Source: an uncultured Thermoplasmata archaeon
GTDB taxonomy: Archaea > Thermoplasmatota > Thermoplasmata > UBA10834
Direction: 5' to 3'
NCBI GenBank assembly: GCA_963719945.1
Contig: CAVRDX010000002.1
Location: forward strand, 32,001-96,000
Length of the DNA: 64,000 nucleotides
How positions within the stretch are numbered: the stretch's first letter is position 1; each line of letters opens with the position of its first letter. This document shows, piece after piece, positions 1 through 64,000 of the stretch. The notes beneath the pieces were generated by a model. It was given only the letters and a program-made list of their open reading frames with translations. It ran no database searches and was not told where the DNA came from. The translations under genes were made by a program, and so were the position numbers.

Positions 1-1143
1 GGATTCCCCATAGAACGGTTTATCCCGGTCTTCTTCCGACACGTAGTGAGCAACCTCCTCGAAGAAGGACATCGGCTCGAAACACGCCTCTGGCGGTACG
101 ACACCGCGAACAGAGACCTCCCCCCGGAGGACTCTAAAGGCCGCGACTGCCAGCGGAACACTAGTGTAGCCTACACCGACGGGCCAACATGTGTAGCGGG
201 CCCGCCTGCCGTCTTTCAACCCGGTCGTAACAATCCACATGTCCCATCCGGGAGCACTCCCTTTCAACCAATCCTCGTGATCACTCTCGATTGTCTCCAG
301 GAACGACCGTGTGGCCTCCTTGATCGAACTCATATCTCGAGATATCCGCTTAGCCTCTTGATGCGCCAACTGGCTTATCTCCAAAGGAGAGATGCCACAC
401 ACACACGACACACTACGGAGACGGGAAACGTAGCGAGGCAATGTAATCTGCTCCGGGCTGGCACACGGATAGGCGGTTAGGATCATTCCCCGGGGAGATC
501 TTAATTCAACACCGTGCTCGAGCGGGTCGACCATTATCCATGACTCATCACGATACACTCGGACGGGCCCACTGATTAGGCTCATGACGAGCTGCCAGGA
601 TGAGTCGACTCTGCCACTCTTTCCAAGTCCACTGATGGCATCGCGCAACAGCTCATCGGGAAGGGCCAATTGGTAGCAGAACATCATCTCGTTGACACTG
701 TCGAACTGCCTGCTAGAATGCACCGCAAGTAGGTTGTCTATGCCAGGGTCAAGACCCATTCCAATAATTGCGACGACGTCATGCTCCTTGGCCAATGAGT
801 CTAGCTCGAGTTGTCTCTCAGCCGTCCGTCCATCAGCTCCGAGGTCGCAATAGTGAGTGCCTGCGTCGACAGCTGCTCGAAGCGCTGGGAGAAGGACTTC
901 CCACTCGGGCCCCGCCGCGTTGACCACAATGTCATAGTCTCTTGCCACCGAAGTGAGACGGTGCTCGTCGCGGATGTCTACAAGCACTGAGCGAGCCTTG
1001 TCCCCGATTTCTGATGCACGGCGTCTGAGAACACTTTCGTTCCTGCCTGCGAGGCCGAGCTCAGAAACGACTTCCGAACGTGCTAGGCACAGAGCAGCAC
1101 CCTCGCCGAAACGGCCAGATCCTCCCAGGAGAAGAACACGCAC
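1..1143 (-). CDS. Saccharopine dehydrogenase-like NAD(P)-dependent oxidoreductase (3' end runs off window)
   Basis: Manual translation of the 5' part from GTG at 1143 gives VRVLLLGGSGRFG (Rossmann), GLAGRN, DIVVNAAGP, GTHYCDL, GMGLDPG. The same frame is open at position 1. Absent from the ORF track, consistent with no stop inside the window. Confidence 0.85.
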   Translation of the reverse strand, partial: MRVLLLGGSGRFGEGAALCLARSEVVSELGLAGRNESVLRRRASEIGDKARSVLVDIRDEHRLTSVARDYDIVVNAAGPEWEVLLPALRAAVDAGTHYCDLGADGRTAERQLELDSLAKEHDVVAIIGMGLDPGIDNLLAVHSSRQFDSVNEMMFCYQLALPDELLRDAISGLGKSGRVDSSWQLVMSLISGPVRVYRDESWIMVDPLEHGVELRSPRGMILTAYPCASPEQITLPRYVSRLRSVSCVCGISPLEISQLAHQEAKRISRDMSSIKEATRSFLETIESDHEDWLKGSAPGWDMWIVTTGLKDGRRARYTCWPVGVGYTSVPLAVAAFRVLRGEVSVRGVVPPEACFEPMSFFEEVAHYVSEEDRDKPFYGES

Positions 1144-1273
1144 TGAGACCACCCGAAATGGAAATCCGGTCTAAGGTACATTATCCTTCTTAGCGTTCGA
1201 TGAGGAAGTGGGAGAGATGCGCTCGGGTTGACAACCCTTTGATTGAGAAGGGGCCGAGGAAAACCCGTAGAGC

Positions 1274-1358
1274 GGAAAAGAAGAGACAAAGGTTTCTTGA
1301 GGTCCTGCCGCTCAGGGCTCACTCAAGTCGGATAAACGTTCACGGGGGAACCAGTATC
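1274..1358 (-). ncRNA. Candidate small structured RNA or attenuated leader
   Basis: TATAATAA at 1375-1382 (minus), two hairpins (1331-1358, 1296-1327), then an AAACC + pyrimidine tract; no convincing ORF. Confidence 0.25.
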
Positions 1359-1581
1359 AATTTTCCTTCAGCAGTTATTATACCGGTGTCGTTGGGGTAT
1401 TCAGAGGTGACTCGCTACACATAGATTGTATTATGTCACTCATGATCATCATTCGACGGTTACGCGTATGGAATGAGTCGCAGCCTGTGTGACATAATCG
1501 ACAGCAACATTCATCTTTAGATGAATCAATGAATCCTCAAATCACTTGATGCAGCATATTGACTCAGGGGCGATCGACTAG

Positions 1582-2031
1582 ATGTGTTCAGTATATTTCG
1601 TGTGCCACGGAAACACCTGCAGAAGCCCGATGGCTGCTGAGATCTTCCGACATGTCACCAAGATGAAAGGAGTCGAGGGCATCTCCGTTGATTCCTTTGG
1701 AATCAAACCATACTGTCCTGACAATCCGAAGGTGAAGGAATTGAGGGAAGCCGCAGTGACCGAGGTCATGGGCGGGCTCATCGAATTATGTCGGCATAAA
1801 CCCAAGGGCATCGAAGGTGTGGACCTGAAGTCGGAGGATCTGTTGGTCATATTGAATCCTGATGATATGCCTGCGCTCAAAGAACAGATCGCCAGGACAG
1901 AGACTTTTCCCAGACTCATAGTCTGGGACATCGAGGATCCTTTTCTCGAGCCCATCGAGAAGTATATCGAAAGCGCGAGGGCCATCAAATCTGCGATCGA
2001 GCGCGATCTGCATCTCATCTTAGGAGATTAG
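1582..2031 (+). CDS. Low-molecular-weight protein tyrosine phosphatase / arsenate reductase family protein
   Basis: N-terminal P-loop VYFVCHGNTCRSPMA (CX5R) and C-terminal WDIEDPF. Confidence 0.85.
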   Translation: MCSVYFVCHGNTCRSPMAAEIFRHVTKMKGVEGISVDSFGIKPYCPDNPKVKELREAAVTEVMGGLIELCRHKPKGIEGVDLKSEDLLVILNPDDMPALKEQIARTETFPRLIVWDIEDPFLEPIEKYIESARAIKSAIERDLHLILGD

Positions 2032-2121
2032 GGTACGCAAGAGACATTGGCCGCGTGGCAATTGTGAGTGGTCTCGAAGACCCTCACCCACCATGAGATC
2101 GCAGACATCGTCCGTGGCCGA

Positions 2122-3249
2122 TCATGCGCCTGTCCACACAGGCGCGGTCCATGCGGTCACACCCGGGAGGCCCAGTTCGTTCGATTGCGTGGACACACGG
2201 ATGTAGTAGTAGGTCGAACCGGCTGAGTCCAGTGTCACCGTGCCGTCGAATGTGCAGCTGCCGTCACCTGTCATGTTCTTTACGACCTGGCCTCCGTCCG
2301 AGACAATCTCCACCCATGTGATCGCATCGCTCGCGACCCCGTCCGGGTCCTCGATGTGAATGCCCGCAGTGAAGGACGACTCGCCGTTCAACACCGACCC
2401 CATTACAGCACCGTTGAGCGTGAAGCATATCTCGAGGTTGCTGTCCTGGGTCGCATATCCTCTGCCCTGCCGCATCGCATCGTACAAGTCATCTCTTGAG
2501 AGACTCTGCGCCAAGAGCACCGTCCTCACCTCATAGCCGGATATCCACTCGCCGTAGTGGTCGTCCGATGTGGCGGTCGGCATCATGTGCCATCCAGCAT
2601 CCAGCGCCTTGATATAGCTCGACTCGCGGTCTCCCCAGTTGTAGCACTCGATCATGCCCATTGCCAGGTCGCGTTCCTCGTTGCAGAAATCGAACTGGTA
2701 GTAGTCCCAGCAGACAGGGCAGCCGTATGACAACGGATGGTTCCACTGCCCGATTGCTCCAGGCTCCTCTGCAATCCAATCGTATATCCACGGGAACAAC
2801 GAATCGCCAGTCATCCGATCCCCCTCAAAGTGCGGGTAGGGTTTGGAGACGGCGTCCGGGGGCATGTTCCTCGTGCCGTAGATGTTGATCTCGTTTATTC
2901 CTGGGATGAAATACTCGTATCCCGCCATTGCGACGAACTCTCCATCGATATCGTGTTCGTCAGCTGAGCGCAGTATGTCATTCCACTCCCATTCGAGCAG
3001 CAGGTAATGATGGTCCGTTATCGCCATGAAGTCAGCGCCAGCCGCCCGAGCTGCCTCGAACGCTTCATCGGGCGTGCCCTCCCCGTCGGAATAAGATGTG
3101 TGAGAGTGCAGGTCGCCGAAGTACAGGTTGTACACGGGAGCGGTATCTTCCGCTCCGACCGTGCGTACGGTCGCTCCGCAGAAGGGAACGCTGAGCATTG
3201 CGATCACAAGAGCCAAGGACAATCCTGAGATGAGCCTTCTTCTGAACAT
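2122..3249 (-). CDS. Secreted PHP-domain metallohydrolase (CehA/McbA-like)
   Basis: Signal peptide; GDLHSHTSYSDG, AITDHH, NHP and SDDH metal-ligand motifs; C-terminal YYYIRV..AWTAPVW. Alternative TTG start at 3258. Confidence 0.8.
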   Translation of the reverse strand: MFRRRLISGLSLALVIAMLSVPFCGATVRTVGAEDTAPVYNLYFGDLHSHTSYSDGEGTPDEAFEAARAAGADFMAITDHHYLLLEWEWNDILRSADEHDIDGEFVAMAGYEYFIPGINEINIYGTRNMPPDAVSKPYPHFEGDRMTGDSLFPWIYDWIAEEPGAIGQWNHPLSYGCPVCWDYYQFDFCNEERDLAMGMIECYNWGDRESSYIKALDAGWHMMPTATSDDHYGEWISGYEVRTVLLAQSLSRDDLYDAMRQGRGYATQDSNLEICFTLNGAVMGSVLNGESSFTAGIHIEDPDGVASDAITWVEIVSDGGQVVKNMTGDGSCTFDGTVTLDSAGSTYYYIRVSTQSNELGLPGVTAWTAPVWTGA

Positions 3250-3404
3250 GTTTGACAAGTCCCCCCGACACCAGGCTATCGGAAGGGTATCTCCCAGAGT
3301 CTATATTTTGATTACTGACTCGGGGCAGAAGCCGCACTAGAAAAATGCCGGGCAGCAAGAGCTCGATCCTTGGCCCGGCAGTAGTGAGAAGATACTGTGC
3401 AAGA

Positions 3405-3803
3405 TCATTTCTTGGCAGGCATGTTGCTGTTCCATATATCTCGATGAAGATGCCATGAGCCCTCGGCATCTTGTCTCCACAGAACCATGTACTTGCCCTT
3501 ATCCTCAAAGGGCGTCTGTCCCTGCGGGTGTATCTTGAGTGTATAGTTCCCGATCTCCTCCACCGTGTCGCCTTTCTTGTGTAGCTCGACCGTTGACAGG
3601 ATGGCGTCTCGTACTCCCATCTTCATCGCGCCGTCCCAGAATTTGGTCGTGCCTTCTCTCCCACGCACCGTCTCCATGTTCGGAGGCATCAGCAACGCGT
3701 CCTCGGTATACAGCGCGCCTACAGCAGCTGCGTTCCCTTTCCTGATACCCTCGCCGAACCTGATGTTCGCCTTTTCGATCTCCTTCCTCAATTCCTCGGT
3801 CAC
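3405..3803 (-). CDS. NTF2-like / DUF4440 (SnoaL-like) protein
   Basis: LYTEDALLMPP, GKYMVLWRQ..GSW pattern; GTG start after GGAGGGGGTG RBS. Confidence 0.8.
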   Translation of the reverse strand: MTEELRKEIEKANIRFGEGIRKGNAAAVGALYTEDALLMPPNMETVRGREGTTKFWDGAMKMGVRDAILSTVELHKKGDTVEEIGNYTLKIHPQGQTPFEDKGKYMVLWRQDAEGSWHLHRDIWNSNMPAKK

Positions 3804-3985
3804 TTCTTCACCCCCTCCTCGAACCATTCTCGAGGCTCCTTATCAATGGGCTCCGACGGCTACAATATCCTTTTCATCCGAAGCATCGTCAGTTGCCGGA
3901 TCATGAGGTATTCGCCTCACGTCCCGTCAGTCTTTATATAGCGAACATGCATAGCAGATTTCAGCGAATCAGTGGAGGATTGGCT

Positions 3986-5848
3986 ATGAGAGTCAGTGTG
4001 TTAATCATTACAGCATGCATGATGACATTATGTTTCAGTTTCGTCAATGTACCTGCGAGTGCAGCGGTTGAGGGATGGGAGGACCCAATAATGGTTCAGC
4101 CCAACATCGAGTACACTCAATGCGACACTCTGAGGATAGACGACCAGGGGAATGCGCTGATCGTCTGGGAACAGCCTTGGGGCAACTTCTCTGACCCGGC
4201 TGTTTGGGCACGGCAATACAACCGTGTGCTTGGATGGAGCGAGCCTGTAAAGATATTCGATGAAGAATTCTGGTGCGGATATACGACCATGAGCATGTCG
4301 TCCAATGGAAGGGCGATCGCCGCCTGGGGGGGAGCCTCCGAATCGGATGACTTGACACGAGTATATGGGCGATTCTTCGACCCGATCTCGGGCTGGGGAC
4401 AGACATGGATAATGGCAGATTATCAGTCAGGCATAGGCTCGATCTCCGTCGATGTCAATGATGATGGCGATGCTGCATATGTCTGGGGCGGTCTCGGGAC
4501 ATTGTATGTGAGCATTTACGATGATACGACCGGCTGGAGCGACCCAGAGATGATCAACAGGATCGCATCTGATCCGATCATCGCCCTCGACAGCTTCGGA
4601 AATGCGCTATTGCTCTGGAACAATCATGACCTTGAAACAGTCGAGGCCATGAGATATGTTCCAGGGGAAGGTTGGGGAGAGATAATCAGCGTCAGTGGCA
4701 CGGTCGGCGGATTCCGGGCCACCATGGGGATGGATGAATCTGGGAACGCACTGGCCGTGTGGTCCTACAACGACATGGTCACCTGGAGTCTCTACGCTGC
4801 CTCATTCACTCCATCGAACGGGTGGAATGCCCCCGTCAGGATTGGCCCTTCGGAGAATGGAATGTACCCCGGCTATGCGAACGTGGATTCGGGAGCGGAA
4901 GGCGAATTCTTCGTCACTTGGCAGCAATCAGACTCCGATGCTATGGATGACCAGTCGGTCTGGGCTAAGCGCTGGACTTTGGCAGACGGATGGGATGATT
5001 CAACGAGGATCAGCTCAGCGGGCCATTGCTACTATGGCATGTGGCCAAGCATCAGCGTCAACAGAGCAGGGCAGGCAGTCGTCGCATGGACCCAGGGCGA
5101 TGTAGGCGCCACTCTGGTCGATGCTAGGATGAGCCGATACACGCCTGGTCTGGGATGGAGCGCTCCGATGGTCATTGACAATTCCGATGAGTTGAACGCT
5201 TGGTGGGGCAGGGTCGTCATCGATCCGCTTGGGAACAACATCGCCACATGGAAGCTGGATTTCGGCCAGTGTATCTTATGGGGTTCGGTGTACAAGGCAT
5301 ATTGGGCACCCGATGTCATGATATCGGAGCCTCTTGACGGCACGACGACGGACGTATCTCCGATAATGATCAGAGGATTTGCCGAGTCGGGATCGATCCT
5401 CACTGTGAATGGCATGCCTGCTCCAATCGCAGCGGATGATTCATTCGAAGTGGAAGTCAGTCTATCGCCAGGGGAAAACTTGATTGTCGCCAGGGCAACG
5501 GATGACTTGGACAGATACACTGAAACCAGCATCACTGTGATCTTTGCCAAGGAATCAGGCGACCCAACGGCAGTCATCGATGTCTCATCAACCCACAACT
5601 GGAAGTTGTGGAGATTCGACGGCAGAGGTTCGACGGATGATGTGAAGGTCGTAGGATATCTGTGGGACTTCGGCGATGGAACATCCTCGACATCGATTGT
5701 GACGGTTCACAAGTACCAGAAGGCAGGAGTCTATCTCGTGACACTGACGGTCTGGGACGACGAGGGAGGATCAGACACCGCATCGCTGAAGATCACCGTG
5801 GGATCCGGCGGAAGCCTGAAGATGAGCCCTCAGAGGAACCTGAACTGA
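3986..5848 (+). CDS. Secreted surface protein: repeat beta-rich domain, Ig-like domain and C-terminal PKD domain
   Basis: Signal peptide after GGAGG; repeated GNAL.VW...Y....GWS.P units; LSPGENLIVARATD Ig-like motif; WDFGDG..HKY...GVYLVTLTVWDDEG PKD motif. Confidence 0.8.
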   Translation: MRVSVLIITACMMTLCFSFVNVPASAAVEGWEDPIMVQPNIEYTQCDTLRIDDQGNALIVWEQPWGNFSDPAVWARQYNRVLGWSEPVKIFDEEFWCGYTTMSMSSNGRAIAAWGGASESDDLTRVYGRFFDPISGWGQTWIMADYQSGIGSISVDVNDDGDAAYVWGGLGTLYVSIYDDTTGWSDPEMINRIASDPIIALDSFGNALLLWNNHDLETVEAMRYVPGEGWGEIISVSGTVGGFRATMGMDESGNALAVWSYNDMVTWSLYAASFTPSNGWNAPVRIGPSENGMYPGYANVDSGAEGEFFVTWQQSDSDAMDDQSVWAKRWTLADGWDDSTRISSAGHCYYGMWPSISVNRAGQAVVAWTQGDVGATLVDARMSRYTPGLGWSAPMVIDNSDELNAWWGRVVIDPLGNNIATWKLDFGQCILWGSVYKAYWAPDVMISEPLDGTTTDVSPIMIRGFAESGSILTVNGMPAPIAADDSFEVEVSLSPGENLIVARATDDLDRYTETSITVIFAKESGDPTAVIDVSSTHNWKLWRFDGRGSTDDVKVVGYLWDFGDGTSSTSIVTVHKYQKAGVYLVTLTVWDDEGGSDTASLKITVGSGGSLKMSPQRNLN

Positions 5849-6178
5849 GATGTCGTAGCACCATCAGCGGATAGATGCATTCGAACAGTATAGCCTAGAT
5901 GCTGGCAATACTCGTCTCAATCCGAGTTAACGGCAAAAGCATGCTCGAGAACAGTCATGAATAGCAGAGACGAAAAAGCCGAAACATGCGGTCCAAATTC
6001 GATTCCATCTGATGGGTGGTGACCGTTCACAATTGTAGCAACACGCTATTCATTGGAAACACTGACAGGTTGATATTCCACAGTCCGCTGCCCAGGAGCA
6101 TGAAGACAGTTGGACGCATGGGAAAGAAATCTCAGGATTTCAAGGCAGAGACAATCACTTCAACGGAAAAGAATGTGT

Positions 6179-6196
6179 GAGGCCCTTTAGGGCCTC
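6179..6196 (-). terminator. Hairpin GAGGCCC-N4-GGGCCTC followed by a T-rich tract, downstream of CDS 6207-7883
   Basis: Perfect 7-bp stem about 10 nt past the stop, then CACATTCTTTTCC on the minus strand. Confidence 0.5.
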
Positions 6197-6206
6197 TTTA
6201 AGAGAT

Positions 6207-7883
6207 TTATAGTTTTATGCTGCCCTTGGCGAAGGTCCTCACGGAATCACTGCCGCTGAAATCCAGGCAACCGGCAGCACTTCCAGCCACAAGAATATCA
6301 ACTGTTTCGCCGATTTCCACGCCAGCAGCGATGAGCCCTTCAACCACTTCAGTTTTCAGGAACTTAACCATAAGGTCAGGGATTCCATCTTCATCGTAAT
6401 CACATATATCGGTCGGCTCATCGACAGCCCATGCGAGCACGCTATCTAGATCAGGATAGCACAGTCTCAGTGTTGAGATATCAATCAAAGACACATCGTA
6501 TGTGGACTCGGTCACCAATACATCGTCGAAATGAGCATGGCGGGCGGCTGCTCCCTGTCTCAGACCAATCTTCCCTGATAGATAGGGACTCACCGATTCA
6601 TCTGTATAGGTGACGACAGGGTCTGCCCCGTCATCCAGATAGACACTGATGCTCGCTCCTGACGCAACCACTGTGATTGAATACCACTCGCCAACGGCGA
6701 CAGTACATTGTTCATAGGCCATCAGCGTGTAGACTCCAGCTACGGCCTTATAGATACAAATGCCAGCATCAGAGCCAACTTGAGGATGGACGAGATATCC
6801 GTTTAATCCATCGTCATCCACCCGTACAAATGCACTTCCTTCCCTCGCAGCGCCACCATCGTCGGAGCAAATTCTGACATTGTATCCCAGTGTATAATCC
6901 GTCCAAGATGTGTCGCCGGTGACGAGGGTGATCTCTTCGACACCAGCAGCAGGTACTGGGCTGTAGACCCAATCAAGAGAATGACCGACACCAGTCGTAG
7001 ACAGGTCCTTCTCTATCATCCATCCGCCCGATACTTCGTCCCATTCTCTCTCGAAATCATCACTGAAGAGCATGCTTGAGGCTTCACTGACTCGCACATC
7101 ATCGAACCATGCAGAGTATGTGCCGAGCGGCACAGTTGAAGTCCCGACCTTATCATAGAAGATGAGTCCTACTCTACCCTCCAAGTAAGGGTCACTAGAG
7201 GTATCCACATAGACATCTTGCGGGCTTGGCCAATCAGCTTGGGTGACTGGCTTGTAGCATAATTCGATAGTGTTTCCAGTGAGGATTATCTTCATATCAT
7301 ACCATTGGTTCGCAACTATCACCGGGAAATCCTGCGGAGTCTTATCACACTCGACCCGCAACCACATGCCGTTCGTGTGCTTCCAAATCTCTGCCACTTG
7401 CTCTGCCGAATTCAGATAGGCACTGTAATACGTCTTGCCTTCAGCATCTGCTCGGACAATGAGCCCCCAATAGGTGTCAGATGTATAGACCCTGGCTTCA
7501 AGAGTATAATCGGTCCAATCTACTTCGCCTGCAAATATGGCCGTACCCCTAGTCTCAACAGATCTTGCTTCGAAGAAATGATTCCCAGCTGAGTCCGACA
7601 ACACCTTCCATTCGCCACGGTCCTGATCGACCCAGTCCAACTCAAAATCATCTGCGAAGAGTACCTTGTCCAACGGCCCTTCGATATGAGCAGTAACGTA
7701 CTCACCACTACTTTCCATGTTCAAGGAGTCCGCAAAATCGACCGTAACCGCACTGGAAAGACCAACCAGACATGCGATCAGAACGGCAAGAACACCAGCG
7801 ATATGAGTGCCAGTCAACCCCTGGTATTTCGGCGGCTCCAAGACTGTTCGTCTAACCTTCCTCAACTTCCTAGTCTTCATCAT
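6207..7883 (-). CDS. Secreted protein with two tandem concanavalin/DUF1080 (GH16-like) jelly-roll domains
   Basis: N-terminal hydrophobic segment; two repeats LF.DDFE...WTDYTL...G.VGL/G.IGL...FDDV.V; DYDEDGIPDLMVKF near the C-terminus. Confidence 0.75.
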   Translation of the reverse strand: MMKTRKLRKVRRTVLEPPKYQGLTGTHIAGVLAVLIACLVGLSSAVTVDFADSLNMESSGEYVTAHIEGPLDKVLFADDFELDWVDQDRGEWKVLSDSAGNHFFEARSVETRGTAIFAGEVDWTDYTLEARVYTSDTYWGLIVRADAEGKTYYSAYLNSAEQVAEIWKHTNGMWLRVECDKTPQDFPVIVANQWYDMKIILTGNTIELCYKPVTQADWPSPQDVYVDTSSDPYLEGRVGLIFYDKVGTSTVPLGTYSAWFDDVRVSEASSMLFSDDFEREWDEVSGGWMIEKDLSTTGVGHSLDWVYSPVPAAGVEEITLVTGDTSWTDYTLGYNVRICSDDGGAAREGSAFVRVDDDGLNGYLVHPQVGSDAGICIYKAVAGVYTLMAYEQCTVAVGEWYSITVVASGASISVYLDDGADPVVTYTDESVSPYLSGKIGLRQGAAARHAHFDDVLVTESTYDVSLIDISTLRLCYPDLDSVLAWAVDEPTDICDYDEDGIPDLMVKFLKTEVVEGLIAAGVEIGETVDILVAGSAAGCLDFSGSDSVRTFAKGSIKL

Positions 7884-8241
7884 TCCATTCCTCCTACGTC
7901 TCTTGCACGGATCCTCTTAGATCCTGCACTGGCCTTGGGAGAACTGGAATAGCAGTGGCATCAATTGAGTAAAAGTTTCACAAGATGGTCGACAATGTCC
8001 GAATTCATAGACGATGTATGCTCCAGGCTTGTCATTCCCCCAATCCCACCCGAGCCCACTAACTCGGATAGAAACCGCAGTGCCTACTGACTCTATAAAT
8101 CTTCTCAAAGGAGACGCGACGTTGATGTCATAATCGATGTGATTGATTGGAATTCCATAGTCAACTGAAAGGGTCCTCAGGAACATATCGTCCATTGAAA
8201 TGACTGGGAAGGAGAGGACTCGAAGAGCATCTCGAAGGAAG

Positions 8242-8511
8242 ATGATCATAGAGTCAAAGGTGGACATAGACTACGAGAGGCTCCATGCTGACAGGCTCAC
8301 GATGGCGGTAGCCGAGCAGCAGCTCATGGGGCATATGCCCAGCAGCGTATATGCACAGGACTGGCGATTTGACGGGGCGAGCTTTTCATGGAGAGCTTAC
8401 TCGGCCGCAGCGACCATGGACGAGGATGTACGAGCGCTCCTCTGGTTCACGGGATTTACGGTTGTAGCCATCACAGCATTGATAGTGATATGCACATTCC
8501 TGTTCTGGTAG
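8242..8511 (+). CDS. Small hypothetical protein with C-terminal TM helix
   Basis: ORF with a hydrophobic C-terminus; start uncertain (8200 or 8242). Confidence 0.4.
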   Translation: MIIESKVDIDYERLHADRLTMAVAEQQLMGHMPSSVYAQDWRFDGASFSWRAYSAAATMDEDVRALLWFTGFTVVAITALIVICTFLFW

Positions 8512-8597
8512 AGTGCAAGAAAGATGAAGAGAAGGAAAGAGTTTGATAATGGCTCAGAAACCAGATGCATCTCCCTGATAGAGATAGCCACTCATCA

Positions 8598-9002
8598 CTA
8601 GACAGGAGTCATCTCGAAGTGCACATATGTGGGGTTCTCGCCCAATAATCCGACGGGATAATCGTATTTCCATTCAGTCTGGTATCCTGCCATCGTCACG
8701 ACCATATCATAGTCCCCATATGGAACATTATTGATGGTCGCCGTTCCATCGCTCTTGGTATATGCTTCCTTATCAATGCCTATGATTTGGAGCAGCGCCC
8801 CCTTGATGAATATCAATGGATTACTGTCCTCAACATAGACCACTGCCACTACGGAATACTTCAGATTCCCTCCGCCACCGGGAGTCGGATCCGCTGCATT
8901 TACGAATCCGGGCAGTATTGTCACAAGACCCACTACGATCACAATCGCCAAGCATAGACAATGCCCTCTATGGGATAACCGTGGTTCGGACCACATCGCC
9001 AA
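8598..9002 (-). CDS. Secreted carboxypeptidase-regulatory-like (Ig/prealbumin-fold) domain protein
   Basis: Signal peptide; IKGA...YTKSDG.ATI.NVPYG.Y.MVVTMAGYQ pattern. Confidence 0.7.
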   Translation of the reverse strand: MAMWSEPRLSHRGHCLCLAIVIVVGLVTILPGFVNAADPTPGGGGNLKYSVVAVVYVEDSNPLIFIKGALLQIIGIDKEAYTKSDGTATINNVPYGDYDMVVTMAGYQTEWKYDYPVGLLGENPTYVHFEMTPV

Positions 9003-9138
9003 TTCCTCCGAGAAGTCATCGAAGAAGCGCGCTATATAGGTTTCATTCTCCCACCCTTTCGACCAAACAAAGCAGACATATGTATTAATAATCAGACATT
9101 CATCTTAGTACACAGACGCCCATTTCAAAGGTGCACCC

Positions 9139-9735
9139 ATGAAAGAGCGCAGAGTCATCAGAGATCCGGCAGCGTTCCAACTGCTGGCCGATGAGACACG
9201 GATGAAGATCATATACATGCTCAGAGCGAATGAGATGACGGTTGGCAAGATTGCAGCCGAACTCACACTCACCCCGCAGACAATCTACCATCACATCAAG
9301 AAACTGCGCGAGGCTGAGATGGTAGAAGTGTCCAGAGAAGAGCGGTCCGACCACCTCGTTGAATCGTACTTCCGCGCGACTGCGGGCGTCTTCCATTTCG
9401 TCGATAACACTTTCTCGGAAGAGCGGGGAGGCATCGAGATAGTCCGGTCGGCCATGGACGCACTCAGAGAACTTGGTTTCGAGCTCGAAACCAGTGAAAA
9501 GCAGATGTCTGCAATACTGAAACTCAAAGAAGAGCTTACACGTAATAGAGGAAATTCTGAGATTCTCGAAAAGATCTACAACATGGACAATATCAATCCG
9601 ATCACGGGAGAAATCCTGGCTGAACTCGCGATGATGATGAAGATGAGCGACCACGAATTTGAGAAATATATAGACACCCAGCGCACCCTAAGGGAGTTTC
9701 TCTTATCCAAGAGAGCTCGCAAGGGTAAGTCCTAG
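9139..9735 (+). CDS. ArsR-family winged-helix transcriptional regulator
   Basis: LADETRMKIIYML...TVGKIA..L.LTPQTIYHHIKKLREAEMVE helix-turn-helix. Confidence 0.85.
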   Translation: MKERRVIRDPAAFQLLADETRMKIIYMLRANEMTVGKIAAELTLTPQTIYHHIKKLREAEMVEVSREERSDHLVESYFRATAGVFHFVDNTFSEERGGIEIVRSAMDALRELGFELETSEKQMSAILKLKEELTRNRGNSEILEKIYNMDNINPITGEILAELAMMMKMSDHEFEKYIDTQRTLREFLLSKRARKGKS

Positions 9736-9765
9736 TCCCGCCCCCCCATCAAGTGCGATTAGAAA

Positions 9766-11052
9766 ATGAAGGTGTTCTATATGAAACAGAGAAGCGCGCT
9801 CTGGAATCATCGCGATTTCCTCAATGTCTGGACCGCAGAGACGGTTTCGGTCTTTGGAAGTCAGTTCTATTTGCTGGCAATGCCACTCGCAGCAGTCATC
9901 GTGCTCGATGCGACAGCGACCGAGATGGGTATCCTGTTCGCGGTGGAGATGCTACCATTCCTCATCTTCGGTTTATTCGCAGGTGTATTGGCGGATAGGA
10001 TGAGCCGAAGGGCGATAATGATAGTCAGTGACATAGGAAGATCTGTCGCACTGGCGGCCATACCCATATCATGGTACTTCGACGCGATCACATGGCCATT
10101 GATGTATGGGGTGGCCTTTGTCGCAGGCGCGTTCACAGCGTTCTTCGACATCGCATATCAGGCATATCTACCGGTGCTCGTCAAACGGTCCGAACTCCTC
10201 GATGCCAATAGCAAACTCGAAACCAGCAGAGCATCGTCCCAGGTCGCGGGACCGAGCATAGCTGGGTTGGTGGTTGGTGCAATAGGAGCACCACTGGCCA
10301 TTGCAGCCAACTCCTTATCATTCCTAGGTTCTGCATTCTTTCTCTTCCGAGTGAAGAAGAGAGAGATCGTCCAAGAAGCGAGTGCTCAAAAATCTGTTTT
10401 CGCAGAGATCAAGGAAGGCCTCAACATCGTATTCTCCAATAAGATGCTGAGAGGCATAGCCGGATGCACGGCGACTGCGAACCTGTTCGGGAGCATGTCA
10501 TATGCTATCCTCATGCTGTTCATGGAGAGCACTCTGGAGCTCTCCCCGAGTTGGATCGGGGCGATATTCGCTGTGGGCGCATTGGGCTCAGTTGTAGGAG
10601 CTGTGGGCTCCTCGCGAATGGTCTCCGCACTCGGGCTTGGAAAGACGATAGTCATATCCGCTCTGCTGGGAGGCATTCCAACCATGCTGATCATCTTCGC
10701 GTACCCAGGAAACGCCCTCTTCGTGCTGATGCCGATCTGGTTCGTCAACGGGATCGTGTTCGTCATCTACAATGTGAACCAGGTAAGCCTGCGCCAGGCT
10801 ATCACTCCGGATAACCTGCAGGGGAAGATGAATGCCACAATGAGGTTCCTGGTCTGGGGAGTATTCCCGCTCGGCGGGCTTATCGGAGGAGTCCTTGGAG
10901 AAGCCGTCGGTCTCCGCACAACGATACTCATATCAGGAATTGGATTACTTGCATCCGTGGTCTGGGTTGCGTTCTCACCAGTGAGAAGCTTGAAGACGAT
11001 ACCAAAGAGTGTGAGGAGACTCAGGCGATCGGATGATATGCGGGCGAGCTAG
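9766..11052 (+). CDS. MFS transporter (DUF894/H+ antiporter-like)
   Basis: About 12 hydrophobic helices; motif A GVLADRMSRR; SLRQ..TPD.LQG.MNA. Confidence 0.9.
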   Translation: MKVFYMKQRSALWNHRDFLNVWTAETVSVFGSQFYLLAMPLAAVIVLDATATEMGILFAVEMLPFLIFGLFAGVLADRMSRRAIMIVSDIGRSVALAAIPISWYFDAITWPLMYGVAFVAGAFTAFFDIAYQAYLPVLVKRSELLDANSKLETSRASSQVAGPSIAGLVVGAIGAPLAIAANSLSFLGSAFFLFRVKKREIVQEASAQKSVFAEIKEGLNIVFSNKMLRGIAGCTATANLFGSMSYAILMLFMESTLELSPSWIGAIFAVGALGSVVGAVGSSRMVSALGLGKTIVISALLGGIPTMLIIFAYPGNALFVLMPIWFVNGIVFVIYNVNQVSLRQAITPDNLQGKMNATMRFLVWGVFPLGGLIGGVLGEAVGLRTTILISGIGLLASVVWVAFSPVRSLKTIPKSVRRLRRSDDMRAS

Positions 11053-11061
11053 GACTGCTAC

Positions 11062-11352
11062 TCAGGGTTGCTTTTGATGGATGACCTCGTTGATCCACTG
11101 CACGAGCTTCTTGTATGACTCCTCACCCTTGGGGGTGAGCGAGAGCCTCTCGTGTCCGTCATTCGATTCTTCGGAGGCGATCAGCCCCCGGTCGCACATC
11201 CACGAGGCGTATTTCCGGAAGATATCGTAGTTGACTCTTGATGCGATCTGGAGCCTTGTCTTCAGCATGGGCTTCTCCTCCTTCCAGAGTCTCTCGAGGA
11301 GCCGAGCTACCACATACAGATCCGGCTTTTCAAGGGTCTGGGGAGGATCCAT
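11062..11352 (-). CDS. Small archaeal winged-helix DNA-binding protein
   Basis: KTRLQ...RVNYD.F.KY..W....GLI...LTPKGE pattern. Confidence 0.7.
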   Translation of the reverse strand: MDPPQTLEKPDLYVVARLLERLWKEEKPMLKTRLQIASRVNYDIFRKYASWMCDRGLIASEESNDGHERLSLTPKGEESYKKLVQWINEVIHQKQP

Positions 11353-11355
11353 CGG

Positions 11356-13191
11356 TCATACGCCCCTAAGATATCTCTCCATCTCCGTCTTCAGTGTCTG
11401 GAGTCGTCCGATCTGGTCAGTCATCGTAGCCTTGTCCTCCGCCTCTTGGCGCTTCCTCCACCAGAGGTACATGAACACAGCTAGCAAGCCACATATCGCA
11501 GACAATGCAAGGAACACAGAGGCGTAGTCGGAACCACGTGATAGCTGGATGATTCCAATCATCCCAGCACCGACGGCATAGAATGAGAGGAAGAATATGA
11601 GCAACCAGTGGCCTGGCTTCCCGAACATGCCACTCTTTCGTCTCAGCCTAAGCCACTTCGGCATCTCCCCGTACGATTCCGCGATGAGCTCGAACGAGGA
11701 GCCTTCATCGTCTGCCGGCAGCATACCTGAAACCTCCCTCGAGAGCGCGACCGCGAGTCTCGAGGTCCAAGCCTTTAGTTCGTTGATTATCGGTCCTAGT
11801 TTCCTGGCGACCAAAAACCAATAGACGAACGAGGCTACAGCGCCAACCATCAGGCTGAAGAACAATCTGTACATCAACGATAACTCGTATTCCATGTTCC
11901 GCCAGACAAACGAGTTGATTTGAGCGAATGCGATTGCAGAGACAATCAGCATCACCAGGATCCATGCATTGTATTTCGCCCTTGTGGCCTCATAGGCCTC
12001 CGCTGAGATCCGCTTGCCCTCGGATAGACCCGCCACTAACAGCATCCTTGTTTCCGACACCTCATCCTTACGATCAAGCACTGGCAACTGGAACAGCCTC
12101 GGCAGGACCCGATCGCTGGCGAACGCGGACGACCTGTAGAGCATGAACAGCGCAATGACCAAAGGCATCGGAGGAATCATGGTCGCCAAATACGCGGCAA
12201 CTAGCAGGACCAACAGTCCCCTCGACGTGCTTGCGGCGCGAAAGGATAATAGTGTCCCTTCGGGCACGGCTCTCGCAAAGACTTTGATCGCCGAGGTAGA
12301 CGATATCCGGATCGTGCGCTGCAGCAGATTCCCGGAAACCCTGTAGCCCGATAATTGGAGTCTGTGGGTAAGATTGGAGAGCACGATATCCGGATCGCCG
12401 TCCACGATCGAGAGTCTGAACCTCAAGGTGAATACGATCGCGGTGCATACCACAGAAGCAAGCGACAATCGAAGCCCCCAGCCGAATGCGCTGAATGGGA
12501 TCTTCCCATCAATCAGAGCATATTCGAGAGAGCCTACGATGATCACGATTGCAGCTACGAGAGTGACCAGCCCTGCCATTGCAAGAACGGCCTTTCGTCT
12601 CTCGGTCATCCCTATACGAGACGAGGCCTGCCCAGTGTCTTTGCTTCTCAGAGATGCGGAGTTCCTTTCGATTGCATAACCGACGGCCATCGCCATGCCC
12701 AGTAAGATCCCGGCCACTGGAAAGCTGAAGGAGACGCTGGCCTTTGATGTGAGCTGCAGGATCGCCGGCTCCGTCCCTTCGTTGACGTACACAAAGTACG
12801 TCTCCCACATGGTACCTCCGCCACCCATGCCTCCACCGCTGCCTTCGCTCAGCATCCTTGATTCTATACAATCATAGCTCCATCCCTCCTGGAACCTATA
12901 GAAGTTGATTCTGTCGAGCATAAGGAAGCGTATCTCTGACCCGCTCATCACGGAATATTGATGTTCCATCTCCCCAAGGCCATATAGGCCGAAATGAATA
13001 GCATGGTAAGACAACGGTTCGATAACTATCGTTTCGGAGTCGATGCGCTCCGGGAAGATGGTTGCAGACACGAATATCGTGCTCACAAGTATTGCGACGA
13101 TTACAAACGCGAAAACTGAACGATTCACCCTCTCAGGCCATCTGGGCTTGGGCACGCTATCCGTGGTAGCCGAAGCTGTCCCCCCATTCAT
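11356..13191 (-). CDS. Polytopic membrane protein of unknown function
   Basis: Multiple TM segments; GGTGA RBS before ATG 13191; 3 nt upstream of the wHTH gene. Confidence 0.7.
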   Translation of the reverse strand: MNGGTASATTDSVPKPRWPERVNRSVFAFVIVAILVSTIFVSATIFPERIDSETIVIEPLSYHAIHFGLYGLGEMEHQYSVMSGSEIRFLMLDRINFYRFQEGWSYDCIESRMLSEGSGGGMGGGGTMWETYFVYVNEGTEPAILQLTSKASVSFSFPVAGILLGMAMAVGYAIERNSASLRSKDTGQASSRIGMTERRKAVLAMAGLVTLVAAIVIIVGSLEYALIDGKIPFSAFGWGLRLSLASVVCTAIVFTLRFRLSIVDGDPDIVLSNLTHRLQLSGYRVSGNLLQRTIRISSTSAIKVFARAVPEGTLLSFRAASTSRGLLVLLVAAYLATMIPPMPLVIALFMLYRSSAFASDRVLPRLFQLPVLDRKDEVSETRMLLVAGLSEGKRISAEAYEATRAKYNAWILVMLIVSAIAFAQINSFVWRNMEYELSLMYRLFFSLMVGAVASFVYWFLVARKLGPIINELKAWTSRLAVALSREVSGMLPADDEGSSFELIAESYGEMPKWLRLRRKSGMFGKPGHWLLIFFLSFYAVGAGMIGIIQLSRGSDYASVFLALSAICGLLAVFMYLWWRKRQEAEDKATMTDQIGRLQTLKTEMERYLRGV

Positions 13192-13369
13192 CGAGTCACC
13201 GCACATGAACCAAGGCTTGTGGTTAGATAAGGGTTACTCCTTGGCGGTGTGTCTGTGGGCGTTCTCCCAATGCTATTCGCCCGATTTTGCAGGTCGTAGC
13301 CAGTCCTCGACCAATCCCCGCCAACCACACTTCAATCAGATACATAGGGATTATGTACCGCTGATAGAA

Positions 13370-14521
13370 ATGATAGCTATAATGAGAAGCTCGGTCATGA
13401 TATCGATCGGCTTATTCGTAGCCGTCAATCTAGCTATCATCGGGGGCTTTAATTTCATCGCTTACGGTCATGCAGAGGACACGGAACCCGAGGTCGAATT
13501 GGTCCCTGAGCCCTGGGTTCACGAGACTCACGAGTTCAATGTATCAGGAGAGATAGATGGCACTCCCACCGACGAATTCTTTGTCAACGAGAAGTGGTCG
13601 ATCGAAGTGCGCCACGGGGACGTGATGACACTCATCATGGCCAGAACCATAACTCAGGATAATGTCGCATCCGTGGATTACACGAACAACATTCATTATT
13701 ACATTGAGGGAAAGCTGTACATAGCTCAATTCATGATCATGGAGTTGGTGTTCAAGATCAGGAGCTATGAAATACATGCGCCCCTGAGCACCTGCAGCGG
13801 TTTTAATTTGGAATATTCACCAACAGTGTATGACGGCACAGTGCCGACCCTCGACTGTAACATCACCTATGAGGGCATCCAGGTCTATTCCGTTGAATCG
13901 TTCCCTATCGGATCGGATGTCTCCACGGTCGATCTGACCTTGGTGCATCACATCAGAGGAGATTGGAACAATACACACATCAAGATCGAAGCATTGCTGG
14001 ATTTCAGCAACACCATGTTCTTCAATCCGGACGACGACCACATAGAGTTCGACGCAGGCGAACCTTTCACCGCGGAGATCAGTTACATGATGATGCTCGC
14101 GAACCCCGAGGATTTTCGCACCATAGGGCCCGTCATTCCATCGGGCTACGCGAACAATACCCTTGAGTATAACTTGACTCTTGATGATGGGACTCCTCTG
14201 ACCGTGTCGAAATTGGACATGAGGGACACCTTCACGATCTATAACGCGAGCGGTTCCCATGACTCGACAGGGTATTCATCCATGGAGGTATACGGCGGAC
14301 AAGCCCACGTCACCCATGGATTCCCGAACCTGACATACAAAGACACCAAATCAATGAAGAGCGACCCGGAGATCACCATATTCCATAATTGGGTCACAGA
14401 GAACGATTATTCTTCGACTGAGGGGACGACTCTTTGGATATTGATACCAGTGATAGCTGGTATCGCAGCGGTTGGCATAGGCATCTTCCTTTACAGGAGA
14501 AGGGGCCACGTATCGGAATAG
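13370..14521 (+). CDS. Secreted protein with C-terminal membrane anchor
   Basis: Signal peptide from 13370/13382; acidic beta-rich body; C-terminal TM followed by RRR. Confidence 0.7.
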   Translation: MIAIMRSSVMISIGLFVAVNLAIIGGFNFIAYGHAEDTEPEVELVPEPWVHETHEFNVSGEIDGTPTDEFFVNEKWSIEVRHGDVMTLIMARTITQDNVASVDYTNNIHYYIEGKLYIAQFMIMELVFKIRSYEIHAPLSTCSGFNLEYSPTVYDGTVPTLDCNITYEGIQVYSVESFPIGSDVSTVDLTLVHHIRGDWNNTHIKIEALLDFSNTMFFNPDDDHIEFDAGEPFTAEISYMMMLANPEDFRTIGPVIPSGYANNTLEYNLTLDDGTPLTVSKLDMRDTFTIYNASGSHDSTGYSSMEVYGGQAHVTHGFPNLTYKDTKSMKSDPEITIFHNWVTENDYSSTEGTTLWILIPVIAGIAAVGIGIFLYRRRGHVSE

Positions 14522-14630
14522 AATCTCGATTCCTATCCAGTCAGTCAAATGAACTTGTCGTCTATACCTGTAGTCTCATCACGAAATAGCTGGCGCAAAT
14601 AGTAAAATATTCTAGATACAATCTCGAGAC

Positions 14631-15281
14631 ATGGTTCGGGCATCAAGGAAGGGTGATGGAGGCGGGCAGCGCAGGCCTGTCAGAGGTGGTGTCGCACTCG
14701 CCATCCTTGTCATCATCGGTCTCATCGTCTTCTTCCTTTTTGGCGGAGAGCACGGCTATATGCATGCAGATGGCCCTCTCGCCAGTGCACTAGTGTTCGT
14801 CTTCGTTCCAAAGGCTCTGATTCTGGAAGATGATGCCAGTATTGGTCTCTATGCATTCTTTGTGGCATGCACGTTAATTGCGCTGGTGAGCGCGTTCTAT
14901 GCAGTCACCAGGAAAGAATGGACTCTGGCATGGATCTGTTCGCTATTCGGTACTGCTTTCGGCCCATTCACACTTGTGCCAATCTTGATGATTGGCACTT
15001 CGGACATATTCTTCCAGCATGATTCAATATCGGATAGACTCCAAAATCGCAAGGTGGGTCAATTCGTGAGAAAGGACCCGTTTCTAGGTGTAATTGCAGC
15101 AGTCGCTGTTGCCTTCCTTGGTGGAACATCCCTGGTTGTGATACTGGACTCCCTAACGAACAACCTAGCCCTGTCGATTCTGATTCAAGTCGGCATTCTG
15201 ATATTGATATTCTGGTCGGTCACTTTTGTGCGCTCGATAATCGATCAGAGGAAGAAAGCGATCATTTTAGAATCGGATTGA
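14631..15281 (+). CDS. Hypothetical integral membrane protein
   Basis: About 6 hydrophobic segments. Confidence 0.65.
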   Translation: MVRASRKGDGGGQRRPVRGGVALAILVIIGLIVFFLFGGEHGYMHADGPLASALVFVFVPKALILEDDASIGLYAFFVACTLIALVSAFYAVTRKEWTLAWICSLFGTAFGPFTLVPILMIGTSDIFFQHDSISDRLQNRKVGQFVRKDPFLGVIAAVAVAFLGGTSLVVILDSLTNNLALSILIQVGILILIFWSVTFVRSIIDQRKKAIILESD

Positions 15282-15346
15282 TTCGGTGAATGCTACCAAC
15301 GAAGGTCAAATAACCTATCATACGCTTCTGTGCTACGGTCGGTCAG

Positions 15347-16315
15347 ATGTCACCTGTCGAACTGTCCGGTGTCCACATCCTGCTAACCTACAAGTGCCTC
15401 TACGAATGCGACCATTGCTTCGTCTGGAGCAGCCCACGCTCGCAGGGCACGATGACCCTTGCCCAGCTCGAAGACGTCATAAGGCAGGCACATGAGATTC
15501 CTTCCGTGAAGCGCGTGTACTTCGAGGGTGGGGAACCATTCATATTCTATCCCCTCCTGCGCAGAGGAATCCAGCTCGCAAGGAAGCTCTCCCTCGAAGT
15601 CGGTGTGGTAACAAACGCATACTTCGCCACGGATGATGGTGCGGCTGACCTTTGGCTCAGACCATTGGCGGAGATGGGGATCTCTGATCTCAGCCTCAGC
15701 ACGGATGTTCATCACGGCATCGGGGAAGAGAAGGAGATGGTGCAAAGGGCGAAGAAAGCTGCTGAGAGGCTCGGGATACCAGTTGGGGTAATAGAGATCG
15801 AGGACGTCGAACAGTTCTCTTGCTCTGCACCTAGAGATGAATCGAAAGGGCAGCTCTGCTTCAGAGGCAGGGCGGCGGTAAAGCTTGCGGGAAATGTCAA
15901 GAAGAAACCATGGAAGACCTTCGATACCTGCCCCGAGGAGCCTCCGGCAATCGGCAGAGTCCATGTCGACCCCTACGGTAATGTGCTGTTCTGTCAAGGG
16001 ATATCCATCGGCAATGCATGGAAGAAGCCACTAAAGAGGATCATGTCGGAGCTGGATGCTCGGAAACATCCGATCATCGGTCCGTTGATTGAAGGCGGAC
16101 CTGCGAGGTTAGCCAAACAATTCGATGTGAAGCCAAAAAGAACGTACGCGGACGAGTGTCACATGTGCTATGAGGTCAGATGTGCACTGAGGGAGAGACG
16201 GGCAGTCAGGGAGATCTTGCTGCCGGACCAGCTGTACGGCGTGACATCTGAGGATGCTTTGCAGCCCGAGTTCTCCAAAAGGACAAGGACTTCTCTGAAG
16301 AAGAGGCAAGGATAG
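15347..16315 (+). CDS. Radical SAM protein
   Basis: CLYECDHC (CxxxCxxC), EGGEPF; C-terminal VDPYGNVLFC and ECHMC. Confidence 0.88.
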   Translation: MSPVELSGVHILLTYKCLYECDHCFVWSSPRSQGTMTLAQLEDVIRQAHEIPSVKRVYFEGGEPFIFYPLLRRGIQLARKLSLEVGVVTNAYFATDDGAADLWLRPLAEMGISDLSLSTDVHHGIGEEKEMVQRAKKAAERLGIPVGVIEIEDVEQFSCSAPRDESKGQLCFRGRAAVKLAGNVKKKPWKTFDTCPEEPPAIGRVHVDPYGNVLFCQGISIGNAWKKPLKRIMSELDARKHPIIGPLIEGGPARLAKQFDVKPKRTYADECHMCYEVRCALRERRAVREILLPDQLYGVTSEDALQPEFSKRTRTSLKKRQG

Positions 16316-16362
16316 ATTCGCAAGAGTCTTTTTGTAAGCCAACCACAATTCAGCCGCCAGGG

Positions 16363-17835
16363 TTGTTGTCAGTGAAAGGGATCAAGCTCAATCAGAACTC
16401 AAGACTGAAAGTCTTGACCGATGACCAGATCGATGCTATACACGACGCCACCCTGAAAATCCTTGAGAGGACAGGTATCAGGTACGACAGCGAAGATGCC
16501 AGGAAGAGGCTTTTGGATGCAGGCGCTGCGAACCATCCCACGAGGAAAGGAGTCATCACATTCCCGAGATCCATGGTCGAGGACGCCATTAGCAAGGTCA
16601 CTCATCGCAACATGTATCCTGCTCGAGACAAGAGATGGGACATCGAGTTCGATGGCGAGCACATGTTCCCGTACGCAGGCGGAGGAGACCCGAAGATAAT
16701 AGATCTGGGGACAGGCCAAGTGAGACACTCGACCTATAACGATATCGAGATGGCAGCCAAACTCGGCGACTCACTCGAGAACAACAACTTCGCATCCAGC
16801 CTGGTGATGGCGAATGATGTCCCGCCTGAGCTGCTGGTCCTGAAGACCGTCGAGGCAGCTATGAAGAACACGGGAAAGGCGGTCACTGCATATGCCCCCG
16901 ACAAGGAAACGGTCGATTACCTTGTGAAGATGTGGGCATGCGTATCTGGAGGAACCGAGGAGCTCCGGAAGAGACCTCTGTTCAGCCTCGGCGGGTCCCC
17001 GAGCAGCCCGCTCACATACTCGGAGCACACCTGCGATGTGTTGCTTCGAAGCGTCGAGCACGGTATCCCGTTCTCCGCCCTTCCCTGCCCTATCTGCGGG
17101 GAGACGGGACCTATGACTCTGGGCGGCGCATTGGCGCAGCAGAATGCTGAACAACTAGGTGGCATCATGCTCATGCAGACGGTGACCACGAGCCTGCCCA
17201 CATACTACTCCGGAAGGGTATGCGTCATGGATCCTCGTTCAGGAAGGGACCTTTGGGGGGTCCCTGAAGAAGCACTCTTGTCTGCGGCCATAGTACAAAT
17301 CGCTCGCAGGTACGGGATGGTGGCAGACACCAACGGTATGTCATCCGACATCACCAGATGGGACATGCAGATGGGGTTCGAACAGATGATGACCGGTCTG
17401 ATACCGGCCCTGGCAGGTGCGGACAGCATATCCGGCCTCGGCAGCGGGTGGGCGAGTGCCAGCAGTCTCGAGATGATGGTCATAAACAACGAGGTCTTCA
17501 ACGATATCGCGAGGATACTCAACGGCATCCGTATCGACGAAGGGAGCCTTGCGATAGACCTGATAGATAAGGTTGGAACCATGGGCAGCTTCCTGGCAGA
17601 ACCTCACACCATGGAGAGCATCCGCGATGGAGAAGTACGCATCTCGTCGCTCTGGGACAAACGGAGTTCAGATAAAGTCACCAAGGAAGGCTTCAAGCCG
17701 ATCCAGGAAACTGCAAGAGACGTTGTGCGGAGACGACTCGAGGACCACGAACCGGAGCCATTGGATAGGGATGTGGTGAACGGGATAGATCAAGTCATCA
17801 AAGAAGCTGCCAGAACATTTCTAGGGAGATCGTAG
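16363..17835 (+). CDS. mttB: Trimethylamine methyltransferase MttB superfamily, non-pyrrolysine member
   Basis: LTDDQIDAIHDATLKILERTGI, TGPMTLGGALAQQNAE.LGGI, GSFLAEPHT motifs; no in-frame amber codon. Confidence 0.88.
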   Translation: MLSVKGIKLNQNSRLKVLTDDQIDAIHDATLKILERTGIRYDSEDARKRLLDAGAANHPTRKGVITFPRSMVEDAISKVTHRNMYPARDKRWDIEFDGEHMFPYAGGGDPKIIDLGTGQVRHSTYNDIEMAAKLGDSLENNNFASSLVMANDVPPELLVLKTVEAAMKNTGKAVTAYAPDKETVDYLVKMWACVSGGTEELRKRPLFSLGGSPSSPLTYSEHTCDVLLRSVEHGIPFSALPCPICGETGPMTLGGALAQQNAEQLGGIMLMQTVTTSLPTYYSGRVCVMDPRSGRDLWGVPEEALLSAAIVQIARRYGMVADTNGMSSDITRWDMQMGFEQMMTGLIPALAGADSISGLGSGWASASSLEMMVINNEVFNDIARILNGIRIDEGSLAIDLIDKVGTMGSFLAEPHTMESIRDGEVRISSLWDKRSSDKVTKEGFKPIQETARDVVRRRLEDHEPEPLDRDVVNGIDQVIKEAARTFLGRS

Positions 17836-17981
17836 ACCGTCCATTCGATTGCATTAACGAACGCCTTCCCAATCCATGAAGGATGGGCAAACCAGTATGA
17901 TATTGCTCATCGTGATGCACTGGGCTTCCCTCGGCAAGGTTATAAGTGGCCAAAGTGAAATCATCCTCGTCAGGGTCTGGA

Positions 17982-18350
17982 ATGAACAAGCTAGTGGGGG
18001 CTTTGGTGACATTCGCCGGGATATGCCTGGTGATCCTCGGCGCTATTTTCATCATAGCGTGGAGCGTCGAGAATGCGATCGCTGGAGGCATGATGGTACT
18101 GATAGGCGTGGGCCTCATGTACTACATGTACAGGGTCGAGAAGATCGAGGCCGCAAAACCTCAACTCGTGTCTCAGACATTCAATGTCAAGATGTCTGGT
18201 TCAGGCGAGATGGCCCCGAAGGACATGATATGCAAATCATGTGGCGCGCCGATCACCGAGAAGAACTTGAAGGTCATCCAGGGCGGACTCATGGCCACAT
18301 GCCCGTACTGTGGCGCCGTGTTCGCGCTGCAGGAAGCTCCGAAGTGGTGA
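17982..18350 (+). CDS. Small 2-TM membrane protein with C-terminal zinc ribbon
   Basis: Two TM helices then CKSCGA...CPYCG, ending EAPKW; TTATAA at 17940-17945 upstream. Alternative GTG start at 17946. Confidence 0.8.
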   Translation: MNKLVGALVTFAGICLVILGAIFIIAWSVENAIAGGMMVLIGVGLMYYMYRVEKIEAAKPQLVSQTFNVKMSGSGEMAPKDMICKSCGAPITEKNLKVIQGGLMATCPYCGAVFALQEAPKW

Positions 18351-18366
18351 TATCATCATATCTACC

Positions 18367-20034
18367 ATGATCCGTCCCGCACTGATGTCATGTTCCATCG
18401 TCATGATACTCGTCCTTGCCATAGGCATAAGCGCTTGTCCGTTCTCCAATTCGGCCGATGCAGCGGCGACATACAGCTTCAGTGTCGAGTATGAGCGCTT
18501 GGATGTCTTCGTGCTCAAGGACGGGAGTATCGACATAGACTACTCATTCGGAATGACGAACTTCGGATATCTTGATGGAGTCGACATAGGCCTGCCCAAC
18601 AAGTACTATGACCTAGACTCGGCCGAAGCCACGATCATTGTGAACGATCAGGAGTACGCTCCCGCTCTGATACACAAATCACCTTACGTGGAAATCGGAG
18701 TGGCCGTCGAGTTCACGAGCACAGTGATGGCGTTGATCGACACATATGGCACATCATTCCAGCTGGATTTCCATATCAACAACCCGCATATGGTGTACGA
18801 GAACGAGCTCGTGGAAGGCACTGTCGGCATAGCAATGAGACCGACCTGGTTCGGCGACGCGTATCAGGTGGGTCCGACCGAGGAGCTCACTGCGAGGGTG
18901 TTCTTCCCCGATGGATTCGTGAACGTCACCGATGCCGTCTACCTCGAAGGGCAACCATGGAACGAGATAGGGATCGACCCCGGGACAGGGCTATTGGTCG
19001 CCACATGGACCGCGTCGAATGCCTATCCCGCGGGCATCGCGTCTGGCGAATTCGATTTCGGCGCGGGGTTCCCTGCAGAGTTCGTGGACAGTTATGTGCG
19101 CCATACGGTCTGGAACTCGATCGCGGACTTCTTCGCCTCACTCTTGGAACTGGTCTGCCTCTGCATACCCATCATAGCCCTTGGGGGATTCATATTCCTC
19201 ATATACATGATTGACAGGGCCAGCAAGGCCGCGAAGAGGAAGGATTACTTCAATCCGGCCATGGGAGTCGTCGGCTCGGGCCCACGGAGGGACCTCACCG
19301 CAGTAGAAGCTGCAATCGTACTCGAGAGACCTCTCGAGATGGTGGCGACCATGATACTCTTCGGATTGGTGAAGAAGGGTATGGTGAGGATAGACTCGGA
19401 TCAGAGACCGATGAAGCTGACGAAACTAGGAGCCGAGGGGGAACACACCTACGAGACCGACTACCTCAGGGGGATCGGTCCCGATGGTCAGCTGGATCGC
19501 ACACAGCTGGAGGTGACCCTTGTCGACCTGATAAAGAGGACCGAGACGAAGCTCGATGGCTTCAACTATAGACACACCAAGAATTACTATCAGGAGATAT
19601 GCTCCGCCGCGTGGAAACAGGTCAAGGATGCTGGAACCCCCGAGGAGTTCGCATCGGTCCTTTCCGACAAGCACGAGTGGATGATGCTCGACAATCACTA
19701 CGAGACGCAGATGCGACACTATTTCTTCGCCATGCCATACGTCTACGTGCCCATGACGCACTCCGTTTACGAACACACTATGCCGACAGCACAAGTGTCT
19801 CCCCAGCAGCTTGCATCCAACTACGCTACGAGCGTCAAGAACGCGAGCAACAACGTTGTCTCGAATTTCAAGTCTCTGGCATATGATATAGCTGGAAAGA
19901 CGAACCCCGTGACGACGTCCACGGGTTCGGGTTCTGGTTCGTACCTCAAAGGTGGCGGCGGATTCGGTGGATTCGGAGGAGGATGCGCGTGTGCATGTGC
20001 ATGCGCATGTGCCTGCGCTGGGGGTGGAAGATGA
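18367..20034 (+). CDS. DUF2207-like single-pass membrane protein with C-terminal Gly-rich/(Cys-Ala)6 tail; putative radical SAM substrate
   Basis: Signal peptide; ERLDVFVLKDGSIDIDYSF N-domain; TM followed by KAAKRK; ATMILFGLVKKG.V.I motif; ends GGGGFGGFGGGCACACACACACAGGGR. Confidence 0.8.
   Translation: MIRPALMSCSIVMILVLAIGISACPFSNSADAAATYSFSVEYERLDVFVLKDGSIDIDYSFGMTNFGYLDGVDIGLPNKYYDLDSAEATIIVNDQEYAPALIHKSPYVEIGVAVEFTSTVMALIDTYGTSFQLDFHINNPHMVYENELVEGTVGIAMRPTWFGDAYQVGPTEELTARVFFPDGFVNVTDAVYLEGQPWNEIGIDPGTGLLVATWTASNAYPAGIASGEFDFGAGFPAEFVDSYVRHTVWNSIADFFASLLELVCLCIPIIALGGFIFLIYMIDRASKAAKRKDYFNPAMGVVGSGPRRDLTAVEAAIVLERPLEMVATMILFGLVKKGMVRIDSDQRPMKLTKLGAEGEHTYETDYLRGIGPDGQLDRTQLEVTLVDLIKRTETKLDGFNYRHTKNYYQEICSAAWKQVKDAGTPEEFASVLSDKHEWMMLDNHYETQMRHYFFAMPYVYVPMTHSVYEHTMPTAQVSPQQLASNYATSVKNASNNVVSNFKSLAYDIAGKTNPVTTSTGSGSGSYLKGGGGFGGFGGGCACACACACACAGGGR
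19984..20019 (+). repeat. Coding (Cys-Ala)x6 dipeptide repeat
   Basis: TGC GCG TGT GCA TGT GCA TGC GCA TGT GCC TGC GCT: six CA units with varied synonymous codons. Confidence 0.9.
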
Positions 20035-21383
20035 TGCCATTCAGACTCCTTGCCTATTCACCTGAAGAACTAGGCCTCAAGCCCGGCACGTACAAGTACG
20101 ACGGACCTGGCGACCTCGCTCGTCACCGATTCCATATCAGGGTGGACAGTCAGACGAAGGGCGTGCTGATGGTGGACGCGTCGAAGCTGATCTTCCTGAA
20201 CGGTACTGCTCTCGACTACGTGAGATGCATACTCGAGGGGAAGGACGCGGACCGAACATATGCCTACATGAAACGTAGATACAAGGGTCTCAAGAAGGCC
20301 GCCGCCAGGGAAGACTATAGGTCCACCAGGGAGAGGCTTACTCGATTCGTCAAGGGCGAAGAGTCAGTCATGGACGTCATGGGACCCAACGCACCCGCAA
20401 TCGGTGCGGATGAGATGCCATCGCCATACAGGATGGACCTTGCGCTCACATACCGATGCCAGAACGACTGCGGACACTGCTACAACGCAACCAAGGAGAA
20501 GAAGGAGCTTTCGGTGAAGGAGTGGATCACCATCATAGACAAGCTCTGGGACGCAGGCATACCGCACATAGTATTCACCGGGGGAGAGCCGACCCTGTAC
20601 GACGGCCTAGATGAGCTGATAGCTCATTCTGAACTCCACGGACAGATCACAGGACTCATCTCGAACGGCCGGAGCCTCGGAAAGCCGGGCTACCTGAGTT
20701 CTCTCGTGTCCAAGGGGTTGGACCATGTCCAGATCACGGTGCTCTCGCACGAGCGAGAGACACACGATCGATTGGCAGGTGCCAAGGGCGCGTGGCAGGA
20801 GACGATCGCGGGATTGAAGGCTGCGATCGCCGAGGACATGTATGTCAGCACCAACACGACAATCATGAGATCCAATTACGCGCACGTCAAGGAGACCATG
20901 AGGTTCCTCGTCGGCCTCGGTGTGAAGAATATCGCGTTCAACAGCATCATACGGTCCGGAAAGGGCGTGCAGGCAGAAGGCGTGACATATCAAGAATTAT
21001 CATCGCTTCTGGAGGAACTCAGAGGTATAGCCTCTGAGACGGGGACGAAACTGATATGGTATTCTCCCACACCGTACTGCGAACTCAATCCGGTGAACAT
21101 GGGCCTGGGCATCAAGCAATGCACCGCCTGTTCACTGAACATGGCGGTCGAGCCCGACGGGACTGTGCTACCATGCCAGAGCTATTACGAACCTCTCGGG
21201 GACATGCTCAAGGATGATTGGTCCACCATATGGGGACATCCGCAATGCGAGCGCATCAGGAAGAGGGAGTATGTCGACGAGAAGTGCGGGAAGTGCGAGA
21301 TGCTTCAGCTGTGCGGAGGCGGATGCCCGCTTTCTGCGGCTCACGGAGACTATGTGTGCCAGGACAGATACTCATCTATGTGA
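20031..21383 (+). CDS. Radical SAM/SPASM peptide-maturase-like enzyme with N-terminal PqqD/RRE-like domain
   Basis: CQNDCGHC, FTGGEP, SPASM motifs C..C...PDG.V.PC and CGKCEMLQLCGGGC (Cx2Cx5Cx3C); N-terminal strands then IFLNGTA and helices resembling an RRE; ATGA overlap with the upstream stop. Confidence 0.88.
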   Translation: MMPFRLLAYSPEELGLKPGTYKYDGPGDLARHRFHIRVDSQTKGVLMVDASKLIFLNGTALDYVRCILEGKDADRTYAYMKRRYKGLKKAAAREDYRSTRERLTRFVKGEESVMDVMGPNAPAIGADEMPSPYRMDLALTYRCQNDCGHCYNATKEKKELSVKEWITIIDKLWDAGIPHIVFTGGEPTLYDGLDELIAHSELHGQITGLISNGRSLGKPGYLSSLVSKGLDHVQITVLSHERETHDRLAGAKGAWQETIAGLKAAIAEDMYVSTNTTIMRSNYAHVKETMRFLVGLGVKNIAFNSIIRSGKGVQAEGVTYQELSSLLEELRGIASETGTKLIWYSPTPYCELNPVNMGLGIKQCTACSLNMAVEPDGTVLPCQSYYEPLGDMLKDDWSTIWGHPQCERIRKREYVDEKCGKCEMLQLCGGGCPLSAAHGDYVCQDRYSSM

Positions 21384-22154
21384 GTCGGGTTTCTTGGCGA
21401 ACGCATGGAACACGGGGTTGAACTGGAACAAAGAGCCATCTTTTAGCGCGCGTTCCCAGATGGGCCGCAGCTCTGCAAGCCGTTCCTTGCCCTCAACGTT
21501 CTGAGCAGTCAGTTCCAGGTACCTCCATTCGGCCTCTGACTCTGCCCTCAGCTTGTCGATCCCCCATACACCTGGATGTACTCCGACCTCTGCTTCGAGG
21601 TGGCACGCTTCGAAGATGGCCCTCAACTTCCGACCGATCAGAGGATCGCCTCCTTCGGCCCTTATGCCGTCTTCAGCTATCCTGCCAAGTGGGGAGAGCT
21701 CCTGAGGGAAGTCGATCCGAGCGCCAAGGTCCGGCTCCGCAAGACACACGACCCAATGCCTGGAAATGCGAACCATCTCCGACAGAACCCTCACGGGATC
21801 GTCGACCCACAGCATAACGAAAGAGCAATAGGCCATATCGAAGGAGTCATCCTTGAAAGGCAGCGAGTGCGCATCCCCTTCTCTCACCTCTAGACCCCTG
21901 CGTCTGCCCTCGGCAACGGCTGCTGGGTCGATGTCTATTCCCTGCACATCGAACATCGGAGCTAGCAATTCCATTACGAATCCTGGCCCGCATCCGACAT
22001 CCAGAGCGGTCGGTCGCCTTTGCCCATTCCAATTGCTCAGCACCCGCTGCTCAAGTAGCCAGGTCCATGAATCCCTGAGCCAGAGTGATTGCCTCGAGAG
22101 CTGTCTATCCATATCCTTCGCAGACCAGGGCATCGAACATGAAGAGGCGTCCAT
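21372..22154 (-). CDS. Class I SAM-dependent methyltransferase
   Basis: ALDVGCGPG, GIDID, GDAHSLPFKDDSFD; start uncertain (22133, 22154 or 22259). Confidence 0.88.
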   Translation of the reverse strand: MDASSCSMPWSAKDMDRQLSRQSLWLRDSWTWLLEQRVLSNWNGQRRPTALDVGCGPGFVMELLAPMFDVQGIDIDPAAVAEGRRRGLEVREGDAHSLPFKDDSFDMAYCSFVMLWVDDPVRVLSEMVRISRHWVVCLAEPDLGARIDFPQELSPLGRIAEDGIRAEGGDPLIGRKLRAIFEACHLEAEVGVHPGVWGIDKLRAESEAEWRYLELTAQNVEGKERLAELRPIWERALKDGSLFQFNPVFHAFAKKPDSHR

Positions 22155-22291
22155 GAGAGAAATCCTTTGTGGCAATCCTGGCCTATCGAACCGGTCCATC
22201 TTATGATGGGAGACATCCATCTTGGTAGATGCAGAAGACCTGTCCGTGACAAAATCCATAACGATGGATAGGCATGCGAAAGCTGAGAGGA

Positions 22292-22495
22292 ATGACGATG
22301 AAGTGCAATAACTGCGGCTCAGAGAACCCTGAGGACCATAAATTCTGCGGCGACTGCGGCAAAGAACTGCCGGTAGCCTCTGTGGCCGATGATGATAATT
22401 CTATGAGAAAATGTAGTTCTTGTGGCCGCACTCTGACCGAGGAGACCAATGTCTGCCCATACTGCGGACGATGGGTGAAACGGTCCATGTTCTAG
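22292..22495 (+). CDS. Double zinc-ribbon protein
   Basis: CNNCG..FCGDCG and CSSCG..CPYCG. Confidence 0.75.
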   Translation: MTMKCNNCGSENPEDHKFCGDCGKELPVASVADDDNSMRKCSSCGRTLTEETNVCPYCGRWVKRSMF

Positions 22496-22706
22496 ATGTC
22501 ACCCTGGATGAAGGTGTGGGATAGAGCCGCGTAGGGAAAATATCCTCTTTTGGACGATATCGTGAACTGTATGATCGATTCCGGCATGCAGTTAGGACAA
22601 CCGGACTCGATGTCGGAATGCTTCACGAATAACATCTATGCTTGAACTTGGACTTACGTGGTCACTTAGCCGATCAATGGCGAGGATGAGCTAGATCGAC
22701 TCTTCC

Positions 22707-23828
22707 TCAGGCTGCGACCTCGATCGTGCACGATGATATCCCACCGATCAGATCCTCGTAGTCGTAGGCGGGATAGTCCTTCCAGACATCCAATGATCCC
22801 GAGACCAGGCCACTTGCAGTAATATCTAAACTGTAAGTCCCTTCATTCTTGCAGGCGCAGACTTCCCAAGTGAGCAGGACGGTATCGCCTGCGCTGAATG
22901 TCTCGAGGTCTGTCAGGTCAGGTGCCTTGCACACCTTGAGTCCGGATGATGCCTCCATGACCGCGCTGAAGCTCTCGGCAGGGAATGTCGGGAACTTATC
23001 CGATCCGAATGGTGCGAGGCACGGGTATGTAATCTCCGCCGTCACCTTGAACTTCTCACCTGGCAGGACGATCGATGGAGCTGTGATGTCTATCTCCCAT
23101 GGCGTGACGAACACTCCGCCGTACATCATGCCCGGAACGTTCCATCTCGTCGTATCGCAAGTCCAAGTATCCAAGAAGTCCGCATATTTCCACTTGATCG
23201 GCTCGAACTCAGAGTCCCATGCATTCGGGTTCGCGCTCTGCGAGGTCGAGCCCTGATAATCGTGGTCGTTCTTGAACTCCCTCGACCAGCCGTCATTGAT
23301 CAGCAGGACCCCTTCGGAGTCATCGTAGCCCACGACGACACGGTAGTGGTCCCCTGAGTACCATTCTGGAAGCCAATATACGAGCACGATCACGGGATAC
23401 CCTTGGTCGAGTATCTCCTTCATCTCATTCAGCCAGGGCTCATCGGATGCATAGTAGAATCCCGCGTATCCCATGTCCCTGGCGGTATAGCCAGTTACGA
23501 CAGAGTTCGGCCATCTCGCGCCCATGGTCGGGCTCATCGAGCTGAACTGAGCCGCTCGTGCCATATCCGGAAGTGCAGTACCTCCGCTCCTAGCCGCATT
23601 GTATATCTCTCTCTGATCCACGAACTCGCCGTAGTAGTCAAACACCATCTGCAACGATACTGCGCCGCAGCCCTTCGCGTCTATCTGTTGATAGAGCGGG
23701 ACACCGTCGATGAATGCGCTCCCAGACAGGGCTTGAGTTCCTGAGACGGGAAGCACCATCATAGCCACGATGCAGACACACACGCTCGAGATAAGAAATC
23801 GTATACGCCCAACCAGACTCGTCCTCAT
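22707..23828 (-). CDS. Secreted peptidase C39-like (papain-fold) protein with C-terminal Ig-like domain
   Basis: Signal peptide; VPLYQQ...GCGAVSLQMVFDYYG (Cys), DHYRVVVGYDD (His), INDGW (Asp). Confidence 0.8.
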   Translation of the reverse strand: MRTSLVGRIRFLISSVCVCIVAMMVLPVSGTQALSGSAFIDGVPLYQQIDAKGCGAVSLQMVFDYYGEFVDQREIYNAARSGGTALPDMARAAQFSSMSPTMGARWPNSVVTGYTARDMGYAGFYYASDEPWLNEMKEILDQGYPVIVLVYWLPEWYSGDHYRVVVGYDDSEGVLLINDGWSREFKNDHDYQGSTSQSANPNAWDSEFEPIKWKYADFLDTWTCDTTRWNVPGMMYGGVFVTPWEIDITAPSIVLPGEKFKVTAEITYPCLAPFGSDKFPTFPAESFSAVMEASSGLKVCKAPDLTDLETFSAGDTVLLTWEVCACKNEGTYSLDITASGLVSGSLDVWKDYPAYDYEDLIGGISSCTIEVAA

Positions 23829-24072
23829 GCCTTCTCTCCCCCACTGAGCCGGACCCAAGGAATGCCGCTCAGCTTGGGGAGAATCAGACTATCGATTAAT
23901 AACAGATTTGATACAGCGATAGAAATGTCGGCTTGAACGAACTGGAGACTTTTCCAGGGCCATGATTATTCGATTGATACGAACATCGAGAGAAGGCATT
24001 AAACCCTTCAAAACGATTCGTACCCAGCGGCCCTGATTCCAATCAGGGCCGATCGAGAGGAAGTGGGTCAAC

Positions 24073-24819
24073 ATGGGGAATGAGAAAAGCGTAGCGTCTA
24101 TCGATATTCTGAAAAGGAGAAAGTGCACGGCATTCGCAGGCATATGCACCCTGATGATGCTAAGCTGCACAATCGCGGCAATGGCTGCAATGACGCGAGC
24201 GGACACGGAGTTTGAGCTCGCAGAAGGAGAGAACGCAAAACAATGGAGGGCACTGGACGTGTTTGCACTGCCTCCGGCCGATTATTGGGGATGGCATGTG
24301 AGGAAACCCGTGGCCTTGGAATCGACAGGGTTCGAGATCCCGTTCAATGACGTTGCTGGCGGAGAATTCACAGTCTACCTCCGTAACACTTGGGTGGGCG
24401 ACCTGTCGGGAATGATGATCACTGCTACGATATCAATCGAGCAGGATTCGGAGGACAAACCGGTGTTCGTGACTCGCACACTGGAAAAGGAGGCATATGT
24501 GAGACTAGGGTTCCAGACGACTTCTGGAAGCTGGGACACCTTCACCTACTGGTGGTCCTATGCCTGCATCAAGCTCGATGATCTTGTAGGAAACACTCTC
24601 ACCTTGAGTGTTCCGCTGAATGACGGGGCGCTCTGGCAATGCATCAATGGAGGCTGGACGGGAAACGCATACCCAGATGAGTTCGCAGCATCCTTGGCAG
24701 ATGTCCAGGAGATAGGCTTCACCTTCGGATGGCTTGGCAGCTGGGCCAGTGGTACTGCACTTGAGCAGGGAGCGGCGACTTTCATCGTGGATAGCTATAG
24801 CATCTCGCCAACCGAATAA
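24073..24819 (+). CDS. Secreted hypothetical protein
   Basis: Signal peptide; acidic Trp-rich beta-type body. Confidence 0.65.
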   Translation: MGNEKSVASIDILKRRKCTAFAGICTLMMLSCTIAAMAAMTRADTEFELAEGENAKQWRALDVFALPPADYWGWHVRKPVALESTGFEIPFNDVAGGEFTVYLRNTWVGDLSGMMITATISIEQDSEDKPVFVTRTLEKEAYVRLGFQTTSGSWDTFTYWWSYACIKLDDLVGNTLTLSVPLNDGALWQCINGGWTGNAYPDEFAASLADVQEIGFTFGWLGSWASGTALEQGAATFIVDSYSISPTE

Positions 24820-25000
24820 TCATCCATTTGAGAGAGCTCTTCATGAAAGAAGCGAACTGCAAGCTCGCATTCAATGGCGAGCTACGATGAGAGCGGTAGC
24901 TTTGAATGACCTCGGATAGTCCTCCCCATGACGCAGTCAGAAACATATTGATGCGATCAATACGCCTGGAACTCGAGCTGGGACGGCACTGAATCAGCGC

Positions 25001-25492
25001 TCAAGTCGATATGATCACTTCATGCGACCTCTTCCCGGTCATCAGGTCGATATCGATGCGGCCGATGTTGACTTTCCTGAGCGAATCATCCGTGATCTGC
25101 TCCAGGATGATCTTCTCAGGATCGCGCTCATTCTTGTGTATCATGGTCATCAGCGCATGACGCTTCTCTTCGAGGTCATCCACAAACGTCACCCTACCTC
25201 TGAACTGAGTCGTCTCGTACAGGTGGTCGCAGCTGCCATCGACGTAGCCGAGGTCCATAAGCGCCTGGCCCCAGACTCTGCCGTCGCGCCTGAGCGCATC
25301 GATCTTCCTGCCAGTCTGTGCGCAGTGGAAGAAGATGGCGTTTCTTTCCTTGTCATACCCATGAGTCAATGTTGCGAGGTATGGCCCGTCCTCATCGCAC
25401 ATGGCCATCGTGATGTACTTGGCCTCGAGAAGAACCCTGACCAGCTCCCCCTTGTCAGTGACCTCCTTCTCTCTGCGCCTCACGCTTCTCAA
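25001..25492 (-). CDS. Pyridoxamine 5'-phosphate oxidase family protein (NimA/NimC-like)
   Basis: RRREKE, DGPY, IFFHCAQTGRKID, MTGK motifs. Confidence 0.85.
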   Translation of the reverse strand: MRSVRRREKEVTDKGELVRVLLEAKYITMAMCDEDGPYLATLTHGYDKERNAIFFHCAQTGRKIDALRRDGRVWGQALMDLGYVDGSCDHLYETTQFRGRVTFVDDLEEKRHALMTMIHKNERDPEKIILEQITDDSLRKVNIGRIDIDLMTGKRSHEVIIST

Positions 25493-25730
25493 GGAACATA
25501 TCCCCCCTTTGCCAAAGAGAATCGCATTAGGTTCTAGGTAATCCTTTCCTCGGCTCATCGAGATGGCATGAATATGCCCGCCCAATATCTGACACATGCG
25601 CGATTGCATCTGATGACAGATAGAGAAACATTAAGGACCTTGCTCGACTTTGGGAGGAACATCAAGGCCAATCGTATTGACTGAGACACATGAACAGATC
25701 CCATTCTGTCAACTGCTGAGAGTGAATCTA

Positions 25731-26382
25731 ATGAATCTGAGAGAATTATTGTATTTCTTTGAGGAAGATGAACTGAGGGATACACTTGATGAGTTCGGTC
25801 TCCCGACAGAAGGAGAGAAAGCAGAGCTCATAGGCAGGATCCTGGATGAACCGCATATCGGAATCAGAACCTCGATGGGTCAATCTATTCGAACGTCCTG
25901 AATCGCTAGGTCGCCTGAGGTTGAAGCTTGCCTGCAGATTGGCAGGATTGCCGTCCGAAGGAACGACCAACAGCATGTTGAGTCGATTGGTGGAACACAT
26001 GATAGAAGGGGATTGGAGAGCCACTGCGAGAAAGGCTTATTCGATTCAGCCATCGGTCAGGAATCCGGAAGCCTTCAGACAGTTCCTGCAATCACTCAAA
26101 TTATCACAATTGCAGACGATCGCTGAATATTTTGACATCGATCCAGCGCTCAATAGAGGGAAACTCGAGAAAGTACTTCGCCTGAAATCGGAGAAGGCCT
26201 CTTCGATGGACGTGTATACCGTTTGGTATCTCCTGGAGAGCATCATTGCATTGCACAAGACTTCTCTTCAGTCGATCTGCAGAGGAATGCAGATCGATAG
26301 CGAGGGGTGCATGCATGAACTCCAAGACAGAATTCTTGACGAGATATGGGAGATACGGCATCAGGATTCGGACATCGGTTGA
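25731..26382 (+). pseudogene. Tandem SAP/HeH-like repeat protein, apparently split by a +1 frameshift near 25846-25900
   Basis: ORF 25731-25901 (ELRDTLDEFGLPTEGEKAELIGRI) and ORF 25846-26382 (LACRLAGLPSEGTTNSMLSRL; LQSICRGMQIDSEGCMHELQDRI) share the same repeat. Confidence 0.5.
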
Positions 26383-26581
26383 TTCTCCGAAGAGCAGCTC
26401 ACATACACCCAGTCTTGAATCTATTTGATCATGAGGGCAGTGAATTGCAGCATTGAAAAAGAATCAAATAGATGCGACTTTATCCAATGTATAGCAAACA
26501 CATTCGGTGGACCTGGAGGAACAATGGAGAAGCCGAATACATAGATATGAGATATTCCAGGTGATGACTTTGGGTAATAGT

Positions 26582-27298
26582 ATGATAAAGAATTCGATGC
26601 AGGACGAAGGGTCTCGTCCACTTGCATTCCTAGTTGATGGCGATAACTCCTCATTCAAACTCATAGGGGAGATGTTGGACGAGGCATCCAAGCATGGTTC
26701 TGTCAGAGTCAGGCGAGTATACGGGGATTGGACCTCAAAATACATGGAGAACTGGAAGAAATCTCTGCATGAACATGCGCTCAGCCCGATCCAGCAATTC
26801 CCGAACATCCGCGGCAAGAATGCCACGGACAGCGCTCTGATAATAGATGCGATGGATCTTCTGCACGCAGGGATCGTCCAGGGGTTCTGCATAGTCTCAA
26901 GTGACAGCGATTATACAAGACTGGCCACCAGGATCAGAGAAGACGGGTTGTTCGTGATGGCGATAGGTGAGAAGAAGACGCCGGACGCGCTGATGAAAGC
27001 ATGCGATGTCTTCGTTCTGACAGATAACCTGGAGCCAAGAAAGGGATTGAAGGGAAAGGCAGGAGTTCCAAGAGAGCTCATCCTGAAAGCCTTCGATAAT
27101 GTCGAGGATGAAGACGGATATGCGGCCATGGCATCGCTTGGCCAAGCCCTATTGAAGATCGACCCCAGTTTCGATCCCAGGACTTACGGCAAGAGCAAGC
27201 TCGTCTCACTGATCGAGAGCCTATCGGGGGATTTCAAGATCGAGAGAAGGGGAAATCCAGTGACGGGTGCGGTCTTCTTGAGAAGGACGAATAGATAA
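26582..27298 (+). CDS. NYN-domain (LabA/DUF88, PIN-like) protein with C-terminal OST-HTH/LOTUS domain
   Basis: LVDGDN, RVYGDW, GKNATD.AL.IDAMD, VSSDSDY; PSFDPRTYGKSKL. Confidence 0.9.
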   Translation: MIKNSMQDEGSRPLAFLVDGDNSSFKLIGEMLDEASKHGSVRVRRVYGDWTSKYMENWKKSLHEHALSPIQQFPNIRGKNATDSALIIDAMDLLHAGIVQGFCIVSSDSDYTRLATRIREDGLFVMAIGEKKTPDALMKACDVFVLTDNLEPRKGLKGKAGVPRELILKAFDNVEDEDGYAAMASLGQALLKIDPSFDPRTYGKSKLVSLIESLSGDFKIERRGNPVTGAVFLRRTNR

Positions 27299-27381
27299 GC
27301 ATTCCATCATGTGTAAATTGGCCCCACGACACCTCATTGACATGATTGTCTAGTGAAAACCAGAATCATCTCAGGTGATGT

Positions 27382-27945
27382 CTATGGTTCTGATGGCTTC
27401 GTGGAGGGATCTCTTGGCACTGGCTTCGATAGACGCTCCCTCACGGCAAAGTACAGCAGCAAGTTATGGATCGAGAAGATCGCGCTCATCAGCACTGCGA
27501 AGCCGAGCATCAATCTCGCAAACGTCCCTGACACCCAATCGAGCATGAACTCCAACGACCCTGGCAACGGTTCGGCAAAGTGCGCGAAATTGAACGGGAA
27601 CACCACAAGCAGATAGAACTCCGCAACGAAGCAGAAGGCTAACCCACATGCTTCGAACAGCCTGGCAGGGTTCTTCCGACCCGTGAAGAATCTGATTATC
27701 GCGGGCGGTATACCTACTATAAGCATCCCGTAGAGCAGAATAGCAGCGACGGTCCCGAAATCATCTGTCAAGAAACCCGTTGGATTCGTCTCATGGATTG
27801 CGATGAATGCGATGAGGAATAGGAACCCGACGATTGCGAATGGCTGTCCCATCCGTTCTGGGAATGATAGCACATCCGTCTTCGCCTCCTTCTCCGCCCT
27901 GTCCCAGACCCATGGAAACTCGGATGGGTCTTTCCTGACATCCAT
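27382..27945 (-). CDS. Hypothetical membrane protein
   Basis: About 4 TM segments. Confidence 0.65.
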   Translation of the reverse strand: MDVRKDPSEFPWVWDRAEKEAKTDVLSFPERMGQPFAIVGFLFLIAFIAIHETNPTGFLTDDFGTVAAILLYGMLIVGIPPAIIRFFTGRKNPARLFEACGLAFCFVAEFYLLVVFPFNFAHFAEPLPGSLEFMLDWVSGTFARLMLGFAVLMSAIFSIHNLLLYFAVRERLSKPVPRDPSTKPSEP

Positions 27946-28144
27946 GACGATTCTCCGAATAAGAATGGACGACATTCCTAATCAAACCGACAGCTAAGGG
28001 CAGGAAGGTATTGATCAACCACTCATTTGATAAGAAACAGCGTCTCGATCTTGCCAGTTTCAACAATGTACCAGAAACGACTTATCTGCTCCACCCATTC
28101 AGCGTCCTGGTCCGTATTGGTGCGGAAATCGGAGGTCGGAGAAG

Positions 28145-28537
28145 ATGAGACTTGGGGCAATGGAACTTGTAATGATGAGCGTCGTCGCCGTCATGATGAT
28201 TGGAGCGCAGAGCGCCTTGGCTGGACCGGTCCAGTCGCTGACGGCTACCCTGAAGGCCGAGCCTGGAGTGCCGCTGGGAACCGCTGTTTATTCATGGTGG
28301 GACGATGACACGAGAAGGCTGGAGATCGAGGTCGCAGACGCTGATGAAGGGAAATACTGCGTCTTCATTGACAAGGTGAAACTGGGTGTCACGCTCACAG
28401 TGGACGACTTGGGAGTCGGTTCGTTGAGGCTGGACACCAGATGGGGAGACGTCGTCCCCGTCATAGAGTCGGGATCGATCATATCCATGAAGAACTGTGC
28501 TGAGACGACCATCGTGATCTGTGGCATGTTCAAGTAG
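28145..28537 (+). CDS. Small secreted hypothetical protein
   Basis: GGAGG RBS, signal peptide, beta-rich body. Confidence 0.7.
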   Translation: MRLGAMELVMMSVVAVMMIGAQSALAGPVQSLTATLKAEPGVPLGTAVYSWWDDDTRRLEIEVADADEGKYCVFIDKVKLGVTLTVDDLGVGSLRLDTRWGDVVPVIESGSIISMKNCAETTIVICGMFK

Positions 28538-28715
28538 GATCGGTCCGGGTAACCAAACCATCAAACTCCTTACCGTTATTCTAACTCGACATCTCTGGAA
28601 ACATGACTCGCTCCAGGCAGGGATTTGCGCAATGGATTTCGGCGATGCATCCCGTCCCGGACCATGCGCGAAGTCATTAAGACCCGCATAGTGAATCACC
28701 GTCGCGGATGGAATC

Positions 28716-29402
28716 ATGCCGAATTGTCCTTCTTGTGGAACATCGATAGTCGAAGGTGGAACCTTCTGCAGCGGGTGTGGAACCAGGACCGATGCTCAGG
28801 CGACGAGAGCGCCGAGCGCATCATACCAGGCGATATGGTATCAGAATTTCTACAGGATACGCAAGAAGGTCCTCGCAATCGCGAACCAGTACTGGATCGA
28901 GGACGCCCAGGGATCGAAGATAGGCTACTCGAGACAGAAGATCCTCAGGATAAAGGAGAACATCGGGGTCTTCTCCGACGACAGCATGACAACAGAGTTG
29001 TTCCGAATACAGCAGGAACAGATCGTGGACATGTGGGGTACATTCGCCGTCTTGGATTCCACTACGAACGCCTGCGTGGGCAAGCTACGGAGGAATGCGC
29101 TGTCATCTGGATTCTACGTCGACGAATACCTCATCCTGGACCCCCAAGGTAGGCAGATCGGAAGATTGGCCGAGCGAGGAAAGAGAGCACTCCTCCGGAA
29201 ATACGTTCCCGGGGGCGCGCTTGTGCCGGAGCAACTCGTCCTCGAGTTCAACGGTCAGCAGGTGGCTGAGATCAAGCAGCAGTTCAAGATCGTGGGGGAT
29301 ATTTGGGAAGTCGACTGTTCCCGTCTGCCGTCGAATTTCGACAGACGCACGCTCCTTGCATGCTTGCTGCTCATGGGAATGATAGAGCGCGACAGAAAGT
29401 GA
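28716..29402 (+). CDS. Zinc-ribbon plus LURP-one/scramblase (Tubby-C-like) domain protein
   Basis: CPSCG...FCSGCG; YRIRKK..IANQYWIED..G..IGY..QK repeats and terminal hydrophobic helix DRRTLLACLLLMG. Confidence 0.75.
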   Translation: MPNCPSCGTSIVEGGTFCSGCGTRTDAQATRAPSASYQAIWYQNFYRIRKKVLAIANQYWIEDAQGSKIGYSRQKILRIKENIGVFSDDSMTTELFRIQQEQIVDMWGTFAVLDSTTNACVGKLRRNALSSGFYVDEYLILDPQGRQIGRLAERGKRALLRKYVPGGALVPEQLVLEFNGQQVAEIKQQFKIVGDIWEVDCSRLPSNFDRRTLLACLLLMGMIERDRK

Positions 29403-29478
29403 TTCGCGATATATCTCGCCCTGAATGAATTGTGGTCAAGATCTAGCAGCAGCACGAGAGGTATGCCCATCGTGTACG

Positions 29479-30144
29479 TTACAATTTGGCGCCCTTCTTG
29501 AACCCGCACCAGGGACAAAGAAGCGACCCTTTCGGCCAAGCCGCTTTGCAGCGAGGACAGCCCTTGACGAAGCCACATCGCTCGCAAAAGAACGCCTCAT
29601 GAGACAAAGGCAAGCCACAGTCAGGGCAACTACTGAGTTCCGGGAGTCTAGGTGGTTCGCCGTACAAATGCCCCTTGCCTCCGCAGCCGGGGCAGGCCAT
29701 GGATCCAGCAGGACCTGAGATTACACCGATGCCACGACATCCGGTGCACTTCAGGTTTCCCAAGCACCTGGGACACCTTCCAGTCCCTCCACAGAATGGG
29801 CATGCACTGAATGAGGAGCCAGACCCAGTACCTTTGCAGGCCGAGCAGTATCCATCGACGCAATGCGATTCGGTCCCGTATGCCATGTACGCAGTGATAT
29901 CATTGTGCCCGTGCGCGGTGGATGCGACTGCCCATGTGCACCGGCCAGATCCGTGGCATGCAACGCAGATGTCAATCCGACCGAAACCGTCGCAGGCCTT
30001 GCATTCGACCGCGTTCGTCTTCGCCTGGCTGATGATTATCTGCATGCCGCAGTAGAGGCAGTGAGCCCTGTCGATATCACTAGGAAGGTTCAGATTGGCC
30101 CCACAGCTGGGACAGACCGCCGGTATAAGCTTGACCTCACCCAT
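29479..30144 (-). CDS. Cys-rich protein with DnaJ-type CxxCxGxG repeats and zinc ribbons, no J domain
   Basis: Seven CxxCxG units plus additional CxxC pairs at both ends. Confidence 0.75.
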   Translation of the reverse strand: MGEVKLIPAVCPSCGANLNLPSDIDRAHCLYCGMQIIISQAKTNAVECKACDGFGRIDICVACHGSGRCTWAVASTAHGHNDITAYMAYGTESHCVDGYCSACKGTGSGSSFSACPFCGGTGRCPRCLGNLKCTGCRGIGVISGPAGSMACPGCGGKGHLYGEPPRLPELSSCPDCGLPLSHEAFFCERCGFVKGCPRCKAAWPKGSLLCPWCGFKKGAKL

Positions 30145-30217
30145 TTCCCTCGACCCTATGCAGACATGATTGACCGACAGGGATTATATTGCTTTACAGG
30201 GGAATCCTAGGGATCGG

Positions 30218-30907
30218 CTACAGTCGGGGCATCTCACCACTGCAGTTCTGACAGAATCGTGCGCCTGCAGGATTCTTCGAACCGCATCTAGGGCAGAACA
30301 TGCCCTGCGAAGGCAGGTCATCAGGCGGTGGTGGGAGGTCGTCGACCTGTTGCGAAGGGGCCATCTGGACCTGGGGTGCTGGATAGGAGCCCGTGGGCGC
30401 CAGGTCAGCCGGACCGTCCACCCATGCAGACTTCTTCAGATTGATGCCGTTCACACTCATTGCTGCCTTCAAGCTTGGGATGTAGGCCACGGTGGCTGGT
30501 CCCTCCCTCATCATCGACCTCAGCTCAGGCGTCTCTCTTAGAGAAATGGGACCGACCGTCCAGCGCGCAGGCGTCCGCATCTTGGTGGCGAATCCTTGGA
30601 CCACAGTCACATCACCCGTCCTCAGAGCCTTCGCGATCTTTCCCCGAACGCTCAGAGACGCCCCTGCTACGGCAACGGATATCAGCCCGAACACCAAGGC
30701 CATCAACGAGAGCATGTCGATGTTGCCTTCCGTGGAACTCATCAATATGACACCTAATAGGATCGAGAAGAGAGAGAAGAATGCGAGCGGGTTCCTGAAC
30801 TTCTTGTACAACGCCGCTGATGCAGCGGCCTCCTGCGCAGTCAGCAAGCGTTTGGAGACAGAGTAGTTCTGTGCATAGACCTGGGGATTGGTGTATGTGG
30901 ATGCCAT
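30218..30907 (-). CDS. 2-TM membrane protein with Pro-rich linker and C-terminal zinc ribbon
   Basis: Two TMs; FCPRCG...FCQNC; 1-nt overlap with upstream gene. Confidence 0.75.
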   Translation of the reverse strand: MASTYTNPQVYAQNYSVSKRLLTAQEAAASAALYKKFRNPLAFFSLFSILLGVILMSSTEGNIDMLSLMALVFGLISVAVAGASLSVRGKIAKALRTGDVTVVQGFATKMRTPARWTVGPISLRETPELRSMMREGPATVAYIPSLKAAMSVNGINLKKSAWVDGPADLAPTGSYPAPQVQMAPSQQVDDLPPPPDDLPSQGMFCPRCGSKNPAGARFCQNCSGEMPRL

Positions 30908-31812
30908 CAGACCACCTTCCTACCGCCCCAGGGGTACGCGTTGCAGCGAGGGCAGTACCAGGAGCCTGGATCATCTATCCCGCTGAAGTGAGGTGTCACA
31001 TGGGTTCCAGGATGAATCGGACATTGGGGAGGCTGCTGAGACACGCTCGAGTACCATTCCTTCGGTGGCGGAGGCGAGCCCGGGCCCTTCCAGATGGTCG
31101 TGTCGGGAGTGCCGTATGTGATGCCGATGCCACCCTGTGGCTGCGCTGGCCCTGGAAGTCCTGTCGGCGCATGTGGATTGGTCTCGCTCACGATGCTCGG
31201 AGTCGACGTGGCCTGATTGTAAGTGTACGGTCCTTGGACCGGCTTGAAGCCGGGCTTGGGGGATGGCAGGATGAGCACGGCAAGCCCGATGATGCCCAAC
31301 ACACTGACACCTGCTCCGATGACAGCGCGGTATTCTTCAAGTCCGATGAAGAGTGAGCCTTTCTTGACCAAATCGAATGTGCCGTAGATGGTCACGCCGA
31401 CATTCAAGTACGACCCGCTGCCGGTCATCGAATTGCCGCTGACAGTGAGAGTGTAAGTCGGAGTGAGCATGCTCACTCCGTCCCAGCCGTAATAAGCGGT
31501 CATATAGAATGTGGTTCCATCAAAGGTTCCGTCTACGTTGTAGCTCTCAGGAACCCCGTTTTCCCAGACGGTAACGGTCCCAACGACATTGCCCCCTGAC
31601 TCAGTCAGATCCAATTCGGCATCGAAGTAGTCGGTGACCATGCCACTGGGGCTCAGGTAGGTCTGGGAATACCCTTCGCCTGAAATTCGAGAGCCCCAAT
31701 TCCCAGAGAGGCTTTCGGCAGAGGCGTTCACGCTCATGAGTGCGATTGCACCGAGGAATGATCCCACTGCAAGCAGGACCATCAGAACTGAATATGACCG
31801 GCTAGTGACCAT
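30907..31812 (-). CDS. Single-pass membrane protein with extracellular beta domain, Pro-rich cytoplasmic region and C-terminal Zn site
   Basis: Signal peptide after GGTGA; TM; CPIH...YCPRC. Confidence 0.7.
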   Translation of the reverse strand: MVTSRSYSVLMVLLAVGSFLGAIALMSVNASAESLSGNWGSRISGEGYSQTYLSPSGMVTDYFDAELDLTESGGNVVGTVTVWENGVPESYNVDGTFDGTTFYMTAYYGWDGVSMLTPTYTLTVSGNSMTGSGSYLNVGVTIYGTFDLVKKGSLFIGLEEYRAVIGAGVSVLGIIGLAVLILPSPKPGFKPVQGPYTYNQATSTPSIVSETNPHAPTGLPGPAQPQGGIGITYGTPDTTIWKGPGSPPPPKEWYSSVSQQPPQCPIHPGTHVTPHFSGIDDPGSWYCPRCNAYPWGGRKVV

Positions 31813-32361
31813 AGTATTCTCACCATTCATCCGGACGACGATGCGCGTCTGGCGCATCGAGTCAAGGATTCTATTGTCGGCTGACTAACACATCTCCGGC
31901 CGGACTATTTAACCTTGGACACGAACATAATCATTGATGCGAGCTGACCGAGACATGCAGAGATTGTGAAGCCTGGCCAAGCAAAAGGCGTAGGAACCGA
32001 ATCTAGCATGATGCAAAACCCTCACAATTGTGGATGAATCAGGCGTTTACGTTCAACTGCAGCTCAGAACACGGTTTGTACACAAATGTACTAAGCGAAT
32101 CCCCTTGGCGACTGGCTCTAAGATTTCCACGGACAGAATCGGCCATTGCTGCACCTTGGAATCGTTCCCGATCCCAGCCGTTTCATGATACAGAGACTTA
32201 AGCCATACTCATATGGTACCTTCTTATCGTGTAGCGACAGCACATGGTTGTAAGAAGGCGCAAATAGTATCCATAGCACTGGGTCAAGACGTGATTCTTC
32301 TCTGTCTCCAATCGAGTGGAGATCTCTTACGTACTTGTTCTTGTGAACGGAGGAAAGTAGA

Positions 32362-32754
32362 ATGGAAAAAGAGTTTAGCGTCAAGCTGGCGAACAAGCCA
32401 GGAGAGCTCGCGAGGGTGTCTGAGGTTCTGAGGAAGGAGGGCGTGAACATACGCTCAATGGTCACAGAATCCAAAGCCGAGGTCGTGAGAATCGTCACTT
32501 CAGATCCCGAGAAGAGCAGGCAGAGCCTCAAGAAATCGGGCATGGAGTTCTCAGAGAGGAACCTGCTTGTAGCCAAGCTCGAGGACAAGCCAGGGGAGCT
32601 CACAAGGATCTCAGCAGCTCTTGCCAAGGGTGGCGTCAATATCGATGGCGCGTATATGCTCGACAAGGACTCGAAGCATGTGCATATGGCATTGGCTGTC
32701 AGCGACGAGAGCCAAGGCAAAGAACATCCTGAAGTTGTGATCTCAGGACTATGA
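32362..32754 (+). CDS. Tandem ACT-domain protein
   Basis: Two repeats: NKPGELARVSEVL..EGVNI and DKPGELTRISAAL..GGVNI. Confidence 0.88.
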   Translation: MEKEFSVKLANKPGELARVSEVLRKEGVNIRSMVTESKAEVVRIVTSDPEKSRQSLKKSGMEFSERNLLVAKLEDKPGELTRISAALAKGGVNIDGAYMLDKDSKHVHMALAVSDESQGKEHPEVVISGL

Positions 32755-33129
32755 CCTTGCCTACAAAACCCCTTACGCATATCTGCGTTACTCCAGGCGT
32801 TAACGAAGCGTGATATGATCAAACGCAGTCAACGGGGTGCCGCAGGAGCCTTTGTCTGGACCAATTCGTATTTTCGGGAACATAGTTGAGCATTGCGTTC
32901 GCCCAAGAGCTCCGATATGAACCCAACGGGGCATGAGAAAAGAGCATAGGACAGTAAGTGCATCAGGAAGTGGGGGTATGGCTATCTCGCAATTGAAGTT
33001 GCCAAGAAGCAAACGCCATGGAGGCTCGGGACGTCAGAAGAATTCGGGAAAGGTCAAGAAGAAGACTTGAACCAAGAATTTGAGAGTTACATTGCCAGAT
33101 AATTGAAGTCGACGCACGGAGGAACCACG

Positions 33130-33360
33130 ATGAAATGTTCGAAATGTGGGGTAGATATTCCAGAAGACCAGAAGATATGCGGTAATTGCAGCGGCAGGAT
33201 CAAGATCCCGCCCCAATCAAGATCGGGTCAGGTGAAATGTCCGAATTGCGGATTTGACAACCCAAAAGGCAGAAGATTCTGTGAAGATTGTGGAAGCATG
33301 ATCCCTCGGACTCCGCGGATAATCAAACAATCGGAGGAAAGGAAGAAGAAAGGTGCCTGA
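33130..33360 (+). CDS. Double zinc-ribbon protein
   Basis: CSKCG..CGNC and CPNCG..FCEDCG; GGAGG RBS. Confidence 0.75.
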   Translation: MKCSKCGVDIPEDQKICGNCSGRIKIPPQSRSGQVKCPNCGFDNPKGRRFCEDCGSMIPRTPRIIKQSEERKKKGA

Positions 33361-33417
33361 ATCGCGCCTTAGAAGAATCCCGCGTGGAAATCACGAGCGA
33401 TTCGACCAGAGGCAGAA

Positions 33418-33696
33418 ATGGTGGAACACAAGTTCACTGTCGGCACAGAAGAGAAACAAAAGATCCGGATCAATCACAGCGCGACGACAGGGAAAACTGC
33501 AATCATCATCAATGGGGAGTCTATACTCGTCGTCAATGGCAGAGAACTGCGGGCCATCGGTCATGCCCTCGATTCATTGACATTCACTTTCAACATCGGG
33601 GAGAAAGAGAAGCACAAAGTCAACATCCGAATGAGAGGAGCATTCTGGAATCATTTCGAGGTCTATTCGGACAACGAGATGATATACAGGTCATGA
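33418..33696 (+). CDS. Small hypothetical beta-rich protein
   Basis: GAGG RBS; internal duplication FTVGTEEKQKIRI / FNIGEKEKHKVNI. Confidence 0.65.
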   Translation: MVEHKFTVGTEEKQKIRINHSATTGKTAIIINGESILVVNGRELRAIGHALDSLTFTFNIGEKEKHKVNIRMRGAFWNHFEVYSDNEMIYRS

Positions 33697-33858
33697 GCTC
33701 GACGCGGATTATCCATATTGAGCCTGGCGCTTCTTGTGCTACCCCTGACCAACTGTTCTCTTGCTTTTAGTGTGGCATGCATCATTACTTGTAGTCAGAC
33801 CTGGTAGGTTCCTCTGCGATGAGCGCTGCGAGCGCTTTCGCGAAAAGGAGATAAATCA

Positions 33859-34044
33859 ATGAGTTACGGCAATTATGGAGGCGGCAGCCGTAGATACGAC
33901 TCAGGCCCCAGAGAGATGCACAAGATAAAGTGCTCTGACTGTGGATCTGAAGCCGAGGTCCCGTTCAAGCCTACGGACGGAAGACCAGTCTACTGCCAGA
34001 ACTGCTTCCAGAAGCACCGGCCCCCACGAAGAGATACGTTCTGA
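33859..34044 (+). CDS. CxxC-x17-CxxC zinc-ribbon protein
   Basis: REMHKIKCSDCG.EAEVPFKP.DGRPVYC.NCF; AAGGAG RBS. Confidence 0.9.
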   Translation: MSYGNYGGGSRRYDSGPREMHKIKCSDCGSEAEVPFKPTDGRPVYCQNCFQKHRPPRRDTF

Positions 34045-34355
34045 GCGTCCGGTTCATTTTCATGAATTAATCGTTCAATTCGTTCGAATTCGCAAACCAC
34101 TTCGAGATTCTTTTAGTCCCCCATCATCCCAGATTCAATCTTCATCGATTAGAAAGCACCTCAGAATCTATCTCTCGAGAGAAGAGAGTGGGAAGGGGTT
34201 TGATGGGATGATGGGGCTCGCAGCCTCAAAGGATGACTGACATTCGCTGAGATATAAAAGGGAAGTACAACATTTTAATATTGGAAACTCCCATCCACAT
34301 AAGAGATTCCAGGGGATTTGTCAAGAACCCTGTTTTCAAGATCGGAGTGGAAATA

Positions 34356-34595
34356 ATGACATCGCAACAACCAGGACAGGCGCCTTCGAGGAACTGCATT
34401 TCTTGTGGTCGGGGAATAGCTTGGGATGCAAATGTGTGTCCGTACTGTGGCCACGACTTCAGAGCCACGATGGCGGGACCTCAGCAGGGAACTGGAAAGA
34501 AGACATTCAAAGGCAGTCTGGCAGTTTTGATCATATTGGTAGTCCTCTGCTGGCCAGCTGGGCTCATCTACTTCTTCATGAAAAGGGATTATTGA
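34356..34595 (+). CDS. Small zinc-ribbon membrane protein
   Basis: CISCG..CPYCG then TM ending CWPAGLIYFF. Confidence 0.75.
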   Translation: MTSQQPGQAPSRNCISCGRGIAWDANVCPYCGHDFRATMAGPQQGTGKKTFKGSLAVLIILVVLCWPAGLIYFFMKRDY

Positions 34596-34607
34596 CCGCA
34601 TAGCCGG

Positions 34608-34628
34608 GCGTGTCGGTATTCGACACGC
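34608..34628 (+). terminator. Hairpin GCGTGTCG-N5-CGACACGC between convergent genes
   Basis: Perfect 8-bp stem 12 nt after the stop at 34595. Confidence 0.4.
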
Positions 34629-34762
34629 GAATAATCCGAAGAAGCGAAGGTGTTGCGCACAATGAATGGAGGGGGACTGAGGCGCAGTCCTCGGCCAGTC
34701 ATCTTCTCAAGACGAGCTGGTGCTATCGGCATCGAGTGGGATGTCGAATGTGATCGCGCGAT

Positions 34763-35281
34763 TCATTCAGATCGGACGCTCTGAGATTCATCCATCTTAA
34801 GAACTACAGGACCACAGCAAGATGGAAACTCTCGATACCGTTGGCAGCTCTTACATGTCGCGAATACTCTCCGACCTTTCAAGAATGAGAATGAGATCAC
34901 GACTGCGAGCCCGGCGATGACTACTGCCAATTGCAGGCCCTCAGGAGCATAGATAGCAGAGAAGAGAGCAGCTCCAAGGGATATCCCAAGGCATGCGTTG
35001 AACAGTATGGAGAATCGATGGTTCTTCGTCAGAAGCCGCATCAGATTCATTGCGAAGAATGACAATGAGATCGGGAAGATGATCGAGAATGAGATAGGGC
35101 TCATAATCAATAGCAGCAGGGCGGTCACGAGAGCGGATGGATAGACCGTCGCACAGCCTATGCAGACATATCGGCCCCTTATCTTGAAAACGTGGTCATC
35201 GAACCTCCCACAGAGTGGGTGGTGCGATAGGATGATCGGATCACTATCGATCCTAGACACTATCCTCCTTGTCAAATTCAC
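34763..35281 (-). CDS. DUF2085-like membrane protein (Cys/His metal motifs)
   Basis: LSHHPLC..F.IRGRYVCIGC, 4 TMs, C-terminal CKSC..CC; start uncertain. Confidence 0.6.
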   Translation of the reverse strand: MNLTRRIVSRIDSDPIILSHHPLCGRFDDHVFKIRGRYVCIGCATVYPSALVTALLLLIMSPISFSIIFPISLSFFAMNLMRLLTKNHRFSILFNACLGISLGAALFSAIYAPEGLQLAVVIAGLAVVISFSFLKGRRVFATCKSCQRYREFPSCCGPVVLKMDESQSVRSE

Positions 35282-35574
35282 GGGGTCTTGAACCCTATCC
35301 GGGAGTATAATTAGCTTTGCGATTATTGATGATCCCCAATCCCACCAATATGATGAAGACGCGAAGGGAAACCTCTTCCAGCAGAAGATGCTGCTGAGAG
35401 TCGGACTCGACCTGAGCATATTCCCGAGGAACTCGAAGGCCCGCCTAATTCGCAAATGATAATACTAGGCAAAGCAGACGCATGAGGGTATTCCGAGAAA
35501 AGGAAGATAAGGTATGCACAGACATCCATGGAGAGGTGGAAGGTCTGGCAAGTAAGGTCCGCGCTCAGAAAATC

Positions 35575-35907
35575 ATGTGTCAGAACTGCGGTGAGGATTT
35601 CGGCAGCGACATCGGATACTGCGCCCAATGTGGGAAGAGCTCACGCGCAGGAGCATTGAACCCGACCATCGGTCCACACCTCCATGAGTATGAAGATGAT
35701 GATGTGCCAATTAGGGCATCAAATTTCATGTGGATGGATGGTCTTCTATCCACGGAATTGTGGTACATTCCAGTCTTGCTCATATTGAACGGTGTATTCG
35801 CGGTGCTTCTCTTCAGCCCAAGCATACACATAGATAGGGTCTTGGTTCTGATTGCAGCCACCATCGCGACAGCCATAGTGCTGCTGATCGCATGGAAGAG
35901 ACATTGA
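35575..35907 (+). CDS. Zinc-ribbon membrane protein
   Basis: CQNCG..YCAQCG plus two C-terminal TMs. Confidence 0.65.
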   Translation: MCQNCGEDFGSDIGYCAQCGKSSRAGALNPTIGPHLHEYEDDDVPIRASNFMWMDGLLSTELWYIPVLLILNGVFAVLLFSPSIHIDRVLVLIAATIATAIVLLIAWKRH

Positions 35908-36093
35908 ATGCGAGATGTCGAATCGAATCCCAAGCAGATGCCAGATTCCAGGTCACTGAGGAAAGGCAGTCACGAAGGTGCCATAGGTCCCGTTTCATGT
36001 ATTGAGCACACAGTTGCAGCTGCATGTACACCTTGTGTTTGCCCAGCTTTCAGTTCATCATCTCAGGGAGTTTGATCAAAACCGACTTGAATC

Positions 36094-36627
36094 TCAAGCG
36101 GTGCCCTGGTCGTATACCTGCTCGAATTCGTCCTCCCAATATGACTCGTATGATACATCACCATCAGTGAACTTCCGGATTGCCATTTCGGCCAGGGTAT
36201 GGGCAAGTTCGGCATCTCTATTCGTCCAGACCAGTCTCGCCCCGGGAGGAACGAACAGATATGTCGGAGATTCGTCAATGAACTTCGGCGGCAATCTTGC
36301 CAGGGCGAATATATCACACGCTCTCTCGCCCCCAGGGATGTCGTTTGAATTGAACTGCGCCAAATGCATGAATTCATGTGCTATCGTCCAATATGTTGGA
36401 CATCGCCACGTGCCATCCTTCTGCTTCCTCACCTCTAGATTGAGTTTCACATGCCCGCCATTCGACTGAAAGACGAAGCCTTCGAAGAAACGAGATAAAC
36501 CAATCTGGACCTGCGGTCTTAGTTCTGGAAAATATGGTTGCAGAATATTCAATCTCCGTGAGATCTCTTCCCGAACATCTTCGGGCAGCTTACGTGCCTT
36601 CCTAGTCCATGAGATCTCAAACGGCAT
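36094..36627 (-). CDS. Putative zinc metallopeptidase-like protein (HExxH)
   Basis: TIAHEFMHLAQ followed by GERACD.FA. Confidence 0.65.
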   Translation of the reverse strand: MPFEISWTRKARKLPEDVREEISRRLNILQPYFPELRPQVQIGLSRFFEGFVFQSNGGHVKLNLEVRKQKDGTWRCPTYWTIAHEFMHLAQFNSNDIPGGERACDIFALARLPPKFIDESPTYLFVPPGARLVWTNRDAELAHTLAEMAIRKFTDGDVSYESYWEDEFEQVYDQGTA

Positions 36628-36820
36628 CCGGACCCTGTAGGACTCATCCCGTTCTTATTCAATCCGATTCCAGTTCCTGAAGAAGCCTGAGGATGAGACC
36701 AACAATGTACACTAGACTCTAGAATAAGTCATGTGGGTGAGCGTGGAAAGGCGAGACGATGTTCATATAGCATCATTGCAATTCCATGTCTGCGTTTCAG
36801 TACGCAAGGGGGTTTGATGA

Positions 36821-37975
36821 ATGGTATTCAAATCTAGGGGGATAGCAGCATCCCTGACAGTATTAATCGTGATAGTTTCGGGAACGATGTTGGCGTTTTC
36901 CACATCAGCGGCTCATGGACCACCGGTCGATGAATGGACCGTGGCACTGTATATAGCGGCTGATAACAACCTGGAAATTGCATGGGACCATTATACTCTA
37001 CGAGGGCTCTTGGGCATTCCTGACTCAGATGATGTGAACATCGTCGCGATGGTCGATCGGCTGAGCACGAACGGTACTGAATTTCTGGAGTTCTCTGGGG
37101 ACACATACGAAGTAGTAGCTACTTATCCTGAGATGGACACTGGCCAAGGTGAGAATTTCTCGTTCTTCCTGAGCGAGGTCTCGACCTTGTACCCAGCCGA
37201 TAAGTTGTGCGTGATCGCATGGGACCACGGCGGCTCATGGCTCGGGTTCTGCACGGACGATTCCCAGGGAGGGCTCATAGGCATGGACGATTTCAGCTCT
37301 GCTGTGAATGACGCAGGCGTCTACATCGATGTGTTCGCCTTGGATGCGTGCATCATGTCCACCACGGAAGTGATATACGAAGCCTACACGACTGGATTAA
37401 TCGGCTATTTCATATCATCTGAGATGTACGTGCCTTTCGACGGATTCCCATACGATGATATGTTCACACCTCTGACGGAAGATCCGACGGCTACGCCTGA
37501 AGAACTCTGCTCGATCATGCTCGATGGGTGGGACGCCTATTACCACAGAGGAAGAAGCGTTAACCTCGTAGTCGTGGACGTGGACGCCTTCGGTGAGGCA
37601 CTCTCAGTCTTCCAGGCTTGGAGTGGCGCGCTCCTCGAAGGGCTACCGGATCATGAGTCCGAGTACCTGACCGCAGTGGATGAATCTCTCACGAACGACT
37701 ACATACCCACAACGGTCGATATTTACGACCTCTGCGAGCAGATAATCGCCAATGTGGAGGACGAAGCCATCATGGAAGCATCCTTGGCAGTCATGTCGAT
37801 AGTCGATACTACGGTCGTTGGTTTGAGCACCTCCGGATGGGCTCAGGAGATGCACGGTCTGACGATATGGTGGGCCTCACCTGACTACTCGCTATACCTG
37901 CAACGCTACATGGAAGAGGTACAATTCGCGACCGACTCAGGCTGGGGAGAATTCCTCGAGATAGCCATCGCCTGA
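36821..37975 (+). CDS. Secreted clostripain-related cysteine peptidase (family C11)
   Basis: Signal peptide; WTVALYIAADNNLE, WDHGGSW (His), LDACIMS (Cys), GWGEFL. Confidence 0.9.
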   Translation: MVFKSRGIAASLTVLIVIVSGTMLAFSTSAAHGPPVDEWTVALYIAADNNLEIAWDHYTLRGLLGIPDSDDVNIVAMVDRLSTNGTEFLEFSGDTYEVVATYPEMDTGQGENFSFFLSEVSTLYPADKLCVIAWDHGGSWLGFCTDDSQGGLIGMDDFSSAVNDAGVYIDVFALDACIMSTTEVIYEAYTTGLIGYFISSEMYVPFDGFPYDDMFTPLTEDPTATPEELCSIMLDGWDAYYHRGRSVNLVVVDVDAFGEALSVFQAWSGALLEGLPDHESEYLTAVDESLTNDYIPTTVDIYDLCEQIIANVEDEAIMEASLAVMSIVDTTVVGLSTSGWAQEMHGLTIWWASPDYSLYLQRYMEEVQFATDSGWGEFLEIAIA

Positions 37976-37994
37976 TATGGCACCCAGAAACTCA

Positions 37995-38018
37995 TTCCCC
38001 GGTGTACCCACCGGGGAA
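37995..38018 (+). terminator. Hairpin TTCCCCGGTG-TACC-CACCGGGGAA followed by a pyrimidine tract
   Basis: Perfect 10-bp stem about 20 nt after the stop, then TTCTTTTCTGTTTC. Confidence 0.6.
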
Positions 38019-38118
38019 CCGCCATTCTTTTCTGTTTCTATTGAACCACAATGTGCCGGCATCAATGACCGCGATTCTCGACCAAATTGATGTACTAGCT
38101 CTGCACTAATTCAAGCAG

Positions 38119-38859
38119 ATGAACGAGCATGGACCTGCGGATGCATCGAATGAGCAGCTTTCCGATGTCCAATTCAGAAACTACGTACCTGGAGACATAC
38201 TAGCATGCGCGCGGCTCGCAAGAGATGCGTGGCCAGTCAGTCCGGCGGTTATAGCATCCGATGAGCTGGAACTGTCTGGCATGGAGAGCTACATGGAATA
38301 TTCATTGGGCGTCTCCAACTGGGCGGATATCGCATATACGCCAGAGGGTGTTGTCGGCTTCCTTTTCGGAAGAATCGATGGATACCTGGGAAAGGCTGTC
38401 CCCAAGAGGTCGCCTTTCGGAGAACTGTCATCCATAGCGAAATCGATAGTCAACCACGAGCACAGCAGTCTCGCCAGCCTGGGATTCATCTGGAGTCTGA
38501 CTATGACAGAGCTGAAGTTGAAGCTGATGATGCCAAGGTCGGATGCCTCGATAGAGATGTTCATAGTCGGCTCGAATCACAGAGGCAGAGGGATCGGCGG
38601 CGAACTCTTCAAGAGGTACATGAAGACAGCGATAGATTCTGGCTCATCGCTCGTCACGGTATACACCGATGATCAGATGAGCAATTGGAGTTATTACGAG
38701 AAGCGCGGGTTCGAGAGGATCGGCACATTCTATGATAACATAACCTCGCACTACTCCGGCTCTCGCGCACGAGGGATCATCTTCGCACTCGATCTGAGAA
38801 GATGGAACAAAGACGGATGCGAAGTCATCGTCAGTGCCCCGCGTGAGGGGCAGCATTGA
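38119..38859 (+). CDS. GNAT-family N-acetyltransferase
   Basis: HRGRGIGGEL acetyl-CoA motif and YYEKRGF. Confidence 0.85.
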   Translation: MNEHGPADASNEQLSDVQFRNYVPGDILACARLARDAWPVSPAVIASDELELSGMESYMEYSLGVSNWADIAYTPEGVVGFLFGRIDGYLGKAVPKRSPFGELSSIAKSIVNHEHSSLASLGFIWSLTMTELKLKLMMPRSDASIEMFIVGSNHRGRGIGGELFKRYMKTAIDSGSSLVTVYTDDQMSNWSYYEKRGFERIGTFYDNITSHYSGSRARGIIFALDLRRWNKDGCEVIVSAPREGQH

Positions 38860-38980
38860 ATCCGCCAAGAATAGATGGATGCACAATAGCCCTTGGGCTA
38901 TCGCGCACCCAAGTATGGTACGATCTAACTATCAGCATCCAATTCAGAAGAATCCACTGGATCGAATGAATCATCTACGA

Positions 38981-39325
38981 CTAGCCTTTCTTCCGCTTCT
39001 TGGTTTCTAGAACCGACCAGTCCTCTATCTCGCGCAGTATTGTCGTATTCATCGATCCAGGCACGTAGAAATCGTTTTCCTTGACCATCAATCGATCGAT
39101 CACAGGGTTGCTGTATTCCCGGGCGACATCAATATCCTTGAATTTGTTGAACTTCCATATCCAGGTCACATCGTATGGACCTAGGTTGAATGTGGAGCCA
39201 TAGACTCCCACTAGTTTCCATCCTGGTGGCCCTCGCTTCCTGTATGCATCTATATTCTTGCCTACGAAATCCTTATACTCCTTCTCACTCCCCTTCTCCA
39301 AATTGGCGCTCCATAACAATAACAC
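38981..39325 (-). CDS. Small hypothetical protein (possible dimeric alpha+beta barrel)
   Basis: Strong GGAGG RBS; GWKLVGVY..TF.LGPYDV pattern. Confidence 0.65.
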   Translation of the reverse strand: MLLLWSANLEKGSEKEYKDFVGKNIDAYRKRGPPGWKLVGVYGSTFNLGPYDVTWIWKFNKFKDIDVAREYSNPVIDRLMVKENDFYVPGSMNTTILREIEDWSVLETKKRKKG

Positions 39326-39551
39326 GATTTTCCTCCCCCTCCTCGAACCACACTTCGAGGCTCCTTATCTATGCACATGAACGGCTATTTATCGTTTCTC
39401 GGGAGGCGCAACGACAAGTGACGATTTCGCGGGGTAGTGTTTCGGCGTCAACGATACAGACATCAGACTAGCCATCATCTCGATTGCAGATGATGAAAGA
39501 GATTGAAGGTTCATACCCTTGCAATCGGACGGGGTCTGTTGTCAACATCGA

Positions 39552-40184
39552 TCACGATACAGCCCTATCAACTGAGGTGACGATGGAATTCCATCCAGAA
39601 CTCAGGTTCCCATCACATTGATAATGTACGTAATCAGCACCCACATTCCCGTACACATAGCTATGACTGAACACGATTCCGAACATGACGTCGCTGACAT
39701 TGGAGTATACATTGGAATGGTGGATTGCGCCGTATGGATTCGTCATGCTGAGAAAGGAATACTGAGTGAAATTCTCCCAGGGACCAGGGAGTCCAGACTT
39801 GACATTCAGGGTCACAATCACCACTCCGCTACCGATGACTTCCAAGGCTTCCCCGTATTGATCCGTCACCTGCCGCACCTCGACGCCCCATGAACCACGC
39901 AGGTAATGCAACGATACGATGCTGATATTGCCCTCGACATTCGCAGGGAACGGGCACAGTACCTTATACGGACCAGATGAATTGCACGCGATTGTGGCCA
40001 CGTAATCGTAGCTCACATAAGGATCGAATCCGAAGAGATCCTTTTCTTCCAAGTAGAATTCGTACAGAGAAAACATGGACAAAACAACTACGATAACCAG
40101 GGTTATCGCAATCACACGATTCTTCCTACGGTTCGACCATCGGATAGCGCGGCCTTCGGACGATTCAGGGCTTTTGGCCTCCAT
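39552..40184 (-). CDS. Membrane-anchored hypothetical protein
   Basis: Basic N-terminus, single TM, GAGGT RBS. Confidence 0.65.
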   Translation of the reverse strand: MEAKSPESSEGRAIRWSNRRKNRVIAITLVIVVVLSMFSLYEFYLEEKDLFGFDPYVSYDYVATIACNSSGPYKVLCPFPANVEGNISIVSLHYLRGSWGVEVRQVTDQYGEALEVIGSGVVIVTLNVKSGLPGPWENFTQYSFLSMTNPYGAIHHSNVYSNVSDVMFGIVFSHSYVYGNVGADYVHYQCDGNLSSGWNSIVTSVDRAVS

Positions 40185-40271
40185 GAACGAACCTCATCGT
40201 TTGAAGCAATACAGAGCTATAGGATTCTTTCTGTCCGATGTTTGACCGCCGAGTAAGATGCTGAATCATCG

Positions 40272-40730
40272 TCAAGCGTAATAGCGCCTAACATTCCCCA
40301 TGCTCAAAACCACAATGATCAACATCTGCATGATGAGCCATACATAAGTGAACGGAAATACTCCGATCAGCACGACCTCAATGGACATCCATATGATCTC
40401 GACCGCAGAGATGGCCAACGCCCCCGTCCAGGCCCAATGCCTCAGAGATATCTTCTTCATGGGTCTAGCTAGGGCCATATCGCTCTTCGTGATGAGACCC
40501 CATGCAGCTATCAGCGGGCATATGCCGAAGCCGACGAGCAAGAAGATACCGACCAAGAAGAAATCGCTGATAGGAAGACCTTCCAGGACATCAGTATTCA
40601 ACCCAAGGGATGCTCCTGATGGCGCTGACATGAGTGCGAGTCCGCTAGCCAATCCCATGAATCCGTTGAACAGCTCCAGACCTATGACCGCCTTCACGGT
40701 CCCTGGTCTACTCCCATGAATCATGCCCAT
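40272..40730 (-). CDS. Hypothetical 4-TM membrane protein
   Basis: P.G..LGL...LEG.PISDF...GIFL motif with 4 TMs. Confidence 0.7.
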   Translation of the reverse strand: MGMIHGSRPGTVKAVIGLELFNGFMGLASGLALMSAPSGASLGLNTDVLEGLPISDFFLVGIFLLVGFGICPLIAAWGLITKSDMALARPMKKISLRHWAWTGALAISAVEIIWMSIEVVLIGVFPFTYVWLIMQMLIIVVLSMGNVRRYYA

Positions 40731-40849
40731 GACGACTCATCCATGGAGATATCAATAATTCTCTTTTCCGGTCGATAAGGGAGGTTTGAGGAATGTGCGT
40801 ATGAACAGCTGCTAGTTCAGAATGCACTGAAGACCGTTGAGAAAAAGGG

Positions 40850-41470
40850 TTAGTCGTCATTGTCTGTCTCTGATGGAAGGTCGATACCGACTGCGGCTTC
40901 TGGTCGGGACTGACGAGGTTTCCTGGTCTGACGGTATAGTACTGCGACAAGGACGATCATTGCTGCGCCAAGTAAGATGAACGGTGTCATCATGACCGTA
41001 GAAGCTCCCTCTTCCGCAGAGCCGCTCCGATTAGACGCGTATTCACTCGATTCATCCATGGGAAGCAGGCCAGACAGAGAGTCGTTGCCACTACTATACA
41101 TGATGGCCGCGGCGATGTACAGCGCCAATACCAAGCCTAATATCCAAAAGGCCGAGAGCAGTATCACGATCTTCGTGTTCTCGTTTGGCGATAGCAGATC
41201 CCGCGATTTCCATGTGAGCCCGTAATAGACGAAGCCATGGTCCTCATGGCGCTTCACGAGCCCGCCCTCTTCGAGTTTCTTGAGATGCCGGTGTACCCCA
41301 GCCTTATCCATGCTCAGCTCTTCGGAGAGCTGAGATACGGTCCTGCGCATCGGCTGGAGCGATCTCAGGATCTCGAGCCTGGTATCTGAAGCGAGAGCCA
41401 TTAAAGACTTCTTGTCGAGTTCCACCCGCATTCTAGACCTACCAGAATCGAGTATGGAGTCCTGCATCAT
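40850..41470 (-). CDS. ArsR-type HTH regulator fused to two TM helices
   Basis: ALASDTRLEILRSL..TVSQLS..L.MDK..VHRHLKKLEEGGLV then 2 TMs. Confidence 0.8.
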   Translation of the reverse strand: MMQDSILDSGRSRMRVELDKKSLMALASDTRLEILRSLQPMRRTVSQLSEELSMDKAGVHRHLKKLEEGGLVKRHEDHGFVYYGLTWKSRDLLSPNENTKIVILLSAFWILGLVLALYIAAAIMYSSGNDSLSGLLPMDESSEYASNRSGSAEEGASTVMMTPFILLGAAMIVLVAVLYRQTRKPRQSRPEAAVGIDLPSETDNDD

Positions 41471-41502
41471 TAATGTGGCTCTCGCGTCATCTATTTCGCT
41501 GG

Positions 41503-43362
41503 TCAGGTCCGAACACCTTCGGCATATATCGTGTAATAGTCAGTTTCAACATAGTACAGAAGGAATGCCTCTTGGGCAAGGTCGTTCAGCGAGCTCGCCT
41601 TGATCGAATGGTATGAGATGGTGTACAGACTATCCTCGATGTACAGTGATCGGACCACCCAATCATACGAGTAGACATCATCATTCGAGATCTTGCCCTT
41701 CAGAGAAATGCCATCGGTCAGGGAGATAGTGAAGACATATGCGCCCGTCCACGAAGAACTTCCCAACATATCGTAGATGTATACGCACATCGGAAGTACG
41801 AGCAACTCCCGTTCAAGGTCGAACAATACCGCCTTGTGGTCGTACATCGCATTGGTCCATGAGGAAGCCTCCACGAGATAAGTGCTCTGTTCGACGGGGG
41901 TCGCGGGGTTCGAGACATTGAACATAGTGACCTTGACGGAGCCGTTCTCGGAGCCTATCCCCAGCACATGGTCTGCATCCACAGGATGCAGGTATGAAGA
42001 GAACCCTGGGACTTTGAGTTCCCCGACTATCGCAGGCGCGGCGGGCTCGCTCAGGTCGATTATGAAGAGCGGATCGATCTGTAGGAACGTGACCAGGTAC
42101 AGCGTTTCGCCGATATACCTCGCAGAATAGATCCGCTCCGTAGGTGCGATGTGTTCGAGCGAACCGACAACATCAAGGTCCGAATCGAGGACATATATGG
42201 CGTTCTCGGGGTTGATCCACGAAGTGGTTGTCGCGACCCTGAGGTAGCCATCGTACTCGTCCATTGAGAACTGGTTGAGAAGCCATCCCGTGACCTCGCC
42301 TCCGGCAACAACGGCCATTGTGAGATCATCGATGAATATCCTGTAGATGCTCGTCCTGGCGGTCCACTCATCCACGGGATCTATCAGGGAATCGACTGCG
42401 AAGATGGAGCCGGTCCACTTCGGTATGGTGAGATACAATGCGTCCATAGACATGTACACCGTGGATGCGTACCCAGCCATAATGGCCATGTACTCGTGCT
42501 CACCGTTCACGACGTCCACCGATAGGAGGTTGATGTACGAACTAGCATCGGGTGTGCCCGGGTCGAACAGGATGTCATCGATCGCGAACTCTTCGCTGAC
42601 GCCATTCGTCCAAAGGCGAGGCAAGTAGGGGGTATCATCCATTATCCACGCGTGCATCTGCGAGACCAGGTACAGGTTCCCGTCGACCATCCTTGATGTC
42701 AGTCCGTATCCGGAGATGCCATATGAGAACTCCATAACAGGATTGTACACATCCGACACATCGACCACGGTCACCATCGCGAATTGGTTCATTATCGTCG
42801 CATAGAGCTGGTCCGCATAATCATCATTGTAATCCAAGTAGGACTGATAATACAAGTCCCACACGACCACCAGTTTGTGATCGAACAGGTACAGTCCGGA
42901 GACATGCACCCCAAAATTATCCCATGAATAACCAGACATCTCTATGAGGTCAATCGTGGAAGCATTGGCCATCTCGTCGGATGGATAAGCCTTCACTATG
43001 CTGATGGAGCAATAGGAAGCGACATAGATGTACTCGCCATCGGTCTTGACCATGTCGGCCTCGTCCACGCCCGCGACCTGGACGTTAGTCTCTGAGTACG
43101 AGGATCCGGCGTCACCGTATGATTCGTCAGCAGTGATCGGCAGCCTCGTGTCCCCGGTGTAATATGCACTGCCATTGGCGATCGATTCCGAACTTTTCAG
43201 GAAGTCCTCGAGCTCCTGCTTCGATGAGAATGAGATTAGAACTCCATCGTCATATGCATGATGATCATCCGATCCAATGGAAAATGCGTATATGATGGTA
43301 GCTGAGACTAACACTGTCGCTGCGATGCATACGGATAACGCGATCTTCAGATAATCATTCAT
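41503..43362 (-). CDS. Secreted/anchored beta-propeller domain protein (Beta_propel family)
   Basis: TNVQVAGVDEADMVKTDG.YIY, LNQFSMDEY.GYLRVATT, LKVPGFSSYLHP. Confidence 0.9.
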   Translation of the reverse strand: MNDYLKIALSVCIAATVLVSATIIYAFSIGSDDHHAYDDGVLISFSSKQELEDFLKSSESIANGSAYYTGDTRLPITADESYGDAGSSYSETNVQVAGVDEADMVKTDGEYIYVASYCSISIVKAYPSDEMANASTIDLIEMSGYSWDNFGVHVSGLYLFDHKLVVVWDLYYQSYLDYNDDYADQLYATIMNQFAMVTVVDVSDVYNPVMEFSYGISGYGLTSRMVDGNLYLVSQMHAWIMDDTPYLPRLWTNGVSEEFAIDDILFDPGTPDASSYINLLSVDVVNGEHEYMAIMAGYASTVYMSMDALYLTIPKWTGSIFAVDSLIDPVDEWTARTSIYRIFIDDLTMAVVAGGEVTGWLLNQFSMDEYDGYLRVATTTSWINPENAIYVLDSDLDVVGSLEHIAPTERIYSARYIGETLYLVTFLQIDPLFIIDLSEPAAPAIVGELKVPGFSSYLHPVDADHVLGIGSENGSVKVTMFNVSNPATPVEQSTYLVEASSWTNAMYDHKAVLFDLERELLVLPMCVYIYDMLGSSSWTGAYVFTISLTDGISLKGKISNDDVYSYDWVVRSLYIEDSLYTISYHSIKASSLNDLAQEAFLLYYVETDYYTIYAEGVRT

Positions 43363-43496
43363 CGTGATCGATAAGACTAGTCATCTAGAGACTATATCAA
43401 TGCCATTTTCGCGTTGTCTTTCGAGTCAACAATCCTTGTCTTCCGATGACAACAGGCCAAATGGAAATATAAGGCTGCATTAACGTTAAGGATGCA

Positions 43497-44396
43497 ATGA
43501 AGACTAGGGCAGTCAAGAGCGTCCTGAGGAGCATGCCGACGATAGAAGGAGCGGGTGTCCATCTCAGAAGGGGGTTTGGCCCACATGAAGCGCACCTGGC
43601 GGATCCATTCCTGCTTCTCGATCACTTCCAATCGGAGAACCATTCGGACTACACCGCTGGATTCCCATGGCACCCTCATAGAGGGATAGAGACCGTCACA
43701 TACATGGTCCGAGGGACGATCGAACATGAAGACAGTCTGGGGAATAAGGGAGTGATAGAATCCGGCGACGTCCAGTGGATGACCGCTGGGAGCGGCATCC
43801 TCCATCAGGAGATGCCAAAACCTTATGCAGGAGATCTGCTGGGATTCCAACTCTGGGTGAACCTGCCCGCGTCCAAGAAGATGAGGGAGCCTCGATACAG
43901 GGAGATCAAAGCGAACCAGATACCCGCATATTCTGCCTCCGACGGAGTGGAGATCAGGATCATCGCGGGGAACCTGAACGGAATAAGAGGACCGGTCAGA
44001 GATCTTGTGGCAGACATCGCGTATCTCGATGTCACTCTTGAGGGAGATCGAGAATTAGCGCAAGAGGTCGATCCTATGAATTCGTGTGTCGCATATGTCT
44101 TCGAAGGTGAGGGACTCTTCTCCGAGGAAGCAGTCCGCGTATCACATGGCAACACCGTCTTCTTCAATGAAGGCAACAGCATCAAGGCCAAATCTGACAA
44201 AACGGGTATGCGGCTCCTGCTCATTATGGGACGAGCGCTGAGGGAACCGATCGCATGGGGCGGACCGATAGTGATGAACAAGCAGGGCGAGCTGGATCAG
44301 GCGTTCGATGAACTCAGGAATGGCACTTTCATAAAATCAGAACAGCCGTCATATCCCAGCCGCCTGCATTCCTTCCACGGCCCCATGAAGGTTTGA
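43497..44396 (+). CDS. Pirin family protein
   Basis: DPFLLLDH, GFPWHPHRGIETVTY, VQWMTAGSGILHQE, QLWVNLP. Confidence 0.95.
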   Translation: MKTRAVKSVLRSMPTIEGAGVHLRRGFGPHEAHLADPFLLLDHFQSENHSDYTAGFPWHPHRGIETVTYMVRGTIEHEDSLGNKGVIESGDVQWMTAGSGILHQEMPKPYAGDLLGFQLWVNLPASKKMREPRYREIKANQIPAYSASDGVEIRIIAGNLNGIRGPVRDLVADIAYLDVTLEGDRELAQEVDPMNSCVAYVFEGEGLFSEEAVRVSHGNTVFFNEGNSIKAKSDKTGMRLLLIMGRALREPIAWGGPIVMNKQGELDQAFDELRNGTFIKSEQPSYPSRLHSFHGPMKV

Positions 44397-44460
44397 CAAA
44401 GAAATGGAAAATGGTTTGAAGTTCATTGATCGTGGTTCTGCAATCACAGAATACTGACCA

Positions 44461-44973
44461 TCACTCGAAGCCGATCCACATTGTGTAAGTGCCCACCTCC
44501 GCAACGTTGTCCAAATGTGCGCTGCCGTATCCGACGACGTTGGCGAAGTCATCAGTCCCACCGACAAGTTCGAAGTGAATCTCGAATGATTCGAAGCTAG
44601 TGTCCCCCTTGACAATCGCCCTCATATCGATAGAGCCCTCGAGACCTTCCCAGTCATCAACATTGAGCGTACCCCACTCATCCACGGTCACCAATCCGCT
44701 ATTCATATGCACGATTATCTCAATGGAGGAGATTGAATCGCCGACGATATCTCCTGACCATTCCCACGTCTTGTCGTCAACGGTATAGAATTCATTCACG
44801 CCACCATGCTCTAGTTGAACCATTTCCGGATCATTTGGGTTCTGGAACGTCCCTTCCGCCTTGGTCAGTTCTACATCTGGCAGATTGCAGTCAGAAGTGC
44901 ACGAAGTCGCTGGCATGGAAAACATCAGTGCGGCAATCAGGGTGCTGACGACCGCCAAAGCTATTCTCTTCAT
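44461..44973 (-). CDS. Secreted hypothetical protein
   Basis: GGAGGAGGTGA RBS; signal peptide; acidic beta-rich body. Confidence 0.7.
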   Translation of the reverse strand: MKRIALAVVSTLIAALMFSMPATSCTSDCNLPDVELTKAEGTFQNPNDPEMVQLEHGGVNEFYTVDDKTWEWSGDIVGDSISSIEIIVHMNSGLVTVDEWGTLNVDDWEGLEGSIDMRAIVKGDTSFESFEIHFELVGGTDDFANVVGYGSAHLDNVAEVGTYTMWIGFE

Positions 44974-45162
44974 ATCTCACCTCCTCCTCGAACCACCCGC
45001 TGAGGTGACGTATCTATGGTCGAGTCATCGTATTTCTTCATTTCCAAATGGATGAACGACGCATGCCGATGCGTTCGAACACGGCGCCGTTCCGAGTATC
45101 GCTGAATCGAGATCTACAGAGGATAGCTGGATTCAATAATCCTAATGAACCGATCAGACTGC

Positions 45163-45513
45163 TCAATCCGACTCCTCACCCAGCTCAGCAGTAGAATGCG
45201 AGAATAATCTGTCACCTTCGAACCAGTTGATATGAAGTCTGTGCTGAACATAGAGCAATGGCACCAGTATGAGGATGGAAATGAACAATCCTTGACGGCC
45301 CATCAGTTCTATCATGGCAATAGGTATCAGGATAGTATCAACCATCACGCATCCGACGATATATCCGGTCCTAAGGATTTCGACTCTGAGAGGTCTCGCC
45401 ATGGATTGTCTGATCGATTCCCTGCGGCGCATCGAAGCACGCTTGATGATACCGTCGAACTTGGCAATGGCCGCCTGGAACCTGCCGTTCCGCACATCAG
45501 TTTCCGGATTCAT
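45163..45513 (-). CDS. Small 2-TM membrane protein, last gene of the peptide ABC operon
   Basis: ATGA overlap with the oppF stop; two hydrophobic helices. Confidence 0.6.
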   Translation of the reverse strand: MNPETDVRNGRFQAAIAKFDGIIKRASMRRRESIRQSMARPLRVEILRTGYIVGCVMVDTILIPIAMIELMGRQGLFISILILVPLLYVQHRLHINWFEGDRLFSHSTAELGEESD

Positions 45514-46520
45514 TTCGAGCCCCCCGTCAGCGGGAAATGACATGCCACAAAGTGATTTGGCGCGATCTCTCTGAACAAAGGCTCCTCATCTCTGCATCTC
45601 TCGGTTGCCTCCCAGCAGCGAGGGTGGAACCTGCATCCTGATGGGGGGTCCATCGGGCTCGGGACCTCACCGGTGAGCATCTTGCGTTCCCTCTTTGCAT
45701 CCGGATCGGCTATGGGCACAGCCGAGAGCAACGCGAGCGAATATGGATGGGCGGGTGTCACGAACAGCTTCTCGGTCATAGCGAGCTCTACCAGCTTACC
45801 AGCGTACATGACGGCAACGCGGTCGCTGATGTGGAAGATCACGTTGAGGTTGTGGGTTATGAAGATATAGGTGAGACCGAGGGATCTCTGCAGGTCCATG
45901 AGCAGGTTGAGGACCTGCGCCTGAACCGAGACATCGAGAGCGGAGGTGGGTTCGTCGAGTATCAACATAGTCGGTTTCAGCGCGAGCGCGCGCGCCACGT
46001 TGATCCGCTGCCTCTGACCGCCGCTGAATTCGTGAGGGAACCTGTTAAGATGTTCCTTCTTCAACCCCACGATCTCCAGGAGTTCGAGGACCTTCTGCGT
46101 CAGCTCTTCACCCTTTGCAAGACCATAGACAATCAATGGCTCCCCGATGATGTTCTTGATCGTCATGCGTGGATCGAGAGCGCTCAACGGGTCCTGGAAC
46201 ACCATCTGCATGTTTCGTCTGGCCTCCCTGAGCAGTTTGGGAGAGTAATGGGTCATGTCACCTCCCATGAAGACTACAGTCCCAGAGGTCGGAGGAACCA
46301 GTCGCATGACAAGCCTCGCAAGGGTCGACTTTCCACATCCAGACTCGCCCACGATACCGAGAGTCTCTCCTCGGTCAACGAAGAATTCGACTCTATCCAC
46401 CGCTCTAATCTCACCTTTGATGGTCGAGAACAATCCCCCTCTGATCGGGAAGCTCTTGCTCAGGTCTGTCGCGGAGAGGAGATGCTCTTCGGCATCGAAC
46501 GATTCATCAGCTCTGGTCAT
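45510..46520 (-). CDS. oppF: Oligopeptide/dipeptide ABC transporter ATP-binding subunit
   Basis: GESGCGKST, FSGGQRQR, ILDEPT, GCRFHPRC oligo_HPY tail (Opp vs Dpp not distinguishable). Confidence 0.92.
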   Translation of the reverse strand: MTRADESFDAEEHLLSATDLSKSFPIRGGLFSTIKGEIRAVDRVEFFVDRGETLGIVGESGCGKSTLARLVMRLVPPTSGTVVFMGGDMTHYSPKLLREARRNMQMVFQDPLSALDPRMTIKNIIGEPLIVYGLAKGEELTQKVLELLEIVGLKKEHLNRFPHEFSGGQRQRINVARALALKPTMLILDEPTSALDVSVQAQVLNLLMDLQRSLGLTYIFITHNLNVIFHISDRVAVMYAGKLVELAMTEKLFVTPAHPYSLALLSAVPIADPDAKRERKMLTGEVPSPMDPPSGCRFHPRCWEATERCRDEEPLFREIAPNHFVACHFPLTGGSK

Positions 46521-48058
46521 TCGTGTCTCACCTCCTGACTGTAAGGAACCGGGTTATGACAAGCCACGAGATGTCCGGGGAGGACCTCGTTCAGCGGCGG
46601 CATCTCGCTCCTGCATTTCTCAAGCGCACGGTCGCACCTCGGATGGAATCTGCAACCAGGTGGTGGCTTGAGAAGATTCGGGACACTGCCAGGAATTACA
46701 TAGAGCGGCTTCTTCCGCTCCTGCATATGCGATTGACCGATCTTGGGGATCGATTTGAGGAGGGCGCTGGTGTATGGATGCGTCGGGTGCGCGAATATCT
46801 CTTTCGTGGCCGATAGTTCCACGATATAGCCTGCATACATGATGGCCACCCTGTGGCATGTCTCGGCTATCACACCAAGGTCATGGGTTATCAGTAGAAT
46901 GGAGGTGTTCTTCTTCTTCTGAAGCTCGCGCATGAGCGCGAGTATCTGTGCCTCCACCGTCACATCCAGTGCGGTCGTAGGCTCGTCCGCGATAAGAAGC
47001 TCAGGCTCGCATGACATCATCATAGCTATCATTGCCCTCTGACGCATGCCGCCGCTGAGTTCGAAAGGATAACTTCGCACCACCCTCTCAGGCTCCGCGA
47101 TCTTGACCTCACGCAACGCGCCCTCCGAACGCATCGTCTTGGCCATTGCCAAACGCCTCTCGAATCTCCGGGAAACTGGATTGGAACGGACCAGGTATGA
47201 CCAGGTATTGTTCTGATTCACCTTCATGGCCTTGTAGTACCTGAGAGCTATTCTGTAAAAGGCCCTGCGCATCGCCGCTGGGAGCCTCGGGGAAAGTCTG
47301 GCGCCACAGCCCACGCATGAGTGCCAATCAGTCCTCGTAGGGGCTCCGCATAACGAGCAGGCCTCGTATTCCTTCGCCGTCTTGTCCGCAATACCAGTCA
47401 CACTGCTCGATGCCGTCTTCTGCATCTTCCTCGTCGCCACCTTGCCAGCCGAGAAAGCCTCCATCTCTCGATCAAGCTGACTCAGAACATCATCCATCAA
47501 CAGATCTAGCTGGTGAAGCTCGAGTGTCTCGCCAATCTGATCGCCAATGGTGTATGATGGGTTCAATGCGGTCATCGGCTCCTGGAAGACCATCGACATC
47601 CTGGCGCCACGGATCCTGTTCAGTTCGGTCTTGGATTTCAGGAGGAGATCATACGAGTGCTCGAGAGCGTCCAGGTGGTTGTTGACCTCGGTCCTCTTCG
47701 GCCTGTTCTCATCCCCTTTGAGGGAACCCAACTGCTTCTCGAGCGACTCGATCTCTTTCTTCCTGCCCTCAGCGTCGTTCTCGAATCGTAGGTCATACTC
47801 CTTACGAAGAGCGGTGGCTTTCGCAGGCTCACCTAGGAATATCCTTCCCGCCTCCACATTCCCCGGTGGACTCTGGACCAACCCCATTATGGTGAGCGCT
47901 GTGACCGACTTGCCGCATCCTGTCTCCCCTACGAGACCCATGGTCTCCCCGGTGCGGACTTCCATGTCTATGCCTTCGAGGGCCTTGACGACACCCTCGT
48001 ATGTGTGGAAGTATGTCTTCAGGCCCTCGATCCTCAACAACACTTCATCATCGACCAT
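46517..48058 (-). CDS. oppD: Oligopeptide/dipeptide ABC transporter ATP-binding subunit with large insertions
   Basis: GETGCGKSVT, LSGGMRQR, ADEPTTALDVT, GCRFHPRC; AGGAGGTGA RBS. Confidence 0.9.
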   Translation of the reverse strand: MVDDEVLLRIEGLKTYFHTYEGVVKALEGIDMEVRTGETMGLVGETGCGKSVTALTIMGLVQSPPGNVEAGRIFLGEPAKATALRKEYDLRFENDAEGRKKEIESLEKQLGSLKGDENRPKRTEVNNHLDALEHSYDLLLKSKTELNRIRGARMSMVFQEPMTALNPSYTIGDQIGETLELHQLDLLMDDVLSQLDREMEAFSAGKVATRKMQKTASSSVTGIADKTAKEYEACSLCGAPTRTDWHSCVGCGARLSPRLPAAMRRAFYRIALRYYKAMKVNQNNTWSYLVRSNPVSRRFERRLAMAKTMRSEGALREVKIAEPERVVRSYPFELSGGMRQRAMIAMMMSCEPELLIADEPTTALDVTVEAQILALMRELQKKKNTSILLITHDLGVIAETCHRVAIMYAGYIVELSATKEIFAHPTHPYTSALLKSIPKIGQSHMQERKKPLYVIPGSVPNLLKPPPGCRFHPRCDRALEKCRSEMPPLNEVLPGHLVACHNPVPYSQEVRHE

Positions 48059-48065
48059 CCAGACA

Positions 48066-49031
48066 TCACCTCCTGAGTTTCGGGTCCAGGATATCTCGTA
48101 TTCCATCACCGAGAAGGTTGAACCCGAGTACTGTGAACACAATCGCGAGGCCAGGGAACGTCACGGACCACCAGGCCTGGAATACATATTGCTGGTTCTC
48201 TGATATCATCCGCCCCCATTCAGCAGTCCCCAGGGGCGCACCAAGACCCAGCCAGCCGAGTGCGGCAGCTGCGAGAACGACGTACCCGAAATCGGATGTC
48301 GCCTGGACGACGACCGGAGACAGACTGTTCTTGATCACATGCCGGAACAATATCCTGACGGGACCTGCGCCGACACTCCTCGACGCCTCGACATATTGCT
48401 TCTCCCTTATCGATAGCACCTGTCCGAAGACCAGTCGAGTATACCATGGCCACCACGTGATGATCATGGCATATGTGATATGGGTTATGCTCGGCCCCAA
48501 TGCGGCGACGATGGCCATGGCGAGAACCAGGCTAGGTATGCTGAGGAAGATGTCCGTGGTCCGCATGATGATCTCGCCGATCCATCTGCCGACATATCCC
48601 GCGATCCCTCCGAGCAACACACCTATGAAGGCCGCGGGCAGGACCACTAGCACGCCTATGTAGAGAGCCTTAGATGCGCCGTACAAGACCATGCTGTACA
48701 GGTCCCTTCCGAGGACATCTGTGCCAAAGTAGTGGTCGGAACTTGGCTCGAGCAACTGGTCCTCCGTGGACACTGGCCAGAACTCCTGAGTCTTTCCGTC
48801 GACGACCTGGTAGTTGGGATGATACGGTGATATGAACGGTGCGAGAAGGGCGATCACGACCACACCTAGGATGATGATGAGCCCCACCATCGACAGGGTG
48901 CTGCGACTGAACAGATAGAGGGAGTACTTGGTCTCCTTTATCCGAGATTGATGCCTCAGCTTGAAATCCTCTAATCTCTGGCCTGAACCTCTCCTTGGGC
49001 CCCGATATAGCTCTGGGTGGTCGGAAGACAT
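48066..49031 (-). CDS. oppC: Peptide ABC transporter permease
   Basis: HYFGTDVLGRD, YVEASRSVGA (EAA loop), EWGRMI, NLLGDGIRDILDPK. Confidence 0.92.
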   Translation of the reverse strand: MSSDHPELYRGPRRGSGQRLEDFKLRHQSRIKETKYSLYLFSRSTLSMVGLIIILGVVVIALLAPFISPYHPNYQVVDGKTQEFWPVSTEDQLLEPSSDHYFGTDVLGRDLYSMVLYGASKALYIGVLVVLPAAFIGVLLGGIAGYVGRWIGEIIMRTTDIFLSIPSLVLAMAIVAALGPSITHITYAMIITWWPWYTRLVFGQVLSIREKQYVEASRSVGAGPVRILFRHVIKNSLSPVVVQATSDFGYVVLAAAALGWLGLGAPLGTAEWGRMISENQQYVFQAWWSVTFPGLAIVFTVLGFNLLGDGIRDILDPKLRR

Positions 49032-49037
49032 CGATCT

Positions 49038-50057
49038 TCAGCCTCCTAGGCGCACCTGGGGGTCCAGGTACGCGTACATCACATCGACTATCAGATTGGC
49101 TATCAGGAACGCGATGGTTATCACTATGGTGAACCCTAGTATCCCGGCGAAGTCCAACTGTTCGGTTGCAGTGACTGCGAAGTTGCCTATCCCGGGCCAG
49201 CCGAATATGCGTTCGACGAACACCGTGTAGCTCAGAGCCCCGCCTATTGTCAACCCAGATATCGTCAACGTGGGGCCCATCGCATTCTTGAGCGCATGCT
49301 TGTAGATCACGCTCCTTTCAGGCACGCCCTTCGCCCTTGCCGAACGGACGAATTCGGAGGACATCACCTCCAGCATGCTGGACCTCATCATCCTCAGGAT
49401 GTAGCCTATGATTGAGAAGCCGAGCGCGAAAGCGGGCAGGGCGATGTAATATGCGCTGTAGAAGAACGCTCTCATATCGAACGTCAGGACACTGTCGAGC
49501 AAGAACAGTCCGGTGATCGAATCAGGAGGAGCGATATTGTTAGGGAACCTGCCGCTGAGCGGGAACAGCTGCACCTTGGAGACGAGAACGATCTGCAAGA
49601 CGAGTGCCAAGAAGAATCCGGGGACCGAAATGCCGACGAGCGCGACGAACCTGGCGACAGCATCCGCCAATGTGTTCCTCCTGGTGGCGGAGAGTATCCC
49701 CAGGTAGATGCCGGTCGGGATGGCGATGAGGGACGCGACCAGGACCAGCTCGATCGTCGCAGGCAACTGTTCGATTATGATATCGGATACGGGACGCTTA
49801 TACACAAACGAATCGCCGAGGTCGCCTTGGAAGACCCCTGTGACGTAGTAATAGAACTGATCGAGCAACGGGTCGTTGAGATGATACCGCTCCTCGATCG
49901 CCGCCCTGAGTATAGGGTCGTTCGCCCTCTTCCCGAGGTATACCCCGACTGGGTCGCCAGGCACAAGATGCGATATGATGAAAGAAAAGGCGAGGACTCC
50001 GACGAGTATGGGAATCATGAACAGAATACGCCTGACGATGTACTCCCACATCTTCAC
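49038..50057 (-). CDS. oppB: Peptide ABC transporter permease
   Basis: YIVRR, PGDP, FVRSARAKG, HALKNA, YAYLDPQVR. Confidence 0.92.
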   Translation of the reverse strand: MKMWEYIVRRILFMIPILVGVLAFSFIISHLVPGDPVGVYLGKRANDPILRAAIEERYHLNDPLLDQFYYYVTGVFQGDLGDSFVYKRPVSDIIIEQLPATIELVLVASLIAIPTGIYLGILSATRRNTLADAVARFVALVGISVPGFFLALVLQIVLVSKVQLFPLSGRFPNNIAPPDSITGLFLLDSVLTFDMRAFFYSAYYIALPAFALGFSIIGYILRMMRSSMLEVMSSEFVRSARAKGVPERSVIYKHALKNAMGPTLTISGLTIGGALSYTVFVERIFGWPGIGNFAVTATEQLDFAGILGFTIVITIAFLIANLIVDVMYAYLDPQVRLGG

Positions 50058-50177
50058 CGCTGCTCACCTCCGCTCGGACCACTATTGTCCGACATCGAAC
50101 CCTGGCATCTCAGATGACCGTCGAATATTATAAGAAAGATGGAAGAAAGGGTTTACTGTCGTGGTACTTCAGATTCG

Positions 50178-51842
50178 CTAGCTGAGCGAATACCAGTAGA
50201 AGTTGTACCAAGTGACTGCATTGAACATGAAGCCATCCAGGTTGGACCTGTAGAAGCAGACATAATTCGTCTGTCCCACAAAGATCATGTTCGGCTCCTC
50301 GTTCAGGCCTTCCCACACGGTCTTGTAAAGGTCGGCTCTCAGGTCGGGATCGTTCTCCTCCTGGGCTGCCAGTGCCGCGTCATCGATCGTCGAGTTCACT
50401 ATGCCCGTGAGGAAGTAGTCTCCTCCGGCATCCGCAGACACCGCAATAGGCAGAACATAGTCGTCAGGGTCGAGGTAGTCGATGACCCAACCGGTCATGT
50501 ACATGTCCCAGTTGTCAGTCTTCCTGGTATCTTCCAGCACGGAGCTGGTCACCTGTGATAACTCCACCGTTATGCCGAGCTTCTGAAGGTTGGTCTTATA
50601 GAGGCTTGCAGTCTGTATCCTCTCGGTATCGCCTGAGTCGACATAGATCGCGAGAGCGACTCCGTCGAACCTCCTATCCTGCGAGTCGAGGGTGTAGCCC
50701 GATTCGTTCAGGAGTTCCGACGCCATGGCCAAGTCGAATGTGAATGCCTTGGATGGCTGCGCCACAGATTCGAGTGGCATGCCGTTCGGTATCGGTCCCT
50801 GCACCGGATCCATGTATCCCGCATAGTAGCTCTCTGAGGTATTCAAATAGTCGAACGCCCACGACAATGCCTGTCTGACTTTGGGCACAGTCATGAATTC
50901 GTGGCCGGACTTCTCAGAGTCAACGTTCATCGCGATCATCTCAAGCTGGAATGTCGCCACTGGGTCCACGATGATGTCCGAGTTGTCCTCTACATCAGGC
51001 ATGTTGCCGAAAGGTATCTCGGCGATGGTCGCATCTCCCGATATCAGCGCCTGCACCCTGGTCGATGCTTCCGCGATCTCCTTGATTATGACCTTATCAG
51101 CATGCTCGCCGTCCCAACCGCGCCAATAGTTATCATTCTGCACCAACACAGTCTCCACATTCGGAGTCCATTTGTCAAGCTTGTACGGACCAGTTCCCAT
51201 CGGGTTCGACTTCATGAAGTCGTGTGCGTAAGGATCGGAGTCAGTGTAGTGAGCCTCCGTGTATTCCTTGTCCATGATTCCCAGAGGGAACGGCTGAGCG
51301 ATCGTCGCGAGGAATCCCGCGTACGCGAAGGTCAACTCAAAGTTCACGTGGAAATCATCCACCACGGTCACACTCTCAAGCCCGACGTCCTGACTCAATA
51401 TCCATGCGACACCAGTGTCAGGAGAATCCATCTCGAGGACCCTCATGACGCTGAATTCCACGTCTTCCGCTGTGAAGCTGTTGCCGTTCGAGAACAACAC
51501 ATCCTCTCTTAGCGTGAAGTTGTACCAATATCCGCTTGGTGACACCGTCCAAGAAGATGCTAACACCCCCACATAACTGCTCAGACCTTCTCCCGGATAG
51601 CCAATCAGAGTGTCATAGATATTCTGTATCGGTATGAACGACATCGTATCGTATGCATCCATAGGATCAAGAGACAGCACATTCGTGGCCGCGTAGAATG
51701 CGATTGTCTTCTCGTCGCCTCCACCCATCGCAAAAATATAGTAGGCGAGCCCGGCGACGACCAGTATCACCGCTATGACAATCGCAATCAAAACACCTTT
51801 AGGCTTCCTTGCATCTGCTGGCTTCTTCCTCTCTTCTCCCAT
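50178..51842 (-). CDS. oppA: Peptide ABC transporter substrate-binding protein (family 5)
   Basis: N-terminal TM anchor; SLDP, FTLREDVLFSNG..FTAEDV.FS, GTGPYKL, KVRQALSWA. Confidence 0.92.
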   Translation of the reverse strand: MGEERKKPADARKPKGVLIAIVIAVILVVAGLAYYIFAMGGGDEKTIAFYAATNVLSLDPMDAYDTMSFIPIQNIYDTLIGYPGEGLSSYVGVLASSWTVSPSGYWYNFTLREDVLFSNGNSFTAEDVEFSVMRVLEMDSPDTGVAWILSQDVGLESVTVVDDFHVNFELTFAYAGFLATIAQPFPLGIMDKEYTEAHYTDSDPYAHDFMKSNPMGTGPYKLDKWTPNVETVLVQNDNYWRGWDGEHADKVIIKEIAEASTRVQALISGDATIAEIPFGNMPDVEDNSDIIVDPVATFQLEMIAMNVDSEKSGHEFMTVPKVRQALSWAFDYLNTSESYYAGYMDPVQGPIPNGMPLESVAQPSKAFTFDLAMASELLNESGYTLDSQDRRFDGVALAIYVDSGDTERIQTASLYKTNLQKLGITVELSQVTSSVLEDTRKTDNWDMYMTGWVIDYLDPDDYVLPIAVSADAGGDYFLTGIVNSTIDDAALAAQEENDPDLRADLYKTVWEGLNEEPNMIFVGQTNYVCFYRSNLDGFMFNAVTWYNFYWYSLS

Positions 51843-52122
51843 AATCTTCCCCCCAGACAAATAATGGGTCATGCCCCATGTTGTGAGGCATGCCCAAGTA
51901 TCGCAGTGCCTGCACTAATAGCTGTCGCATTGATCGTTTATAAAGCCTGAATTCCAGCAGATTCACCGCCAGTATCAGACCGTCATTGGAGACATGCGGG
52001 ATAGCTGTTAAAGATAATAGGCAACGCCTGGGAAGCGGACCACACCTGACTACAATCAGATTTCGACAGCAGAACCCTTCGTGCGAGCATTTTGCTGAGC
52101 GGATGATACTGAATCTTCCTGA

Positions 52123-53055
52123 CTAGTCGCAATCTGACCCCCGCACAATATGCACCTTGTCCCGAACAAGATAGTACAGCCCCATGAACGCCAGTAATCC
52201 TAGAATCGGAAATATCGCTATGGCAGGACCCATCGATTCGATCGATGAATCGCCGTCGGCTATCTGTACCGCGACCATCGCATTCACAGCCGCTGCCATC
52301 GTGATGAAGAAACCGAAGAACAACAGGGTCAGATGGTAGGCCTTTTTCGGCTTTGTCATCAAGAGATACAACGCCAAATAACCGACCGGGACACTTATGC
52401 CGAGGTCAAGATATCTGATCATCCAGAACAACGTCGGTGCATCAGAATAGGATCCATCCTCAAGGTCGCCCTTGTCGCTGACCTGGACGACCTGCGCAAT
52501 CCACATGATAGCGAATATCGATAGGAACACCGATATGAGGATGACGAATCTCCGCAGGCTCTTTCTGTTGAAGTCAGGAGCGTCCGACTCAGTGAACATT
52601 GACAGGCTCCCAATCAGAAGTATGAGACCGCCTACTACAAGCGCGAGATACAGCCAGAAGTAATCCTCGACATTCCCCGAATATGAAGGATCGCTCCACT
52701 CCTGACCGATGCCGATCGAAAGGCCAGTGTACATCAGAGTGATCGGCGTCAGGATGAGAAAGTATTTTGAGCTGTCACGTCGGAGGAGCTGCAGTATGCC
52801 ACCGATGAACAATATTGGCGCGATCAGCAGGAGATCGGCAATATCCTGCCCTTTCAGTTGCGATAAGCCAGAATCCGAAGTCCTGTACTCTATCACTCCG
52901 AGCCCGAGAGGACCTAGAACGGCAATGAGGACAAGGACGACACCGCACAACAATGCTGCGATCCCGACCACGTTGTCTGGAATCAGCGGACCAGCTTCAT
53001 TTTCGGATTCTCGGTTCTCCGATGTGACCATCGTACTGGAAACCATGACCATCAC
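52123..53055 (-). CDS. Polytopic membrane protein of unknown function
   Basis: About 8 TMs; GQD and LDLG motifs. Confidence 0.7.
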   Translation of the reverse strand: MMVMVSSTMVTSENRESENEAGPLIPDNVVGIAALLCGVVLVLIAVLGPLGLGVIEYRTSDSGLSQLKGQDIADLLLIAPILFIGGILQLLRRDSSKYFLILTPITLMYTGLSIGIGQEWSDPSYSGNVEDYFWLYLALVVGGLILLIGSLSMFTESDAPDFNRKSLRRFVILISVFLSIFAIMWIAQVVQVSDKGDLEDGSYSDAPTLFWMIRYLDLGISVPVGYLALYLLMTKPKKAYHLTLLFFGFFITMAAAVNAMVAVQIADGDSSIESMGPAIAIFPILGLLAFMGLYYLVRDKVHIVRGSDCD

Positions 53056-53256
53056 CTCTTTGTCAACGAATCAACCATTGGTTCGAATCGCGCTCCGATC
53101 CCGAACATCGTAAGGTCTGCAGATATGTTTAACCCCCCTACCCGTAGGGCTTACTCTCCGCATTTAGCGCACTCGATACGCTCTTCGTTTCGATACTTGC
53201 CAGGACCCATATGTCGGAAATATGATGATCTGAAAGGGTTTCAACGGGTGCGTGAC

Positions 53257-54423
53257 TCATTCATTGTAGAGTTCAAGGAACTCGTCCCATTGGGTCTCCT
53301 CTGTGAACCATAGGTTATCGACGTACCAGGAGCCAAATGAATCCCATGTGCCCGCCCAGCTCCACCAGATGGATATGCCGCGAGTATCGCGCGCCACCGA
53401 ACCTGTCGATATTGCCTTCACAGCATATTCGAGAGCGTCTTTCAGTAGCAGCGTGGAATCGGCCAACGCTGTCCTCTCAGGGCTCGCGGGATATCTGCCG
53501 AGTTCCTCGTACAGGAGCTGCGCGATGTCCAAGAGATCTGCCTGACAGACTGAGCCGCTGATGGTGTAGGCGTGCTTCACGGCACGGTTGTATGCTTTGC
53601 TGAACAGATCGAACCCATTGGCGAGGTCAGATGTCCATTTGGCAAACTCGTCGAGGGCATCCCTGTACAGCCTAAGGTCAGTAGCAACGAAATTGACCCT
53701 TTGGGAGGGCCCATAATATGCTTCCCATCCAAGCACCATGTCACCAGCAAGCTGCAGCGGAGTCCTCGATGGATCCTGAATCACTGGGCCGAACTGGAGA
53801 TCGTACGGAAGACCGTTCCCGGGAACTAGCTCCTCGGAAGCGGCCATGTAGTCCACATATCCTGAGTAGCTGATCTCGTACATGCGTTCCATGCTGGACA
53901 TCGAGCATGCATCGAAACCGAGCACATCTATATGGATATCCGCTTCGCGGACAGCTCTGTCAAAGTCAGGTCCGTACATTCTCGAACCATCCGTCTCGTC
54001 GACGCTGAACCCTTTCCAGGCACTACCATGGTCCCACATGACCAGACAGTAGTTCTCGCACGGATATGTGGAATATGACCACTTTATGAAATCTCTCAGA
54101 GTATCGGAACTCCCGAAGTCCAGCTCTATATCGGAATATTCCGTGGTCGTAGCCTCACCCGAGTATTCGACTATCTCATATCCGGTCGTGCTGAGCCGGT
54201 CCACCCAAGCCACCACGTTCACCAAAGGATTGTCCGGCAGGTTCCACAGCATCGGCACGGAGAACGTGTCCCAACACGCCTCGAGATTGTTATCCGCGCA
54301 GATGTACAGAGCGATCGTCCATGGGTCGGGTTCATCCGGATCAGCGGCTGACAGGCCCGAGAAACCAGGGACCGCCATCGCCAAGGCAGCCAAGATCACA
54401 GCGCATTTGCTGACACACTTCAT
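53257..54423 (-). CDS. Secreted clostripain-related cysteine peptidase (family C11)
   Basis: WTIALYICADNNLE, WDHGSAW, FDACSMS, ASEELVPG.G, WDEFL. Confidence 0.9.
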   Translation of the reverse strand: MKCVSKCAVILAALAMAVPGFSGLSAADPDEPDPWTIALYICADNNLEACWDTFSVPMLWNLPDNPLVNVVAWVDRLSTTGYEIVEYSGEATTTEYSDIELDFGSSDTLRDFIKWSYSTYPCENYCLVMWDHGSAWKGFSVDETDGSRMYGPDFDRAVREADIHIDVLGFDACSMSSMERMYEISYSGYVDYMAASEELVPGNGLPYDLQFGPVIQDPSRTPLQLAGDMVLGWEAYYGPSQRVNFVATDLRLYRDALDEFAKWTSDLANGFDLFSKAYNRAVKHAYTISGSVCQADLLDIAQLLYEELGRYPASPERTALADSTLLLKDALEYAVKAISTGSVARDTRGISIWWSWAGTWDSFGSWYVDNLWFTEETQWDEFLELYNE

Positions 54424-54556
54424 CTTCCTCGATATCGACAAGTCTATTTCCCCCCACTGACCCATGAATCGACCCGACGCTATTTGAATGATTCCAAGGA
54501 AAGGGCTGGATGGGAAACTCAATTAGGGAATGATCGACATTCCAGGCTCGAAGACC

Positions 54557-55744
54557 ATGAAATATTCGACTGGAACCCCTATGATACTCATGGTCGCGAT
54601 GGTCATCATACTCGCATTCCCTTCGACAGATGCATGGAGCAACGGAGGGTATTCGGCGGACCAGAACGACCCCGACTACGGAACCCATGACTGGATCGCT
54701 GATGAAGCTCTCGCGATGCAGGTCGAGGATGTCTCCTTTCTGAAGTCAGCCTATCACTCCCAGTTCCTCCTTGGAACTGAGGCACCGGACAATCCGGAGT
54801 ACATCGGGGATTCGACGAACCATCACATATACTTCTATTCGGACGGCGAGTTGCAGGACGATATCTGCGCCAGAAGGGCTGCGGAGTTATACGATGCTGC
54901 CCTCGAATACCTGCTCGATGGCGATTATAGCAGCGCAGCATACGACATCGGAGTCATGGTCCACTATATTGCAGACCCAGGCGTGTTCGGTCACACCATG
55001 GGAACCTACACGGATTGGGGAGCGGAGATACATCATTCGGATTACGAGAACGCATTTGAGTCGATGCTTGATTCGATACCTTCACCATCTGGAATTGAGC
55101 TGAAGAACATGAGCGCCTATGATGCAGCATTGAGCCTTGGAGAGACTATCACCTTTGGTGATGGTCCAATCAAGACCAACATATGGATGGATGCCAACTA
55201 TGATTGGGAGGATGATGTGTTCGCATCGAGCGCGATGAGTTCGCTCTATTGTGCGGTCGAAGCAGTTGCCGCTGCAGTGAGCCATCTCATGACAGAGGCA
55301 TTCTCAATCCCACCTGTTCCCGAATCTCCAGTCATACCTGTTCCTGAATCGCCGATCCCACCTCAGCCGCCGGCATCACTCACTGCAACATTCCTCGAAT
55401 CATCGGTATCGCTATCATGGACGCCGCCCGCGAATGATGGGGGATCGAGCATAATCAAGTACTCGATCTACAGATCGACCGATCCTCAGAACCCGACTTA
55501 CATCGATTTCGTCGTGGGATCTGTATTGATCTGGGCCGACGATTCTGTGCTTGATGGAGAGGTCTATTTCTATTGGGTCGTCGCGGAGAACATCGCAGGT
55601 GTGAGCGACATGACCCGCATCACATCCATCAGCATCCCGACAGAGCAGGATGATTCTCTTGCAGCAATAGCAGTCGTTTCGGCTGTGGCGGCAATCTTCA
55701 CATCAGGCGGCCTGATCCTATGGCGAAGAAGATCCCATGGTTGA
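54557..55744 (+). CDS. Zinc-dependent phospholipase C / S1-P1-like domain with FN3 domain and C-terminal TM anchor
   Basis: Mature N-terminus W-S-N-G..THDWIA, EAPD, HYIAD...GH, HSDYE; Pro-rich linker; FN3 LSWTPPANDGGS.I..Y; TM followed by RRR. Confidence 0.8.
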   Translation: MKYSTGTPMILMVAMVIILAFPSTDAWSNGGYSADQNDPDYGTHDWIADEALAMQVEDVSFLKSAYHSQFLLGTEAPDNPEYIGDSTNHHIYFYSDGELQDDICARRAAELYDAALEYLLDGDYSSAAYDIGVMVHYIADPGVFGHTMGTYTDWGAEIHHSDYENAFESMLDSIPSPSGIELKNMSAYDAALSLGETITFGDGPIKTNIWMDANYDWEDDVFASSAMSSLYCAVEAVAAAVSHLMTEAFSIPPVPESPVIPVPESPIPPQPPASLTATFLESSVSLSWTPPANDGGSSIIKYSIYRSTDPQNPTYIDFVVGSVLIWADDSVLDGEVYFYWVVAENIAGVSDMTRITSISIPTEQDDSLAAIAVVSAVAAIFTSGGLILWRRRSHG

Positions 55745-55803
55745 TCACCTTCATCCAGAATCATCAGGTTTGATCCGATCGTTCATGAAGGAAACTGTAT
55801 TAT

Positions 55804-56838
55804 GTGAATGGAGACATTTCAGAGCTGTTGAACGAGAAAGAGGGATACGGTGACCATCGATATGGTGCCGTACTCGCAGTGGTTTTCGTATTGATCGTGG
55901 CAGTGCTCCTGTTGCTGGAGCTGAGGCACGGTATAATTCCCATCCTGGATCTGACGGATATGGACGGGAACACCGAACGGCTCCTCATCGCGATAATCGC
56001 AATATCCGTCACATGGCTCGTGCTGCATAACATGCGGTATCTCTTCGAGAAGATCACGATCCCAAAGGTCGGCAGCCATGCACAGGCGCGCTCGATGTGG
56101 AGACTCCTGAGCACGGCCATCTGGATATTCGTCCTGATCACGCTCATGCTGACGCTCATAGGCGAGGTGAGCTCACTCATATTGTATGTCGGCTTGATAG
56201 GCGCAGCCCTCACATTGATTCTTCAGAAGCCTTTGCTGAACATAGGTGCATGGGCGCTCATAACCTATAGGCGTCTATACAGGATAGGCGACCGGATCGC
56301 AATCGGGGGCGTGAAGGGTTATGTCCTCGACATAACCGCGATGTACACCGAACTCAGAGAGTTCGGAGAGTGGATGAAGGGAGATACATTCACCGGAAGG
56401 ATCGTCACGGTTCCGAACGGTTTGATCTTCGACCAGCCGCTGCACAACTACACCCGAGACTTCCCGTTCATCTGGGACGAGATAGTCAATCTGGTCACAT
56501 ATGAGAGCGACATCGATCTCGCGAAGAAGTACATGATCGACTCGGCCAAGGAGATCGTCGGCGAACTGATGGCAAAGAATTACGAACTTTACCGGAGGAA
56601 GCTCGAGATAAGGGATCTGGACCAGCTGCTCCTGAAGGAACCAGAATACAGGATGGAGTTCTCCGACTCGGGTGTGAACATATATGTACTCTACTTCTGC
56701 CCCGTCGAAACGCGCAGGAAGATAAAGACACAGATCACCGAATTGATATGGAAGAGGTTCATGGCGGACCATAGAGTTGGAATCGCCTATCCGCATGTGC
56801 ATATCATCGGAGACGTCAATCACGAACATAAGACGTGA
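55804..56838 (+). CDS. mscS: Small-conductance mechanosensitive channel family protein
   Basis: TMs then YRIGDRI.IGGVKG.V.DI, VPNG, NYT, GIAYPH. Confidence 0.88.
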   Translation: MNGDISELLNEKEGYGDHRYGAVLAVVFVLIVAVLLLLELRHGIIPILDLTDMDGNTERLLIAIIAISVTWLVLHNMRYLFEKITIPKVGSHAQARSMWRLLSTAIWIFVLITLMLTLIGEVSSLILYVGLIGAALTLILQKPLLNIGAWALITYRRLYRIGDRIAIGGVKGYVLDITAMYTELREFGEWMKGDTFTGRIVTVPNGLIFDQPLHNYTRDFPFIWDEIVNLVTYESDIDLAKKYMIDSAKEIVGELMAKNYELYRRKLEIRDLDQLLLKEPEYRMEFSDSGVNIYVLYFCPVETRRKIKTQITELIWKRFMADHRVGIAYPHVHIIGDVNHEHKT

Positions 56839-56996
56839 TTTGGCAAACAATAATTCGAGTCCTTTGACAAAATTCGATTACGAATTTTTCTAACGAGAAG
56901 GATTCCAACATGAGATTTATATAGCATCGCGCAAATCTTTCCTGTCAGACCTCTATAGTGGAATGGTCAGTACAGCAATAGAGGAGGAAATGCGCA

Positions 56997-59900
56997 ATGC
57001 TATTCAGTTCGAGCAGGAGAATCAGGTTTAGCTGTTTTGTAGTTTTGATCGCCTTTGCCATGATGGCTCTGGCATTCACATCAACGATATCAGCCCGAGC
57101 GGAAGACGCGACATTGACATCCAATGATGGATATGTCCATGTCGGTTGGTTGAGCGAGGTCGTCAACTGGAACCCGCTTGCCATCGAGATGGTGGAGGAC
57201 TATGTTGTCTGCTATCTGATGTATAGTACCCTCTTCACCTATGACGAGGATTGGAATGGACCTGTCCAGGATTTGGCGACAGGGTATTCCCAGACGATTG
57301 ACAGCCAGACTGGCAAGATGACGACATACATCGACATCACACATAACGCATACTTCAGAAGCTTGGTCAATCCCACGGACACATCCCGCCAATTGACCGC
57401 GGACGATGTCGCATACACATTGAATCTGATAAAGAATAATCCATCTAGCTCATTTGACTGGTATCTATTAGAAGTTAGCAATATCACCGCTGTTAGCGAC
57501 TTCACGGTCAGCATGGACACACCCTACGCCAAGGCGACCCTGTTCGATGATCTCGCAGGTATCCCCATCGTTCCGAAGTACATATGGGAGGGTCTCTCCA
57601 ATCCGATCGGATCGCTGAACCCGGCAGATCTCGTCGGCAGCGGACCATTCATGTTCGATTCATACACGAAAGGCTCGTGGTACAAGTTCAGCACGGCACC
57701 TAACTACCACGGAGCAATAGACTATGGTGCAGCCAGAACAGTGAACATTGAAGGGATACTGTACACGGTCTATACCTCGAGTGACGCACTGATTAATGGT
57801 GCAAACACTGGAGCGGAAGACTTTGTAGTCCTAACCGGGGACCTATATGGATATGTTGAGCACCTAGGGCAAGACGCAAGCGTGAATATCTTCAAGGCAG
57901 CTGTCCAGGAACCAGGCATATGTGACATTGCAATCAATGCTATTCCGAACAGCTTCCGGGTTTCGACATATGGGAGTCACCATCCTGCATTGAATGATCC
58001 GAATGTGAGAAAGGCAATAATGATGACTCTGAACAAGGACTATATCACAAATACATCTTTGCAGGGACTGGCTACGATCGGTTCATCGGTGGTACAACCT
58101 GGATACTGGCAGGCACAGATCCAGGATCAATTGCCATATGATCCTTCCGCCGCCAAAGATTGGCTCATGAGCCACGGATGGAGCGCCGATGCAGATGGCG
58201 ATGGCTACCTCGAAGCCATTCCAGGCAATATCTACGGAGTCCCAGCTGGCACTGAGCTCAGCGGCATAAGATGCCAGGCGCCCGATACCGATCCGACCTA
58301 TGGATTCATCACCCAGGCATGGAAAGGCTGGGCGGAGCTTGCAGGCATAGGATTCGACTCATCCACAGAGTCCGAGATCACAATGATCAATGTCGCCTGG
58401 TACAAGGCGGATTACGACATATGGGTCTGGCACTGGGGCTGGGGACCTGAGCCGTTGGGTGGTGCTCTGAGTGTCTGGCTGACCTCTGAGATAATAGCTG
58501 GTGGAGATAACTGCCAGATGCCGATGGGGCCGTGGTGGTATGATAAGACCAACTACACACTCGCACCATCAGAATGGGGCTTGACCGGACCGTATTCAGC
58601 TTACGATCAGAACTACAGCATTGCGATGGAGACACTGAACATCGCAGATAGGAAAGCGATTGTCGACAAACTCCAGCAATGGGTATACGATTCATACACC
58701 GAGAACCCGCCATACTACGATCTCGGCCTGTACGGATACACAGATGCTAGGTTCGATAACTGGGGAGATGTCGCTGGTCATTCCGGACTCAATGTGGCTT
58801 CGGACCTGCTGTGGATATGGTTCAACGTAAAGGAAGTGACCAACAGAGCTCCAGTCTACGATGTGGGACTCGAAGATAGTTATATCGGACATGTCGACCA
58901 GACATTCTCGTTCAACGTAACCGTTCACGATGCTGAAGGAGATGATCTCGACGTAATATTCGATTACGGTGACGGCACAGCGCCGAGTGTCGTAACTCTC
59001 ACAGGCGACACCACGGTGCCGACCGAGGCAACCGTGTATCATGAATACGGTTATGAGGGCGTGTACGATCTGACCGTCTCGATCACGGACAATTACGTGG
59101 ATCCAGTCACTGGGCTCAGGGAGCCAATAGTGAGAACATCCTTCGTCCAGGTTCTCGGAGACGTGAACCTGCCACCGGAGATAACCTTCTTCGATTTCGA
59201 TACTCCGTCACCGGCGTATGTCGGCGAAGAGACCACCTGGACAGTTTCCGCATCCGATCTCGAATCGTTTGAATACGGGTTGACGGTTACCTGGGATTGG
59301 GATGATGGCACATATGACGTCTATCAGATAGATCCATTCCCATCGAATCAGGTCGCAACCGTCGTGGCAACCCACACATGGGATTCAGCGGGCGAATACA
59401 ATGTCATGGCAAGCGTCTGGGACAATTTCGACCTGCCGACCGGATACCACAATGTCTCGACCATCTTGTGGGGCTATACCATAACCATCAACCAGCCGCC
59501 GACCACACCGTACATCTATTCCATGGACGCGGTGCCTGGTGTCCCATTGAGCTGCTATGCATACTCATCCGACCCAGATGGGGACGCTTTGAAGTTCACA
59601 TGGAGCTGGGGAGACGGGACATATACTGTGGACATGAGGACACCCTCTGATCCATACTCTCGGGTCTATTCGATCGTTCAGCATACATGGGAAAATGCGG
59701 GCAACTACTCCGTCACCGTGTATGTCGATGACGGTAACGGACATAATGTCTCCAGCAGTAGGATTGCGTTCGTGTACATGCCGATGAATCCGCCGCAGGC
59801 ATATTTCTTTGTGTATCCGGGGATAGGCACTACGGGAACGGTCTTCACTCTCGATCCATCATACAGCTATGATTACGAAGATCCGTACAGTGCGCTGGTG

Positions 59901-60656
59901 GGCAGATGGGACTTTGATTCTGACGGCATCTGGGACACAGATTACGAAAGCCTTGAGGTGACGTATGTACAGTTCGACACGGTCGGGATCAAGAACATCT
60001 TGCTTGAGGTCATGGATACGACGGGTCTGATATCGACCTTCAACGAGACGGTTGCCGTAGACGACCTGCCGCCGGTAGCTGATGCGGGTCCGGATGCGTC
60101 GATTGCGGTTGGAACCACATTCTTCTTCGACGGGACCGGTTCGAGCGACGACCTCGGAATAACATACTACCGCTGGTCGTTTGTATACAATGGATACACA
60201 CAATACCTCAGCGGAGCCATAACATCATTCTACTTCGATGTCGAGGGAGTGTACGAAGTCACCCTGACGGTGTACGACCGCGCAGGAAGGACGGATTCTG
60301 ACACGATGACCGTGGCGGTGTTCGGGTCGGTCGTCGTGGTGAAGAACCCGGGAAGCTCCAAGAACAGCGTGATGAGCTGGGCTTACACTCCGGAGGCGAA
60401 CGGTGCCTGGATCGCTTGGATAGAGAACCATGGACTCAGGTCTCTGACCATAGAGATATACGACACATCAGGAGGCCAGGAGACACTGGTCGCTGGGATG
60501 AAGATACGGTTCAACACATATGATGCGTATCCGACGGGGATTGTGTGGACCAGCGCAGTTCCGATGGACATTGGCAGGGCGTATCAGATAGTCGTCTCTC
60601 CGCAGGGAAGCGACGGGACCTATGCGATCCTGAACCAGGAGTTCATCGCATATTAG
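56997..60656 (+). CDS. Family-5 ABC substrate-binding domain fused to about 5 PKD/Ig-like domains
   Basis: Signal peptide; LTADDVAYT, VGSGPF, L.DPNVRKAI; PKD cores FDYGDG, WDWDDG, WSWGDG, WDFDSDG, and PPVADAG..FDG..SSDD. Confidence 0.85.
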   Translation: MLFSSSRRIRFSCFVVLIAFAMMALAFTSTISARAEDATLTSNDGYVHVGWLSEVVNWNPLAIEMVEDYVVCYLMYSTLFTYDEDWNGPVQDLATGYSQTIDSQTGKMTTYIDITHNAYFRSLVNPTDTSRQLTADDVAYTLNLIKNNPSSSFDWYLLEVSNITAVSDFTVSMDTPYAKATLFDDLAGIPIVPKYIWEGLSNPIGSLNPADLVGSGPFMFDSYTKGSWYKFSTAPNYHGAIDYGAARTVNIEGILYTVYTSSDALINGANTGAEDFVVLTGDLYGYVEHLGQDASVNIFKAAVQEPGICDIAINAIPNSFRVSTYGSHHPALNDPNVRKAIMMTLNKDYITNTSLQGLATIGSSVVQPGYWQAQIQDQLPYDPSAAKDWLMSHGWSADADGDGYLEAIPGNIYGVPAGTELSGIRCQAPDTDPTYGFITQAWKGWAELAGIGFDSSTESEITMINVAWYKADYDIWVWHWGWGPEPLGGALSVWLTSEIIAGGDNCQMPMGPWWYDKTNYTLAPSEWGLTGPYSAYDQNYSIAMETLNIADRKAIVDKLQQWVYDSYTENPPYYDLGLYGYTDARFDNWGDVAGHSGLNVASDLLWIWFNVKEVTNRAPVYDVGLEDSYIGHVDQTFSFNVTVHDAEGDDLDVIFDYGDGTAPSVVTLTGDTTVPTEATVYHEYGYEGVYDLTVSITDNYVDPVTGLREPIVRTSFVQVLGDVNLPPEITFFDFDTPSPAYVGEETTWTVSASDLESFEYGLTVTWDWDDGTYDVYQIDPFPSNQVATVVATHTWDSAGEYNVMASVWDNFDLPTGYHNVSTILWGYTITINQPPTTPYIYSMDAVPGVPLSCYAYSSDPDGDALKFTWSWGDGTYTVDMRTPSDPYSRVYSIVQHTWENAGNYSVTVYVDDGNGHNVSSSRIAFVYMPMNPPQAYFFVYPGIGTTGTVFTLDPSYSYDYEDPYSALVGRWDFDSDGIWDTDYESLEVTYVQFDTVGIKNILLEVMDTTGLISTFNETVAVDDLPPVADAGPDASIAVGTTFFFDGTGSSDDLGITYYRWSFVYNGYTQYLSGAITSFYFDVEGVYEVTLTVYDRAGRTDSDTMTVAVFGSVVVVKNPGSSKNSVMSWAYTPEANGAWIAWIENHGLRSLTIEIYDTSGGQETLVAGMKIRFNTYDAYPTGIVWTSAVPMDIGRAYQIVVSPQGSDGTYAILNQEFIAY

Positions 60657-60730
60657 GTCAGCGCACTTTCGCAAACCCCTTACATCACTCTTTTATCTTC
60701 TAGAAACATACAGCGTCAGCCATTGATGCA

Positions 60731-61099
60731 ATGAAGGTGATGATCGTGCGAAGGTCCGATGTGAAGACGGATAAGGACATCATCGAGTATCTGAAGGATT
60801 GGCCCGAATTCGAGAGGAAGGTCTATGTCGCAGCCTTCAAGATACCGAAAGGGAAGGTTAGCACGTATCAAAGGGTTGCCAAGATGGCGGGCAACCCTAG
60901 GGCCTGCCGAGCGACAGCAAATGCACTGCACAAGAATCCGCTCTACCCGATCGTTCCTTGTCATAGAGTGGTCAGGGCCGATGGGAGCTTCGGAGGAGAC
61001 GAGAAAAGGGCCGCTGGGAGAAGAAGACATGTCCAAGAGGAAGGTGTGCCGATCAAGAAGGGGAAGGTCGTCATGAACGACGACATCATTTTTGGATGA
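60731..61099 (+). CDS. ogt: O6-methylguanine-DNA methyltransferase family protein (C-terminal domain only)
   Basis: IPKGKVSTY, RATANAL, VPCHRVV active site, EEGV. Confidence 0.88.
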   Translation: MKVMIVRRSDVKTDKDIIEYLKDWPEFERKVYVAAFKIPKGKVSTYQRVAKMAGNPRACRATANALHKNPLYPIVPCHRVVRADGSFGGDEKRAAGRRRHVQEEGVPIKKGKVVMNDDIIFG

Positions 61100-61153
61100 C
61101 ACCTTCAGAAAGAGTCATACGCCCCCTCACGTATTAAGCAACGGTCATAATCC

Positions 61154-61966
61154 ATGAAATGCCCCTATTGCGGAACCGAGAACCTGAGTACAAGCAAGTC
61201 TTGCGCAAGGTGCGGCCGTCCGCTAGGGAGGATGGCCTCAGAGAAGAGGGAACCTGCCCGCGCAAGACCGCCCTTGCAGAGAGAATCGAGTCCGACCATG
61301 AATGACCGGCCCTTGAATCTGAACGTGACGATTACTACAGAAGATGTCACCTCCAATTTGAAGAGGGCATATAAGAGAGGGGCGATGGATCATTCTACGA
61401 AGGTTCTAGATGGATTTCTGACGATCTTCGCATCCCTCCGGAAGAAGGATATAGACCTCAAAGGGCTGATGGAGAAGACCGCGAAGGCGATACAGCAGCA
61501 GTTCAGGATCAGATGGATATCAATCGGCCTCAAGAGCCCTGCGGACGGCAAGTTCAGGTACGAAGTCCTCGTCGGATTCAAGGAAGATGCCGCTGAAGCG
61601 AGGAAGAAGCAGGTGTTCGAACTAGCGGACTTCTTCGAGGACAAGAAGTACAAGGGAAGGATGATCAGCGAATATACCAAGCTGTTCCTGGAAGAGGACC
61701 GACCGTATACGGAAGGCGCAGAGGTCACGTTCAACAGGCCGATCCTGATCAATTCGAAGAGACGAGAGATAGATGATGCGCTCGAGGCGGACTATCTGGA
61801 CGTGCATATCTATGGGATCAACAACGAGCTCAATGGATGGATAGAGATGTCCGGGACCATCATGGGCAAGTTGCCAGACACAGCTACCATCAGAGCGATA
61901 GAGATCATGTGCGACATAATCGGTCAGGCGATCCTGCGTTCGCAGAACAATCGTTATGGAAAATGA
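61154..61966 (+). CDS. N-terminal zinc ribbon plus possible GAF-like domain
   Basis: CPYCG..CARCG; C-domain ends YLDVHIYG..NEL.GWIE.S plus helix, reminiscent of GAF. Confidence 0.65.
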   Translation: MKCPYCGTENLSTSKSCARCGRPLGRMASEKREPARARPPLQRESSPTMNDRPLNLNVTITTEDVTSNLKRAYKRGAMDHSTKVLDGFLTIFASLRKKDIDLKGLMEKTAKAIQQQFRIRWISIGLKSPADGKFRYEVLVGFKEDAAEARKKQVFELADFFEDKKYKGRMISEYTKLFLEEDRPYTEGAEVTFNRPILINSKRREIDDALEADYLDVHIYGINNELNGWIEMSGTIMGKLPDTATIRAIEIMCDIIGQAILRSQNNRYGK

Positions 61967-62006
61967 ATTGAGATAAGAGGTTTGATCGTAGGCTCGTACT
62001 TGATAT

Positions 62007-63215
62007 TCAAGCGACGCCCCAGTATTCCTCGAGGAAGTCCCACCAGCCCATATGAGGGAATTCGAACTCCATGTACAAGTCGTACGAGGCGGCGCTCGCG
62101 ACCGTGTACATCGAGTACGAAGGCGGGAACAGTATCCCGATGCCCTGGTACCCTAGCTTTTCGCTGATTGGTGTGACTCCCATGCCCTTTATCACGTCAG
62201 AGAGCTCATCGAGCACTAGCTGGCAACCCGCATATACTGGAGAATTCTTGGGCACATGCTTCTGCAAGCTCTCGAGGAATGTCGGCAGGTCGATACGACC
62301 AGCAGATCGCGAACCCCATGGAGTCCTCGATTCGGCTTCGGCGGTGTTGATCGCGCTCTTGTACTGAGTGATATCAGTCGCGAGCATCGATGCGAGCACG
62401 TTCATCGAATTCGCAGCGTCCGCAATCTCACTGAGCTTGAAGACCGTCTGAGTCGTGAGAATCTCCGACATGAACGGCGAGACGCTGAACAACTTCGTGA
62501 ACTCATCCACTATCACCAAGGACAGTTCTTCGGAATCCATATCCGGCTTTGCGGTGAGCCTCTCGAGAATCTTGTCATATGAGAACCCGCGCCAGCCGAT
62601 ATAGCTCTCACTCGCCACTACATAGTCAGTCTGCACGCCTCTTGCAGCATATTCATAGATGGTCTCGATCTGGCCGACGGAACACTCGTCCATGGCCATG
62701 ACATCTACTTTCAATCCGTCGAGCGCTCCAATTAGCTCCTGATGGGTCAGCCAATCCCCACCTGCACTGCCGTCCTCCATCGTTTCGTCGTAGCCGACGC
62801 CGCTGACACCAGAACCGTGATCCCAGAAGAACAAACACATGTGCTCAGCGGCATAATTCTTGTTGCTGTACTCAATGAAAGACCGGAGAACAGATGGGTC
62901 ACCCATGTTGAGTTCTCCATATTCTTCGAGGAGTACCAATTTACCAGGGTTCACCAGGTAGAGTTTGGTTTCTGTGTACAACCCATCGACTATGGTCAGT
63001 ACGTTCACATCGTCTCCTGTCCCAACAGCCATGAGTTCATCGAGATCGGTCTGTATGTATGCATCCAGATTGTTGTCCGCCACGAGATAGACAAGGACCG
63101 ACCATTTGGCAGGTGTCCGTTCACTCTCATCCTCGGCAATGGCAAACCCAGCGAATGCCGATGCGGCGAATGCGATCGCAAGCAGTACGCAAGAAGTCCT
63201 CTTGATCACTGACAC
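62007..63215 (-). CDS. Secreted clostripain-related cysteine peptidase (family C11)
   Basis: WSVLVYLVADNNLD, ELNMGDP, WDHGSG, MDECSV, VASE, WWDFL. Confidence 0.9.
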   Translation of the reverse strand: MSVIKRTSCVLLAIAFAASAFAGFAIAEDESERTPAKWSVLVYLVADNNLDAYIQTDLDELMAVGTGDDVNVLTIVDGLYTETKLYLVNPGKLVLLEEYGELNMGDPSVLRSFIEYSNKNYAAEHMCLFFWDHGSGVSGVGYDETMEDGSAGGDWLTHQELIGALDGLKVDVMAMDECSVGQIETIYEYAARGVQTDYVVASESYIGWRGFSYDKILERLTAKPDMDSEELSLVIVDEFTKLFSVSPFMSEILTTQTVFKLSEIADAANSMNVLASMLATDITQYKSAINTAEAESRTPWGSRSAGRIDLPTFLESLQKHVPKNSPVYAGCQLVLDELSDVIKGMGVTPISEKLGYQGIGILFPPSYSMYTVASAASYDLYMEFEFPHMGWWDFLEEYWGVA

Positions 63216-63682
63216 TAGTTGTATCCCCCCTTTCCCCTTAGACTGGAACAAGTAAACGACAATCTGGGACTTAGCATCTTCGTCACTGACTATTTAAAAC
63301 GGTGTGGTTCCGCCCATGCGTTCCTGACGGCGACATATAACCAGACAGATGGTCGCAGCCGATGGACTGGAATCAGCAGATTCGGATCAGCAATCCGACT
63401 CGAGAAGGGATATCAGAGAATGAATCAGACGGCTCCAGGAGCAAGGTTCGTTTCCAGTCATAAAGCAACTCTCGGCCCGAAGTTGCGGAATCCGTTTGGA
63501 AAGGCATATTATTCAATGATTTGGAACCTACTGGATTAGAAACATGCATTGGTCGAATAATGATGCGTCACTGATATGTATTACGATCATGATGGATGCG
63601 CAATAAACAAATCGATTGGTAGCAGTTTCATACATGACTTTACAAACATATGCAGAAGAATCATTGAATTGGGAGCCATTCT

Positions 63683-64000
63683 ATGGACGATATGCTGAAG
63701 CAGGAGATAGATAGGGCTGTCGAAGAATCTGCCAGGAAGCTCTATCAGGTATCCATTCCACCCGTTCGAAGATGGTTGCTAGAGACTGTGATGGACAGGG
63801 ATATGAATGATCCGAGTGTCCAGCACGCAATCGAAGAGAGTCGGAACTATCCATTTCTTGTAAGAATGATGGCGAAGCAGAGGAAGGACGGAACATGGCC
63901 GATCCCGAACCAGAGAAAGGCAGAGGAGGATGCTGGCCTCGGACCGCCATACGGATGGACATACATCACCATTGTCAGGAACCTCTACCTTGCCTACGAA
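63683..64000 (+). CDS. Partial CDS, possibly prenyltransferase/squalene-cyclase-repeat (alpha/alpha toroid) protein
   Basis: Manual translation MDDMLKQEID...MAKQRKDGTWP...; Q-x-x-DG-x-W motif; frame open to the window end. Confidence 0.6.
   Translation, partial: MDDMLKQEIDRAVEESARKLYQVSIPPVRRWLLETVMDRDMNDPSVQHAIEESRNYPFLVRMMAKQRKDGTWPIPNQRKAEEDAGLGPPYGWTYITIVRNLYLAYE

Follow-up and report, generated by a model that had tools for sequence, protein, structure and literature searches.

A conserved cassette of anaerobic archaea and bacteria couples an RRE-containing radical SAM/SPASM enzyme to a membrane protein ending in a Cys-Ala repeat and suggests RiPP-like modification of full-size membrane proteins

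The analyzed window, a stretch of 64,000 nucleotides from an uncultured Thermoplasmata archaeon, contains a cassette of four genes encoding a zinc-ribbon protein (Zb), a membrane protein with a Cys-Ala tail (CA-tail protein), a radical SAM/SPASM enzyme (RS1) and a methyltransferase (Table 1). The source genome harbors a single copy each of Zb, the tail protein and RS1. A TTATAA box, which the original prediction had located at 17940, was read at this very position and may serve as the archaeal TATA box of the operon, 36 nt ahead of the Zb start codon (17982). As had been claimed (ATGA, 20031-20034), the TGA of gene 2 (20032-20034) overlaps the ATG of RS1 (20031-20033). The intra-operon gaps amount to 16 nt and -4 nt, leaving no room for a small precursor ORF inside the operon, in agreement with the earlier statement that no such free ORF was seen nearby. 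The methyltransferase gene runs toward RS1 in convergent orientation, the two 3' ends sharing 12 nt. While the statements of the original prediction on the sequence all held, two features had been overlooked, the PKW end of the gene 1 product and the conserved methyltransferase on the opposite strand.

Table 1. Features of the cassette, with nucleotide positions in the window and residue positions in the respective protein
Feature	Position (nt)	Residues	Strand	Basis
TTATAA, possible archaeal TATA box of the operon (putative)	17940..17945		+	sequence read
Gene 1, Zb, zinc-ribbon protein, 122 aa	17982..18350		+	sequence, synteny, shared occurrence
Gene 2, CA-tail membrane protein, 555 aa	18367..20034		+	AF2 model, hydrophobicity, Foldseek, family profiles
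CA-tail protein, signal peptide/anchor		1-30		
CA-tail protein, beta-sandwich, DUF2207-N / ribophorin-I-like		38-236		
CA-tail protein, TM		about 262-290		
CA-tail protein, winged helix and helical bundle		312-451		
CA-tail protein, helix hairpin		479-512		
CA-tail protein, helix hairpin and TNPxP, candidate leader-like recognition segment	19801..19914	479-516	+	conservation profile
CA-tail protein, Gly/Ser spacer		517-539		
CA-tail protein, (Cys-Ala)6-Gly-Gly-Gly-Arg tail, candidate core/substrate	19984..20031	540-555	+	column conservation, relatives
Gene 3, RS1, RRE-rSAM-SPASM enzyme, 450 aa	20031..21383		+	Pfam, AF2, alignment
RS1, RRE	20073-20360	about 15-110	+	AF2 model, structure match, orthologue PqqD hits
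RS1, CxxxCxxC	20457-20480	143-150	+	sequence
RS1, SPASM Cys	21078-21359	350-443	+	Pfam SPASM, RS1 alignment
Class I SAM methyltransferase, about 249 aa, ORF open to 22259	21372..22121		-	Pfam Methyltransf_11, 1e-19

For the CA-tail protein, a signal peptide, an outside domain, one TM and a cytoplasmic tail had been proposed. This predicted topology is supported by the AF2 model (pLDDT 82.9) and by the hydrophobic segments. Since only two of these segments exist and the TM is followed by Lys/Arg-rich residues, the tail should lie on the enzyme's side of the membrane. The model suggests a type I membrane protein with the beta-sandwich outside and a cytoplasmic winged-helix and helical domain. 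Foldseek searches returned chains of the human OST complex and N-domains of M1 aminopeptidases, and DUF2207 clusters were found among the neighbors of the protein in the Atlas. The protein of the window did not give any Pfam match and scored 17.7 bits with TIGR04222, whose cut-off is 43. Among 56 members of the family, eight weakly matched DUF2207 (PF09972; best 1.9e-5) and twelve weakly matched TIGR04222 through the post-TM domain (best E 9.7e-8). These profile matches indicate a remote kinship to DUF2207/TIGR04222 but not membership.

The end of the protein is its most striking part. The (Cys-Ala)6-GGGR terminus described for gene 2 was confirmed (...GGGGFGGFGGG-(CA)6-GGGR), with cysteines at positions 540, 542, 544, 546, 548 and 550. 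In 80 loci from other genomes, CACACAGGGR makes up exactly the last ten residues of all 78 complete relatives, and these residues are encoded by 78 different DNA versions in which all synonymous codons are in use. Identical protein ends specified by differing DNA demonstrate that the tail is neither a chance low-complexity run nor a slipped microsatellite. Of 141 representatives of clusters formed at 50% identity, 108 end in CACACAGGGR and 21 in a close variant, the other 12 being fragments. With a value of 0.97, the tail columns are better conserved than any other part of the protein. Further upstream, A483 and P514 are invariant in the conservation profile of the family, and the TNPxP motif scores 0.68 versus 0.33 for the Gly/Ser spacer. 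The profile marks the hairpin together with TNPxP as a candidate leader-like recognition segment. The disordered end, predicted to be cytoplasmic, is laid out like a precursor peptide, with a conserved segment, a Gly/Ser spacer and an invariant (Cys-Ala)n-GGGR core.

RS1 possesses all motifs that had been assigned to the product of gene 3, CxxxCxxC (C143, C147, C150), GGE (GGEP at 184) and the SPASM motif Cx2Cx5Cx3C, and was recognized by the Pfam models Radical_SAM (1e-21) and SPASM (1.7e-8). Seven SPASM cysteines (C350, 364, 382, 419, 422, 428, 432) are kept in 44 of 44 aligned RS1 sequences, except that two have H in place of C350. The same number occurs in CrpC, whose authors interpreted it as leaving one iron of an auxiliary cluster free for a substrate cysteine (PMC13692751). 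In the AF2 model of RS1 (pLDDT 86.8), the N-terminus comprises strands (residues 19-57) followed by three helices (58-107) with pLDDT values of 82-96. The best structural match was SuiB (Z 28.2; model residues 23-445 against chain 5-439), followed by SkfB (Z 27.9; 32-434 against 12-387), both alignments including the RRE. Searched alone, the N-terminus of the window's enzyme gave no Pfam match. By orthologue N-termini, PqqD was hit as the first Pfam match in ten of ten cases, four of them above the gathering score. The N-terminal PqqD/RRE-like region that the original prediction had described is borne out by these alignments and orthologue matches, and the modeled N-terminus of RS1 is a PqqD-like RRE. 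With regard to its radical SAM motif, SPASM cysteines and RRE, RS1 conforms to the RRE-dependent radical SAM/SPASM maturases of the SkfB, SuiB, CteB and CrpC class. By sequence, SkfB and PqqE are the closest proteins of solved structure. Among the best 25 of 62 matched families, RS1 did not reach the curated cut-off of any characterized one, which weighs against the interpretation favored below. The highest score was obtained with PqqE (TIGR02109; 118 bits, cut-off 381), covering the radical SAM and SPASM part only, and values for SkfB (TIGR04403; 88 versus 300 bits) and StsB (NF045574; 74 versus 625) were likewise below the cut-offs. AlbA was not among these best 25, and TIGR04463 (CrpC; cut-off 525 bits) did not match any protein of the whole genome at E <= 0.001.

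The order Zb, tail protein, radical SAM enzyme is kept in Methanomassiliicoccales, Bathyarchaeia, Anaerolineae, Zixibacteria, Planctomycetota and others, usually joined by the methyltransferase. Even Bathyarchaeia, the most distant clade with about 25% identity, have retained the three genes. Of 79 loci with the tail, five are cut off downstream. In 64 of the 74 usable loci an intact RS1 starts within 600 nt, and for the remaining ones an RS1-type gene was found elsewhere in the same genome in seven of eight cases, often a few kb off. The co-occurrence of the radical SAM homologues with CA-tail proteins, proposed at the outset as a test, is thus true across two domains of life. Within the order of the window's genome (49 genomes), 17 genomes encode the tail protein, and precisely these also encode Zb; RS1 is likewise present in 17, of which 15 have the tail protein as well. 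All three are absent from 30 genomes. The four discordant genomes include two with the locus at a contig start (G013, G021), one with a truncated RS1 remnant (G018) and one that is 69% complete (G044). The methyltransferase was detected in 19 of the 49 genomes and covers the carriers of the cassette wherever the assembly allows. Altogether, 427 clusters at 50% identity were counted in many phyla of anaerobes of both prokaryotic domains; hundreds of anaerobic archaea and bacteria have the cassette. It is hardly conceivable that the neighborhood is accidental and the tail nothing more than common low-complexity sequence, comparable to the Gly-rich termini of DUF2207 proteins. Although DUF2207/TIGR04222 relatives often terminate in low-complexity tails rich in Gly, Ser and Cys (PMC12452194), this assumption is contradicted by the exact conservation of the tail, the synteny in two domains and the joint presence or absence of the genes.

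We favor the interpretation, with a probability of roughly 0.6, that the window contains a copy of an accessory cassette which has spread horizontally and performs a RiPP-like modification on full-size membrane proteins. Gene content, conservation, co-occurrence and folds were observed directly in the analysis; topology, the tail as substrate, the sequence of steps and the product are inferred. Most likely, RS1 docks on the membrane protein via its RRE and modifies the cysteines of the cytoplasmic Cys-Ala tail one after another. Zb might be an obligatory partner or a second substrate, and the methyltransferase might act as a tailoring enzyme. Cassettes of bacteria contain a second "radical SAM" paralogue devoid of any cluster cysteine, in which the RRE is kept; this protein is probably a scaffold. 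As to the product, thioether bridges between cysteines and carbon atoms (sactionine or ranthionine type) are tentatively ranked first. StsB acts on a C-x-C-x-C donor motif, with which it builds three nested sactionines (PMC10288494), and CrpC installs thioethers on a protein of 28.8 kDa (PMC13692751). Thiooxazoles derived from cysteine, as made by SbtM and MNIO enzymes, rank second and are somewhat unlikely; SbtM generates its thiooxazole from Gly-Cys (PMC9204691). The remaining probability falls to epimerisation or another reaction.

A point against the tail as substrate is the equally invariant end of Zb. In this protein, two hydrophobic TM helices are combined with a zinc ribbon of the CxxC...CxxC type on the cytoplasmic side (Cys 84, 87, 107, 110), and the C-terminus ...EAPKW in the window follows the family pattern ...E-x-PKW. 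In 72 of 78 loci the gene immediately preceding the tail gene encodes a Zb relative; all 72 end in PKW, as do the copies of Bathyarchaeia. Lys and Trp are the pair that is crosslinked by SuiB-type enzymes. It is therefore conceivable, though unlikely, that the Zb end is the true substrate, e.g. for a Lys-Trp carbon-carbon crosslink as in streptide and WGK peptides, while the CA tail provides docking, metal binding or redox functions, or that both ends are substrates or are joined together. The shared occurrence of Zb and the tail protein in the same 17 genomes, the leading structural match to the Lys-Trp crosslinking enzyme SuiB and a weak match of the WgkB model to RS1 (68 bits) fit this idea. 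On the other hand, PKW is located only six residues past the folded zinc knuckle, without spacer or repeat. Lys and Trp of streptide are spaced apart in a free peptide. Moreover, SuiB shares about 18% identity with RS1 and exceeds the thioether-forming SkfB by less than one Z unit, and a seven-cysteine SPASM domain together with a repeated Cys core suits a cysteine-directed chemistry better. The methyltransferase has an orthologue in 45 loci, in the same convergent position in Methanomassiliicoccales and co-directional in bacterial cassettes.

Cys-x-Cys repeats are common metal ligands, and their alternating arrangement is a classic pattern for metal or Fe-S binding, which speaks against a modified tail. 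The tail may thus stay unmodified as a thiolate-rich metal or Fe-S element, as a sulfur or electron relay, or as a handle for the RRE tethering the enzyme to the membrane, while RS1 uses a different substrate, e.g. a lipid or a cofactor. One subtype has a Cys-rich stretch on the enzyme: the RS1-like protein bears its own GGGCSGCSGxCG extension and the membrane partner lacks a Cys tail, from which it follows that the pairing of the two proteins does not strictly depend on the tail of the membrane protein. Furthermore, lipids or tetrapyrroles are the substrates of some radical SAM enzymes that have SPASM-like domains, and the weak matches of RS1 include Tes, NirJ and AhbD. However, enzymes with a fused RRE characteristically act on peptides and proteins, the exact spacing and the invariant non-ligand Ala and GGGR go beyond what simple metal binding demands, and genes of a lipid or cofactor pathway are not conserved near the cassette in the 80 loci. 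An unmodified tail is rather improbable for these reasons. Very unlikely is a role of the membrane protein as a giant leader whose modified tail would be split off by proteolysis to yield a small natural product. Its last 80 residues or so do show a leader-spacer-core layout, and a gene for a C39-like peptidase lies near the cassette in the window, but none of the 80 loci contains an equivalent gene, and neither a protease nor an exporter is conserved with the cassette there. A well-conserved, folded leader of 540 residues with an extracellular domain would also be hard to explain.

To our knowledge, studies of RiPP-type radical SAM chemistry have dealt almost exclusively with small free peptides, and the few known protein substrates are soluble. 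QhpD/QhpC is one system in which a radical SAM/SPASM enzyme acts on a whole protein. Others are CrpC/CrpA (PMC13692751) and HxsB/C acting on HxsA (PMC13128918), and the earlier statement that no characterized example exists must be narrowed accordingly, even if none of these systems belongs to this family. No published description of the Zb-CA-tail-RS1 cassette was found in the literature. The preferred reading, modification of the tail by RS1, can be compared with several systems. The enzymes of the hairpin sactipeptides StsA and BlaA (StsB and BlaB; PMC10288494) and, more broadly, SkfB, CteB and AlbA are likewise radical SAM proteins with auxiliary clusters and an RRE. SkfB aligns with RS1 over the full length in sequence and fold, and the C-x-C-x-C donor motif of StsB/BlaB-type substrates alternates like the CA tail. 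Nevertheless, these substrates are free peptides of some tens of residues with Gly acceptors, while the candidate core of the cassette ends a 555-aa membrane protein. Sactipeptide and ranthipeptide systems have a small leader-core precursor, which the cassette lacks, and thioether formation is here a candidate only. CrpC of Methanococcus voltae (TIGR04463; PMC13692751) is also an archaeal RRE-radical SAM-SPASM enzyme with seven SPASM cysteines and modifies cysteines in the C-terminal repeat region of a whole protein encoded next to it. Contrary to the CA-tail protein, CrpA is soluble, has a 17-residue repeat with C-x-x-Q/D motifs and no membrane anchor, and the crp cluster is devoid of a zinc-ribbon partner and a methyltransferase. 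SbtM (PMC9204691), a thio(seleno)oxazole-forming radical SAM/SPASM enzyme, oxidizes a cysteine beside a small residue into a heterocycle and thus represents an anaerobic route to the MNIO product class. Its similarity to RS1 is weak (59 bits, cut-off 350) and confined to the radical SAM and SPASM part, and its substrate is a small peptide.

The pairing of MNIO (DUF692) enzymes with TIGR04222 proteins resembles the cassette in that a membrane protein with a disordered Gly/Ser/Cys C-terminal tail, proposed as substrate, is encoded beside a Cys-modifying RiPP-type enzyme (PMC12452194). By contrast, the MNIO enzyme depends on O2 and non-haem iron, and the TIGR04222 tails lack a regular pattern and are placed in the periplasm by prediction, whereas the CA tail of the anaerobes repeats strictly and is predicted to face the cytoplasm; both systems are known from proposals. 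The genome (87% complete) gave no match to MNIO (PF05114), which was detected in the control genome. The HXS antiphage system (PMC13128918) follows a similar plan with four genes, His-x-Ser repeats in HxsA, the radical SAM paralogue pair HxsB/HxsC, the small HxsD and an accessory distribution. HxsC models match RS1 weakly (69 bits), but repeat, enzymes and effector architecture differ, and HxsA is exported and processed. PADLOC-DB models did not specifically match the components, only generic viperin-fold and methyltransferase hits being obtained, and a defence-island context was not seen in the window. A more far-reaching and doubtful idea is that the cassette is an anaerobic counterpart of the MNIO/TIGR04222 and bufferin systems, in which every second tail residue becomes a Cys-derived unit (thiooxazole array, thioether ladder or alternating D/L strand) and the methyltransferase caps the product. 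The result would be a membrane-anchored polymer at the cytoplasmic face, metal-binding, electron-conducting or membrane-inserting, which might act with the PKW end of Zb in metal homeostasis, transmembrane signaling or, like HXS, phage defence.

Judged from its genes, the cassette points to an undescribed modification of whole membrane proteins, as a full-size membrane protein that terminates in a strictly conserved dipeptide repeat is linked with a dedicated RRE-radical SAM/SPASM enzyme. If the tail is modified, it would constitute a new substrate class, a membrane-tethered core, and probably yield a new product. It would also open an initial route to the function of the large DUF2207/TIGR04222 superfamily with its unexplained low-complexity tails. 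Among the carriers of the cassette there is at least one complete genome that bears no MAG label, that of Leptolinea sp. HRD-7 (locus L054).

Re-reading of the window confirmed the coordinates and sequence statements which the original prediction had made for the three cassette genes and the TTATAA sequence. The genes encode a zinc-ribbon protein (Zb), a membrane protein with a (Cys-Ala)6-GGGR end (the tail protein) and RS1, a radical SAM/SPASM enzyme with an RRE. Since genes 1 and 2 are separated by only 16 nt and the TGA of gene 2 overlaps the ATG of gene 3 within 4 nt, a small precursor gene cannot fit in the operon. RNA datasets containing the stretch were not listed; part of it is contained in a freshwater-sediment DNA run.

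Features of the window and predicted parts of the gene 2 protein
Feature	Position	Strand	Remarks
Large ORF	11356-13206	-	616 aa; end overlaps that of the next ORF; no Pfam family
Large ORF	13043-14521	+	492 aa; no Pfam family
Second, shorter rSAM	15347-16315	+	322 aa; CxxxCxxC, weak SPASM, weak YydG-like match
MttB-family methyltransferase homologue	16363-17835	+	383 bits vs 525 cut-off of Pyl-type model
TTATAA	17940	+	Sequence read
Gene 1 (Zb)	17982-18350	+	122 aa; two hydrophobic helices and CxxC...CxxC zinc ribbon
Gene 2 (tail protein)	18367-20034	+	555 aa; C-terminus: Gly-rich run, (Cys-Ala)6, GGGR
Gene 3 (RS1)	20031-21383	+	450 aa; CxxxCxxC, GGEP, Pfam Radical_SAM and SPASM
Methyltransferase	21372-22121	-	
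Peptidase_C39_2 papain-like protein	22707-23858	-	3.6e-16; secreted-looking; C-terminal region of no known family
NYN + OST-HTH/LOTUS protein	26507-27298	+	
Signal or anchor helix	Gene 2 protein, N-terminus		AF2 model
Beta-sandwich	Gene 2 residues 38-236		AF2 model
TM helix, then Lys/Arg-rich stretch	Gene 2 residues ~262-290		AF2 model
Winged-helix-like unit and helical bundle	Gene 2 residues 312-451		AF2 model
Helix hairpin	Gene 2 residues 479-512		AF2 model
Disordered end	Gene 2 residues 518-555		AF2 model

The (CA)n-GGG-x end was found in nearly all gene 2 relatives of Thermoplasmatota, Chloroflexota and Bathyarchaeia (at least 24% identity). The 80 cassette loci analysed, which come from species-level genomes, include 78 complete copies, and each of these terminates exactly with CACACAGGGR. 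Their tails are encoded by 78 distinct DNA versions, in which all three stop codons occur, and due to this codon diversity a microsatellite origin was rejected. When 1.84 billion cluster representatives were searched with a profile of the gene 2 family, 427 clusters matched at E <= 1e-30; within 141 of the best 150 matches, 108 representatives possessed the CACACAGGGR end and 21 a close variant, while 12 were fragments. Column conservation of the family reached 0.97 in the tail compared to 0.33-0.68 elsewhere, and at the X positions of the tail Val, Ser or His were tolerated in upstream units only. Judged by this conservation, the tail is under selection. An apparent fusion of the tail protein with RS1 in locus L008 (8480-8720) proved to be a false ORF, and a seemingly missing tail in L038 (8400-8820) was also dismissed; in both loci a frameshift lies just before the tail, which is intact in another frame. 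Both come from long-read-style assemblies and the frameshifts are likely assembly errors. One further copy was truncated by a contig end. A search among longer proteins, which is weak evidence, did not reveal fused forms of the tail protein.

Zb, the tail protein and RS1 follow one another in this order in Methanomassiliicoccales, other Thermoplasmatota, Bathyarchaeia, Anaerolineae, Zixibacteria, Cloacimonadota, Acidobacteriota and others. Sorting of the downstream rSAM genes by a BLAST-based classification showed an intact RS1 no more than 600 nt from the tail gene in 64 of the 74 loci with enough downstream sequence, and a split RS1 in one. In the rest, a cluster-less RS1 paralogue alone adjoins the tail gene or there is no rSAM within 7 kb; seven of the eight genomes concerned contain an RS1-type gene elsewhere, often a few kb away on the opposite strand. 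Among 49 genomes of the window's order, the tail protein was detected in 17, Zb in the identical 17 and RS1 in 17 as well, 15 of which were shared by tail protein and RS1. The four discordant genomes comprise two with genes at contig starts (G013, G021), one with a truncated remnant (G018) and one that is 69% complete in 220 contigs (G044). The anticipated companionship of RS1 orthologues and CA-tail proteins across taxa was therefore borne out by the 64 loci and the 15 shared genomes. The methyltransferase occurs in 19 of the 49 genomes. It belongs to the cassette unit, its orthologues being convergent in Methanomassiliicoccales loci and co-directional in bacteria. Because the genes are present or absent jointly and all are missing from approximately 30 genomes, some of them of the same genus, the cassette is an accessory unit gained or lost as a whole and not a housekeeping function. 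Signs of decay were seen in G018 (93% complete; C4:13793-15099), which retains the last 190 RS1 residues beside the methyltransferase, and in G040 (94% complete; C1:50270-50962), which retains the methyltransferase alone. In two Bathyarchaeia cassettes (L094:10033-11271, L096:10044-11279), a HAD-family protein of 411-412 aa follows RS1 in place of the methyltransferase.

None of the 80 loci contains a counterpart of the second rSAM, the MttB-family methyltransferase homologue, the C39-like peptidase or a 73-aa zinc-ribbon ORF, and these four were therefore placed outside the cassette. The MttB-family gene lies directly downstream of the second rSAM and reads without an in-frame TAG. PADLOC gave generic matches only, and no defence-island context was apparent from the surrounding genes, which encode an MFS transporter, a NYN/OST-HTH protein and unknown secreted proteins.

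RS1 did not reach the cut-off of any curated family, the best scores being those for PqqE (118 bits vs 381) and SkfB (88 vs 300; alignment from residue 40). In its AF2 model (pLDDT 86.8), four strands and three helices precede the barrel. The top structural match was SuiB (Z 28.2; model 23-445 vs chain 5-439), and SkfB gave Z 27.9; both alignments take in the RRE of these enzymes. Pfam PqqD was the first match for the N-terminal 130-residue segments of all ten RS1 orthologues and paralogues tested from different phyla, with four exceeding the gathering score; a Pfam search with the N-terminal 135 aa of the window's RS1 returned no family. The model alignment and the ten relatives agree with the PqqD-like RRE originally predicted for this N-terminus. 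Seven SPASM cysteines are kept in the RS1 orthologues.

The gene 2 protein (AF2 model, pLDDT 82.9) and four distant relatives exhibit membrane-spanning hydrophobicity in two segments only. Therefore, an outside domain, a single pass and approximately 265 cytoplasmic residues are predicted, which would place the tail on the same side as RS1. Foldseek matched the model across its whole architecture to human oligosaccharyltransferase (OST) complex chains of approximately 560-580 residues, and also to the N-terminal beta domain of M1 aminopeptidases; one family member gave a Pfam Ribophorin_I match. Weak matches to the DUF2207 N-terminal domain (8/56 members) and to TIGR04222 (12/56, best 9.7e-8) were obtained, and the Atlas places DUF2207 clusters near the family. 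Pfam searches with the two halves of the window's gene 2 detected no family, and the TIGR04222 search of its genome gave no match. Since the matches are weak, gene 2 is a remote DUF2207/TIGR04222 relative and not a member by cut-offs.

These data are best read as RS1 modifying the cytoplasmic tail in a RiPP-like manner, for which the last ~80 residues of the gene 2 protein would serve as leader, spacer and core in one. Repeated chemistry at every second residue is suggested by the invariant Cys and their strict alternation. It is also conceivable that the tail stays unmodified and serves in metal binding or tethering, or that it is modified and then released as a peptide product. When RS1 was co-folded with tail-protein residues 470-555, using alignments for both and no controls, the score was 0.02, which has no bearing either way. 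If RS1 modifies the tail, analogy suggests three possible reactions, between which homology does not discriminate: thioether formation, for which StsB acting on C-x-C-x-C (PMC10288494) and CrpC acting on an entire protein (PMC13692751) are precedents; thiooxazole formation, as with SbtM (PMC9204691); and epimerisation. Among the remote relatives of gene 2, TIGR04222 proteins whose tails bear Cys have been put forward as substrates of MNIO enzymes, which are O2-dependent (PMC12452194). As no MNIO gene was found in the window's genome, the idea that the cassette may be an anaerobic counterpart of these systems is attractive, albeit unproven. RRE-rSAM maturases are already known whose substrate, in some cases an entire protein, is genetically linked to them. 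The cassette family, the membrane-tethered invariant repeat and the partner proteins appear to be undescribed; none of the profile libraries searched named any component, and full-text searches, including the tail motif and Cys-Ala repeats, found no relevant description.

An invariant end is also present in Zb: all 72 copies found terminate with PKW (54 with EEPKW), as do the Bathyarchaeia copies, and Zb might instead be the substrate of RS1, or a second one. The second 'rSAM' of bacterial cassettes (~385 aa, ~30% identity to RS1) retains the PqqD-like domain; in all ten sequences examined, neither the three cysteines of CxxxCxxC nor any of those of SPASM remain. Judged by these losses, it is a pseudo-enzyme that probably acts as a scaffold. 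A second cassette type (L115-L179) from Anaerolineae, Planctomycetota, Zixibacteria and Sumerlaeota has the reversed order Zb, RS1, pseudo-rSAM, tail protein(s), methyltransferase. Its tail proteins, one or often two tandem paralogues of approximately 580-690 aa, end with CACAGCACACACAGGGR. In a third variant (L100-L113, L134; e.g. L084:1303-4049), an RS1-like enzyme of 520-577 aa carries its own C-terminal extension with a Cys-rich stretch (GGGCSGCSGxCG ... RSSGNM..I.L.D). Its neighbour is a TIGR04222-like membrane protein of 283-361 aa, which ends with ...TFYG without a Cys tail and corresponds by homology to the TM and cytoplasmic region of gene 2. In Anaerolineae, this pair adjoins the set of Zb, tail protein and pseudo-rSAM.

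Follow-up and report, generated by a model that had tools for sequence, protein, structure and literature searches.

A membrane protein encoded in the window (the whole 64,000-nucleotide stretch of DNA analysed here) terminates in a Cys-Ala repeat. An undescribed system probably modifies this tail chemically while it is still part of the intact protein. This is concluded because the repeat is retained almost unchanged between archaea and bacteria and is accompanied by a peptide-modifying radical SAM enzyme. The genes concerned form a cassette which is common to the Methanomassiliicoccales/Thermoplasmatota and to anaerobic bacteria, mostly Anaerolineae. Its families are a Zn-ribbon membrane protein, the tail protein, an RRE-radical SAM/SPASM enzyme, and a methyltransferase; a Cys-poor, dead paralogue of the enzyme is also present in bacteria. 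We infer, with somewhat more confidence than doubt, that the tail is modified in cis by the enzyme, with thioether links as the most likely outcome; the tail as substrate, the chemistry, and the physiological role are all read from sequences and models.

The reading frame of the tail protein is open from GTG 18310 (574 aa, P0001 numbering, which is used here for residues). ATG 18367 is considered the likely start since the resulting 555 aa agree with the length of the orthologues. The protein and its parts are listed below.

18367 to 20034, forward strand: membrane protein with the Cys-Ala tail, 555 aa from the likely start ATG 18367
18370 to 18435, forward strand: N-terminal hydrophobic helix, signal peptide or first transmembrane helix (aa 21-42; model helix 21-42, hydropathy peak 25-43)
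18478 to 19074, forward strand: extracytoplasmic beta-sandwich domain (aa 57-255; model strands, pLDDT >90)
19150 to 19218, forward strand: transmembrane helix (aa ~281-303; model and hydropathy), then K/R-rich DRASKAAKRK
19246 to 19557, forward strand: cytoplasmic juxtamembrane wHTH-like domain (aa 313-416; motif G.G.RR.LTAVEAA..LE.P), weak TIGR04222 relative
19801 to 19908, forward strand: two conserved helices ending in a T-N-P motif (aa 498-533; model helices 498-515 and 520-531)
19951 to 19983, forward strand: Gly-rich spacer GGGGFGGFGGG (aa 548-558), variable in sequence and length across the family
19984 to 20019, forward strand: (Cys-Ala)6 block (aa 559-570)
20020 to 20034, forward strand: invariant C-terminal GGGR (20020 to 20031) and TGA stop (20032 to 20034)

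The AF2 model of the protein has a mean pLDDT of 81.7. Foldseek relates the beta-sandwich to the N-terminal beta-sandwich of M1 aminopeptidases/LTA4H and to ribophorin I, but no function is drawn from these matches because the fold is generic; Foldseek and ESM Atlas searches with the model returned only generic beta-sandwiches and unnamed clusters. Pfam gave no matches for the whole protein or for three sub-ranges. In 36 family members, the flanks of the transmembrane helix carry a mean of 4.25 K+R on the C-terminal side versus 0.64 on the N-terminal side, and the C-terminal flank is richer in 35 of the 36. This charge bias predicts a cytoplasmic location for the C-terminal half, so that the tail would face the cytoplasm. 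Within this half, L329, T330, V332, E333, and A334 of the wHTH-like domain are invariant in alignment A1. The tail and the cytoplasmic Fe-S enzyme are predicted to lie on the same side of the membrane.

The C-terminus of the forward-strand frame 18310 to 20034 reads ...SYLK-GGGGFGGFGGG-CACACACACACA-GGGR, followed by the stop. The six Cys-Ala units are written TGC GCG, TGT GCA, TGT GCA, TGC GCA, TGT GCC, and TGC GCT, exactly as listed in an earlier note on this DNA. A search of the 1.78-Mb genome with a degenerate (Cys-Ala)4 pattern finds the tail as the sole site (three overlapping matches), and the reversed (Cys-Ala)4 pattern, used as a control on the same genome, gives zero matches. A homologue search with the tail protein recovered 151 homologues. 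The terminus (CA)n[G(CA)3]GGGR is found in 107 of 119 database homologues, and the 12 without an intact tail are ten truncated fragments and two apparently frameshifted sequences. An ending of the form CxCx..GG(G/A)R occurs in 116 of 139 further cluster representatives at 50% identity. At the DNA level, 92 distinct versions of the tail encode only six peptide variants and between them use every synonymous codon: two for Cys, four each for Ala and Gly, and six for Arg. In alignment A1, where overall identity is only ~30%, CACACAGGGR is invariant and is the most conserved stretch, with G571, G572, G573, and R574 forming its end. The Ala of the repeat is almost never substituted across the homologues, which argues that it is more than a mere spacer.

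The Cys-Ala tail is under strong protein-level selection. The earlier note had proposed such selection in place of a slipped microsatellite, and the tails kept in both homologue sets, together with the varied synonymous codons, bear this out; homologues lacking the Cys tail or carrying random tails, which would have spoken against the proposal, were searched for and none was found. An origin at the DNA level, as a slipped microsatellite, an assembly artefact, or a translational-coupling signal without meaning in the protein, is in effect refuted. Such an origin could draw on the coincidence of the GGGR codons with translation signals, as the next gene has its ATG (ATGA overlap) and a Shine-Dalgarno-like GGTGGA within the stop region GGGGGTGGAAGATGA. 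Conversely, the conservation of GGGR is attributed to the protein because all Gly and Arg codons are used elsewhere in the family. Against a DNA-level origin of the repeat, the 92 DNA versions converge on the same peptide types, and the next gene in bacteria often lies tens to hundreds of bases away while the tail is nonetheless unchanged.

Residues 537-574, which include the spacer and the repeat, are modelled as disordered (pLDDT <50). As the earlier note had suggested, the repeat behaves as a core region placed after a spacer, which is variable and Gly/Ser-rich. A TNP-like motif, which the note had named as a possible leader-like element, is also present: alignment A1 shows an invariant P533 and a T531 conserved to at least 90%, and T[NHR]P stands 13-51 residues N-terminal of the tail in 102 of 107 homologues. 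The two helices with the TNP segment are a candidate recognition (“leader-like”) region. Cys-X-Cys is a classic metal-binding pattern, and such a sequence could function unmodified.

This layout recalls a leader, spacer, and core, and GGG stands immediately before the first Cys in this copy, so that the tail might be taken for a true RiPP core: a small Cys-Ala peptide would be cut off, at Gly-Gly for instance, and then be released or exported. That fate is very improbable. The double-glycine cleavage site read into the sequence by the earlier note is not a family trait, given that only 42 of 107 homologues have GG directly before the first Cys, the others having HS, SS, YS, GH, or RS. No peptidase or transporter occurs among the called neighbours of two loci or in the four conserved cassette families. 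In addition, a ~550-aa membrane protein with conserved ecto- and cytoplasmic domains would be an implausibly large leader, and the tail is predicted to be cytoplasmic.

The family placement of the protein differs from that first proposed. The earlier note had called it DUF2207-type, a label which has to be given up: neither P0001 nor its parts match DUF2207 (PF09972), nor does any of 36 family members; PF09972 was not found in a six-frame search of the window's genome; and hhalign of alignment A1 against the DUF2207 protein of genome G035, the only member compared, gave a probability of 1.4% over 30 columns. The accompanying claim that DUF2207 proteins typically have Gly-rich tails holds for the single example examined, which ends in ...GGFGGGGAGAR. 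The two share a general layout, consisting of an N-terminal hydrophobic segment, an extracytoplasmic beta-rich domain, a transmembrane helix, and a Gly-rich tail ending in Arg, and two ESM Atlas neighbours of the model carry DUF2207 (TM ~0.35); the one DUF2207 tail examined, however, is Cys-free.

The sole recurring family is TIGR04222, and its matches are weak. It aligns with residues 313-416 of P0001 at 17.9 bits (E 0.0018), below the curated cut-off of 43 bits, and is matched at E≤0.01 by 10 of 36 members (best E 9.7e-8). By sequence, the tail protein is a remote relative of TIGR04222 and not a member. TIGR04222 membrane proteins with Cys-bearing tails are proposed substrates of MNIO enzymes (PMC12452194). 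The theme of that system recurs here, with a membrane protein, a low-complexity, Cys-bearing tail, a putatively Cys-modifying enzyme encoded next to it, and the whole protein as the proposed substrate. Here, however, the partner is an oxygen-independent radical SAM enzyme, whereas MNIO (DUF692) is O2-dependent; the tail, a strict (CA)n-GGGR, has a predicted cytoplasmic location, in contrast to TIGR04222 tails, which are rich in Cys, Gly, and Ser and were predicted to be periplasmic; and the hosts of the cassette are anaerobes. No DUF692 protein was found among the called neighbours of two loci, where the enzyme next to the tail gene is of the radical SAM/SPASM type.

The remaining cassette genes and the parts of the enzyme are the following.

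17982 to 18350, forward strand: small Zn-ribbon membrane protein, first cassette gene (122 aa from ATG 17982; weak Zn-ribbon Pfam matches)
20031 to 21383, forward strand: RRE-radical SAM-SPASM enzyme, 450 aa (PF04055 at 1e-21, PF13186 at 1.5e-8)
20085 to 20351, forward strand: N-terminal RRE-like (PqqD-like) domain (aa 19-107), four beta strands then three helices in the model
20457 to 20480, forward strand: CxxxCxxC radical-SAM cluster motif (C143, C147, C150)
21078 to 21326, forward strand: SPASM region with seven conserved Cys (PF13186 and alignment A2)
21372 to 22259, reverse strand: class I SAM-dependent methyltransferase, convergent with the enzyme gene (PF08241 at 1e-19)

The enzyme has the architecture of Cys-acting RiPP maturases, with an RRE, CxxxCxxC, and a seven-Cys SPASM region. 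C143, C147, and C150 are invariant in alignment A2 (32 sequences), and the motif is present in 75 of 76 orthologues. In the SPASM region, C364, C382, C419, C422, C428, and C432 are invariant in A2 and C350 is at least 90% conserved. The model (pLDDT 83.2, pTM 0.84) places strands at residues 19-24, 33-40, 43-48, and 52-57 of the RRE-like domain and helices at 58-68, 73-83, and 89-107, with pLDDT of 83-94. Pfam PqqD does not match this copy, and PF05402 matches a bacterial orthologue weakly. These traits, namely, CxxxCxxC, a SPASM region of about seven Cys (two auxiliary clusters), and an N-terminal RRE, are those of RiPP-type thioether synthases. In place of a short cleavable leader-core precursor, the only conserved Cys-bearing neighbour is the ~555-aa membrane protein.

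The closest structural matches of the model are SuiB (Z 26.0), SkfB (Z 24.9), PqqE (24.0), CteB (23.6), and anSME (23.4), and identity to the RRE-rSAM-SPASM/twitch maturases SkfB, SuiB, and CteB is only 16-22%. The best sequence (profile) match among solved structures is the sactisynthase SkfB (6EFN, E 2.7e-29). This match spans SkfB residues 19-371, RRE included, the SkfB RRE being residues 12-105 (PMC6231123), and the SuiB alignment begins at model residue 21. None of the named NCBIfam radical SAM families PqqE, NirJ2, AhbD, SkfB, StsB, SbtM, ACGX-system, and MftC reached its curated cut-off: the scores, in bits against the cut-off, were 118/381 for PqqE (the best), 88/300 for SkfB, 74/625 for StsB, 64/400 for ACGX, 59/350 for SbtM, and 56/265 for MftC. 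On these scores, the enzyme belongs to an unnamed family. Complex prediction of the enzyme with tail residues 495-574 scored 0.38, versus 0.00 for the best control, with contact agreement between runs of at least 34% and partner pLDDT of at least 34. Of 80 solved complexes, 58 pass the mark applied, as do 2 of 110 mismatched pairs; with scores of 0.60 or less, only 7 of the 80 pass, together with both mismatches. Such a weak pass would more often be wrong than right, unless the guess is already likely.

The tail gene is closely linked to its neighbours. In the window, the enzyme ATG overlaps the stop codon of the tail gene, and the gene directly 3′ of the tail gene encodes a radical SAM/SPASM enzyme in 72 of the 81 loci whose flanks are long enough (70 counted, plus L005 and L012, in which frames are merged in the ORF calls and the enzyme is visible there). 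In six further loci, the adjoining gene was scored as the paralogue: L043, L049, L056, and L059 have only the dead paralogue beside the tail gene, and in L026 (fragmented) and L035 the gene so scored retains CxxxCxxC. Three loci keep the tail with flanks devoid of any radical SAM gene. An orthologue of the enzyme (44-49% identity) is encoded elsewhere in four of five exception genomes, and only the paralogue was found in the fifth, G045. Among 41 related genomes, the tail protein is present in 12, of which 11 have the enzyme at E≤1e-60 and one, G007, has a partial copy at a contig end. None of the 29 genomes without the tail has the enzyme. Tail and enzyme thus occur together in 12 of the 12 genomes having either and are both missing from 29, counts that are not independent as the genomes are related to one another. 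The cassette spreads over at least 307 species genomes and 1236 sequence clusters; the latter are the cluster representatives of the wider family at E≤0.001, and 424 of them are reached at E≤1e-30. Carriers in culture include Leptolinea sp. HRD-7 (AP024710, locus L070).

The Zn-ribbon gene of the cassette lies directly 5′ of the tail gene in 82 of 85 loci. Its product has two transmembrane helices, a cytoplasmic CxxC...CPYC zinc ribbon, and an invariant E(E/A)PKW terminus; all archaeal and bacterial orthologues terminate in ...CPYC...EEPKW, and the protein of the window shares 33% identity with its bacterial counterpart (E 2e-16). The true start of the methyltransferase is probably a later ATG, because its orthologues have ~250 aa. 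The same gene comes after the enzyme gene in archaeal loci, and a methyltransferase gene is found within 6.5 kb downstream in 45 of 59 loci. The protein of the window has 31% identity to the methyltransferase of the bacterial cassette over 240 aa (E 7e-37). The second radical SAM-like gene of bacteria encodes the Cys-poor paralogue of the cassette enzyme. In a natural fusion (P0241), the dead, RRE-bearing paralogue forms the N-terminus of a full tail protein, which is flanked by an active radical SAM/SPASM gene and the methyltransferase. A second radical SAM gene of the window (P0003, 15347 to 16315, with a YydG-like best match) was considered as a tail epimerase and was left out of the system, as it has no counterpart in any related locus and is unrelated to the second radical SAM-like gene of bacteria.

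A reading without peptide modification is that the unmodified tail serves as a cytoplasmic, membrane-tethered metal or Fe-S site, similar to the CxC of metallothioneins, and that the enzyme and methyltransferase act elsewhere or receive clusters or metal from the tail. Alternating Cys would place the thiols on one face of an extended chain, and CxC motifs are known from metallothioneins. The model shows a disordered tail, the partner encoded upstream also has a Zn ribbon, and CrpA-type proteins are likewise suspected of metal binding. This reading is nevertheless unlikely. In metal-binding CxC the X is not known to be constrained, whereas here Ala is almost invariant and so is GGGR, and the RRE-type maturase architecture, the strict co-occurrence, and the fusion of dead paralogue and tail protein are left unexplained. 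The same linkage, together with the conserved methyltransferase, could also be accommodated if the tail were a scaffold whose Cys hold a cofactor or complex cluster while the radical SAM/SPASM enzyme, together with a methyl donor, builds or matures it, the peptide itself remaining unchanged. Radical SAM enzymes which build clusters on Cys ligands exist, such as NifB, and NifB structures match the model at Z ~17. This scaffold role is judged quite improbable, given that the closest matches in sequence and structure are RRE-bearing peptide maturases and not cofactor-assembly enzymes and that the cassette has no further conserved cofactor-biosynthesis genes. Modification of the tail by the adjacent enzyme is preferred here.

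Most of the known radical SAM/SPASM maturases serve small exported peptides, and only a few act on whole proteins, for example on QhpC and CrpA (2026). QhpD forms thioethers within a whole protein subunit, QhpC, but its substrate is unrelated to the Cys-Ala tail. A precedent for the proposed chemistry is given by StsA/StsB(/StsC) of Streptomyces sparsogenes and BlaA/BlaB (PMC10288494), which combine an alternating-Cys core with a radical SAM/SPASM enzyme and RRE help. StsB joins CxCxC to GxGxG through sactionines (PMC10288494), so that the product is a thioether ladder from alternating Cys to alternating Gly; here too, a Gly-rich segment lies near the Cys block. The ladder-like thioethers envisaged by the earlier note thus have, by analogy, a published counterpart. 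By contrast, StsA is a short soluble precursor served by a separate RRE protein, whereas the tail belongs to a ~555-aa membrane protein and has Ala as X; the cassette enzyme, as noted above, falls far below the StsB cut-off.

Another archaeal RRE-rSAM/SPASM enzyme, CrpC of Methanococcus voltae (TIGR04463; PMC13692751, 2026), targets the Cys-rich C-terminal repeats of a neighbouring protein. CrpC installs thioethers (ranthionine) on CrpA, a 28.8-kDa Cys-repeat protein (PMC13692751). CrpA differs in being soluble, with ten 17-residue repeats and C-x-x-Q/D motifs, whereas a single short (CA)n block is carried here by an integral membrane protein and the cassette additionally holds a methyltransferase and a Zn-ribbon protein. 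TIGR04463 is absent from the best 25 NCBIfam matches of the enzyme. SkfB (6EFN), SuiB (5V1T), and CteB (5WHY) share with the enzyme the three-domain architecture, CxxxCxxC, and the auxiliary-cluster Cys, but their substrates are precursor peptides of 40 to 60 aa which are later cleaved and exported. SbtM (TIGR04082) is a radical SAM/SPASM enzyme that makes thio(seleno)oxazoles and is able to turn Gly-Cys into thiooxazole (PMC9204691); its model, too, is matched far below cut-off, and the substrates are unrelated. Literature searches for the tail motif or a Cys-Ala repeat returned only DNA motifs and primers and no paper on the system, and nothing relevant was found on radical SAM RiPPs of Anaerolineae.

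In the mechanism proposed for the preferred reading, (Cys-Ala)6-GGGR would be a built-in substrate “core”, carried by the whole protein, for the translationally coupled enzyme encoded directly 3′. The tail protein would insert in the membrane with the beta-sandwich outside and with the TIGR04222-like domain, the helical domain, and the disordered tail in the cytoplasm. The conserved helices and the TNP segment may be the docking site for the RRE of the enzyme. A substrate Cys would coordinate the open Fe of auxiliary cluster I, and radical chemistry starting from SAM would then modify the alternating Cys. The most likely products would be thioethers joining the S of Cys to a neighbouring Ala or Gly at C-alpha or C-beta, giving an StsA-like ladder; the second choice would be thiooxazoles, formed by oxidation of the type carried out by SbtM. 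The conserved methyltransferase may add a further methyl group. The product would stay on the membrane protein as a rigid, sulfur-rich element which may bind metal or be redox-active, with the Zn-ribbon membrane protein as its likely partner.

A broader and more tentative proposal, which we hold to be somewhat doubtful, is that an integral membrane protein receives from the cassette a post-translational structure of a new kind. Through the methyltransferase and the radical SAM/SPASM enzyme, the latter helped in bacteria by its dead, RRE-bearing paralogue, the Cys-Ala tail would become a poly-thioether ladder or a string of thiooxazoles, tethered on the cytoplasmic side as a metal-binding or redox element. 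The cassette would then parallel the MNIO/TIGR04222 and bufferin systems without requiring oxygen, and the tail would be the first RiPP-type core borne by a membrane protein.

A four-gene module in hundreds of anaerobic archaeal and bacterial species appears to aim a maturase at an invariant membrane-protein tail. If this is true, RiPP-like chemistry gains a new class of substrate and probably a new cross-link pattern, and orphan membrane proteins with low-complexity tails (TIGR04222-like, perhaps also DUF2207-like) acquire a testable rationale. It would also hint at a new metal or redox function at the membrane of methanogenic Methanomassiliicoccales and of Anaerolineae. The system is easy to test because the whole motif sits on one tryptic peptide.

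Some longer members of the tail-protein family have N-terminal extensions, which gave no Pfam matches. On visual inspection, the extensions are a duplicated ectodomain, and one is the fused dead paralogue. In a near-identical strain (P0005), a 1-nt frameshift at about position 19715 of the window eliminates the tail; if real, it indicates that the tail is dispensable in that strain.

The C-terminus of the translated reading frame is ...TNPVTTSTGSGSGSYLK-GGGGFGGFGGG-CACACACACACA-GGGR, followed by the stop codon. The codons of its six Cys-Ala units are exactly those listed in the earlier note, and no second site matching a degenerate DNA pattern for four such units occurs in the 1.78-Mb genome. 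The likely start codon is the ATG at 18367, giving a protein of 555 aa, because orthologues are about 550 aa long and open with a short basic segment that precedes a hydrophobic helix.

Genes and repeat in the window
15347-16315: radical SAM gene; its top NCBIfam hit, the YydG peptide epimerase, is weak (56 bits, cut-off 300)
16363-17835: MttB-family methyltransferase gene without an in-frame stop, adjoining the YydG-like gene
17982..18350, plus strand: two-TM zinc-ribbon protein, upstream of the tail gene
18310..20034, plus strand: reading frame of the Cys-Ala-tail protein (ORF listing and reading of 19700-20200)
19984..20019, plus strand: six Cys-Ala units, read directly from the DNA
20031..21383, plus strand: radical SAM gene with SPASM domain (domain search), directly after the tail gene
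21372..22259, minus strand: class I methyltransferase, downstream of the enzyme

A search of 5.8 billion proteins retrieved 151 homologues. Among the 119 listed, the window's own near-copy left aside, 107 carry the terminus (CA)n[G(CA)3]GGGR; the 12 exceptions comprise 10 fragments cut at contig ends and two with frameshift-like changes inside or before the tail. An exhaustive profile search yielded 1236 clusters (50% identity) at E<=0.001, and 116 of 139 new cluster representatives end in CxCx...GG(G/A)R, with a variant CxCxCx ending in seven more. In a 36-sequence alignment, whose archaeal and bacterial branches share about 30% identity, C565-A-C-A-C-A-G-G-G-R574 is invariant, and no other stretch of the protein is as well conserved. 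The tail is encoded by 92 distinct DNA versions which give only six peptide variants; between them, these versions use every codon of Cys (two), Ala (four), Gly (four), and Arg (six). Together, the homologue ends, the invariant block, and the synonymous spread show that the repeat is kept by selection at the protein level. This had been proposed in the earlier note, and the orthologues without a Cys tail or with random tails that would have spoken against it did not emerge. The archaeal form is (CA)5-6-GGGR, with six units in the window's genus, and the bacterial form is (CA)4-G-(CA)3-GGGR; in wider relatives among the cluster representatives, Val sometimes replaces Ala and the blocks are separated by S, VS, or DS.

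The nature of the protein carrying this tail was addressed by family searches and modelling. Pfam gave no match in the protein, in its parts, or in any of 36 relatives, and the DUF2207 model matched nothing in the window's genome; hhalign against one genuine DUF2207 protein returned a probability of 1.4%. The description "DUF2207-type" in the earlier note therefore holds at most as an architectural likeness in layout and not as family membership. Two ESM Atlas neighbours of the model carry the DUF2207 Pfam family, at a TM of about 0.35. A DUF2207 protein of the related Thermoplasmata genome G035 (L101:364-2106, minus strand) ends in ...GGVSSSGSSAGGVSGGFGGGGAGAR, a Gly-rich ...GGFGGGGAGAR; it resembles the spacer plus GGGR in its Gly-rich stretch and terminal Arg, but lacks Cys. 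The only recurring family is TIGR04222 (NCBIfam), which matches 10 of 36 members (best E 9.7e-8) over a juxtamembrane segment holding the invariant LTAVEAA motif; the window protein itself reaches 17.9 bits, below the cut-off of 43.

Parts of the AlphaFold2 model of the tail protein (mean pLDDT 81.7)
N-terminal hydrophobic helix
Residues 57-255: beta-sandwich resembling ribophorin I and the N-domain of M1 aminopeptidases
Single long transmembrane helix
wHTH-like unit and helical domain
Two helices with a conserved T-N-P at their end
Residues 537-574: disordered stretch

Lys and Arg average 4.25 in the C-terminal flank of the transmembrane helix vs 0.64 in the N-terminal flank, and the C-terminal side is richer in 35/36 sequences; from this excess, a cytoplasmic location is predicted for the C-terminal half, tail included. 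The Gly-Gly cleavage site suggested in the earlier note, and with it a released peptide, finds no support in the homologue tails, this topology prediction, or the called neighbours in two related loci.

The ATG of the radical SAM/SPASM enzyme overlaps the stop codon of the tail gene (AGATGATG). No curated NCBIfam cut-off is reached by the enzyme, the best score being for PqqE (118 vs 381 bits). CxxxCxxC and seven SPASM cysteines are kept in the family alignment, and four strands and three helices form an N-terminal unit in the model (pLDDT 83.2). By sequence profile, the best solved relative is the sactisynthase SkfB (E 2.7e-29), and the match takes in the SkfB RRE, which spans residues 12-105 (PMC6231123). 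By structure, the best match is SuiB, aligned over 364 residues beginning at model residue 21 (Z 26.0, rmsd 4.0), followed by SkfB (Z 24.9) and by PqqE, CteB, and anSME (Z about 23-24).

An archaeal contig and a Chloroflexia contig, both long, have the same gene order. Scanning a single genome for each species gave at least 307 relatives, mainly in Methanomassiliicoccales/Thermoplasmatota and Anaerolineae; Zixibacteria, Cloacimonadota, Acidobacteriota, Edwardsbacteria, a delta-proteobacterial MAG, and Herpetosiphon are further carriers, and Leptolinea sp. HRD-7 is a cultured one. The zinc-ribbon gene lies immediately 5' of the tail gene in 82/85 fetched loci. The radical SAM/SPASM gene lies immediately 3' in 72/81 (70 by script plus L005 and L012, where ORF calling merged frames); the remaining loci have a paralogue-scored gene there (six) or none in the flank (three), and four of five exception genomes hold an enzyme orthologue elsewhere (44-49% identity). 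A methyltransferase follows within 6.5 kb downstream in 45/59 loci. The cassette methyltransferases of archaea and bacteria are orthologues that share 31% identity over 240 residues (E 7e-37), and the zinc-ribbon proteins of the two groups are orthologues too. Among 41 related genomes, 12 encode the tail protein; the enzyme is found at E<=1e-60 in 11 of these, with a partial copy at a contig end in the twelfth, and is absent from all 29 genomes without the tail protein. As these genomes are kin, the co-occurrence table is descriptive, not a statistical test. The upstream YydG-like gene does not accompany the cassette in other loci, and a role for it in the system finds no support.

Bacterial cassettes contain a second radical SAM-like gene, a paralogue of the enzyme at 35% identity (e.g., L015:11096-12265, and 44 other loci including L030, L042, L060, and L070), which was not seen in archaeal loci. 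It is probably a dead, RRE-bearing copy, since CxxxCxxC is missing in 44/45, Cys residues are few (median two), and the PqqD-like N-terminus is retained; it probably serves, without catalysis of its own, as a subunit for recognition or as a scaffold. In P0241, a homologue of 948 aa (L112:486-3332, GCA_964471355.1), an N-terminal region related to this paralogue, RRE included (residues 22-211, E 1e-7), is fused to a complete tail protein. Its gene lies between the 3' end of an active radical SAM/SPASM gene, with readable SPASM motifs, on the 5' side and a methyltransferase on the 3' side. This fusion, a single case, physically links an RRE-bearing component with the tail protein, on the side predicted to be cytoplasmic.

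On balance, it is somewhat probable that the enzyme modifies the tail, and in the most economical reading it would act in cis on the intact protein. Complex prediction for the enzyme with tail residues 495-574 (0.38 vs 0.00 for controls; partner pLDDT 34, 34% of contacts shared between runs) gives weak backing to this pairing. Thioether formation is the favoured candidate chemistry because the nearest enzyme relatives are thioether synthases and because of two precedents: StsB forms a hairpin ladder in which alternating Cys residues are bonded to alternating Gly residues (PMC10288494), and CrpC performs this type of reaction with a protein as substrate (PMC13692751). The main alternative is oxidative thiooxazole formation, as made by SbtM at Gly-Cys (PMC9204691); TIGR04222, the only related family, has been suggested as a target of MNIO enzymes that oxidise Cys (PMC12452194); these enzymes require oxygen, which the anaerobic hosts lack. 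Whether as acceptor or for steric reasons, the near invariance of Ala suggests that it takes part. The nearest families of the cassette methyltransferase include carboxyl O-methyltransferases such as BioC, and it may be speculated on this ground that its candidate targets include the invariant C-terminal carboxylate.

Maturation by RRE-bearing radical SAM/SPASM enzymes is known; what would be new here, should the moderately favoured modification occur, is that the target is a membrane protein's own tail. A literature search found no paper on the Cys-Ala tail motif or the cassette system, and the nearest counterparts in print are StsA/StsB, CrpA/CrpC, and the TIGR04222/MNIO proposal.

Some minor features were also observed. 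The homologue P0005, on a 31.8-kb contig, is identical to the window protein in 441/442 residues, diverges after ...HYETQ (window about 19710-19760, residue 467 onward), and stops 14 residues on, as a 1-nt deletion would produce, so that the last 107 residues, tail included, are gone; this could reflect either a sequencing error or a naturally occurring allele without the tail. In P0125, P0126, P0130, P0131, and P0135 (homologues of 766-838 aa), the beta-sandwich ectodomain occurs twice in tandem and the tail is unaltered. The zinc-ribbon protein holds the second conserved terminal motif of the cassette, ...CPYC(G/H/N).......E(E/A)PKW, invariant from archaea to bacteria. At 20020-20036, the GGGR codons GGG GGT GGA AGA double as a Shine-Dalgarno-like GGTGGA located 5 nt ahead of the enzyme ATG, which overlaps the TGA stop, and the tail gene nearly always ends in AGA/CGN TGA in Methanomassiliicoccales loci.
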